A DNA stretch of 32,000 nucleotides, taken from Caldivirga maquilingensis IC-167 (lineage in GTDB: Archaea; Thermoproteota; Thermoprotei; Thermoproteales; Thermocladiaceae). Position numbers and translations under genes: made by a program. The notes under the pieces were generated by a model. The model saw only the letters and a program-made list of their open reading frames with translations. It was not told the DNA's origin and searched no databases. How positions within the stretch are numbered: the first letter of the stretch is position 1; every line of letters starts with the position of its first letter. Positions 1 through 32,000 of this stretch are shown here, one piece after another. Location: NCBI RefSeq assembly GCF_000018305.1, contig NC_009954.1, positions 360,001-392,000 on the forward strand, read 5' to 3'.

Positions 1-2
1 AG

Positions 3-962
3 GACATTATAAATGATTTAATTGAATTAGGATTTAAACCATCAAAGATTAGGGAGTACCACGGCGAAAGCATTGTTACCTGGAGTAATGGATTAATGAA
101 TGTAATTAGCGGTAAGTCAAATGTTGCCTTCGTCACCTCAATAACGTTATTCACGCTACTTAAGGCATTGGGGATTCCCGTTGGTGATAAGGCACTGCAG
201 GCATATAGAGTGCCTGAGTGGGTAATGGAGGCTCCATTGGACGTTAAGGCGGAGTTTTTAGCCGCGTACTTCGGTAGTGAGTTAGAGAGACCGCGGGTTG
301 AGAATAACGGTAGAACATTCCAACCACCAACACTGGTAATACACAAGGCTGAGAACCTGGCTGGGAATGGTATTGAATTCCTAAACGATATTAGGAAACT
401 ACTTAGTGAATTCGGTATAGAGACAACACCCGTGAGCGTTAGCAGTGGCGTCATTAGGAAGAATGGCATTAGGACCGTTAGGTTGAGGTTTTCAATAATT
501 AGTAACACTAATAACTTACTAAGGTTCTTTGGAAGGATAGGCTATGCGTACAATAAGGAACATGACTCACTGGCGGTATTAGCGTATGAGTATCTACGTA
601 GAAAGGTTTTGCTTTGGCAGCATTACGCTGATGCTTATGAATTAACGAGGAAATTAATGAGCGAAGGCTACGACGGACCCAGTATAGTTAAGGCCCTTAG
701 GAGCGCCGGGTATAGGGTTAGTAGGGCCACGGTGTATAAGTGGTTAAAGGGTGTTAAGAATACTAAGTACATAGGTAGAACAGCCAGAATACCATCATTC
801 AGTGATTGGATTATTAAGGCCACACTAGGGCTGGGGAACTCGGGGCTGGTTTGGGATGTGGTCACTGAAGTTAAGCCCATTGAGTGGAATGATAGGCTTT
901 GGGATGTGACCACTGAAAGCTCATACCATAACTTCATTGCAAACGGCCTGGTAACCGGCAAC
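3..962 (+). other. Intein, LAGLIDADG homing-endonuclease type (C-terminal ~320 residues visible; N-terminal splicing block lies outside the window)
   Basis: LAGLIDADG-like helix [18 protein letters not shown] (246..293). Typical endonuclease segments [15 protein letters not shown] and [16 protein letters not shown]. Block F/G-like [22 protein letters not shown] ends in Asn (960..962) and is followed directly by Cys (963..965) of the extein. Confidence 0.85.
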
Positions 963-1193
963 TGTGTCAGGGTCCAGCTTACGAAGAATGGGAAGGTGGT
1001 TACGGCATTCGTGCCGTGGGATGGTGGTTTAAACCTCATTAATGAGCATGATGAGGTGATCATAGAGAGGATCGGTGGCCCAGAGGGTAGGGCTTACGGT
1101 GACCTACCTGGCGTGAGGTTTAAGGTAACTAAAGTTAATGGAGTCAGTCTTAAAGCCATACTACTGGGTAAGAAACAGAAACCAGTTAGATAA
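3..1193 (+). CDS. rps12: 30S ribosomal protein uS12 (S12/S23 family), 5'-truncated by the window edge and interrupted by an intein (intein 3..962, C-extein 963..1193)
   Basis: The frame of ORF 96..1193 stays open back to nt 3 ([19 protein letters not shown]...). The last 76 codons, [76 protein letters not shown], match the conserved C-terminal half of archaeal/eukaryotic uS12 (compare human S23 ...[29 protein letters not shown]...GDIPGVRFKVVKV..VSL). The upstream part is intein-like. Confidence 0.9.
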
Positions 1194-1888
1194 TTAGCCA
1201 TTAACTTAAGTTACATTATTAATTCACTTAATTTAATAATAATAAGTATAAATGCGGTTTGCAAATGCCTAATTTCCCAGCAGTTAATGGTAGTATCACC
1301 TACCCTACTAGTCATTCGTGATCCTATGTTGAACACTATGTATGAATCCTATGAATTGATGGATAACAAATTCATGAAACCCAATGATAACTTCGTTCAT
1401 GTGCCACAACAAACTCCTAGGATCAATGCAAGGATTAGGCGATCGTTGAGCGGGAACTACGTGGGTTTAGAAGAGGTAGCTTGATCCGCCTAGTTACTCC
1501 ATGGATAAGTTATTCATGGATTACTTGGCCGGCGCATCATAAGCCTCTACACTATTGCCGTTAAAGGTGAGGTGCCACAACATAAGGGCACTGTATGAGC
1601 CAGGGATAAAGAGTATGATCAGCCTCAACATTAGGAGGTAGATTTAAGAAAAATAGGTAAATTACGCCTTAACTTACCCTAGCACACTTAACCTAATATT
1701 ACCCAACGTAAAAATTCAACCTCACTGATACAGTACCATAAAGCCTAGCGAATCCAGTGGGTAAGATGTATGGTAGGAGATTAAGTGAGTTAATAAGGCT
1801 CAGAGTACTAGTTGATTAATAAATCAACTCAGTAAAAGGCTAGGTGGTGTAAAGGTTTCCGGAATAATTATCTAGCAAATAATTATAA

Positions 1889-3142
1889 ATGAGTGCAATA
1901 TGTGTATCTAGGGTTATGAATCCAATAGATGATTATATAAAGAACGAGGTCAAGGAGTTAATGGGGGAATCCGCATTCACATACCTGGCTAAGGCACGTG
2001 AGGTAAGTGAGAGGAAGGGCATTAGGGTAATCTCCTTCGGAATTGGGCAGCCGGACTTACCCACATTCCCCAACATAATAAATGCTGCTAAGAGGGCACT
2101 GGATGAGGGATTCACCGGCTACACCGAAACACCGGGCATTAAGGAGCTTAGGGAGGCTGTGGCTGATTACCTAAACCATAGGTACCAGGCAAAGGTGCTT
2201 CCCGAGGAGGTGATAGTGACGACTGGTACAAAGACAGCCATATTCCTAGCCCTGTCAGCCTATGTGAGGCCAGGCGATGAGGTGATAATACCGGATCCCT
2301 CATACCCAGCATATGCGGAGATAACGAAGTTCAACGGTGGGAAGCCCATTTATGTACCCCTAAAATTCAGCGTGGAGGATGGGTTTAGACTTGATGTTGA
2401 GGGTATTGAGGGGGCTTTGACTGATAAGACCAGGGCAGTGGTTATCAATAACCCGCATAACCCCACGGGTACTGTATTCGACGCTAGGGATGTGATGAAG
2501 GTTTTGGATATAGCGAAGGATCATAGGTTATTGGTAATTGTTGATGAGATATACGATAACTTCGTGTACGAGGATACCGTATTTAAGGGTATCCTCGAAC
2601 TTGAGCCCGAGTGGAGGAAGTACATAATCTATACCAATGGCTTTAGTAAGACGTTCTCCATGACCGGTTGGAGGCTCGGTTACCTAGTCACTAGTAGGGA
2701 TGTGGTTAAGTACCTGGAGAGGTTAGCTACAAACGTTTACAGCTGCCCACCATCCATAGCCCAGTGGGCGGGTGTGGAGGCCCTGAGGAGTGGGATGTCG
2801 TGGCGTGAAAGTAGGAGGATGGTTGAGTTATTCAGGAGGCGTAGGGATGTTATGTATGAGGAGTTAAGGAAAATACCCGGTATCGAGGTGTGGAGGGGTA
2901 ATGGGGCATTTTACATGTATCCCAGGGTAGCCCCACTGCTTAATAAGCTGAGTATGGACGTAGAATCCTTCACAAACTGGCTCCTTGAGGACCACGGCGT
3001 GGTGGTACTACCAGGTACTGCATTCTCTGAAACACGTATGGGTAGGGAGTTTGTGAGATTTAGTTATGCACTGGATGAGGGAGACATAAGGGAGGGTGTA
3101 AGGAGAATCCTCAATGCGGTAATGCAGAGGCTAGGTAAATAA
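1889..3142 (+). CDS. Class I/II PLP-dependent aminotransferase (aspartate aminotransferase-like)
   Basis: 417 aa. Motifs VINNPHNPTGTVF and NGFSKTFSMTGWRLGY (PLP-lysine motif). Alternative in-frame start at ATG 1916. Two palindromic ATAATTAT boxes lie at 1864..1871 and 1880..1887, just upstream. Confidence 0.9.
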   Translation: MSAICVSRVMNPIDDYIKNEVKELMGESAFTYLAKAREVSERKGIRVISFGIGQPDLPTFPNIINAAKRALDEGFTGYTETPGIKELREAVADYLNHRYQAKVLPEEVIVTTGTKTAIFLALSAYVRPGDEVIIPDPSYPAYAEITKFNGGKPIYVPLKFSVEDGFRLDVEGIEGALTDKTRAVVINNPHNPTGTVFDARDVMKVLDIAKDHRLLVIVDEIYDNFVYEDTVFKGILELEPEWRKYIIYTNGFSKTFSMTGWRLGYLVTSRDVVKYLERLATNVYSCPPSIAQWAGVEALRSGMSWRESRRMVELFRRRRDVMYEELRKIPGIEVWRGNGAFYMYPRVAPLLNKLSMDVESFTNWLLEDHGVVVLPGTAFSETRMGREFVRFSYALDEGDIREGVRRILNAVMQRLGK

Positions 3143-3168
3143 AGTGCTGCGTTGTGGAAATTAACAAT

Positions 3169-3517
3169 ATGGAGCATGTATACGTTGATGCGACAATATA
3201 CGGGGAGGGAACCAAGAACCGTAAAAGCCCTTGTGGATACGGGCGCCACGTACACGGTCATACCCAGGAAACTGGCTGAGGAACTCGGTATAAGGGGTTT
3301 GGGAACCTTCATTAATGTACTCGCGGCAAAGGGGTATGTAAGGCTTGAGGAGGCCTTGGTCACCATGGAAATAATGAATGAAAGGAGGAATCAAGTGGTG
3401 CTGTTATCGGACAATGCTGACATGGTAATTGTGGGGGTCATAACACTGGAATCCATGGGGTTTATCGCGGATCCAACCACAGGTAAGCTCGAGAGATCAG
3501 GGGTCTTCCTACTCTAG
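3169..3517 (+). CDS. Retropepsin-like (clan AA) aspartic protease, apparently needing a +1 frameshift near 3208..3212
   Basis: ALVDTGATYTVIPRKLAEELGI carries the D-T-G active-site motif. A family-typical N-terminus, MEHVYVDATIYGEG, is encoded from ATG 3169 in the neighbouring frame and runs into the ORF 3152..3517 frame at the G/A run cggggagggaacc. Confidence 0.7.
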
Positions 3518-3788
3518 CAGGGAAGGGCTTAAATACATGGTGGCTTTACACAGATTTGGTACGCCTAGCAATGGTTCACTAATAAAGGCTGTAAGGTTAG
3601 GAGCCAAATACCCAGGATACCATTAAAATTCAAGAAGAACCTAACCCCAAGACGCAGAAACAGCCGAAACTACTATACAAACTGGGCACTAACAGGCAGC
3701 ATAATAAGTCCCGAGGATGTTGGCTACGCAGGTGCAGTTGGGTGGTTGTGTTGGGGTCTTGGTTCGTGGTTTGCTGTTTTGTGGTTAG

Positions 3789-3796
3789 TTTTTTAA
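3789..3796 (+). promoter_or_regulatory. TATA-like box (ttttttaa) upstream of the coiled-coil gene
   Basis: An A/T octamer lies 22 nt upstream of in-frame GTG 3818. This fits the archaeal -26 TATA spacing with a leaderless mRNA. It implies the true start is probably GTG 3818 rather than GTG 3797. Confidence 0.35.
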
Positions 3797-4381
3797 GTGT
3801 TGGTTATTGCCTTGTGTGTGGAGTCTTTGTTGGGTGCCGTTATTGATAAGTCGCTTGAGGCTGTTTTGAGGAAGTTGGAGAAGGGTGAGAGGCTTAAGAC
3901 TGAGGATTTGGTGGTTTTGGTGTTATCTACGGTGAGGGAGCAAAACAGGAGGATAGATGCGCTTAATGATCAAGTTAATAGGAGGATTGATGAGGTGAGT
4001 AAGAGAATTGATATGCTCAATGACCAGGTTAATAGGAGGATTGAGGAGTTGAACAAGAGGATTGATGCGTTAGCGGATCAATTAAATAGGAGGATTGATG
4101 AGACCAACAAGAGAATTAATGAGACCAATAAGAGGATTGACTCATTGAGTGAGCAGGTTAATAAGAGAATTGATGAAACGAATAAGAGGATTGATGCCTT
4201 GAGTGATCAAATAGGTAGGAGGTTTGAGGAGTTGAATATGAGGATTGATGGTGTGTATAATGTGCTTGGTAATATTCAGAGGACCCTTGTTGATATGAGT
4301 AAGATTCTCATGGATCTTCAGAAAGTCATGCTTAGTATTCAGGCTTCTATATCGTCTCAATCGCAGAGGCAAACCCACTAA
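3797..4381 (+). CDS. Coiled-coil protein built from tandem 7- and 11-residue N(K/R)RID-type repeats; function unknown
   Basis: 194-aa ORF. Residues encoded by 3944..4255 read NRRIDAL/NDQVNRRIDEV/SKRIDML/NDQVNRRIEEL/NKRIDAL/ADQLNRRIDET/NKRINET/NKRIDSL/SEQVNKRIDET/NKRIDAL/SDQIGRRFEEL/NMRIDGV. There is no ATG start; a GTG start at 3797 or 3818 is likely. Confidence 0.65.
   Translation: MLVIALCVESLLGAVIDKSLEAVLRKLEKGERLKTEDLVVLVLSTVREQNRRIDALNDQVNRRIDEVSKRIDMLNDQVNRRIEELNKRIDALADQLNRRIDETNKRINETNKRIDSLSEQVNKRIDETNKRIDALSDQIGRRFEELNMRIDGVYNVLGNIQRTLVDMSKILMDLQKVMLSIQASISSQSQRQTH
3944..4255 (+). repeat. Intragenic tandem repeat: five 54-nt (18-codon = 7+11) units plus one extra 21-nt unit
   Basis: The DNA pattern gat-nnn-ytn-ant-gay-car-ntn-aat-agg-agg-att-gak-gag-nnn-aay-aag-agr-att recurs directly. 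Confidence 0.85.
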
Positions 4382-4384
4382 CGC

Positions 4385-4639
4385 CCAGGGAACCCATTAT
4401 ATCCCCAACCACGTGAGTACTAGGCTTCAGGAAAGCTAAAGCGAAGACCAACCTATCGAAACTCCTCCTCACGGGATCCTCTATAAGGCTCTGCCAATGG
4501 GGGATCACTGAACTCATTATAAGCCATATATCAGTAAACCCAACCTCCCCTCAATATACCTAGCCATGGAGGATATGCACTCCCCATAGGAACCCCTCCT
4601 GGAACCATGACCAACAATGATCACCGCAACATTACTCAT
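4385..4639 (-). pseudogene. cbiX: Small sirohydrochlorin cobaltochelatase (CbiX-S)-like pseudogene with at least two frameshifts
   Basis: Minus strand from ATG 4639: MSNVAVIIVGHGSRRGSYGECISSMARYIEGRLG...stop (GHGSR motif). It continues in a second frame as YMAYNEFSDPPLAE, then in a third as LIEDPVRRSFDRLVFALAFLKPSTHVVGDIMGSLG (compare the CbiX pattern ..rivvvPlFL..G.H...DIp). Confidence 0.5.
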
Positions 4640-5231
4640 TAACATATGATCAACATCCAATTAATAAGCATTACGAAACCAAAAACCACAACAACGAACC
4701 AGAAACACCCAAGGACCCACGCATGATCATTTAATGGTTCTGAAAAATTAGGGGATAATAATAGACATGCAAATTATCATTAAAATAACTAGACAGGATA
4801 AAGCCGTAGTCAGGAAGTACGTGGAAAATAATGACACCAATTAGTAATGAAACTCCGGAGTAAAATATACCACTGACAGTAAAATCTAGAGGAAACATCC
4901 ATGCTACCCAATGCATGTCTATGCTAAGTAAGCTGGAATTTAAGATGGATGACCACATACAGCGCAATCATCACCATTGAGTACAATGCACCTAGGGCCT
5001 CAGTATATTTACCCCCTGTATTTAGTTCCTCCTCGCATTGAACTTATACTCTATTCCCCTTACCGTTTCTAGGATCCATTGCTTTTGAAACTCTTCGAAA
5101 GTCACGCACCCCGTGTCCCTGCATCCCATAACATTGGAATCCATGGAGATTCATCACAGACCCAGTGGTAGTGGCCGTGAGGCTTGCCAAGGGTGGGTTC
5201 AGGACCCCGGATACCTTAATTAATTTAACCC

Positions 5232-5290
5232 ACTAAGGTTAATGAAGTTAACCTTAAAGCCATACTACTGGGTGAGAAGCAGAAACTATG
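5232..5290 (+). pseudogene. Decayed duplicate of the rps12 3' end (core of a probable rps12 relic)
   Basis: 5232..5286 aligns without gaps to 1128..1182 with 48/55 identities and a perfect 21-mer cttaaagccatactactgggt (1149..1169 = 5253..5273). It encodes TKVNEVNLKAILLGEKQK versus [18 protein letters not shown]. Stops occur in frame immediately upstream, and the stop codon is lost downstream. Confidence 0.75.
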
Positions 5291-5372
5291 GGTGTTTAGT
5301 GGGTTCGCGTGTTTTATGCTGCTTGTTGAGTTTTGTGGGAATGTTTAAAAGTAGGATAATTATCCTAATTCC

Positions 5373-6614
5373 GTGACCCTAATGACGAATGATCACTGGG
5401 GTGAAGCACACACCGTCGCATTCACGGTGTTTAGCCTAAGCACCACGATTGAAGCCTACATATACTCAATCTCATATCTAGCCACTGGCTGGGTGGTTAC
5501 ACCAAGGTACTTAACAGCATTATTAACGGTTTGGCCACCACTATGGTTACTAATCGGCGGCGCCGTGGCTGGTCCCCTCTCTGATGCGCTTGGTAGGAGG
5601 AGGGTACTTTACTTAACCCTACTAATGTATGTCGTCGGTGCCGTTGGCTTAATGATTAGTCAAGGGTATGTGATGCTTCTAATATTCCTAAGCCTACTAC
5701 TGGTAGCCACTGGTGGTGAGTATAATACAGTTATGACTGCTGCCCATGAGTACTTCCCAAGTAGGCTTAGGGGTAGGTTAGTTTTCCTAATACTTAACTT
5801 CACTAATCTAGGTGGCGTATTGGCTGCAGCATTAACGCTACTTAACGTTAACCCGATGATGCAGAGGGTGGCGTTGGGGGCTACGTTAATAATCATACTA
5901 CCTCTACTGTATGCGCTTAGGCGAATGCTCCCTGAATCCGTACTGTGGCTGGAGGCTGTTGGTAAGGTTAATGAAGTAAACACCATTGATTCACCCCATG
6001 AGTATACTGTGAGGATTAGGTTGCCTCCAACGTGGTTAAGGGTAATGGTGGGTGGGTTAATTGGATGGGCTTATACGGCTGGGTTCAGTTTACTGGCGTT
6101 AACCCTTGGACCATACTTCCTACCAAGCTTAACCAATTGGTTGATTCTCGTGTTTTCCACAGCGGCATTAGTGTCAGGGGTGGTGATAGGTTTATTGGCT
6201 GATTCAGTGAGTAGGAGAGTGATGCTTGCTGCCTCGTCACTGGGGTCAACACTCATTACCTTAATACTGGCGTTCACCACAAATACATGGATGCGTAACC
6301 TAGGCGTGTTCTGGGGCTTATTCACAGTATTCTCAATACTAATTAACGCATACTTCCTAACCGAGGACACGCTTAAATCAGAGTACTGGAGGGTGATTAG
6401 GAGGGGAACCTACACTGCATTGGTTAGGGTTATTTCACTGGGTGGCTCAATCCCAGTGTTATTCGCCTCAGCCTACATACCGATGAAACTATACCTACTT
6501 GTCGACTCAATAATACTGGGGGTTGGGGCTGCTGCAAGCATAGTCTGGTACATTGTGGGTGTGGAAACAGGTAAGGGTATAAGCGTGAGGGCTTGGGGTC
6601 TTGAGGATGCTTGA
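5373..6614 (+). CDS. Major facilitator superfamily (MFS) transporter
   Basis: 413 aa with about 12 hydrophobic segments. MFS motif A, GPLSDALGRRRVL, lies between TM2 and TM3. TATA-like tttaaaag at 5344..5351. Confidence 0.8.
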   Translation: MTLMTNDHWGEAHTVAFTVFSLSTTIEAYIYSISYLATGWVVTPRYLTALLTVWPPLWLLIGGAVAGPLSDALGRRRVLYLTLLMYVVGAVGLMISQGYVMLLIFLSLLLVATGGEYNTVMTAAHEYFPSRLRGRLVFLILNFTNLGGVLAAALTLLNVNPMMQRVALGATLIIILPLLYALRRMLPESVLWLEAVGKVNEVNTIDSPHEYTVRIRLPPTWLRVMVGGLIGWAYTAGFSLLALTLGPYFLPSLTNWLILVFSTAALVSGVVIGLLADSVSRRVMLAASSLGSTLITLILAFTTNTWMRNLGVFWGLFTVFSILINAYFLTEDTLKSEYWRVIRRGTYTALVRVISLGGSIPVLFASAYIPMKLYLLVDSIILGVGAAASIVWYIVGVETGKGISVRAWGLEDA

Positions 6615-7533
6615 TTTACTAGTGGTCTCAGACTGCGTCCTAGACATTTACTACAGGGTTAAGAGACTCCCCATAAAGGCATACGACATAGTGGTTACTA
6701 ATGAACCAGTACTCTCACCTGGAGGCGCATGTAGTGTTGCTGTTGTAGCCAGTAAACTTGGCTTAAGGGTGGCTGTTGTTGATAAACTTGGTGATGACCC
6801 ATTCTCAGTAATCCTCATTAACATGCTTGAGAAGGCCAATGTATACACAGGCTTTATAAAACGTATGAACGGCTCCTACACAACAGTCTCAAATAACATA
6901 ATTGATGAATTAGGTAGATACGCCTTCCTAGGCTACCTAGGTGCCGGAGCCCATTTAACGCCCAGTGATATTGATGAGCAGGTGGTAAAGTCCTTTAAGG
7001 CAGTGTTCATAAGCGGCTTCAACATAGCGTACTCCAGTGATGTTAAGGAAGCTGTTATTAAAGTCATTAAGACTAGCGTTAATAATGGGGTAATGGTGTT
7101 CCTGGACCCAGGCCCCGCGGCTGGGTTTGTTAAGGAGTTGGTTACATTGATTAAGCCACCGGGGGCGGTCTTACTTAATAGTGATGAGGCTAAGGCCCTC
7201 TATGGGTTAAGCCTTAAGGATACCATTAAGGTAATGAGGAGGAGCGGGGGGAGCTTCATCATTAAGCTGGGCAGTAAGGGGGCCTTACTGGTTAATAATA
7301 ATGTTAAACACTGCCCCACACGAGTGGTGAAGAGGGTGCTAACAACTATTGGAGCTGGTGACGCCTTTGATGCAGCATACATTACTGGGTTACTAAGGGG
7401 GCTTAGTGGCTATGAGGCGTGTAGGTTAGCTAACCATGTGGCCTCCTTAAGGTTAAACGTATTGAGCACCATGGATATGCCTGATATGAGGGGCCTCATT
7501 GAGCAATGGATTAAGGGATCCAGTGCGGATTAA
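6601..7533 (+). CDS. PfkB-family carbohydrate/ribokinase-like kinase
   Basis: 310 aa. C-terminal PfkB signature TTIGAGDAFDAAYITGLL. N-terminal SPGGACSVAV. Overlaps the transporter gene by 14 nt, suggesting an operon. Confidence 0.8.
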   Translation: MRMLDLLVVSDCVLDIYYRVKRLPIKAYDIVVTNEPVLSPGGACSVAVVASKLGLRVAVVDKLGDDPFSVILINMLEKANVYTGFIKRMNGSYTTVSNNIIDELGRYAFLGYLGAGAHLTPSDIDEQVVKSFKAVFISGFNIAYSSDVKEAVIKVIKTSVNNGVMVFLDPGPAAGFVKELVTLIKPPGAVLLNSDEAKALYGLSLKDTIKVMRRSGGSFIIKLGSKGALLVNNNVKHCPTRVVKRVLTTIGAGDAFDAAYITGLLRGLSGYEACRLANHVASLRLNVLSTMDMPDMRGLIEQWIKGSSAD

Positions 7534-7913
7534 TCAGTGGTGAGGGCGTCGTCAATCATGGTGTAGACTAGGTAAAGTATTATTGATAAGGCGAGTACGT
7601 AATCCAGGATTAATGATGAGGATACAGCAACCATACCACCCACTGAGGTTGGCCTAGTACCCATTGTGAACAGGGAGAGTAACGCTAAGCCCTCCACCAG
7701 TGACGCCGTGACCGCGAATATTGAGTGCTCAGTACCCTTCACTATTGACCTAACCCCAGCAGCTGCAATAGCAACCACAACCAGTATTAAACCGGTTAAT
7801 GATATTGAGTAACCGAGCAGGCTTAGTAGGCTGTATAGGATAAGCAGCATTAATACGTCAACAGTAATATTCAGTAGAACAGACCTAACCCTACCTGGCA
7901 TACTCAACACCAA
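7530..7913 (-). CDS. Small integral membrane protein (about 4 TM), unknown function
   Basis: 127-aa ORF made almost entirely of hydrophobic helices. Its start overlaps the stop of the upstream ORF. Confidence 0.5.
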   Translation of the reverse strand: MVLSMPGRVRSVLLNITVDVLMLLILYSLLSLLGYSISLTGLILVVVAIAAAGVRSIVKGTEHSIFAVTASLVEGLALLSLFTMGTRPTSVGGMVAVSSSLILDYVLALSIILYLVYTMIDDALTTD

Positions 7914-8217
7914 GAGTTATGTTGAATAAACCTAGGCCAAGCGTTACATTACTTAGTAATTGAGTTGAATTAATAATGAGGCATCCATACTGCCCCGGGT
8001 TAATTAAAGCCTCACTGGAGCCAGCCATTAATGTTACCTCCAGTGGCGTCTTATTGCTTACGCACACCTTAGTACTGTATATGTTACCTACCTGGGAGAC
8101 TGTTAAGGTTAGGTTCTTCACTATAACCATTATTGAGAGAATTACGGTTAATACCTCAATGACCAGTATTAGCATTATGAACGCCTCAATGACCTTGCCC
8201 AACATAGGTTTGAACAC
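7891..8217 (-). CDS. Small membrane-anchored protein with a sequon-rich extracytoplasmic domain, unknown function
   Basis: 108 aa. N-terminal TM segment (IEAFIMLILVIEVLTVILSIMVIV) followed by five N-x-S/T sequons (NLT, NKT, NST, NVT, NIT). Confidence 0.5.
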   Translation of the reverse strand: MFKPMLGKVIEAFIMLILVIEVLTVILSIMVIVKNLTLTVSQVGNIYSTKVCVSNKTPLEVTLMAGSSEALINPGQYGCLIINSTQLLSNVTLGLGLFNITLGVEYAR

Positions 8218-8485
8218 CCCTAGCCATTATCATTGAACCAACCCACGCTATTATCACTATGAACACTGACTTATAGGTTACGTAGCCTATTAGATTAAGT
8301 ACACCGCTAATGCTTGTGCTTGAGCCAAGGTACCTTGTTAATGGTGAAGCATTAACGTACTCTAGGTAAGCCAACACCACCGCAATTATCATTAGGATTA
8401 AGCCAATTACAATTAAAGCTAAGGCTAACCCACTCCCCCTACGCCTAGGGGGTTGTTGATAAGGGTAATTGTAGGGTGGTTGCAT
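8186..8485 (-). CDS. Small membrane protein with a Pro/Tyr/Gln-rich N-terminus, unknown function
   Basis: 99 aa. MQPPYNYPYQQPPRRRGSG followed by 2-3 TM helices. First gene of a three-gene overlapping operon. Confidence 0.5.
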   Translation of the reverse strand: MQPPYNYPYQQPPRRRGSGLALALIVIGLILMIIAVVLAYLEYVNASPLTRYLGSSTSISGVLNLIGYVTYKSVFIVIIAWVGSMIMARGVQTYVGQGH

Positions 8486-8561
8486 TGAATTAAGTTGACG
8501 TGGGGTGTTAAAAGGGTATCGTGAATTTAAACCATAGATACTTGTTCATTAAGCCGTTAGG

Positions 8562-8569
8562 TTTATAAG
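8562..8569 (+). promoter_or_regulatory. TATA-like box (tttataag) for pyrG
   Basis: Lies 21-28 nt upstream of ATG 8590, consistent with a leaderless or near-leaderless archaeal promoter. Confidence 0.4.
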
Positions 8570-8589
8570 AGGTGCATTAATTAAGCTTC

Positions 8590-10218
8590 ATGACTGCCTT
8601 CATATTCATTACAGGCGGTGTAATGAGCAGTGTGGGTAAGGGCATAGCCACAGCATCCATAGCTAAGATCCTCCAGGCTAGGGGGCTTTCAGTAACGGCG
8701 ATTAAGGTGGATCCGTACTTAAACGTTGATGCTGGTACAATGAATCCTTACCAACATGGTGAAGTCTACGTCACCGCTGATGGTGGTGAAACGGACCTGG
8801 ACCTGGGTCATTATGAGAGGTTTCTCGACGTTGAATTATCCAAGAGCCACAACATAACCTCTGGTCAAGTTTACTTAAGTGTGATTGATGGTGAACGAAG
8901 GGGAGTTTACCTTGGGCAAACGGTTCAATTAATACCGCATGTGACGAATGAGATTAAGGCTAGGATTAGGGCTATTGCCAAGGAGGGTTGGGATGCCGTG
9001 GTTATTGAGATTGGGGGAACTGTTGGTGATTACGAGAGTCTACCATTCCTTGAAGCCGCCAGGCAGATGAGGCTTGAGGAGAATGGTAACGTGGTGTTTG
9101 TTCACGTAGCCCCAGTGCCAATCCTAGACGTAACTGATGAATTCAAAACTAAGCCACTGCAGCACAGTGTCATGGAGCTTAGGAGGGTTGGTATTCAACC
9201 TGACATAATAATAATAAGGTCCACTAGACCAATAACCAATGATGTTAAGGCCAAGGTATCCTTATTCACCAATGTGCCTCAAAACCTAATATTCAACTCC
9301 TTTAACGTCGACACAATATACAGGGTACCGTTAATCCTTGATGAACAGGGATTAGGCAGAATGCTTACTGAGTTACTTAAGGTTAAGGTGAATGAACCCA
9401 AGTGGGATGATTGGGTTAACCTAGTGAACTCAATGGTTAACGCCACTGATGAGGTTAAGGTAACACTCTGCGGTAAGTACGTTAAACTAAGGGACGCCTA
9501 CATAAGTATTGTGGAGGCTATTAGGCATGCGGCCGCTTGGCTGAGGGTTAAGCCTAGGATTATTTGGTGTGATTCAGAGGAGGTGGAGAAGGATCCCGAC
9601 TTACTACCTAAAATGAATACTGACGCCTACATAATACTACCCGGCTTCGGAGCAAGGGGTGTTGAGGGTAAGATAATGGCCATTAGGTATGCTAGGGAGA
9701 ATAACATACCCCTACTGGGCATATGCTACGGCATGCAGCTCTCAGTGGTTGAGTACGCTAGGGATGTTCTAGGCCTTAAGGACGCCCACACCACCGAGGT
9801 TAACCCAAACACCACCCACCCAGTGATAGACATAACCCCAGAGGAGAAGAGCATTAACAAACTAGGGGGCACTATGATACTTGGTGATAGGGAAATAAGT
9901 ATTACCGAGGGGAGTATTCTTCATGGAATCTATGGTTCATTAAGGATTAGGGAAAGGCATAGACATAGGTATGAGGTTAACCCAGCCTACTTTAAGCAGC
10001 TTCAGGAGGCAGGCTTAGTCTTCTCAGCCATGAGGATTGATGTACCTAGAGTGGAGGCTATTGAACTACATAACCACTACTTCTTCATAGCAACCCAATT
10101 CCACCCCGAATTCAGAAGCAGGTTAACTAGACCACACCCATTATTCACCGCCCTACTAAAAGCCGCATTAGCAAGGAAAATGGGCCTTGAATCACCATAC
10201 ACCGGTGTTAAACCATAA
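8590..10218 (+). CDS. pyrG: CTP synthase
   Basis: 542 aa. N-terminal FITGGVMSSVGKGI, glutamine amidotransferase GICYGMQ, and ATQFHPEF. Confidence 0.95.
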   Translation: MTAFIFITGGVMSSVGKGIATASIAKILQARGLSVTAIKVDPYLNVDAGTMNPYQHGEVYVTADGGETDLDLGHYERFLDVELSKSHNITSGQVYLSVIDGERRGVYLGQTVQLIPHVTNEIKARIRAIAKEGWDAVVIEIGGTVGDYESLPFLEAARQMRLEENGNVVFVHVAPVPILDVTDEFKTKPLQHSVMELRRVGIQPDIIIIRSTRPITNDVKAKVSLFTNVPQNLIFNSFNVDTIYRVPLILDEQGLGRMLTELLKVKVNEPKWDDWVNLVNSMVNATDEVKVTLCGKYVKLRDAYISIVEAIRHAAAWLRVKPRIIWCDSEEVEKDPDLLPKMNTDAYIILPGFGARGVEGKIMAIRYARENNIPLLGICYGMQLSVVEYARDVLGLKDAHTTEVNPNTTHPVIDITPEEKSINKLGGTMILGDREISITEGSILHGIYGSLRIRERHRHRYEVNPAYFKQLQEAGLVFSAMRIDVPRVEAIELHNHYFFIATQFHPEFRSRLTRPHPLFTALLKAALARKMGLESPYTGVKP

Positions 10219-10264
10219 CCAAAACACATCCTAATTCCTTTACTTTCAATCCCTTATTCTTTCT

Positions 10265-10424
10265 CTTTCTAATCCCTTTTGGGATTTACATGCAAATTCC
10301 GAATCAGAAGCAAACATTAAAGAAAATACTAATCTTTCTAATCCCTTTTGGGATTTACAAGCTCAGGAAACCAGCCACGATTCAAGAACTCATTTTACTC
10401 TTTCTAATCCCTTTTGGGATTTAC
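10265..10424 (-). CRISPR. Mini CRISPR array: 3 identical 25-nt repeats and 2 spacers (44 and 41 nt); crRNA sense inferred on the minus strand
   Basis: Repeats ctttctaatcccttttgggatttac at 10265..10289, 10334..10358 and 10400..10424. The reverse complement, GTAAATCCCAAAAGGGATTAGAAAG, closely resembles the Sulfolobus repeat GATTAATCCCAAAAGGAATTGAAAG, including the ...GAAAG 3' end. A degenerate partial repeat lies at 10243..10264. Confidence 0.8.
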
Positions 10425-10727
10425 TGATTCATTAGCTTTTTTAGGGTTTTTAAGTTTTACTCCATGGTTTGCTTTGTTTACCATCAGCACAACCATTCCA
10501 CCATCCCACACCCCCACATCACTGTGCTAATGGTGTAATGAAGCCCCTCAATGGTTGTGCTAATTGAAAGAAATGAAGAATGAAAATGAAACTGTGCCGA
10601 TGAAAATATATAGACTATATAGTGGATGTGCTTTGGATTAAGAGGTGGGGGGTTCATTATTTTAGTGCGTTTGTTGATTATGGTTGAGGTAAAAATCTAG
10701 AGGGATGAAGGTTATTTTAAGTGGTCA
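10425..10727 (-). promoter_or_regulatory. Putative CRISPR leader (A/T-rich, non-coding)
   Basis: This is the only sizeable non-coding flank of the array; the other flank is 46 nt from the pyrG stop. In minus-strand sense the sequence just 5' of the first repeat is cttaaaaaccctaaaaaagctaatgaatca, with TATA-like runs. Confidence 0.4.
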
Positions 10728-11642
10728 TTAAGGCTTTTCTTCAATAACTGGGTTTCTTAAAATACCTATGCCCTCGACCTCGGCTTCGACTAAGTCACCA
10801 TGCTTTAGGAACTTGCCCTTGGGGAATCCAACACCAGATGGGGTGCCTGTGGATATGTAGTCGCCTGGTTTAAGTGTTATGCCTTGGGTTGCCCAGTGTA
10901 TTAAGTCAGGTATCTTGAATATTAAATCCCTTGTATTACCATCCTGCTCCACTGATCCATTAACCCTGAGCGTTAACCTTAGATTATGTGGGTCATTTAT
11001 CTCATCCTTAGTCACAATGTATGGGCCCACTGGCATTGCCCCATCCATGGATTTACCGTGTATCCAATCCATACCGAATTGATCCATTGAGGGGAATTGC
11101 CAATCCCTCATGGAGACGTCGTTAGTTACCACGTAGCCGAAAACGTGGTTGAAGGCATCCTTAACATCAATGTACTTACCCCTCCTACCTATCACGACAC
11201 CAAGTTCCACCTCCCAATCCATCTTATTGGAGGCCTTAGGCTTAACTATGGGTTGTCCATTACCGATTAAGGCGTTACGGAACTTCGGGAAGAAGTATGG
11301 CCTCTCAGGGGGTTTAGTGCTACTTTCCTCGCCGTGAGCCCTGTAATTAACTGCAACGCACAGGATCTTCTCAGGGTCAGTGACTGGGGGGAGCCAGTTG
11401 ATTGATGATGGGTTAAGCAGTAAATCCTCTCTACTTGACTTAAGGGTCTTATTAATTAAATCATTAACAATGCTTAATGCTGGTTCACCATTCTCAATTA
11501 GCTTCCTCATGGAGTAGAGGAAGTCTGGGGCTGATTCAGCCTCATAAATTGTGACGTATGCTTTAGGTAAATCAACAACACCCCTACCAGTGTATGCCCC
11601 AACCCTAACTACGCCGCCCTGTTCGAAGGTTAATAGTCTCAT
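10728..11642 (-). CDS. Fumarylacetoacetate hydrolase (FAH) family protein
   Basis: 304 aa. DWEVELGVVIGRRGKYI and ISTGTPSGVG motifs typical of FAH-fold hydratases and decarboxylases. Confidence 0.9.
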   Translation of the reverse strand: MRLLTFEQGGVVRVGAYTGRGVVDLPKAYVTIYEAESAPDFLYSMRKLIENGEPALSIVNDLINKTLKSSREDLLLNPSSINWLPPVTDPEKILCVAVNYRAHGEESSTKPPERPYFFPKFRNALIGNGQPIVKPKASNKMDWEVELGVVIGRRGKYIDVKDAFNHVFGYVVTNDVSMRDWQFPSMDQFGMDWIHGKSMDGAMPVGPYIVTKDEINDPHNLRLTLRVNGSVEQDGNTRDLIFKIPDLIHWATQGITLKPGDYISTGTPSGVGFPKGKFLKHGDLVEAEVEGIGILRNPVIEEKP

Positions 11643-11719
11643 AGTTAGGCTTAGTTACCTGGATAAATAAGTATTAACCATACTTTAATTTGAATAATAG
11701 TTAAATACGGTTAAGTGCA

Positions 11720-13111
11720 TTGCTTAACCGCATGATAAACCCATTGACCGCGGTGGTTATTGTAGTAACCGTATTGATGATTTACCCAATACTAATACTC
11801 ATTTATGATATTCATAATTACTTAGCCTACAGGAGGAGGGGGATTAGGGATGAGGCGGTGGAGTGCATTAATGGGCTTGGAGCCTTAAGTATAATAATAC
11901 CCACGTGGCATGAATCAATGGATGCCGTTGTGGATGCTGTTAAAAGGGCGTTGGGCTTTAATTGGCCTGGTCCAATTGAAGTAATAGTGGTTTCGGATGA
12001 TGATGAGGATTACGTTAATGAACTTAAACGTAGGGTTACTGGCCTTGGGGATAACGTTAAGGTACTTAGGAGGATTAATAAGAATGCGGGTAAGGCAGGG
12101 GCTATTGATTACGGGTTTAGGCACTCCAGGGGTGATTACGTGTTAACCATGGATGTTGACTCACTCATAGACTCAAACTTCCCCCTTAAGGCCTGCGGCT
12201 TAATGACTAAGAGTAATGCGGCTGCTGTGGCTGGTAGATGGTTTGGTTATAATACTGATACACTAATCTCCGAAGCCGTCACGGCATCAATGAACCTAGC
12301 CGTAGACACTATACAGGGTGGTAGGAGGGCGAGGGGTTTACCTGCCTTAGTGGTTGGGACGGGTACGATGTTTAAGGCTAGTGCGCTCAGGGAGGTGGAT
12401 GGGTGGAGTGGTAGTGGGCCTCAGGATGATATATATATCTGGCTTAAGTTAATATCAAGGGGTTTCGATGTAGGTTTCATTGATGGTAAGGTTGTTGGTG
12501 TTGAGAACCCGAGGACGTACAGTGTCTTTAAGTTTCAACAAAGTAAGTGGGCTTATGGTGTTGCTGATGCATTAAGGAGAATGATTAGAAGACTCATGAG
12601 TAGTGGTGTTAGTGCCAGGGTTAAGTTTGATGCCTTACTATTACTAACCCAATACGTAACTCCTGCATTATTCATTTTAAGTAGCCTAATTATTGGGGTT
12701 ACTTCAATACTCCTGGGGGGTTTCATAGGCTTAGCCACACTACCCCTACTCACCCTATATGGTGCACTCGCCTTAGCCTACGGCTACATACCATTAAGAA
12801 CAGGGAACGGGGGGTTGACGCCTTACTCTGCGGGTAGGTCGTCAGCCATGGTTATGGCTATGAGTCTGCAGGTTCTTTACTCATACATTAAGGGTTCCCT
12901 GGGACTAAGCTTTAAGGGGTGGGATGTTACACCTAAGGGTGGGTTAACGGTGATTAAGGCTTTACCCATTGAAACAATAATGATGATGACCTTCACGGTG
13001 CTACTAATCCTTAACCTAATCCACGGTTACTTATCATCATCACTATGGGTGGCTGTGGGTGATGCATCATACATATACGTTCACTACAGGTTCGCCAGGG
13101 AGATTCTTTAA
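11720..13111 (+). CDS. Membrane-bound family 2 glycosyltransferase (processive synthase-like)
   Basis: 463 aa. N-terminal TM segment, VVSDDDED, DxD motif TMDVDS, QxxRW-like FQQSKWAYG, and several C-terminal TM helices. Confidence 0.8.
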   Translation: MLNRMINPLTAVVIVVTVLMIYPILILIYDIHNYLAYRRRGIRDEAVECINGLGALSIIIPTWHESMDAVVDAVKRALGFNWPGPIEVIVVSDDDEDYVNELKRRVTGLGDNVKVLRRINKNAGKAGAIDYGFRHSRGDYVLTMDVDSLIDSNFPLKACGLMTKSNAAAVAGRWFGYNTDTLISEAVTASMNLAVDTIQGGRRARGLPALVVGTGTMFKASALREVDGWSGSGPQDDIYIWLKLISRGFDVGFIDGKVVGVENPRTYSVFKFQQSKWAYGVADALRRMIRRLMSSGVSARVKFDALLLLTQYVTPALFILSSLIIGVTSILLGGFIGLATLPLLTLYGALALAYGYIPLRTGNGGLTPYSAGRSSAMVMAMSLQVLYSYIKGSLGLSFKGWDVTPKGGLTVIKALPIETIMMMTFTVLLILNLIHGYLSSSLWVAVGDASYIYVHYRFAREIL

Positions 13112-13155
13112 TTCACCTAGAGGAAAGCATTTAAGCACCTTTAACTTAAGCCTGC

Positions 13156-14928
13156 GTGTCGGATAAATTCAATGATGTTGTGGCGGAGTCAGGCTTCTAC
13201 TGGCCTAGCTTCGACGTATATAGGGGTAAGGTTGAGGCCGGTGGATTCTACGACTATGGGTTGCTCGGCGTCTTATTGAAGAGGAACATTATTGAGAAGT
13301 GGAGGAGAATGTTCATACTACCTTACTTGGAATTCACATACGAGGTTGAAACCCCAGTGATAATGCCCAGTATAGTCTTTGAGGCAAGCGGCCATGTTGA
13401 ACACTTCACCGATTACCTAGTAACCTGCAGTAAGTGTGGGCGTAAGTATAGGGCTGATCACCTAGTGGAGGAGGAGCTTGGTAAGAGGGGGATTAAGGTT
13501 AAGACGGAGGGGCTTAATGAAGTGGAGTTAACGGGCTTAATAAGGAGGAATAACATAAGGTGCCCTGCCTGTGGAGGTGAGTTGAGTGATGTTCAGAAGT
13601 TTAACCTACTCTTCAAAACCACCATAGGGCCGTATAGTGAGAACGTGGGTTACCTAAGGCCTGAGACTGCTCAAGGAATGTTCGTTAACTTCAATAGGAT
13701 ATACAGGATAATGGGGAAGTTACCCATGGCTATAGCCCAGGTTGGTAAGGTTGGTAGGAATGAGATTTCACCAAGGCAGGGGTTGGTTAGGCTTAGGGAG
13801 TTTTCCCAAATGGAGATTGAGCTATTCTTTGATCCGCAGGATTCATCATGCCCATACATTAATGATGTCAATGACGTTAAGTTAAGGCTACTCACAGAGG
13901 AGGATGTGGCTAAGGGGGTTAATGAACCCAGGGTTGTTTCAGCTGAGGAGGCTGTGAGGATGGGTTACGTGGCTAATGAATGGATGGCCTTCTACATGGC
14001 CCTCTCAGTTAAGTTCCTTAAAAGCCTAGGCGTACCCGAGGAGAAGCAAATGTTCATAGCTAAGCTACCTAATGAGAGGGCTCACTACGCCAGGATGGTT
14101 TACGACCACGTAGTCTACACTGAACGCTTCGGTTGGCTTGAGGTTAGTGGGCATGCCTATAGGGGGGACTATGACTTAAGTAGGCACTCATCATACAGTG
14201 GTCAGGATATTTCAGCGGTTAGGAGGCTTAAGGAGCCTAAGGTTATTGAGGAGCATAGGGTTTACCCTAACCCATCAAGGATAAGGGAGGTTTACGGTAA
14301 TGAAGCACCCCTAGTCCTCAAGGCCTTAGCCAGTGTTAACCCGGAGGAGTTGGTTAGGGAATTAACCAGTAAGGGTGAGGTGGTTATTAATGGGTTTAAG
14401 GTAACTAGGGACATGGTGTTCATTAAGACTGAGTCAAGGAAAGTGAGTACGGAGAACTTCATACCCCACGTTATTGAACCATCATTCGGCATAGATAGGA
14501 TACTCTACGTTACGCTTGAGAACGCATACGCATTAATTGATGGTAGGATTGTACTTAAGTTACCTAGGGATGTAGCCCCCATTACGGTTGCGGTACTACC
14601 AATAGTGAGTAGGGGGGAGTTGATTAAGGTGGCTAAGGACATTAGGATTAACCTAATTAATGAGGGTATCACAGCTGTTTATGATGATGGCGGAACCATA
14701 GGGGCTAGGTACGCTAAGTGGGATAGCTTAGGTACACCACTGGCAGTAACCGTGGATGCTGATACGCTTAAGGATAATACGGTTACAGTTAGGGATAGGG
14801 ATAGTAGGGTTCAGGTTAGGGTTAAGGTTCAGGACCTTGTATCCATTATTAGGGAGCTCCTGAGGGGTAAGTCAATTAATGAGGTTGCTGTTGAAAGGAA
14901 CCTACAACTCATAGTAAGAAGCCAGTAG
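13156..14928 (+). CDS. glyS: Glycyl-tRNA synthetase (archaeal/eukaryotic class II type)
   Basis: 590 aa. RPETAQGMFVNF, EPSFGIDR, a Cys4 ribbon insertion (CSKCGRKYRADH...CPACGG), and a C-terminal anticodon-binding domain. Confidence 0.95.
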   Translation: MSDKFNDVVAESGFYWPSFDVYRGKVEAGGFYDYGLLGVLLKRNIIEKWRRMFILPYLEFTYEVETPVIMPSIVFEASGHVEHFTDYLVTCSKCGRKYRADHLVEEELGKRGIKVKTEGLNEVELTGLIRRNNIRCPACGGELSDVQKFNLLFKTTIGPYSENVGYLRPETAQGMFVNFNRIYRIMGKLPMAIAQVGKVGRNEISPRQGLVRLREFSQMEIELFFDPQDSSCPYINDVNDVKLRLLTEEDVAKGVNEPRVVSAEEAVRMGYVANEWMAFYMALSVKFLKSLGVPEEKQMFIAKLPNERAHYARMVYDHVVYTERFGWLEVSGHAYRGDYDLSRHSSYSGQDISAVRRLKEPKVIEEHRVYPNPSRIREVYGNEAPLVLKALASVNPEELVRELTSKGEVVINGFKVTRDMVFIKTESRKVSTENFIPHVIEPSFGIDRILYVTLENAYALIDGRIVLKLPRDVAPITVAVLPIVSRGELIKVAKDIRINLINEGITAVYDDGGTIGARYAKWDSLGTPLAVTVDADTLKDNTVTVRDRDSRVQVRVKVQDLVSIIRELLRGKSINEVAVERNLQLIVRSQ

Positions 14929-14992
14929 ACGCTATAGGCATAAATACAAGTACTGAGGAATACTTATAATTCACTGAAGACGCTTAGGCACT

Positions 14993-16972
14993 GTGGTTAA
15001 TCTTCAAGTGAGGGAAATAGCGGTAATAGGTAGTGGAACCATGGGTCATGGGATAGCTGAGGTTGCTGCAATAAGCGGCTTCAGTGTTCATTTAAATGAT
15101 CTAACACTTGATATACTTCAGAGGGCACTTAATAACATAAGGTGGAGCCTAGATAACCTTCATAGGAAGGGGCAGTTAAAGGAGGAGCCTAGTGAAGTAA
15201 TGTCAAGGATAAGTGTAACCACATCACTTGAGGATGCAGTGAAGAATGCCGACTTCATTATTGAGGCTGTCTTTGAAGACTTCAACGTTAAGAGCAGCAT
15301 CTTCAGGAGGATTAGTGAATACGCTCCACCTCATGCAATACTGGCCAGTAATACATCATCAATACCAATAAGTGAATTAGCCTCAGTGACTAATAGACCT
15401 GATAAAGTCATTGGAATGCACTTCTTCAACCCACCAGTATTAATGAAACTAATTGAGGTTGTTAGAGGTGATAGGACTAGTGATGAGACAGTTAACGTAA
15501 CCGTTGAACTGGGTAGGAGGCTTGGTAAGGAGCCTGTTGTGGTTAATAAGGATGTACCAGGCTTCATATCCAATAGAGTATTCATGAGGCTTATTGAGGC
15601 AGCTTGCCTAATGGTTACTGGTAATGAGGCAACCATTGAGGCTATTGATAGTGCAGCCAGGTTTAAGCTGGGGTTACCGATGGGTGTCTTTGAGTTAATC
15701 GACTTCGTAGGCATTGACGTGGTTAACTCAATACTGAAGGCCATGGTTAACAGGGGCTTCAGGTTCAGTGGCTGTGGGTTAATTGATGAGAGGGTTAAGG
15801 AGGGTAAGCTTGGGTTAAAGACTGGGGAGGGCTTTTACAAGTACCCTGAGGTCGGGAAGTATAGTAGAGTTAATGTACCTAAGGAGGCTGGGGAGGGAGT
15901 TAACCCAGTTAGGTTAATTGCCCTGGCTGTTAATGAGGCTGCCTGGTTAATTAGGAGTAATGTGGCGTCCGCGGTTGACGTGGATACGGTGACTAAGCTA
16001 GGCTTCGGCTTCCCAAAGGGCCTACTGGAGTACGCCGACTCCTACGGTATCGGAGGCATCATGGTTGAGTTAATTAAGCTTAAGGAGAAGTACGGCACCA
16101 TTGAAGTGGATCCATTAATAATGCAAATGGTGGCTGAGGGTAATATTGGGGTTAAGGCTGGTTCAGGATTCCACCAGTACGGTGGAGGGGGTTACGAAAC
16201 CATTAAACTAACCATTGAACCACCAATAGCTTGGATTACCTTAAATAGGCCTGAGAAATTGAATGCAATAAATAGGAAAATGATTAGTGAATTAATGGAA
16301 GTAATCAATAGACTGGAAGCTGAACCATTCGATAGGGTTAGGGTTATTGTAATCAGGGGTGCTGGTAAAGCCTTCTCAGCGGGTGCTGACTTAACAATGT
16401 TCAGTGAGGAGGAGCCCACTGAGGCTTATTTAACAAGCAGGATGCTTCAGGAATTAACCAATAAACTGGAGACGCTTAATAGGCCTGTAATAGCCATGAT
16501 CCACGGCTACGCCCTTGGAGGCGGGCTTGAATTAGCGTTAGCCTGTGATCTTAGAATAGCCTCAGAGGATGCTGTGCTCGGGTTACCTGAAGTTACACTA
16601 GGCCTAATACCGGGCTCAGGTGGCGCTAAGAGATTGGTTAGGTTAATTGGATTAGGTAAGGCTAAGGAACTAATCCTAACCGGGGCTAGGTTAAATGCAA
16701 GGGAGGCTGAGGAACTAGGTATTGTTAATAGGGTTGTACCAATTAGTGAATTAGAGAATGAGACTAAGGCCATTGCACTTAAACTAGCTGAGGAACCACC
16801 AATAACCCTCATGGTTGCTAAGGGAATCCTAAACATGACTGGTGAAGGATCATTAGAAGGCGTACTCACAGCTGAATCAATGGGCTTTGGCCTACTATTC
16901 TCAACAAAGGACTCAAGGGAGGGGATTAAGGCATTCCTTGAGAAGAGGCAACCCAAGTACCAGGGTAAGTGA
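14993..16972 (+). CDS. Fused 3-hydroxyacyl-CoA dehydrogenase (N-terminal) / enoyl-CoA (crotonyl-CoA) hydratase (C-terminal)
   Basis: 659 aa. Rossmann IGSGTMGHGIA and HFFNPP in the N-terminal half. Crotonase motifs GAGKAFSAGADL and GYALGGGLELALACD in the C-terminal half. Confidence 0.9.
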   Translation: MVNLQVREIAVIGSGTMGHGIAEVAAISGFSVHLNDLTLDILQRALNNIRWSLDNLHRKGQLKEEPSEVMSRISVTTSLEDAVKNADFIIEAVFEDFNVKSSIFRRISEYAPPHAILASNTSSIPISELASVTNRPDKVIGMHFFNPPVLMKLIEVVRGDRTSDETVNVTVELGRRLGKEPVVVNKDVPGFISNRVFMRLIEAACLMVTGNEATIEAIDSAARFKLGLPMGVFELIDFVGIDVVNSILKAMVNRGFRFSGCGLIDERVKEGKLGLKTGEGFYKYPEVGKYSRVNVPKEAGEGVNPVRLIALAVNEAAWLIRSNVASAVDVDTVTKLGFGFPKGLLEYADSYGIGGIMVELIKLKEKYGTIEVDPLIMQMVAEGNIGVKAGSGFHQYGGGGYETIKLTIEPPIAWITLNRPEKLNAINRKMISELMEVINRLEAEPFDRVRVIVIRGAGKAFSAGADLTMFSEEEPTEAYLTSRMLQELTNKLETLNRPVIAMIHGYALGGGLELALACDLRIASEDAVLGLPEVTLGLIPGSGGAKRLVRLIGLGKAKELILTGARLNAREAEELGIVNRVVPISELENETKAIALKLAEEPPITLMVAKGILNMTGEGSLEGVLTAESMGFGLLFSTKDSREGIKAFLEKRQPKYQGK

Positions 16973-17066
16973 GGGCTCTTATAAATTCATATAATGTTAA
17001 AAATTATCATAAGTAGTAATTAAAATAATAGAAATATTTAAAAAGAAGAAAGCTAAAGTTATTATT

Positions 17067-18929
17067 ATGGCTATTTTCAGAATACTCAGGGTAAATTTAT
17101 CAACCGAGACCTTTAATGAGGAGGTTGTTAAAGATGATTTACTGAAATCATTCCTAGGTGGTAGGGGTTTAGCGGCGTACTACGCCTTTAAGGAGATACC
17201 AAGGGGCATTGACCCCCTTGACCCCAGTAATAAGCTTTACATTTTCTCAGGCCCACTCAGTGGAGTCGCCACCTTATCCACAAGTAGGGTTAACGTTACC
17301 ACAAGGTCCGTGTTGAACGGTGTCTACACGCACTCTAATGCCGGCGGCAACTTCTCCTACTGGTTAAGGAGATCTGGTTACGATGGGATAATTATTGAGG
17401 GTAAGGCTGAGGAACCAGTCTACCTAGTGGTTAAGAATGGGGAACCATCATTAAAGCCTGCTAAACATATTTGGGGCAAGTGGACTGGCTCAGCCACTAA
17501 AATAATCCTAACTGAGAATGGATTCCCACCTGATGAAACTAAGGCCGGTGTAGCCGTAATAGGCCCCGCTGGTGAAAACCTGGTGAAGTTCGCTGGTATC
17601 AGGTTCTCAGACTATGAGAGATTCGCAGGACGTGGTGGGGTGGGGGCTGTTATGGGTAGTAAGAGGCTTAAAGGCATACTAGTGTGGGGGACGAGGGATC
17701 TGTATAGGGAATTGGTTGATAAGAATGCATTCATGAAGGTTAATAATGAGATTGTGAAGAGACTTGTAACACATGATACAACTAAGGCTCTACACGCCTA
17801 CGGTACCAATGTCCTCATGAATCTTGTTCAAGCCGTTGGAGGCCTACCCCATTATAATTTCGCAGGTACCGGGTTGATTAAGAATGTTGATGATGTTAGC
17901 GGTGAGTTAATTAAGAGTAAGTACGTTGTGGAGACCCACGGTTGCTTCAATTGCCCAATAGCCTGCACTCAAATAACAATGGTTAAGAGCGGCCCATTTA
18001 AGGTTCCTGGTGAGAAAATTAAGTACGAGTATGAGAATACCTGGGCACTGGGACCTAACATTGGTTTAACTAATGCTGAGCCTGTCCTTAAGCTTGAGAA
18101 GCTTGCCAATGAATTAGGCATGGATACTATAAGCCTAGGCAATACACTGGCTGTTGCAACTGAGTTAAGTAAAATGGGTAAGCTTAAGCTTGATGTGGAT
18201 TGGAGCGATGCAGCCTCCTACATTGACTTAACCTACAAGATAGCCTACAGGGAGGGTATTGGTGATGAGTTGGCTGAGGGTGATTATAGACTTGCCATGA
18301 AGTATAATGCCCCTGAAACCTTCACTGGGGCTAGAGGACAAGGATTACCTGCATATGACCCAAGGGCGCATAAGGGCTTTGCACTTGCTTACTATACGGC
18401 AAATAGGGGTGGGGATCATTTAGAGGCCTACACGCCTACATGGGAGATACTTAGTACTGTCTTCGGTAAGCCAGGTAAGGTTGATCCACACGATGACTCA
18501 CCTGCCGGTATTGATCTTCAAGCTAGGTTGGTTAAGTGGAACCAGGACTTATTCGCAGTGGTTGACTCCTCAATTTTCTGTAAGTTCGAGAACCTCGTAC
18601 CCAATGTTAACACTGAGCAGGATATAGCTAACCTATATAATGCCGCCTATGGCTGGGATTTAACACCTGATGATGTTTTAACCATTGGTGAACGCATATT
18701 TAACATGGAGAGACTCTTCTGGGTTAGGGAGGGGAAGTGGGTTAAGGATGAGTTACCACCTAGGATGAGGGAACCAATACCTGATGGACCTGCTAAGGGT
18801 CATACAGCTTCAAGGATGTTTGATGAGGGTATTAAGAAGTACTATGAGTTAAGGGGATGGGTTAATGGTAAGCCCACTAGGGATACATTAAGGAAGCTTG
18901 GGCTTAGTGAATTTGAGTACGTACTTTAA
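17067..18929 (+). CDS. aor: Aldehyde:ferredoxin oxidoreductase family (tungstopterin) enzyme
   Basis: 620 aa. AOR N-terminal domain, [4Fe-4S] ligand region HGCFNCPIAC, and RGGDHLEAY. Confidence 0.9.
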   Translation: MAIFRILRVNLSTETFNEEVVKDDLLKSFLGGRGLAAYYAFKEIPRGIDPLDPSNKLYIFSGPLSGVATLSTSRVNVTTRSVLNGVYTHSNAGGNFSYWLRRSGYDGIIIEGKAEEPVYLVVKNGEPSLKPAKHIWGKWTGSATKIILTENGFPPDETKAGVAVIGPAGENLVKFAGIRFSDYERFAGRGGVGAVMGSKRLKGILVWGTRDLYRELVDKNAFMKVNNEIVKRLVTHDTTKALHAYGTNVLMNLVQAVGGLPHYNFAGTGLIKNVDDVSGELIKSKYVVETHGCFNCPIACTQITMVKSGPFKVPGEKIKYEYENTWALGPNIGLTNAEPVLKLEKLANELGMDTISLGNTLAVATELSKMGKLKLDVDWSDAASYIDLTYKIAYREGIGDELAEGDYRLAMKYNAPETFTGARGQGLPAYDPRAHKGFALAYYTANRGGDHLEAYTPTWEILSTVFGKPGKVDPHDDSPAGIDLQARLVKWNQDLFAVVDSSIFCKFENLVPNVNTEQDIANLYNAAYGWDLTPDDVLTIGERIFNMERLFWVREGKWVKDELPPRMREPIPDGPAKGHTASRMFDEGIKKYYELRGWVNGKPTRDTLRKLGLSEFEYVL

Positions 18930-18967
18930 ACGAAGGGGTTACGCATTAAATTACTGCTAAGTTTTAC

Positions 18968-20065
18968 CTAGTAAGTTACCTCAGTAATCCTGTAGTTTGA
19001 TTCATAGAGAAGGTCCAATACATCATCCATTAAGCTTACGCTTCCACCCTGGTATATTGCGTGTATTTCACCCATGGCTTGATCAAACGTAATGAACATT
19101 ACCTTAGATAAGTCGGGTCTTTCACCCTTCTCCGAATTAAGGAAATCAATCATGCTTTCCCTAAACCTAACACCCAGTACTATAAGGCTCCTTACCCCAT
19201 AGTGTTTACTTATTATTGACTTATAGTGGGGTGTCCAGGGGCATAGGTAGACTACTAGGCTCCTTGAACTATAGGTGAACATGTAGTTGACACCGCAGTA
19301 TATCTCCTTATCGAAAATGTACTTACCGTACATTGATAATGAATGCTTAATCACCCTAGCCCTAGTGTTCTTAGCCCTAGCTAACCCTAGTCTAAGGCTT
19401 CTTAAATCCATTAATGGGTTAACTAGGACTTCATCACCATGAAGCCTAGCCACTTGATTAAGTAAACCACTGGTTAAGGTATCTCTAATACCTTGACCGT
19501 AGAAGGCCCTTATGAAGCCTTCAATGGGTTTAAGGTTCCTTGCAATGGTTTCCAGGGTAACCATGTATATTGGGTTATCAATATTACCGTACACTATTGA
19601 TGATGAATCCAACTGCTGTGGTGGATCCTCCTTGGATAAGTAACCTGCTAGGTATTCAGGTATTACTACTGTTGACTTATCAATCCTCATGAGGAAGCCA
19701 CCCTTAACGTAATCATTAATGCTTACTTCATAACCAGCCAGGCTTAAGAGTACCCTAAGCCTATCTATGCGTTCACCATTACCAATGTAGTACCAGGTTA
19801 TTAATATTGGGTTAAGGCTTAGGTTCAAGGAACTTAACCTAGCCTTAATGAGACCCTCAACCCTATACTCCATTTCATCAACTATGGTTCTCCTAACCTT
19901 AACCTTGCTGTCGAGGTCTAGGGAATACACTTTAAGGGCCTCATTAAGCATATGGCTCATTCTATCACCATACCTAATACTGAAGTCAAGCTCAAGAGCC
20001 TCCCTACTCCTAGCCACTGTACCCTGGTACTTAGCCTCAAGTAACTCCAACTCCTCCATCATCAC
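18968..20065 (-). CDS. Hypothetical protein, 365 aa, no recognisable family
   Basis: Long uninterrupted ORF with host-like codon usage. It has its own TATA-like cttataaatt about 33 nt upstream of the ATG. I could not recognise any motif. Confidence 0.6.
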   Translation of the reverse strand: MMMEELELLEAKYQGTVARSREALELDFSIRYGDRMSHMLNEALKVYSLDLDSKVKVRRTIVDEMEYRVEGLIKARLSSLNLSLNPILITWYYIGNGERIDRLRVLLSLAGYEVSINDYVKGGFLMRIDKSTVVIPEYLAGYLSKEDPPQQLDSSSIVYGNIDNPIYMVTLETIARNLKPIEGFIRAFYGQGIRDTLTSGLLNQVARLHGDEVLVNPLMDLRSLRLGLARAKNTRARVIKHSLSMYGKYIFDKEIYCGVNYMFTYSSRSLVVYLCPWTPHYKSIISKHYGVRSLIVLGVRFRESMIDFLNSEKGERPDLSKVMFITFDQAMGEIHAIYQGGSVSLMDDVLDLLYESNYRITEVTY

Positions 20066-20131
20066 TTCAGCACGTTAAGTACCTGTAGGTGAATTTATAA
20101 GCCTTGTTAATGCTCATGCATTAATTAAGGG

Positions 20132-21397
20132 CTAGAAAACCAGCCCCTTAACCCTACTCATTATTAACCAACCGTACTCAAACCTACCTAAGCTACCCTT
20201 ACTGGCGTTAACCTCATTAAACGTTAAGCCATCCGCCTTAACCCTACTTGACTTCAACATTATCGGCACTGGGTCATCGCTATGCGCCTTCAGGGACCAC
20301 GGGGTTGCATGATCACTGGTAACCAGTATTGAACCATCCCAATTACCCTTAATTAACCTAGCCACGTAGTACTCATCAATATCCTCTATAGCCTTAACCT
20401 TACCCTTCAAGTCACCGTCATGACCCGGTTCATCAGGTCCCTTTAAGTGAACGTAGGCTACATCAACCCTCTCCAGAAGCCTCATTGTGGCTTCAAAGCG
20501 TTCACTAAGAACCTCATCCTTAGGGGCGTTGTAGAGCTTAACCTCCTCAATATCCATTCCAAGCGCCCTAGCAATACCCCTCTCCACCGGCATCTCAGCC
20601 ACTGCACCGAATTTAAGCCCATATAGTTGGTTTATTGGTGTTACCTTAGGTAATGAGTCACCGGCATCCCTCATTAGTATTACGTTAGCCTGAAGCAAAC
20701 CCTTCCTAGCCCTCTCCTTATTTAATGGGTGATCCTTAAGTATGCTTATTACCTTATCAACAAATTCATTAGCTAACCTAGCCGTTAATGAAGACGCCTC
20801 ATCCTGTGGGTTTAAGGGCCTTATCTGGGCTAACTTATTATCAGGATTCGGTACAGCAACGGATACCTTACCAACCCTAACGTAGGCTGGGTCATTATTG
20901 GTAACATCCCCACTGAGGCGCCCTGACTTAACACCAATAATCACCACAGCCCTATGACCAATGGTTGCCATAACCCTAGCATACCCTAAGCCACCCCCGA
21001 GTTCAATACCATCCACTGCCTTAGCTAATTCCTGGGCCTCCCAGGATTCAAGACTCCTACCAACCCTCCTATCAAGGATAATCCTTGATTCAGGATTAAT
21101 GGTGGCGAAATTAGCCCTAAAGGCAACCTCATAACCCTCCTTAACCCTGTAACCAACCCCAAGGGCCTCAAGGGGACCCCTACCTGTATAGTATTTATCT
21201 GGGTCGTAACCAAGTATGGATAATACGGCTGCATCACTCTCAGGAGCCTTGCCTACTCCTAATGGGTAGTGTAAGCCTAAGGCTCCTTGAACAGCCAGTG
21301 AGTCTAAGTTAGGCTTCTTAGCCATGGATAACGGAGTCTCACCCCTCTCATTAGGCCTATCGGCGGCTCCATCCAGTACCAGGAAAAGCAGCTTCAT
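20132..21397 (-). CDS. apgM: Cofactor-independent phosphoglycerate mutase, archaeal type
   Basis: 421 aa. MKLLFLVLDGAADRP N-terminus, HLKGPDEPGHDG, and TSDHATP. Confidence 0.9.
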   Translation of the reverse strand: MKLLFLVLDGAADRPNERGETPLSMAKKPNLDSLAVQGALGLHYPLGVGKAPESDAAVLSILGYDPDKYYTGRGPLEALGVGYRVKEGYEVAFRANFATINPESRIILDRRVGRSLESWEAQELAKAVDGIELGGGLGYARVMATIGHRAVVIIGVKSGRLSGDVTNNDPAYVRVGKVSVAVPNPDNKLAQIRPLNPQDEASSLTARLANEFVDKVISILKDHPLNKERARKGLLQANVILMRDAGDSLPKVTPINQLYGLKFGAVAEMPVERGIARALGMDIEEVKLYNAPKDEVLSERFEATMRLLERVDVAYVHLKGPDEPGHDGDLKGKVKAIEDIDEYYVARLIKGNWDGSILVTSDHATPWSLKAHSDDPVPIMLKSSRVKADGLTFNEVNASKGSLGRFEYGWLIMSRVKGLVF

Positions 21398-21613
21398 ACC
21401 TAGACATGGAGCCTATGCTTTTTAAGCGTTCGCAAATCCACTTAACTAGAATTAAGGGGAAAGGAGCACACCCTTTGAAAGAGTGAGGCGGAATTCACGT
21501 TGCCTTAACTTAAAACAGTAAATAGTGAATCAGTGGCTGGAATACAGTATTATTTAATTGCCTTGCTGGGGATGCTGCGAAAAGCATTTTTAGTCAAGTA
21601 ATCTTAGGCAATT

Positions 21614-21979
21614 ATGGCCACTGAGATTCCGCCAGCGGTTAGGAATGACTTGGATAGGTTAAGGCAGTTGGAGGATCAGCTTCAGGCAGTGCTGCTTAGG
21701 AAGCAGCAGTATGAGGGTGAGTTGAGGAATGTGGATAAGGCCCTTAATGAGTTGAATAAGCTTCCACAGGACTCGAAGGTGTATAAGGTTGTGGGAACCT
21801 TCCTACTTTCAACCACTAGGGATGAGGCTATACAGGACCTTAACCAGAGGAAGGAGTTACTGGACCTTCATCTTCAATCCCTTGTAAAGCAGGAGAATAT
21901 GCTTAGGAAGCAGATAAGTGAGTTGGAGAATAAGGTTAAGCAAGTGCTTGCTGCAGGTCAAGGTGGGCAAGTTCAATAG
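21614..21979 (+). CDS. pfdB: Prefoldin beta subunit
   Basis: 121 aa. Two coiled-coil arms flank a beta-hairpin core (VYKVVGTFLLSTTRDEA), the typical prefoldin beta architecture. Confidence 0.8.
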   Translation: MATEIPPAVRNDLDRLRQLEDQLQAVLLRKQQYEGELRNVDKALNELNKLPQDSKVYKVVGTFLLSTTRDEAIQDLNQRKELLDLHLQSLVKQENMLRKQISELENKVKQVLAAGQGGQVQ

Positions 21980-22190
21980 GAGTTAAGCTTAATCAATAGT
22001 GATTTAAACACTTGCTTGAAATTACCCATAATTAACTTAAGCTCACTCATTAAAATGAGTCCTAAATTATGAGTAAAGCAATGTAAATCATGTAATGTTG
22101 ATGCATGGGTTAATTAAAACACCTTAAGTTAATCCTCGGTTGAATCAGGATTGTTTCCAAGTAAGTTTTAAGTATTATTGGTTAATTTGC

Positions 22191-23624
22191 TTAAGCCTTA
22201 ACCCCCTCATCCTTAATCGACTTAAACACCCCCTCCCTATAATACCTCTTAGACACCTCCGGTGGTATGTTGGAGAATTCATCATCTGGGAGAATGCTTA
22301 AGGCATCCCAGGCTATATCCAGCGTCTGTTCGAAGGTTCTCCTCTCATAGAAGCCCTGGGCTATGAACCTCCTCTCAAACTCATCAGCGAACCTGAGGTA
22401 CCTCCTTTCACGCCAACTTAAATTACCCTCACCAACCAGTACTGCTAGGTTCCTGACGTCAAGGGCCCTTGAGTATGCTGATATTAATTGGTTAGCCACG
22501 TACTTATGATCATCCCTAGTCTTCCCCTCACCCACGGCGTCCTTCATAAGCCTTGATAGGCTCATTAAAACATCGAACGGTGGGTAAATACCCTTACCCC
22601 ACATTGACCTTGATAGGACTAATTGACCCTCTGTAATGTAGCCTGTTAAGTCTGGTACTGGGTGGGTTATGTCGTCGTGAGGCATTGTTAATATTGGGAA
22701 TTGAGTAACACTACCCTTCCTACCCCTAGCCCTACCAGCCCTCTCGAATATTGAGGCTAAATCAGTGTACATGTAGCCTGGGTAACCCCTCCTACCGGGT
22801 AATTCACCCTTGGCTGATGAAAGCTCCCTAAGTGCCTCAGCGTAATTAAGCATGTCACTTAGAATAACTAACACATGGTAATCCCTTTGCCAAGCCAAGT
22901 ACTCGGCTATGGTTAAGGCAACCCTAGGCGTGAGTATCCTCTCAGCTATTGGGTCACTGGCCAGGTTCATTACCAGTACCAGCCTCCTCAAGGCACCAGT
23001 CCTCCTGAACTCATCAATGAAGAATAAAGCCTCCTCGGTCCTAAGCCCAATGGCCGCGAAGACTATTGCGAACTCCTCCTCACTACCCCTAACCGTGGCT
23101 TGTCTAGCAACTTGGGCTGCAAGCATATTATGGGGCAGTCCAGTGCCTGAGAATATGGGTAACTTCTGCCCCCTAACCATGGTGTAGAGTCCATCTATTG
23201 CACTAACACCGGTCTCAATGGGTTCCTCCGGGTAATCCCTGGCGTATGGGTTAAGTGGTTCACCGTTAACATCAAGGAAATCCTCCGCGGGAGGCATTGA
23301 TAATGAATCCCTAGGCACACCCCTACCGCTAATTATCCTACCCAGTAAATCCTCTGATACCGGAAGCCTTAGGGTGGTTCCATAGAATCTAACCGTTGAG
23401 CCACTTGCCGGTAAGCCTAATGTGCCCGTTAGGACTTGGGCTATGGCGTAGTCAGGTCCAACCTCTATGACTTGAATAAGCCTGGGTTCACCATCAGGCC
23501 CAGTTACAACACCCATTTCACCGTAGGATATCCCCTTAGTCCTCTCAATAACTATTAAAGGCCCCTTAACCTCCCTAACAGTCCTATACTCCTGTATCCC
23601 CCTAATCTCAAGAAGCTTGGACAT
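22191..23624 (-). CDS. atpB: A/V-type ATP synthase subunit B
   Basis: 477 aa. [21 protein letters not shown] (degenerate P-loop of the B subunit) and [21 protein letters not shown]. Confidence 0.95.
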
Positions 23625-23677
23625 TAATTAAACCGTACAGTGATTAGTTTTTAACTATTAACACAAATACCGGTTAA

Positions 23678-24544
23678 ATGAAGCTTAAGGATGAGTTAAA
23701 GAGCGTTATACCTCAGGATTTACTAAACCTAGTACCCTCCGGTTTCGACATAATTGGATCTAGATCCGGGGCAGTGGCCATTATTGAAATACCCAGTGAA
23801 CTAGAGGATTATAAGTACGAGATAGCTAAGGCGATAATTAGGAATAGTAGGAATGTTAAGGCAGTGTTAAGGAGGATTGGGCCTAGGAGTGGTGAATTTA
23901 GGCTATACAATTACGAGAAGTTAATCGGTGACCTCACTGAGGTTATTCACGTTGAATCTGGGGTTAGGTTAATGCTTGATCCAACTAAGGTATTCTTCTC
24001 CCCTAGGGATCAGTATGATAGGCTTGATTTAGCATCAAGGGTTAAGGATAATGAGGTAATAGCCTACTTATTCGCTGGGATAGCGCCATACGCATTCATA
24101 ATACTTAAACATAAACCCACGGTACGCATAATATATGCTGTTGAAATAAACCCTGAGGCCATTAAGTACGCTGAAATCAACGTGAAGCTAAATAAGGCTA
24201 GGGGTAAGGTAGTGCCCATTGAGTACGATGCCTCAGCCTTCTGTGAGAGAATGAGGGATAGATTCCATAGAGTAATAATGACCCTACCCCTGGGTGCTCA
24301 CCAATACCTGCATGATGCAATAGGATGCGTGGCTAATGGAGGTGTGGTGAACTTCTATCACACTGGCCCAGAGGAGAATCCCTTTAAGGACGCTGAGGAG
24401 ATTGTCATGAGGCACTGCAGTAATGCTAATGTTGACTGCAGGATAATTAATGAGAGGGTTGTCAGGGAGTATGCACCCAGGGTGTATAAGGTTAGGGTTG
24501 ATTTTGAAGTGAGTAAGGTAAGGAATAATCTAAAACTTAATTAA
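23678..24544 (+). CDS. trm5: tRNA (guanine37-N1)-methyltransferase Trm5/Taw22 family (Met-10+ like)
   Basis: 288 aa. N-terminal LKSVIPQDLLNLVPSGFDIIGS..AIIEIP, a class I methyltransferase core, and VIMTLPLGA (NLP-like motif). Confidence 0.7.
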   Translation: MKLKDELKSVIPQDLLNLVPSGFDIIGSRSGAVAIIEIPSELEDYKYEIAKAIIRNSRNVKAVLRRIGPRSGEFRLYNYEKLIGDLTEVIHVESGVRLMLDPTKVFFSPRDQYDRLDLASRVKDNEVIAYLFAGIAPYAFIILKHKPTVRIIYAVEINPEAIKYAEINVKLNKARGKVVPIEYDASAFCERMRDRFHRVIMTLPLGAHQYLHDAIGCVANGGVVNFYHTGPEENPFKDAEEIVMRHCSNANVDCRIINERVVREYAPRVYKVRVDFEVSKVRNNLKLN

Positions 24545-24598
24545 TTTTAATCAAGTTTTCACTCAGACTAAGTATTCATTAAAAACATGCCTACTTAA

Positions 24599-25111
24599 TC
24601 ACAGGAACCTAGGCATCTCCTCCCCTCCCCTCTGCTGCCCACCCTCCTGTGCGCCACCAATCCTATGCTCAAAGTACAGTCTCAGTATCTCCGGTACCTC
24701 ACCAGCCGCATCATACTTCTTCAGTAAGTCAAGGTACTGCCCAGTGTGCTCAAGGTCAATCTTTATGAAGTTAACAGCCAGTTCACGCAGCTTAGCCTCA
24801 AGTTCCTTCAACATATCCGGCGTCATTATTGAGGTTATGAGGGGGTTGTTTAACCATGACTCAAAGTCCTTAGCGGTACGCTCTATGTAGTATATCATGG
24901 CCTGAGCCGAGAGCAGTAAAGTGTACCTATCCTGGCTCTTAACGTAGTCTGCGTACTTCTGTAAATCATCTATTAGTTTCCTTTGGCTTATTAACCAGCC
25001 ATCAAGTCTATTTATTAATCCCTTTATGTGAGCCTTAACCTGACTCTCCACGCTCATGTTTAACACTGATTCTACTACATAACCGCTATATTTAAACCTT
25101 TGCCCCAGCAT
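24599..25111 (-). CDS. Hypothetical helical protein with a Gly/Gln/Glu-rich C-terminal tail
   Basis: 170-aa ORF with a TATA-like ttatataaa about 30 nt upstream of the ATG. Predicted helical body, tail RIGGAQEGGQQRGGEEMPRFL. Confidence 0.55.
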   Translation of the reverse strand: MLGQRFKYSGYVVESVLNMSVESQVKAHIKGLINRLDGWLISQRKLIDDLQKYADYVKSQDRYTLLLSAQAMIYYIERTAKDFESWLNNPLITSIMTPDMLKELEAKLRELAVNFIKIDLEHTGQYLDLLKKYDAAGEVPEILRLYFEHRIGGAQEGGQQRGGEEMPRFL

Positions 25112-25236
25112 TATACGCTACTTAACCATAATTAGCGTTTATATAATGTAGTAATTAATCATGCATTAAGTTAAGAACCTAAACCTATAATATTAAATTT
25201 ATTATAATTAATTCGCAGAATTAACACAACCACTGC

Positions 25237-26523
25237 CTATGCTGAATAAGCGCCGGCAGCTAACTTAGCTGCATTATAACCTGGTACACCAGTTACCTGT
25301 CCACCTGGGTAATTACCGGCACTCCCCTGGAATAGGTTAAGGAACTGGGTCCTGTACCCTGGCCTCCCATTAAGCACATATGGTGTCCTCATTGGTATAT
25401 GATTAACGTCACCATTAGGTACATTATACGTAACCTCAGCATCCCTGGGTGTTAACTCATCTATTACCAGAGCCTTCTCACGGATGTCAGGCATCATGTC
25501 TAGTAATGAGCCTAAGTCACCCATAAACTCTAAAACAACCCCACCCCTAGTTTCATCAAGTATTGATGGTATCACCAATTCCCCAGCATCAGTATCTATT
25601 ATTGAGTGAGCGTAGGGCCTTAATTCAGGGGGGATTCTTGGGTAATCCTTAAGCACGATATTATACTTCCTCCAACCAGGCCTAGGTATACGCCAACCAC
25701 TCCCCCTACCCTTAATCCATTGATCAAGCAGTATTGGGCTAACTGAGGAGACAATTACATCACCCTTTAAGACACCTACATTCGTGGCAACGCCAGTCAC
25801 TATGTCTCCCTTAAACTCTAATCCATTAACCCTAACCCCTAGGCGTATATTAACGCCGATGCTTAAGGCATACTTCAACATTACATCACCCACAGTACCC
25901 ATACCTCCTTTCACAAAGGACCAGTCAGGTGAGTAGAAGTAGGCTATTAGGTATGCTGGGGAATTCTCCATACCCGGGTACATGAAGGTGTAGTGGAGGT
26001 CTGGGGATAAGTATTCACTCAGTACTCTACTGCATGATTCCTCAATAAACTCCTCAACACCAAGCTTAACAGCCTCATCCCTAATCTCACTCACTGAGGG
26101 TGGTTCATTAACGAACGTGAACTTACTCTCCATTAACTCCTTGAATTTAAGCAACTTATCCTCGAATTCAGGGAACTTAACTTCACCAGCCTTAACCAAC
26201 GCCTCAACCCTCTTATCCCTATCCCTCCAGAAGGGTATTAGCCTACCGTCAATGTAAACTACTTGAAATGGATCCTGCCTAATCACGGGTATGTTGAATT
26301 TATCCACGAATCGCTTAGGCATTAGACCTAGTACGTATGAAGCCCTACTAACCTTCACACCCATAATGGTTTCAGTATCAGCCATACCACCAACCTTACC
26401 CCTAGCCTCAATTAATGTAACATTGAATCCACTCTCCCTAAGCGTTACAGCAGCCATTAACCCATTATGGCCACCACCAATCACTAAGGCGGTCTTAACC
26501 ATGGTTAATGAACTATGCTGCAA
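25237..26523 (-). CDS. FAD/NAD(P)-binding oxidoreductase (phytoene desaturase/amine oxidase-like)
   Basis: 428 aa. N-terminal dinucleotide fold ALVIGGGHNGLMAAVTLRESGFNVTLIEARGKVGG. Confidence 0.65.
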   Translation of the reverse strand: MQHSSLTMVKTALVIGGGHNGLMAAVTLRESGFNVTLIEARGKVGGMADTETIMGVKVSRASYVLGLMPKRFVDKFNIPVIRQDPFQVVYIDGRLIPFWRDRDKRVEALVKAGEVKFPEFEDKLLKFKELMESKFTFVNEPPSVSEIRDEAVKLGVEEFIEESCSRVLSEYLSPDLHYTFMYPGMENSPAYLIAYFYSPDWSFVKGGMGTVGDVMLKYALSIGVNIRLGVRVNGLEFKGDIVTGVATNVGVLKGDVIVSSVSPILLDQWIKGRGSGWRIPRPGWRKYNIVLKDYPRIPPELRPYAHSIIDTDAGELVIPSILDETRGGVVLEFMGDLGSLLDMMPDIREKALVIDELTPRDAEVTYNVPNGDVNHIPMRTPYVLNGRPGYRTQFLNLFQGSAGNYPGGQVTGVPGYNAAKLAAGAYSA

Positions 26524-26718
26524 TATATAAGAGTATCCTCATGTCCACGGAAGACTTTAATATGCCGCTAATTAAACTGTAATTACCTCATGGTGAATAT
26601 ACTATTAATGCTTTACTCATGTACAGTGGTTGAGAAGCCTTGATTCTTCGTAATATAAGCATTATGCTAAATGTAGTTGGCGGATAAATTTATAATTCTG
26701 GGTTATTAGGTTAAGCTA

Positions 26719-28014
26719 ATGAATCTAAGTGACGCCATTAATGCGGTAAATAGGGTAAAGGATATAATAAATAGTCATAATACGTGGAGGAGGAAGGAGA
26801 CCATAAACCTTATACCAAGTGAAAACGTTATGTCACCCCTGGCTGAGTACTTCTACATAAACGACATGATGGGTAGGTACGCAGAGGGCACTATAGGTAA
26901 TAGGTATTATCAAGGTGTTAAGTATGTTGATGAAATTGAGGCGTATTTAGTTGATCTCATGTCTAAACTATTCCACGCAAGCTATGTTGATGTAAGGCCT
27001 ATTTCAGGCACGGTGGCTAACATGGCTGTTTACTTAACGTTAGCTAAGGGTGGTAAGATTGCTGCAGTGCCAAGGCAGTGTGGTGGGCATATTAGTCATG
27101 ATGAAGTTGGTGCCCCAGGGGCATTTGGGATTAAGGTAATTCACCTACCTTGTGATGAGGAGAACTTCAGCATTAACGTTGACTCAGCGGTAAAGGTCAT
27201 TAGGGAGGAGAAGCCTCAATTAGTCATACTGGGTGCGTCACTTTACCTATTCCCGCACCCAGTTAAGGAGCTTGCCCAGGTGGCTCATGAGAATGGGGCC
27301 TACTTAATGCATGATTCAGCTCACGTACTCGGGTTGATAGCTGGTGGTCAATTCCCCAATTCACTTAATGAGGGTGCAGACTTAATGACATCCTCAACAC
27401 ATAAGACCTTCCCAGGGCCTCAAGGTGGTGTAATATTCACTAATAATGAGTCTATCTTCAAGAACATTCAGAGAGCAGTCTTCCCACAGTTAACATCAAA
27501 CTACCACCTGCATAGGTACGCCTCCACCGCGATAACGGCTATTGAAATGATGACATTCGGTGAATCCTACGCCTACCAAGTAAGGTTAAATGCGAAGAAA
27601 CTGGCTGAGGAGTTAAGCAAGTACGGTATACCAGTGGTGGCTGAGGCTAGGGGCTTCACTGAGACTCATCAAGTTGTCTTCGATGCCTCTAAATTCGGTG
27701 GTGGAGCTAAGGTTGCTCAACTGCTTGAGGATGGTGGAATAATCGTTAACAAGAATATGCTACCCTGGGATAGGAGCGCAGTGAGGCCTAGTGGCATTAG
27801 GATGGGTGTTCAGGAAATGACCAGGGTGGGTATGGGTACTCAGGAAATGGCTGAGATTGCTGCATTCATGAAAGCGATACTGATTGATGGTAAGGAACCA
27901 AGCTCAGTTAAGGGTGAGGTTAAGGAGTTTAAGGCCCATTACACTGAGGTTAAGTACGGCTTCAAACTGAGTGACGTAGGCATTAAATGTGATTGCCTAC
28001 CACTTAATTACTAG
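26719..28014 (+). CDS. glyA: Serine hydroxymethyltransferase
   Basis: 431 aa. [10 protein letters not shown] and [14 protein letters not shown] (PLP-lysine motif). Confidence 0.95.
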
Positions 28015-28057
28015 TTGCTTTTAAGTTAAGAAATGGTTTATTAAGCCTACTCACCAT

Positions 28058-29044
28058 ATGGTTAAGGTGTCTTCAACATTAAGCGTTAGTGAATTAAGGA
28101 GACTGGGCGAGGAGGCTCTTAGCGAGATTACTAGGCATGGTCAATTAGTGGTTGAACCAGTCTTCAAGACACTTAACAAGGACTTAGCTAACACGGCTGA
28201 TAGGGTTAAGGTCTTCTACATGAACTTCATTGATAAGTATAGAAGGGGTAAGATAACCTTCGGGGAGGGTTTGAGGAATTACTTATCCATTGATGGCGTG
28301 GAGAACTTGGCTAGGTATCTTACGTTAACCGCATCAATACTTTCATCAATTAGGGTTGTTAGGGTTACTAAGTTCTATGATTCAATAAGTGGTGTTGCTG
28401 ATTACATGGTTAAGTTCATTAATAATCCTGTTAAGGATAATGGGGTTAAGTTAGCTGAGGAGTTCGTTAAGAATTATGGGGAGGCTGAATTCCGGCAGGT
28501 TAATGATGCCGTTAAGAACTATGCCCTAAGCCTAAGGGCAGTTGCAAGGAGGGGTGGTTTAGCTAAGGAGTTCGCAGTCATTAGAAGTTACATTAACCTG
28601 GAGAACTTCATAAGGAACTTCATGACCCCCTACTCCACGGCTCATAGGAATAAGAGTGTTAGGATAATGATAAGGTGGATTGCCCATGAATCCGGGGCGC
28701 CGTTGGCACTTAAGGTAATGTTGAGGGGTCAGAATAAATTATACATACCCATTGGTGACATGTATACTGCCTCAGCGGTGATAAGGAGTGGGGCTTACCT
28801 TGTGCTTATAGATGATAATAGGGTTAAGACACTGTACGTTAATTTAAGTAAGGGTGAGGTTAAGATACCTTATAAGGTGGCTAGGGTTATTGCAGTTAAA
28901 ACCATTAGGAGGAGCAGTGACCCAATAGCTGCTGAGAAGGGGGCCTATGACATCGGGTTCAACTGCTCAAATAACCAATGTACTGATTGCCCAATAGATG
29001 GGTACTGCTTCAAATTCACATCATTCACCATTAACCTTGATTAA
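28058..29044 (+). CDS. Hypothetical protein with a C-terminal C-x4-C-x2-C-x5-C motif (Fe-S cluster-loop-like); possibly DUF2400/HhH-GPD-like
   Basis: 328 aa. NKSVRIMIRWIAHE...LYIPIGDMYTASAV...DPIAAEKGAYDIGFNCSNNQCTDCPIDGYC. The family assignment comes from memory of sequence patterns only. Confidence 0.55.
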   Translation: MVKVSSTLSVSELRRLGEEALSEITRHGQLVVEPVFKTLNKDLANTADRVKVFYMNFIDKYRRGKITFGEGLRNYLSIDGVENLARYLTLTASILSSIRVVRVTKFYDSISGVADYMVKFINNPVKDNGVKLAEEFVKNYGEAEFRQVNDAVKNYALSLRAVARRGGLAKEFAVIRSYINLENFIRNFMTPYSTAHRNKSVRIMIRWIAHESGAPLALKVMLRGQNKLYIPIGDMYTASAVIRSGAYLVLIDDNRVKTLYVNLSKGEVKIPYKVARVIAVKTIRRSSDPIAAEKGAYDIGFNCSNNQCTDCPIDGYCFKFTSFTINLD

Positions 29045-29052
29045 TGAATAAA

Positions 29053-29640
29053 CTACGGGGTCCACCACTCGAACCCTATTAACTTAAGACTATTCATATG
29101 CTTAACAGCCAATACGAAGGTTTTCCTAACCGTATGACTCAACCTAGCCGCCCTGGTAACATCCAGTGCAGTTATGTTGCGTCCAGGGTCAATTAAGTGA
29201 ACCAGCATTGGTGCATGATCAATACCAGGCCCCTTCTCATAAACTGCGTATAGTGAACCGAATTTTAAACCACTCCTAACCACGTAACCCCTATCCCTAA
29301 AGTACTTGTATAATTCGTAAACCAATTCCCCATGCTCATACCTCCCCTCCACAAACTCCTTAAGGGTACCCCTACCCACCACTGAACCATTATCAACAAC
29401 CTCCAGTAGACCTAATTCAACTAGGTAAAGCGCCTCAAGCGGCGACAGGTGTAGTGGGGAATCCACTGAATCAACTTCCTCAATCTTAATCTTATCCTTA
29501 CCTAGGAATTTACCGAAGAAGCCAAGCTTATAGAGTGCCCTGGATTCATCAATACTAGGTATAATAACCTTATCACCCTTAAGTACCCCCCTATACTTAG
29601 CAATAGTCCTCCCTCTAGCACCCTGAGCCATATAATTCAA
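29053..29640 (-). CDS. endA: tRNA-splicing endonuclease, catalytic subunit
   Basis: 195 aa. YFRDRGYVVRSGLKFGSLYAVYEKGPGIDHAPMLVHL and RLSHTVRKTFVLAV carry the catalytic Tyr/His/Lys context. Confidence 0.9.
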   Translation of the reverse strand: MNYMAQGARGRTIAKYRGVLKGDKVIIPSIDESRALYKLGFFGKFLGKDKIKIEEVDSVDSPLHLSPLEALYLVELGLLEVVDNGSVVGRGTLKEFVEGRYEHGELVYELYKYFRDRGYVVRSGLKFGSLYAVYEKGPGIDHAPMLVHLIDPGRNITALDVTRAARLSHTVRKTFVLAVKHMNSLKLIGFEWWTP

Positions 29641-29688
29641 CTACCACTATAACATTTTATAAACCTATACTTAATCAGCAGCCTTAAT

Positions 29689-30246
29689 TTGGAGTTGAAT
29701 GGCAAATACTGGCTAGGGACTTTATCGGTTAATTTATTAAAAGGCATCAGTAATGTAGGAAGCATGGTTATTACAGGGGAGGAGCTTAAGGCAATACTTA
29801 GGAATTATCCAACAGGGGTCACTATTGTAACCACTGTTAATAATGGGGAATACTATGGATTAACCGTTAACTCATTTACCTCAATTTCCCTTAACCCACC
29901 ACTGGTTCTAGTGGCGTTGGATAAGAGTGTGGCGTCGCATAAAGCCATTAATGAGTCTGGGGTTTACGCAGTTAATATACTGCCTTACGATATGAGGGAT
30001 TTAGCCATTAAGTTCGCCACAGCCCCAAGGGAGGAGAGGTTTAAGGGGTTAAGGATCATTACCGCTAAGACTGGTTCACCAATTATTAATGGTTCAATAG
30101 CCTACCTAGACTGCAGGGTTGTGGCTAAGTATGATGCCGGTGACCACACTTTATTCATAGGGCAGGTTGAGGACGGCAGGGTACTTAACGCTAAGCCACC
30201 GTTAATATACTTGAATAGGAATTACTACACTATTCAATCCCCATAA
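29689..30246 (+). CDS. Flavin reductase-like FMN-binding domain protein
   Basis: 185 aa. LRNYPTGVTIVTT...GLTVNSFTSISLNPPLVLVALDKS...GDHTLFIGQV. The likely true start is the internal Met at 29764. Confidence 0.85.
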   Translation: MELNGKYWLGTLSVNLLKGISNVGSMVITGEELKAILRNYPTGVTIVTTVNNGEYYGLTVNSFTSISLNPPLVLVALDKSVASHKAINESGVYAVNILPYDMRDLAIKFATAPREERFKGLRIITAKTGSPIINGSIAYLDCRVVAKYDAGDHTLFIGQVEDGRVLNAKPPLIYLNRNYYTIQSP

Positions 30247-30320
30247 CCCTACATCCACACCAGGTGAAGTAATACTAATTTAAGGCACAATACTTAATTA
30301 GCTTAAGTAACGCCTCTACT

Positions 30321-31262
30321 ATGGAGGATTGGTTAAGGGGACTTAGGGCAATTATGGTTAGGAGCCTAAACTACAATAAGTTACCCATACCCGTTGAGAG
30401 AAGCGTATGCAGTGAATGGGTTAATGGAGTGAATATTCCTGAATCAGGAGACACATTACTCTACACCTCATGCCTCTACCAACTCGTACCATACATAAAC
30501 GCATTCACGGGCCTAATGGAGAAGGCGTCGCCTGAATCATTAGGCCCCCTAGTCAGTAGGTTTAGTGGCGCGGTTATCACTATGGCTAGGGTTATTTTAA
30601 AGCCACCTAGAAGTGAGATTGATAGGGTTAATGGGATTGTTAAATCCATCGCTAACCTACTCATTAAGAATGGTGTTGAATTCACCTTCATGCCTGATGA
30701 ACCCTACTCAGGGGCGTTACTATATGAGTTGGGGTTTGAGGATGACTTCAAGGACTACTTCTCATCAATTGTACTTAATTACTTTAAGAGTAAGGGAATT
30801 AAGACAGTTATAACCATTGATCCGCACACTCACCATATATTAACGGTAGTGGCCCCTAGATTCTTCGGGGATCTGGGTATTAGGGTTGTGAATTACATGG
30901 AGTTAATTAAGGGTGTTGATAAGGCTAAGTTGAGTAGAGTGGTTATTCATGATTCATGCCTATACTCAAGGTACCTCGGTATGAGGGAAACCTACAGGAG
31001 ATTACTGGAGCAGGCTGGGGTTGAGCATGTTGAGGATCCCTACGTAACAGGGATTTCAACATCAATGTGCTGCGGTGGTCCGGTGGAATCCATTAAACCA
31101 TCATTATCAAATAAGGTTGCTAGAAACAGGGTTGAATCATTATCCAGGTTGTCAAATAATGTAGTTGTGGCTTGCCCAATATGCTACGCTAACCTATCCA
31201 GGAACAGTAACGGTAGGGTTAAGATACTTGACTTAGCTGAGGTACTAAGTGGTGCTCAGTAG
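30321..31262 (+). CDS. Cysteine-rich (CCG) domain Fe-S oxidoreductase (HdrB/GlcF/LutA-like)
   Basis: 313 aa with two CCG-type halves: LLYTSCLYQ...TIDPHTHH and IHDSCLYSR...SMCCGGP...ACPICYANL. Confidence 0.7.
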   Translation: MEDWLRGLRAIMVRSLNYNKLPIPVERSVCSEWVNGVNIPESGDTLLYTSCLYQLVPYINAFTGLMEKASPESLGPLVSRFSGAVITMARVILKPPRSEIDRVNGIVKSIANLLIKNGVEFTFMPDEPYSGALLYELGFEDDFKDYFSSIVLNYFKSKGIKTVITIDPHTHHILTVVAPRFFGDLGIRVVNYMELIKGVDKAKLSRVVIHDSCLYSRYLGMRETYRRLLEQAGVEHVEDPYVTGISTSMCCGGPVESIKPSLSNKVARNRVESLSRLSNNVVVACPICYANLSRNSNGRVKILDLAEVLSGAQ

Positions 31263-31263
31263 C

Positions 31264-31503
31264 CTAATCCTCAATAACGTTAATACCCCTTGAGCGAGCA
31301 TACTGCAGTAGCCTACTAATACTACTCCATGACTTAGCCTTAACCAGAACCACGTCACCAAGAACCTCACTGATGAGCCCAAGTTCCCTCACCTTATCTT
31401 CAATGAGCCTAAATACCTCAATACCCATAGCCACTGTGAAGAAACCGTCTGGTCCACGTATCTTACGGGCGTTAATTGAGTCAAGCCTTAAACCACGCCT
31501 CAC
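31264..31503 (-). CDS. Small basic hypothetical protein (79 aa)
   Basis: ORF whose ATG overlaps the stop of the upstream 109-aa ORF by 4 nt (translational coupling). Arg-rich. No recognisable motif. Confidence 0.45.
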   Translation of the reverse strand: MRRGLRLDSINARKIRGPDGFFTVAMGIEVFRLIEDKVRELGLISEVLGDVVLVKAKSWSSISRLLQYARSRGINVIED

Positions 31504-31829
31504 TTAACCACCCCCATTTTAATTAAGGCGCTATTAATAATCCTCATAACCTCCACTGCCTTATCAATTAAGTCCAGGTCCTTGGGCATTATGGTGAAGT
31601 TCTCGTCACCAACAGCGTACTCCACATTGCATTCAGTGTCTTCACATAGTATTGATATGAATACTGAAAAATCCTCGGTTAACTTAACCATAATAAGCTT
31701 CTCTGATCCATAATCCTCAACGGTAACCTGCCCGTAATTCCTAATCTCATTAATTAATTTACCAATAATTTCATTAACATTAATAGGCATCATGATGCTT
31801 CCTATCCCAAGAATATAAAGGTTACTCAC
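31500..31829 (-). CDS. Small acidic hypothetical protein (109 aa)
   Basis: ORF with host-like codon usage. Asp/Glu-rich. Coupled to the downstream 79-aa ORF by a 4-bp overlap. No recognisable motif. Confidence 0.45.
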   Translation of the reverse strand: MSNLYILGIGSIMMPINVNEIIGKLINEIRNYGQVTVEDYGSEKLIMVKLTEDFSVFISILCEDTECNVEYAVGDENFTIMPKDLDLIDKAVEVMRIINSALIKMGVVK

Positions 31830-32000
31830 GCTTGTTTTAAAGGCCTATTAATGAGCTAACTCATGGTTAAGGTCACTTTAGGTAAACTTAAATACTGGTA
31901 TTACATATTACTAAGTGCTAATGAATCATATTGGCATAATGTTTAACGTGAGGTACCTGGATCCCCTAAGGGATGGTGAATTGGTTATTTCCTTCTATAA

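Follow-up and report, generated by a model that had tools for sequence, protein, structure and literature searches.

A putative homing-endonuclease intein in the uS12 gene of Caldivirga maquilingensis

How does an archaeon make the essential ribosomal protein uS12 from a gene whose 3' end is preceded, in the same reading frame, by sequence that does not belong to uS12? The locus lies at the left edge of the window, by which we mean the whole 32,000-nucleotide stretch of the Caldivirga maquilingensis IC-167 genome that was analyzed (NC_009954.1, positions 360,001 to 392,000). A sequence-only reading had proposed an intein in the decoding loop of uS12; our comparisons confirm that the observation is real and indicate that the uS12 gene (rps12) is interrupted by a homing-endonuclease intein.

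Reading frame and complete precursor

The frame was said to be open from the window edge to 1193 with an Asn codon directly before a Cys codon, and this is what we find: it spans 3..1193 on the + strand through to a TAA stop at 1191..1193, and the Asn codon at 960..962 directly adjoins the Cys codon at 963..965. The product of 963..1190, correctly attributed to the C-terminal part of uS12, comprises its last 76 residues and matches positions 70-146 of 146 in the archaeal uS12 profile (NF003254, E 1.9e-36) as well as Pfam PF00164 (E 2e-23). Assignment of 3..962 to an intein also holds, as its 320 residues match the intein-containing RtcB profile NF038162 (E 3.3e-56), an RFC intein, and TIGR01443 intein_Cterm above cut-off (20.3 bits, cut-off 15.6), with a weak match below cut-off to LAGLIDADG_3 (19 bits, cut-off 22.5). 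The E-values of the uS12 and intein matches on this frame are far beyond chance.

The window is 100% identical to a C. maquilingensis protein (P0001) and locus (L001) that extend upstream of its edge. P0001 has 661 residues, consisting of an N-extein (1-71, ...KPNAAVRK), an intein of 514 residues (72-585, CVTPDT...LVTGN), and a C-extein (586-661, CVRVQL...); upstream extension thus recovers the in-frame uS12 N-extein, followed by intein Cys1, that the intein proposal called for. The features of the locus are as follows (window coordinates unless stated otherwise).

L001 10001-10793, upstream of the window: N-extein (71 residues) and intein residues 1-194
Just upstream of the window: LAGLIDADG motif 1, IARLVGHLFGDGSL (LVGHLFGDGSL), with Asp239
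3..962, + strand: C-terminal part of the intein, 320 of 514 residues (P0001 266-585, intein 195-514)
3..554, + strand: part of the predicted LAGLIDADG homing-endonuclease domain (P0001 266-449; fold matches, pLDDT mostly >90)
246..293, + strand: LAGLIDADG motif 2, with the presumed catalytic Glu358 (conservation in 39 sequences)
555..827, + strand: helical region from the endonuclease core to the C-terminal Hint half (helices 450-538 in the model)
672..755, + strand: helix-turn-helix-like stretch inside the helical region (weak HTH_Tnp_IS630 match, E 0.12)
828..962, + strand: C-terminal Hint half (TIGR01443 above cut-off), ending Gly584-Asn585
891..947, + strand: block F, with Asp566, Thr568, His574, and Asn575
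948..962, + strand: block G, LVTGN, ending Gly584-Asn585
963..1193, + strand: uS12 C-extein (CVRVQL...KQKPVR, 76 residues); its first residue is the +1 Cys nucleophile, and the TAA stop at 1191..1193 closes it
5204..5286, + strand: non-coding relic of an intein-bearing rps12 copy (nucleotide and amino acid similarity)

The joined exteins form a uS12 of 147 amino acids and abut without a gap at Lys71|Cys72 of the intein-free Pyrobaculum uS12 (9e71_BN), which bears out the proposed insertion between the Lys and Cys of the decoding-loop motif. In the mature protein this point lies between Lys71 and Cys72, five residues past the conserved PN(A/S)A decoding-loop motif. Measured against the curated equivalog cut-offs for the archaeal/eukaryotic type (TIGR00982 / NF003254), the spliced sequence reaches 250.2 bits where 196 is required and 235.8 bits where 140.2 is required, in a single stretch covering 2-146 of 146; the unspliced precursor passes these cut-offs too, as two stretches.

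The gene occupies its position in the conserved L7Ae(L30e)-NusA-rps12 cluster, with a gene for L7Ae and/or a NusA KH-domain protein immediately upstream in L001, L083, and L082, and rps7, the usual downstream gene, is absent at the C. maquilingensis rps12 locus. All 661 codons form one unbroken frame, and the frame is likewise unbroken in dozens of genomes. No intein-free C. maquilingensis uS12 occurs among the matches in the protein collection, which includes the genome's NCBI copy of P0001, so that the lack of a second rps12 copy is a statement about the protein database; the best intein-free uS12 match in the collection, with 93% identity, was obtained from a different sample.

Splicing residues, predicted fold, and relatives

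We aligned 39 uS12-intein homologues to count conserved residues. Cys1 (P0001 Cys72), which directly follows ...AAVRK and whose codon lies upstream of the window, is kept in 39/39, as are block-B His149, block-F Asp566, Thr568, His574 (of the HNF motif), and Asn575, the terminal Asn585, and the +1 Cys586. The block B motif reads A-S-G-D-H-P, with Ser (27) or Thr (12) at its first position; in the block definitions of PMC4031507, block B is Thr-x-x-His and step 1 is assisted by its His B:10. Asp566 corresponds to block-F position F:4 and His574 probably to F:13. The Gly that had been pointed out in place of the usual penultimate His (G:6) is indeed present (Gly584) but is not peculiar to P0001, since the homologues have G (24), S (11), K (2), R (1), or L (1) there and none has His; among the loci listed, His is seldom found at this position in the wider intein clade either. 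Roughly 5% of functional inteins lack a penultimate His (PMC4031507), and its absence here is a published minority state of a residue that assists splicing rather than defines an intein.

The LAGLIDADG motifs of the endonuclease are nearly as constant: Asp239 of motif 1 is found in 36/39 homologues, and Gly356, Ser357, and Glu358 of motif 2 in 39/39, 37/39, and 37/39. The full protein scores above cut-off with Pfam Intein_splicing (PF14890; 42.3 bits, cut-off 35.8) and below the gathering cut-off with LAGLIDADG_3 (PF14528; 18.3-19 bits, cut-off 22.5). The helical region at 555..827 may be an extra DNA-recognition module.

Searching the PDB by sequence with the intein only gave marginal matches (7qsu, E 0.0014; 4o1r, E 0.077), and a comparison of folds was needed. 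The AlphaFold model has a pLDDT around 90 over the intein, and a Hint fold is predicted confidently. The top Foldseek matches in the PDB are endonuclease-bearing inteins, then mini-inteins (including Ssp DnaB and Npu DnaB) and LAGLIDADG enzymes; the fold matches comprise the PI-PfuI, PI-TkoII, and Tli/Pho VMA inteins, PI-SceI, I-AniI, I-SceI, I-WcaI, and the bI3 maturase. In PI-PfuI (1dq3), PI-TkoII (2cw7), Tli/Pho VMA (7qss, 7qst), and PI-SceI (1lws), the overall architecture is that of the predicted model, in which a LAGLIDADG endonuclease with two motifs splits the Hint domain (Foldseek E 7e-18 to 3e-9, probability 1.00). Sequence identity to the uS12 intein is only 9-17%, and differences in domain orientation and accessory regions keep the global TM-scores low (0.2-0.4). 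These inteins end in His-Asn.

The closest non-uS12 relatives by sequence are the inteins of the RNA ligase RtcB from archaea and bacteria (NF038162), a family that includes the Pyrococcus horikoshii PH1602/RtcB intein. They share 32-34% identity (P0073, P0074), the length class, the layout of LAGLIDADG domain and helical region, Cys1 and Cys+1, and the ...HNFxANGFxxxN|C ending, in which RtcB inteins likewise lack the penultimate His (mostly VVSN|C), but differ in host (RtcB) and site (GYDIN|CGVRL); among the loci listed, RtcB alleles are common in bacteria, whereas uS12 alleles are archaeal only. NF038162 matches P0001 over residues 72-588 (E 2.5e-90), far below its cut-off (303.8 vs 1150 bits) because the model includes the RtcB exteins.

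Inteins of archaeal RNA polymerase subunits A' and B, inserted at NADFDGD and GLVKNL, fall into the same clade (recovered with the uS12-intein profile at 33-38% identity, including P0075). They too have Cys1 and Cys+1, end in ANGFLTGN|C or ANGFLTKN|C, and interrupt a motif, catalytic or strongly conserved, in a protein of core information processing, in other hosts and at other sites. Chen, Benner and Perler, in a study of 2000 that PMC4031507 cites, are said to have found that the M. jannaschii RpolA' intein spliced with a penultimate Gly, in what may not be the allele compared here.

A second intein in uS12 (P0064, locus L085) interrupts the same decoding loop of the same host protein at QPN|S, in frame and with Cys1. 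It gives a weak Intein_splicing match (E 8.3e-5, below cut-off), has LAGLIDADG-like motifs as judged by eye, and differs from the C. maquilingensis intein in its site, five residues upstream inside PNSA, its +1 Ser, its His-Asn ending, and its length of ~310 residues. The intein parts of the two proteins have no significant similarity, and they appear to be unrelated.

From the architecture, junctions, conserved residues, predicted fold, empty site, signs of purifying selection, and lack of a second copy among the proteins, we consider it very probable that the element is a canonical class-1 intein with a two-motif LAGLIDADG homing endonuclease, inserted in rps12 (uS12) at Lys71|Cys72, and we infer both splicing and endonuclease activity. 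The precursor would then splice, presumably with the efficiency that the sequence-only reading had supposed, and its endonuclease would be active. In the mechanism that we propose, the 661-residue precursor would fold, and Cys72 (intein residue 1) would undergo an N-S acyl shift helped by block-B His149. Attack by Cys586 (+1) would give a branched thioester, and cyclization of Asn585, helped by block-F Asp566 and His574 instead of a penultimate His, would release the 514-residue intein, leaving an S-N shift to yield the 147-residue uS12 with a normal backbone. The freed intein is probably a site-specific endonuclease; its target would be the AAG|TGYGT junction of rps12 alleles that lack the intein, and homing would be its means of spread.

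Empty site, selection, and distribution

A relative with 93% amino acid identity and the same NusA neighbor (L082) provides a natural empty site, ...GCAGCCGTTAGGAAG|TGCGTCCGCGTGCAGTTA..., shorter by exactly 1,542 bp. Joining the C. maquilingensis exteins gives the corresponding junction GCAGCAGTGAGGAAG|TGTGTCAGGGTCCAG, also given as ...GCAGCAGTGAGGAAG|TGTGTCAGGGTCCAGCTT...

The allele is scattered. Vulcanisaeta souniana carries it at the same site and with the same length of 514 amino acids, while uS12 of V. distributa and Thermocladium has no intein. A uS12-intein profile search of genome contigs returned at least 600 stretches, of which 80 loci, C. maquilingensis not among them, were kept as a sample and not a count. 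Among the loci listed, the allele occurs in Thermoproteales, Nitrososphaeria, DPANN, Hadarchaeota, and Methanosarcinales, with hosts that include Caldivirga, Iainarchaeum, Nitrososphaerales, Nanoarchaeota, and Methanosarcinales. We propose that spread by homing underlies this patchy distribution across phyla.

Compared with V. souniana, dN/dS is 0.04-0.11 across all intein domains and ~0.03 in the exteins, values that are approximate because synonymous sites are saturated. The endonuclease domain (0.10) and the helical region (0.04) do not exceed the splicing domain in the same comparison, and the intein as a whole appears to be under purifying selection.

These data bear on whether the intein still moves. 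The C. maquilingensis intein could still splice after losing its endonuclease activity, leaving an immobile element that is fixed and vertically inherited in Caldivirga and Vulcanisaeta. The same-site, 514-residue allele shared by Caldivirga and V. souniana fits this, as its saturated synonymous divergence implies long residence; so does the allele of a Caldivirga sp. MAG (P0007/L002), whose helical region is deleted and whose first LAGLIDADG motif is degenerate, so that decay does happen in the Caldivirga lineage, and the sub-threshold LAGLIDADG_3 score points the same way. P0001, however, has both catalytic acidic residues, as do 36-37 of the 39 homologues, its endonuclease and helical regions are as constrained as stated above, and the intein-free alleles that persist in close relatives mean that homing targets exist. 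We regard loss of activity as possible but doubtful.

Splicing might instead be conditional, a post-translational switch (e.g., a Cys1/Cys+1 disulfide or temperature) gating uS12 supply and 30S assembly under stress. Both nucleophiles are invariant Cys, and with an insert adjoining the decoding loop, a precursor of this essential protein should not function until it is spliced; that splicing can be conditional has been suggested for other inteins of archaea, an idea discussed in PMC4760082 and PMC4031507. Nothing in the sequence, however, tells a regulated from a constitutive intein, the patchy distribution fits a selfish element, and no regulatory role is required because close relatives manage without the intein. 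Such a switch therefore seems improbable. The specific form in which redox or temperature, through the invariant Cys1/Cys+1 and the His-less block G, gates splicing and throttles 30S assembly under stress strikes us as a shade more improbable still; if it were true, the intein would be no mere passenger, and the supply of decoding-competent uS12 would be limited post-translationally in these thermoacidophiles.

The element is best described as an ordinary intein that changes no concept. The sequence-only reading knew of no S12 intein, and the case is in fact already recorded: P0001 goes by the NCBI name "intein-containing 30S ribosomal protein S12", and the uS12-intein architecture recurs in at least 57 clusters (90% identity). 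In the literature searched, which did not extend to the supplementary tables of PMC4760082, neither a paper describing a uS12 intein nor an experimental demonstration of splicing or endonuclease activity for any uS12 intein was found. According to the main intein census, inteins concentrate in replication and repair proteins and few have been reported in the core translation machinery (PMC4760082), which makes an essential ribosomal protein, interrupted next to its decoding loop, an uncommon choice of host.

The uS12 intein illustrates how strongly conserved DNA may let a homing element cross archaeal phyla. It would also supply a thermostable intein with no His at the penultimate position, and its endonuclease may be a new rare cutter. 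Annotation is affected too: rps12 serves as a marker in phylogenetics, and marker extraction can fail when the gene carries an insert of 1.5 kb.

An rps12 relic downstream

The other rps12 copy in the window had been called a wreck. A fragment is real (5232..5285; 83% amino acid and 87% nucleotide identity to uS12), but it is not a decayed intein-free copy, as it is preceded by 26 nt of intein 5' sequence that had gone unnoticed. Within the 83-bp, frame-broken, and non-coding relic at 5204..5286, intein codons 3-11 are represented by 5204..5229 (24/26 nt vs the resident gene); two bases further on and in a different frame, 5232..5286 corresponds to rps12 codons 127-144 (48/55 nt). The presence of a 5' piece of the intein and a 3' piece of rps12 implies an internal deletion of ~1.67 kb, and the relic is a deletion derivative of an intein-bearing copy.

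Import from another species was rejected, because among the genes compared it is the resident one that matches best (the 24/26 and 48/55 nt above); the relic matches V. souniana at 23/26 and 38/55 nt, Caldivirga sp. L002 at 19/26 and 44/55, and L082 at 41/55. The region downstream of rps12 in V. souniana contains no comparable relic. The gene order in L082 is rps12-L13e-MFS, and in the window an MFS gene follows the relic; we nevertheless rejected an ancestral rps12-MFS junction, as the downstream regions of the window and L082 have no nucleotide or translated similarity. An att-type duplication left by an integrative element is likewise a misfit, because intein 5' sequence is included and 1194..5203 contains no integrase. 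A further weak match of 18/23 nt (E 0.72), between 4800..4822 and the codons that span the N-extein/intein junction, was treated as chance because stop codons flank it and similarity does not extend.

The relic implies that rps12 was duplicated at least once, which would suit an interrupted gene that is a pseudogene, or one whose insert is a permanent non-splicing domain, with uS12 made from another copy or the insert tolerated; but the intact 661-codon frame, also found in dozens of genomes, the invariant splice nucleophiles, the extein dN/dS of ~0.03, the normal L7Ae-NusA-rps12 position, the lack of an intein-free C. maquilingensis uS12 in the protein collection, the small size and broken frame of the relic, and the difficulty of squaring a 514-residue insert at the decoding loop with what would be a working ribosome leave this a negligible prospect.

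Elsewhere in the window, no tRNA genes were found, and the sole Rfam matches at the gathering threshold are three CRISPR repeats at 10265..10424.

An intein within ribosomal protein uS12

We find that the reading frame at window positions 3..1196 translates into 396 residues without interruption, open at the 5' edge and with a TAA codon at 1191..1193. Its last 76 residues (963..1190) match profiles of archaeal/eukaryotic uS12 (NF003254, profile positions 70-146 of 146, E 1.9e-36; TIGR00982, E 8.1e-34; Pfam PF00164, E 2e-23). The 320 residues before them resemble intein-containing proteins: they hit NF038162, the family of RtcB inteins (E 3.3e-56), as well as the intein of the RFC small subunit and, at a score exceeding the cut-off, the C-terminal splicing motif TIGR01443; LAGLIDADG_3 is hit weakly. 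The two parts meet at Asn 960..962 and Cys 963..965. A protein search with this frame retrieved P0001, a 661-residue protein with 100% identity across the entire query, encoded on a 2,077,567-bp contig. The locus from a separate assembly of the same organism (L001) is identical to the window across 10,464 shared bases (window position 1 being L001 position 10794), and its upstream DNA carries the in-frame N-terminal half of uS12 and then a Cys. Upstream DNA and intein profiles alike confirm the sequence-only reading of an intein inside uS12, with the frame and junction residues that it gave; P0001 has the following parts:

L001 10001 to 11986: intein-bearing rps12 gene
P0001 1-71: N-extein, ends ...EARKPNAAVRK
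P0001 72-585: intein (514 aa), starts CVTPDTLINL
P0001 586-661 (window 963..1190): C-extein, starts CVRVQL, ends KQKPVR

Comparison with the solved intein-free uS12 of Pyrobaculum calidifontis (9e71 chain BN, 147 aa) aligns the exteins to chain residues 1-73 and 72-147, and the junction therefore lies between Lys71 and Cys72 with no residue missing. Spliced in silico, the protein has 147 residues and matches both curated uS12 equivalog models in one continuous stretch (250.2 bits for a cut-off of 196, and 235.8 bits for a cut-off of 140.2). An empty site is found in a close relative from another sample (locus L082, protein P0077), whose 147-residue uS12 is 93% identical and likewise has a NusA-like gene upstream. 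The DNA of the two loci is collinear at 81-82% identity, and L082 skips only L001 10214..11755, exactly 1,542 bp or 514 codons (slashes mark the junctions):

Occupied site: GTGAGGAAG / TGCGTAACC...GGCAAC / TGTGTCAGG
Empty site (L082): GTTAGGAAG / TGCGTCCGC

Cys-Val opens both the intein (TGCGTA, L001 10214-10219) and the C-extein (TGTGTC, L001 11756-11761, window 963-968), and the corresponding codons of the empty site are TGCGTC. Because of this shared start, the insertion boundary in the DNA can be placed only to within a few bases, and the N-extein alignments extend two residues into the intein.

Splicing residues and the inferred need to splice

The residues at the splicing positions were counted in an alignment of 39 full-length homologues, whose identity to P0001 is 37-84%:

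Intein residue 1: Cys 39/39
Block B, first position: Ser 27, Thr 12
Block B, His149: His 39/39
Block F, Asp566, Thr568, His574 and Asn575: each 39/39
Penultimate intein residue: Gly 24, Ser 11, Lys 2, Arg 1, Leu 1; His 0/39
Terminal Asn585: Asn 39/39
+1 Cys586: Cys 39/39

The residues kept are the nucleophiles and assisting residues of class-1 inteins (PMC4031507), and splicing would follow the established four-step chemistry with each residue in its known role (PMC4031507). The penultimate Gly that had been pointed out in place of His is indeed there, and the non-His state is common to all 39 homologues. Since about 5% of functional inteins likewise have a residue other than His at this position, it is a known minority state and no argument against splicing; putting His back benefits some inteins and harms others (PMC4031507). 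The uS12 intein, which carries a LAGLIDADG endonuclease, is a textbook example of class 1.

The gene lies in its usual L7Ae-NusA-rps12 position, and in Vulcanisaeta souniana the upstream genes also include rpoB, rpoA' and rpoA''. Searching a 5.8-billion-protein collection with the spliced uS12 retrieved thousands of intein-free proteins, none from C. maquilingensis among the matches listed, the best of which were P0077 (93%), Thermocladium (88%) and Vulcanisaeta sp. (86%). Elsewhere in the window, rps12-like sequence is limited to the piece previously described as a wreck, which is a short relic:

Window 5204..5286: rps12/intein relic, non-coding, 83 bp

Its first 26 nt correspond to intein codons 3-11 and agree with the resident gene at 24/26 positions; two bases later, 55 nt correspond to rps12 codons 127-144 (48/55) in another frame. 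Stop codons surround the relic. The relic is nearer to the resident C. maquilingensis gene than to other alleles, nothing similar is present downstream of the V. souniana gene, and it is a deletion derivative of an intein-bearing rps12 copy. It begins 6 nt inside the intein, lacks 1.67 kb of the interior and is separated by 4 kb from the intact gene, which lies upstream of it. The relic cannot supply uS12, and on all these grounds it is reasonable to infer that the intein must splice. The unspliced precursor would presumably be non-functional in the ribosome.

The sequence-only reading knew of no characterised S12 intein. Full-text searches of the literature likewise found no paper describing or testing one. 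NCBI annotation names the exact P0001 protein as an intein-containing S12, and the intein is already known at that level. The searched main-text passages of the main intein-host census do not include uS12 and report few inteins in core translation proteins (PMC4760082).

Endonuclease domain and spread of the intein

The endonuclease domain and the region after it include the following features:

Just upstream of the window: LAGLIDADG motif 1, LVGHLFGDGSL (Asp239 in 36/39)
Window 246..293: LAGLIDADG motif 2 (Glu358 in 37/39)
Window 555..827: helical region that links the endonuclease core to the C-terminal Hint half and includes a helix-turn-helix-like stretch

An AlphaFold model built from the 39-sequence alignment is confident for the intein (mostly pLDDT 85-98) and poor across the exteins, which is no surprise for the separated halves of a ribosomal protein modelled away from the ribosome. 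Its best fold matches in the PDB are endonuclease-bearing inteins (Tli and Pho VMA, PI-TkoII, PI-PfuI and PI-SceI; E 7e-18 to 3e-9), followed by uS12 chains, which match the exteins, and the mini-inteins Ssp and Npu DnaB; the free-standing LAGLIDADG enzymes I-AniI, I-SceI and I-WcaI are among the later ones. In a codon comparison with the V. souniana allele (equal length, 80% amino acid identity), dN/dS is 0.08 in the N-terminal Hint half, 0.10 in the endonuclease domain, 0.04 in the helical region and about 0.03 in the exteins, ratios that are rough because synonymous sites are near saturation. No domain of the C. maquilingensis gene looks to be decaying, and the endonuclease is presumably active. 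The allele of Caldivirga sp. MAG RSNS23 (P0007; L002 3001-4347) has a shorter, 449-aa intein, in which the first LAGLIDADG motif is degenerate (GRLLSSGSL, its Asp lost), the helical/HTH region is deleted and the splicing residues are all intact. This endonuclease appears to be decaying, a stage expected of the homing cycle.

Proteins with the uS12 plus intein architecture form at least 57 clusters at 90% identity, and a library at 50% identity contains eight representatives of full length in addition to fragments. Hosts among the matches listed are Caldivirga, V. souniana, Hadarchaeaceae, Thaumarchaeota, Nitrososphaeria, Woesearchaeota, Iainarchaeum, Nanoarchaeota and one Methanosarcinales MAG; the site is empty in V. 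distributa, Thermocladium, Pyrobaculum and most other archaea. Such a patchy distribution, together with a target sequence that hardly varies, is the pattern to be expected of a homing element.

We recognise a wider intein clade by the ending ...HNFxANGF(L/V)(T/V)(G/S)N/C (loci L012, L014, L016-L019 and L021-L081), at other Cys+1 sites. It includes inteins of RtcB (site DIN/CGVRL, with many bacterial MAGs among the hosts), RNA polymerase A' (/CPPYNADFDGD) and RNA polymerase B (PQ/CGLVKNL), with a few more hosts among the matches listed, such as radical-SAM-like and thioredoxin-like proteins. These members mostly lack the penultimate His and, among the matches listed, are 28-38% identical to the uS12 intein; the P. 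horikoshii RtcB and M. jannaschii RpolA' inteins are reported as tested examples. The clade's range of hosts suggests repeated ectopic moves.

In P0064 (L085 3001-4371), the PNSA decoding motif itself is interrupted: at this second uS12 site, five residues upstream of the first, lies a different intein of about 310 residues, unrelated to the one described above (junction AKQPN/CFDNITE..., +1 Ser, canonical His-Asn ending). The decoding loop has thus been invaded at least twice. The contig of P0064 also has a LAGLIDADG_3 ORF that stands alone, together with numerous small unknown genes. Separately, P0058 (617 aa, 2.4-kb JGI contig) fuses in frame a glutamine-amidotransferase/asparagine-synthase-like N-terminal part to the final ~80 residues of a uS12-type intein and the uS12 C-extein. 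P0058 probably reflects a chimera that arose in assembly or gene calling, or else a rearranged locus.

Surroundings of the gene

Downstream of rps12, C. maquilingensis has a 695-bp gene-free gap (window 1194-1888) and then an aminotransferase, V. souniana a small ORF and then an M20 peptidase (L083 8987-9554), and the intein-free relative L13e and then an MFS gene (L082 1017-1610). These neighbours are wholly different among the three loci, and rps7, the successor of rps12 in the classical archaeal cluster, is absent after it. Three further features lie in the window:

Window 10260-10424: three-repeat mini-array, CTTTCTAATCCCTTTTGGGATTTAC, start-to-start spacing 69 and 66 nt, Rfam CRISPR-DR17
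Window 3797-4381: ORF for a 194-residue protein
Window 3152-3517: small retropepsin-like aspartic protease

The mini-array, whose Rfam match is barely above the gathering score, comes directly after ORF 8590-10218, which the gene calls of L001 give as CTP synthase, and no cas gene is found among the scanned large ORFs adjoining it. The 194-residue protein has no Pfam family on record and is nearly all a repeated coiled-coil-like unit (NRRID.LNDQV / NKRID.L.DQ.); the protease gene beside it is assigned to Asp_protease_2 in precomputed L001 matches.

Follow-up and report, generated by a model that had tools for sequence, protein, structure and literature searches.

Downstream of the intein-containing rps12 gene of Caldivirga maquilingensis IC-167, which encodes the ribosomal protein uS12, a short piece of the same gene appears a second time. 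Both copies lie in a stretch of 32,000 nucleotides (contig NC_009954.1, positions 360,001 to 392,000), referred to here as the window and used for all coordinates unless another contig is named. What is the second copy, and how did it come to lie some 4 kb away from the gene that it resembles? The first-pass annotation regarded it as a dead rps12 paralogue without an intein. The analysis presented below points to a different origin, in which the 3' part of the original gene was displaced by DNA from another genus.

The functional rps12 gene and its partial copy

The window begins inside the intein. It is 100% identical to part of Logan contig L001, in which window position 1 corresponds to position 8113, and the full gene (L001:7320-9305) can be read there. 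It comes after the genes for L30e and NusA and encodes 661 aa, of which 71 form the N-extein, 514 the intein and 76 the C-extein; its NCBI name is 'intein-containing 30S ribosomal protein S12'. Within the window, the C-terminal part of the intein occupies 1..962 on the plus strand (Pfam Intein_splicing, LAGLIDADG_3 and Ribosom_S12_S23), and the C-extein, including the stop codon, occupies 963..1193 (+).

The 3' end of this gene contains the first copy of a 55-nt direct repeat (1128..1182, +). The second copy, termed the relic, is found at 5232..5286 (+) and corresponds to C-extein nt 166-220. The two match without gaps at 48/55 positions and share a perfect 21-mer (blastn E 5e-13), which confirms the similarity noted in the first-pass annotation, and in tblastn the relic reads as TKVNEVNLKAILLGEKQK, in the rps12 frame, aligned to 18 aa of the gene. 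Three of its seven differences from the functional gene are relic-specific and non-synonymous. The relic is of the Caldivirga type at all informative sites (6/6), matching the Caldivirga alleles L096, L084 and L088 at 50/55 positions, its own gene at 48/55, Vulcanisaeta thermophila at 42/55 and the Vulcanisaeta alleles overall at 38-42/55. Among 91 rps12 loci tested, that of C. maquilingensis is the only one with a second copy of its own rps12 3' end. Scans for tRNAs and Rfam families gave no match near the relic.

Homology to rps12 stops at 5232. Upstream of this position no collinear similarity was found by blastn (word size 7) or tblastn (word size 2). A frameshift-tolerant protein-to-DNA alignment of uS12 residues 1-126, with the exteins joined and the N-extein taken from L001, to positions 4800-5231 scored 24, against 26.5 +/- 3.5 in 200 shuffles (157/200 reached 24) and 27.4 +/- 4.5 in 120 other stretches of the window. 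The collinear matches that had been proposed by eye between about 4910 and 5115 (NLRW, Y-PL..P-RIEL, PLTVSRIHC and KVTHPV) are at chance level. Sensitive alignment thus recovers only the 3' core, an outcome that the first-pass annotation had itself named as contrary to its reading, and what had been taken for a decayed gene of nearly full length is reduced to 55 nt of C-extein. The same annotation held that the relic carries a mutated homing site and would escape cleavage by the endonuclease. There is no basis for this, since the relic starts 165 nt beyond the intein insertion site (963) and contains no homing site. Its broader view, that the stretch derives from rps12, is non-functional and records a replacement or rearrangement at rps12, is upheld.

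An intein fragment beside the relic

The 28 nt in front of the relic (5204..5231, +) are the 5' end of the rps12 intein. They match intein nt 7-34 of C. maquilingensis's own gene at 25/28 positions (blastn E 1e-4), the best of 200 shuffles reaching 19/28, and in tblastn with the intein as query positions 5204-5230 encode TPDTLINLT, which are intein residues 3-11. The fragment directly abuts the 55-mer and is collinear with it. In the functional gene, intein nt 7-34 lie upstream of the window, and the fragment was missed in the earlier reading because the part of the intein that it matches is outside the stretch then available. The relic can no longer be called intein-free: its flank being intein-derived, its parent copy contained the intein and has lost 1.67 kb from its interior. 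Also lost are the last 11 nt of the coding sequence, the stop codon and about 20 nt of spacer, and the displaced copy would originally have extended from intein nt 7 to the gene end, a length of about 1.77 kb. The two pieces together are an 83-nt scar without evident function, not a dead intein-free paralogue.

From left to right, the sequence around the scar consists of a retropepsin-like gene fragment (5127-5164), an SDR gene fragment (5164-5203), the intein fragment (5204-5231), the C-extein fragment (5232-5286), the native spacer and the MFS transporter gene. At the junction 5203/5204, SDR codon 33 is joined in frame to intein codon 3, two sequences that are unrelated; the agreement of frame may be due to chance, the probability being 1 in 3. 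As a speculative aside, a displaced intein with its endonuclease could just after the event have been expressed as a fusion protein from the SDR promoter.

The locus in related genomes

Loci of the relatives were reached by tracing MFS and aminotransferase homologues to their contigs; a uS12 scan of genome contigs favoured intein-free uS12, and the closest relatives were missed there. In five other Caldivirga-like lineages, rps12 is followed by a spacer of about 105 nt and then by genes for an MFS transporter and PfkB, whether the intein is present (L084-L087 and L096) or absent (L088 and L089, with an rps12 of 147 aa). The suggestion that related strains might hold an intact intein-free rps12 at this locus is borne out by the latter two, yet these genes are orthologues and not the source of the relic.

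In C. maquilingensis the native rps12-MFS spacer is found directly behind the relic (5287..5372, +). It is orthologous to the spacer that stands right after rps12 in the relatives, and its promoter-like box TTTAAAAGTAGGATAATTATCC aligns with their conserved promoter-like box TTTAAAA.TAGGATAATTATCC. The alignment continues into the MFS gene (5373..6614, +), the native downstream neighbour of rps12 in Caldivirga, and window positions 5310-5617 are 82.6% identical to L096. The relic therefore occupies the site of the original gene end, which establishes 1194-5231 as an insertion.

Among the Vulcanisaeta and Caldivirga genomes examined (including L038, L090, L091 and L094), the DNA after rps12 is different in every one, the neighbours being a macro-domain gene, an FAD oxidoreductase gene, the aminotransferase block or an M20 peptidase gene. 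Rearrangement seems to have a hot spot at the end of the rpo-L30e-NusA-S12 operon. In Vulcanisaeta sp. JCM 16159, the MFS and PfkB genes are inverted 5 kb downstream of rps12, and an inversion breakpoint was considered as the origin of the C. maquilingensis arrangement and dropped given the empty sites in Caldivirga. Elsewhere in the window, a mini CRISPR array of three repeats (Rfam CRISPR-DR17, 10260-10424) lies between genes for CTP synthase and FAA hydrolase, which overlap in Caldivirga sp. L084; the array looks like another C. maquilingensis-specific insertion.

Content and affinity of the inserted DNA

The foreign affinity of the insert is established by its identity of 79-88% to the V. 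thermophila DNA (L091) that directly follows rps12. In that genome rps12 (without an intein) is succeeded by a DUF3834 ORF, an aminotransferase gene, a retropepsin-like gene, rps30e, and genes for an SDR, a thiolase and ChsH2, after which a coiled-coil gene follows on the minus strand. Window positions 960-3673 are in continuous alignment with this neighbourhood, at 79% identity over the C-extein and DUF3834 region (960-1480; L091 8780-9315) and 86% from the aminotransferase gene to rps30e (1482-3673; L091 9515-11756). Farther along, the insert contains a 36-nt fragment of the SDR gene 3' end (3687..3722, +; L091 12717-12752, 94%), an inverted match to the coiled-coil DNA (3780-4067; L091 15135-14846, 88%) and SDR codons 24-33 (5174-5203; L091 12146-12175, 30/30).

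The genes of the insert differ in their state of preservation. Closest to rps12 is a DUF3834 pseudogene (1275..1820, +), a homologue of the 252-aa ORF that adjoins rps12 in V. thermophila. It has lost its start codon through an 11-nt deletion and about 200 nt from its interior, and what still matches is spread over three frames. The class I/II aminotransferase gene that follows (1889..3142, +; NCBI start probably 1916) is intact. At the amino acid level it has 92% identity to the V. thermophila enzyme and 72-75% to the aminotransferases of every other Caldivirga and Vulcanisaeta, in whose genomes the gene adjoins a beta-lactamase-family gene. The gene for a retropepsin-like aspartyl protease (3152..3517, +) has 92% amino acid identity to V. 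thermophila over residues 12-119, and its N-terminal part is in another frame. The copy of rps30e (3561..3690, +) has an ATG changed to ACG, a frameshift caused by a 1-nt deletion and a further 10-nt deletion. It is a true ribosomal-protein pseudogene, unlike the one that had been claimed for rps12.

Compared with V. thermophila, the region 3687-5163 is rearranged: it has the coiled-coil gene in inverted orientation, a CbiX-like remnant and a duplicated fragment of the retropepsin-like gene, and it lacks the thiolase and ChsH2 genes. The coiled-coil protein gene (3797..4381, +) is intact, and over its first 290 nt it has 88% identity to the 159-aa gene of V. thermophila, where the orientation is the opposite one. 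Two abutting short ORFs on the minus strand (4347..4660) jointly show a weak likeness to the small CbiX (sirohydrochlorin cobaltochelatase). They have no Pfam match, and their three best PDB matches are all CbiX (E 0.07-0.5), collinear over both ORFs; this is probably a frameshifted pseudogene. About 470 nt (4660-5126) have no recognisable origin. The 3' part of the retropepsin-like gene recurs in a short stretch (5127..5164, +; 31/38 to 3439-3475) beside the fragment of the SDR gene 5' end (5164..5203, +), which forms the right end of the foreign insert and has lost about 21 nt just upstream of 5174. The SDR gene survives in scraps only, and the 38-nt retropepsin-like copy beside its fragment hints that the right end was formerly a longer duplicated segment. 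Attempts to derive 3687-5163 from the V. thermophila order by single inversions or deletions did not reconstruct its history.

Pfam searches found no integrase or mobile-element domains in the ORFs or in six-frame fragments of 1194-1889 and 4340-5232, regions in which a heavily decayed remnant is possible, and no remnants of SSV-type split integrases or pNOB8-type integrases in the six-frame fragments of the same two regions. Collinearity with L091 and the lack of a recognisable integrase or mobile-element domain indicate that the insert is ordinary chromosomal DNA of a V. thermophila-like organism. V. thermophila itself, about 86% identical and intein-free, would be donor-like only, and the direction of transfer is deduced from sequence comparison.

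A mosaic rps12 gene

The functional rps12 gene is itself a mosaic, as the assignment of its informative sites establishes. Three Caldivirga alleles are identical to each other and different from V. thermophila at 49 sites. At nine of these (-37, -34, -19, 977, 998, 1004, 1013, 1064 and 1082) the C. maquilingensis gene has the V. thermophila type, and all nine are contiguous, an arrangement for which combinatorics give a chance of ~2e-8. The N-extein is Caldivirga-type (nt 1-170) until 70 nt before the intein site. The V. thermophila-type tracts on both sides of that site are identical to V. thermophila at 153/165 positions (~93%), as against ~83% to the Caldivirga alleles, and the part within the C-extein (963-1084) matches V. 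thermophila at 113/122. Positions 1122-1193 are Caldivirga-type, with 67/72 identities to L088 and L089 versus 55/72 to V. thermophila, and the informative sites at 1123-1165 agree with this. The two switches of type within the gene are thereby placed between -70 and -37 and between 1082 and 1123. Past the stop codon, the DNA is V. thermophila-like again.

The intein is absent from V. thermophila rps12 and present in V. souniana and other Vulcanisaeta. At the DNA level, its alleles in C. maquilingensis, L096, L084 and V. souniana are mutually ~75-79% identical, whereas the N-exteins separate the genera (~88% within Caldivirga versus 66-76% between genera). With its alleles about equally distant across two genera, the intein departs from the host tree, which suggests that the uS12 intein has moved between Caldivirga and Vulcanisaeta. 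This intein is widespread and already annotated, being present also in many Nitrososphaeria and DPANN proteins.

A proposed history of the locus

We consider it likely that the scar is the original end of the intein-containing rps12 gene, moved about 4 kb downstream by a Vulcanisaeta-like insertion. The ancestor of C. maquilingensis had an intein-containing rps12 directly before the MFS gene, the order still seen in its relatives. A piece of a V. thermophila-like chromosome carrying rps12 and the DUF3834, aminotransferase, retropepsin-like, rps30e and SDR genes would then have entered the cell. On its left side it would have been integrated via the conserved rps12 gene, which served as a homologous anchor, and on its right side an illegitimate junction would have linked SDR codon 33 to the resident gene at a point 6 nt into the intein. 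This would have severed the resident intein and C-extein from their promoter and N-extein and shifted them some 4 kb downstream, where they stayed beside their own spacer and the MFS gene. Deletions totalling 1.67 kb would later have reduced the displaced copy to 28 nt of intein and 55 nt of C-extein, and the redundant DUF3834, rps30e and SDR genes of the insert would have decayed. The last ~70 nt of the functional gene would either have remained native-type or have reverted by conversion. We infer this mechanism, the order of its steps and the direction of transfer from the present arrangement of the locus.

One-sided homology with illegitimate joining may have been the mechanism, or else a variant with a template switch, both copies then being resident. 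A simple capture in one step does not predict the Caldivirga-type patch (1122-1193) that lies between two V. thermophila-like stretches, and this patch might be accounted for in two ways. It could result from gene conversion by a still complete displaced copy. Alternatively, the V. thermophila-type tract around the intein could be a separate feature, produced for example by homing co-conversion; the left junction of the foreign block would then fall in the last ~28 nt of rps12, and a switch of template to the sister chromosome would have duplicated resident DNA. Between relic and gene, 7 of the 10 differences are synonymous third-position changes (p ~0.09, a rough binomial estimate), which hints that the two were already distinct alleles before the event. 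Campbell-type integration of a circularised donor fragment was also considered and is rejected. It predicts a donor-type relic or a donor-type functional 3' end, both of which are Caldivirga-type here, and it cannot yield the V. thermophila-type sites in the N-extein.

Other explanations of the repeat have to be weighed against displacement of the resident gene end. Had an integrase-driven mobile element targeted the 3' end of rps12 and carried its own copy of it, the result would be an att-like duplication much like the one seen, with an imperfect 55-nt direct repeat and a perfect 21-nt core bounding a 4.1-kb insert that is absent from relatives. We regard this as very unlikely, because neither the ORFs nor the six-frame fragments of the decayed regions gave a recognisable integrase or mobile-element domain and the content and order of the insert are those of the ordinary V. 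thermophila rps12 neighbourhood. Both copies of the repeat are moreover resident-type, and the 5' piece of the intein kept by the displaced copy implies a segment once about 1.77 kb long, which is no att core. That an intein-free rps12 paralogue of nearly full length decayed in place is improbable in the extreme. The 55-nt match is real and in the rps12 frame, but upstream of 5232 there is no above-chance homology at the DNA or protein level, frameshifts allowed; the 28 nt beside the match come from the intein, positions 5164-5203 from an SDR gene, and the relatives place the relic exactly at the original gene-end site. Hardly any credence can be given to chance similarity, or to functional mimicry by, for example, an antisense or regulatory element directed at rps12 mRNA; nothing speaks for either beyond the existence of the repeat. 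The E value of 5e-13 and a position orthologous to the gene end in relatives argue against both, as do the absence of an Rfam family match at the relic and of any such copy in other lineages among the 91 loci; three relic-specific, non-synonymous differences among seven, together with a deleted end, are as in neutral decay.

Intein homing provides another possible route. The endonuclease would have cut an intein-free rps12, incoming or resident, repair would have over-run into the downstream DNA of the donor, and end joining would have closed the break; we think this unlikely. Equally doubtful is the attendant proposition that a single aberrant event gave rise to the V. thermophila-type tract, the 4-kb block and the relic alike. 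The tract flanks the intein site (-37 to -19 and 977-1082), as a co-conversion tract would, the illegitimate junction is only 6 nt inside the intein, the block is of the same donor lineage as the tract, and the nearly equal distances among Caldivirga and Vulcanisaeta intein alleles (75-79% DNA identity) imply that the intein moves between genera. However, V. thermophila itself has no intein, and the Caldivirga-type patch at 1122-1193 splits the tract from the block. The relic, being resident-type and attached to intein sequence, implies a resident allele that had already been invaded and was uncleavable, and two independent events fit the data equally well.

Significance and comparison with known systems

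The annotation of this locus is corrected, in that no dead intein-free rps12 paralogue is present. In its place stands a concrete and dated case of chromosomal DNA transfer between two genera of hyperthermophilic crenarchaea, for which a conserved ribosomal protein gene was the anchor. The transfer delivered an aminotransferase gene that was retained, and its neighbours decayed. If the reading of tract, block and relic as a single homing event were true, an endonuclease in a universally conserved ribosomal gene would have been the entry point for DNA of another genus. If the intein is linked to the insert, homing endonucleases would be suggested to promote gene transfer beyond their own spread. 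To our knowledge, one-sided homologous capture has not been demonstrated in the Thermoproteales or in a crenarchaeon. The kind of event is known, and the archaeal, inter-genus and intein-adjacent setting gives the case a modest interest.

The locus shares features with four known systems. As in att duplications made by integrative elements, a direct repeat of a gene 3' end bounds inserted DNA and the gene is left intact; unlike in these, no integrase or mobile-element genes were found, and the displaced segment once held an intein. The donor-type tract that flanks the intein site of the functional rps12 gene on either side resembles the outcome of co-conversion of extein flanks in the course of intein homing (mentioned in PMC10643990). 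The locus differs from such cases in that the nearest donor-like genome is intein-free and any link between tract and insert is tentative.

One-sided homologous capture that leaves orphaned 3' ends is already established, and the event proposed here is of this known kind (PMC3240628; PMC5361080). In homology-facilitated illegitimate recombination, described in transformable bacteria and E. coli, a homologous anchor on one side is combined with an illegitimate second junction (PMC3240628). The C. maquilingensis locus resembles it in three respects. In the donor-like L091, the counterpart of the foreign DNA runs on directly from a homologue of the anchor gene, one junction lies in homologous sequence and has left a mosaic rps12, and the other joins the unrelated SDR codon 33 and intein codon 3. 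It differs in having the illegitimate junction upstream of the anchor end, so that resident sequence was displaced and not deleted, and in a functional rps12 3' end of the resident type, for which an extra step is needed. C-terminal displacement leaving orphan 3' ends is known from Rhs, CDI and T6SS effector loci (PMC5361080 and references therein), where, as here, incoming DNA with a conserved 5' part displaces the old 3' part, which becomes a promoterless downstream remnant. The displaced ends in those systems are variable toxin domains, kept with immunity genes and perhaps reused, whereas rps12 is an essential ribosomal protein gene and the part displaced from it, nearly the same in sequence as the part that took its place, has eroded to 83 nt.
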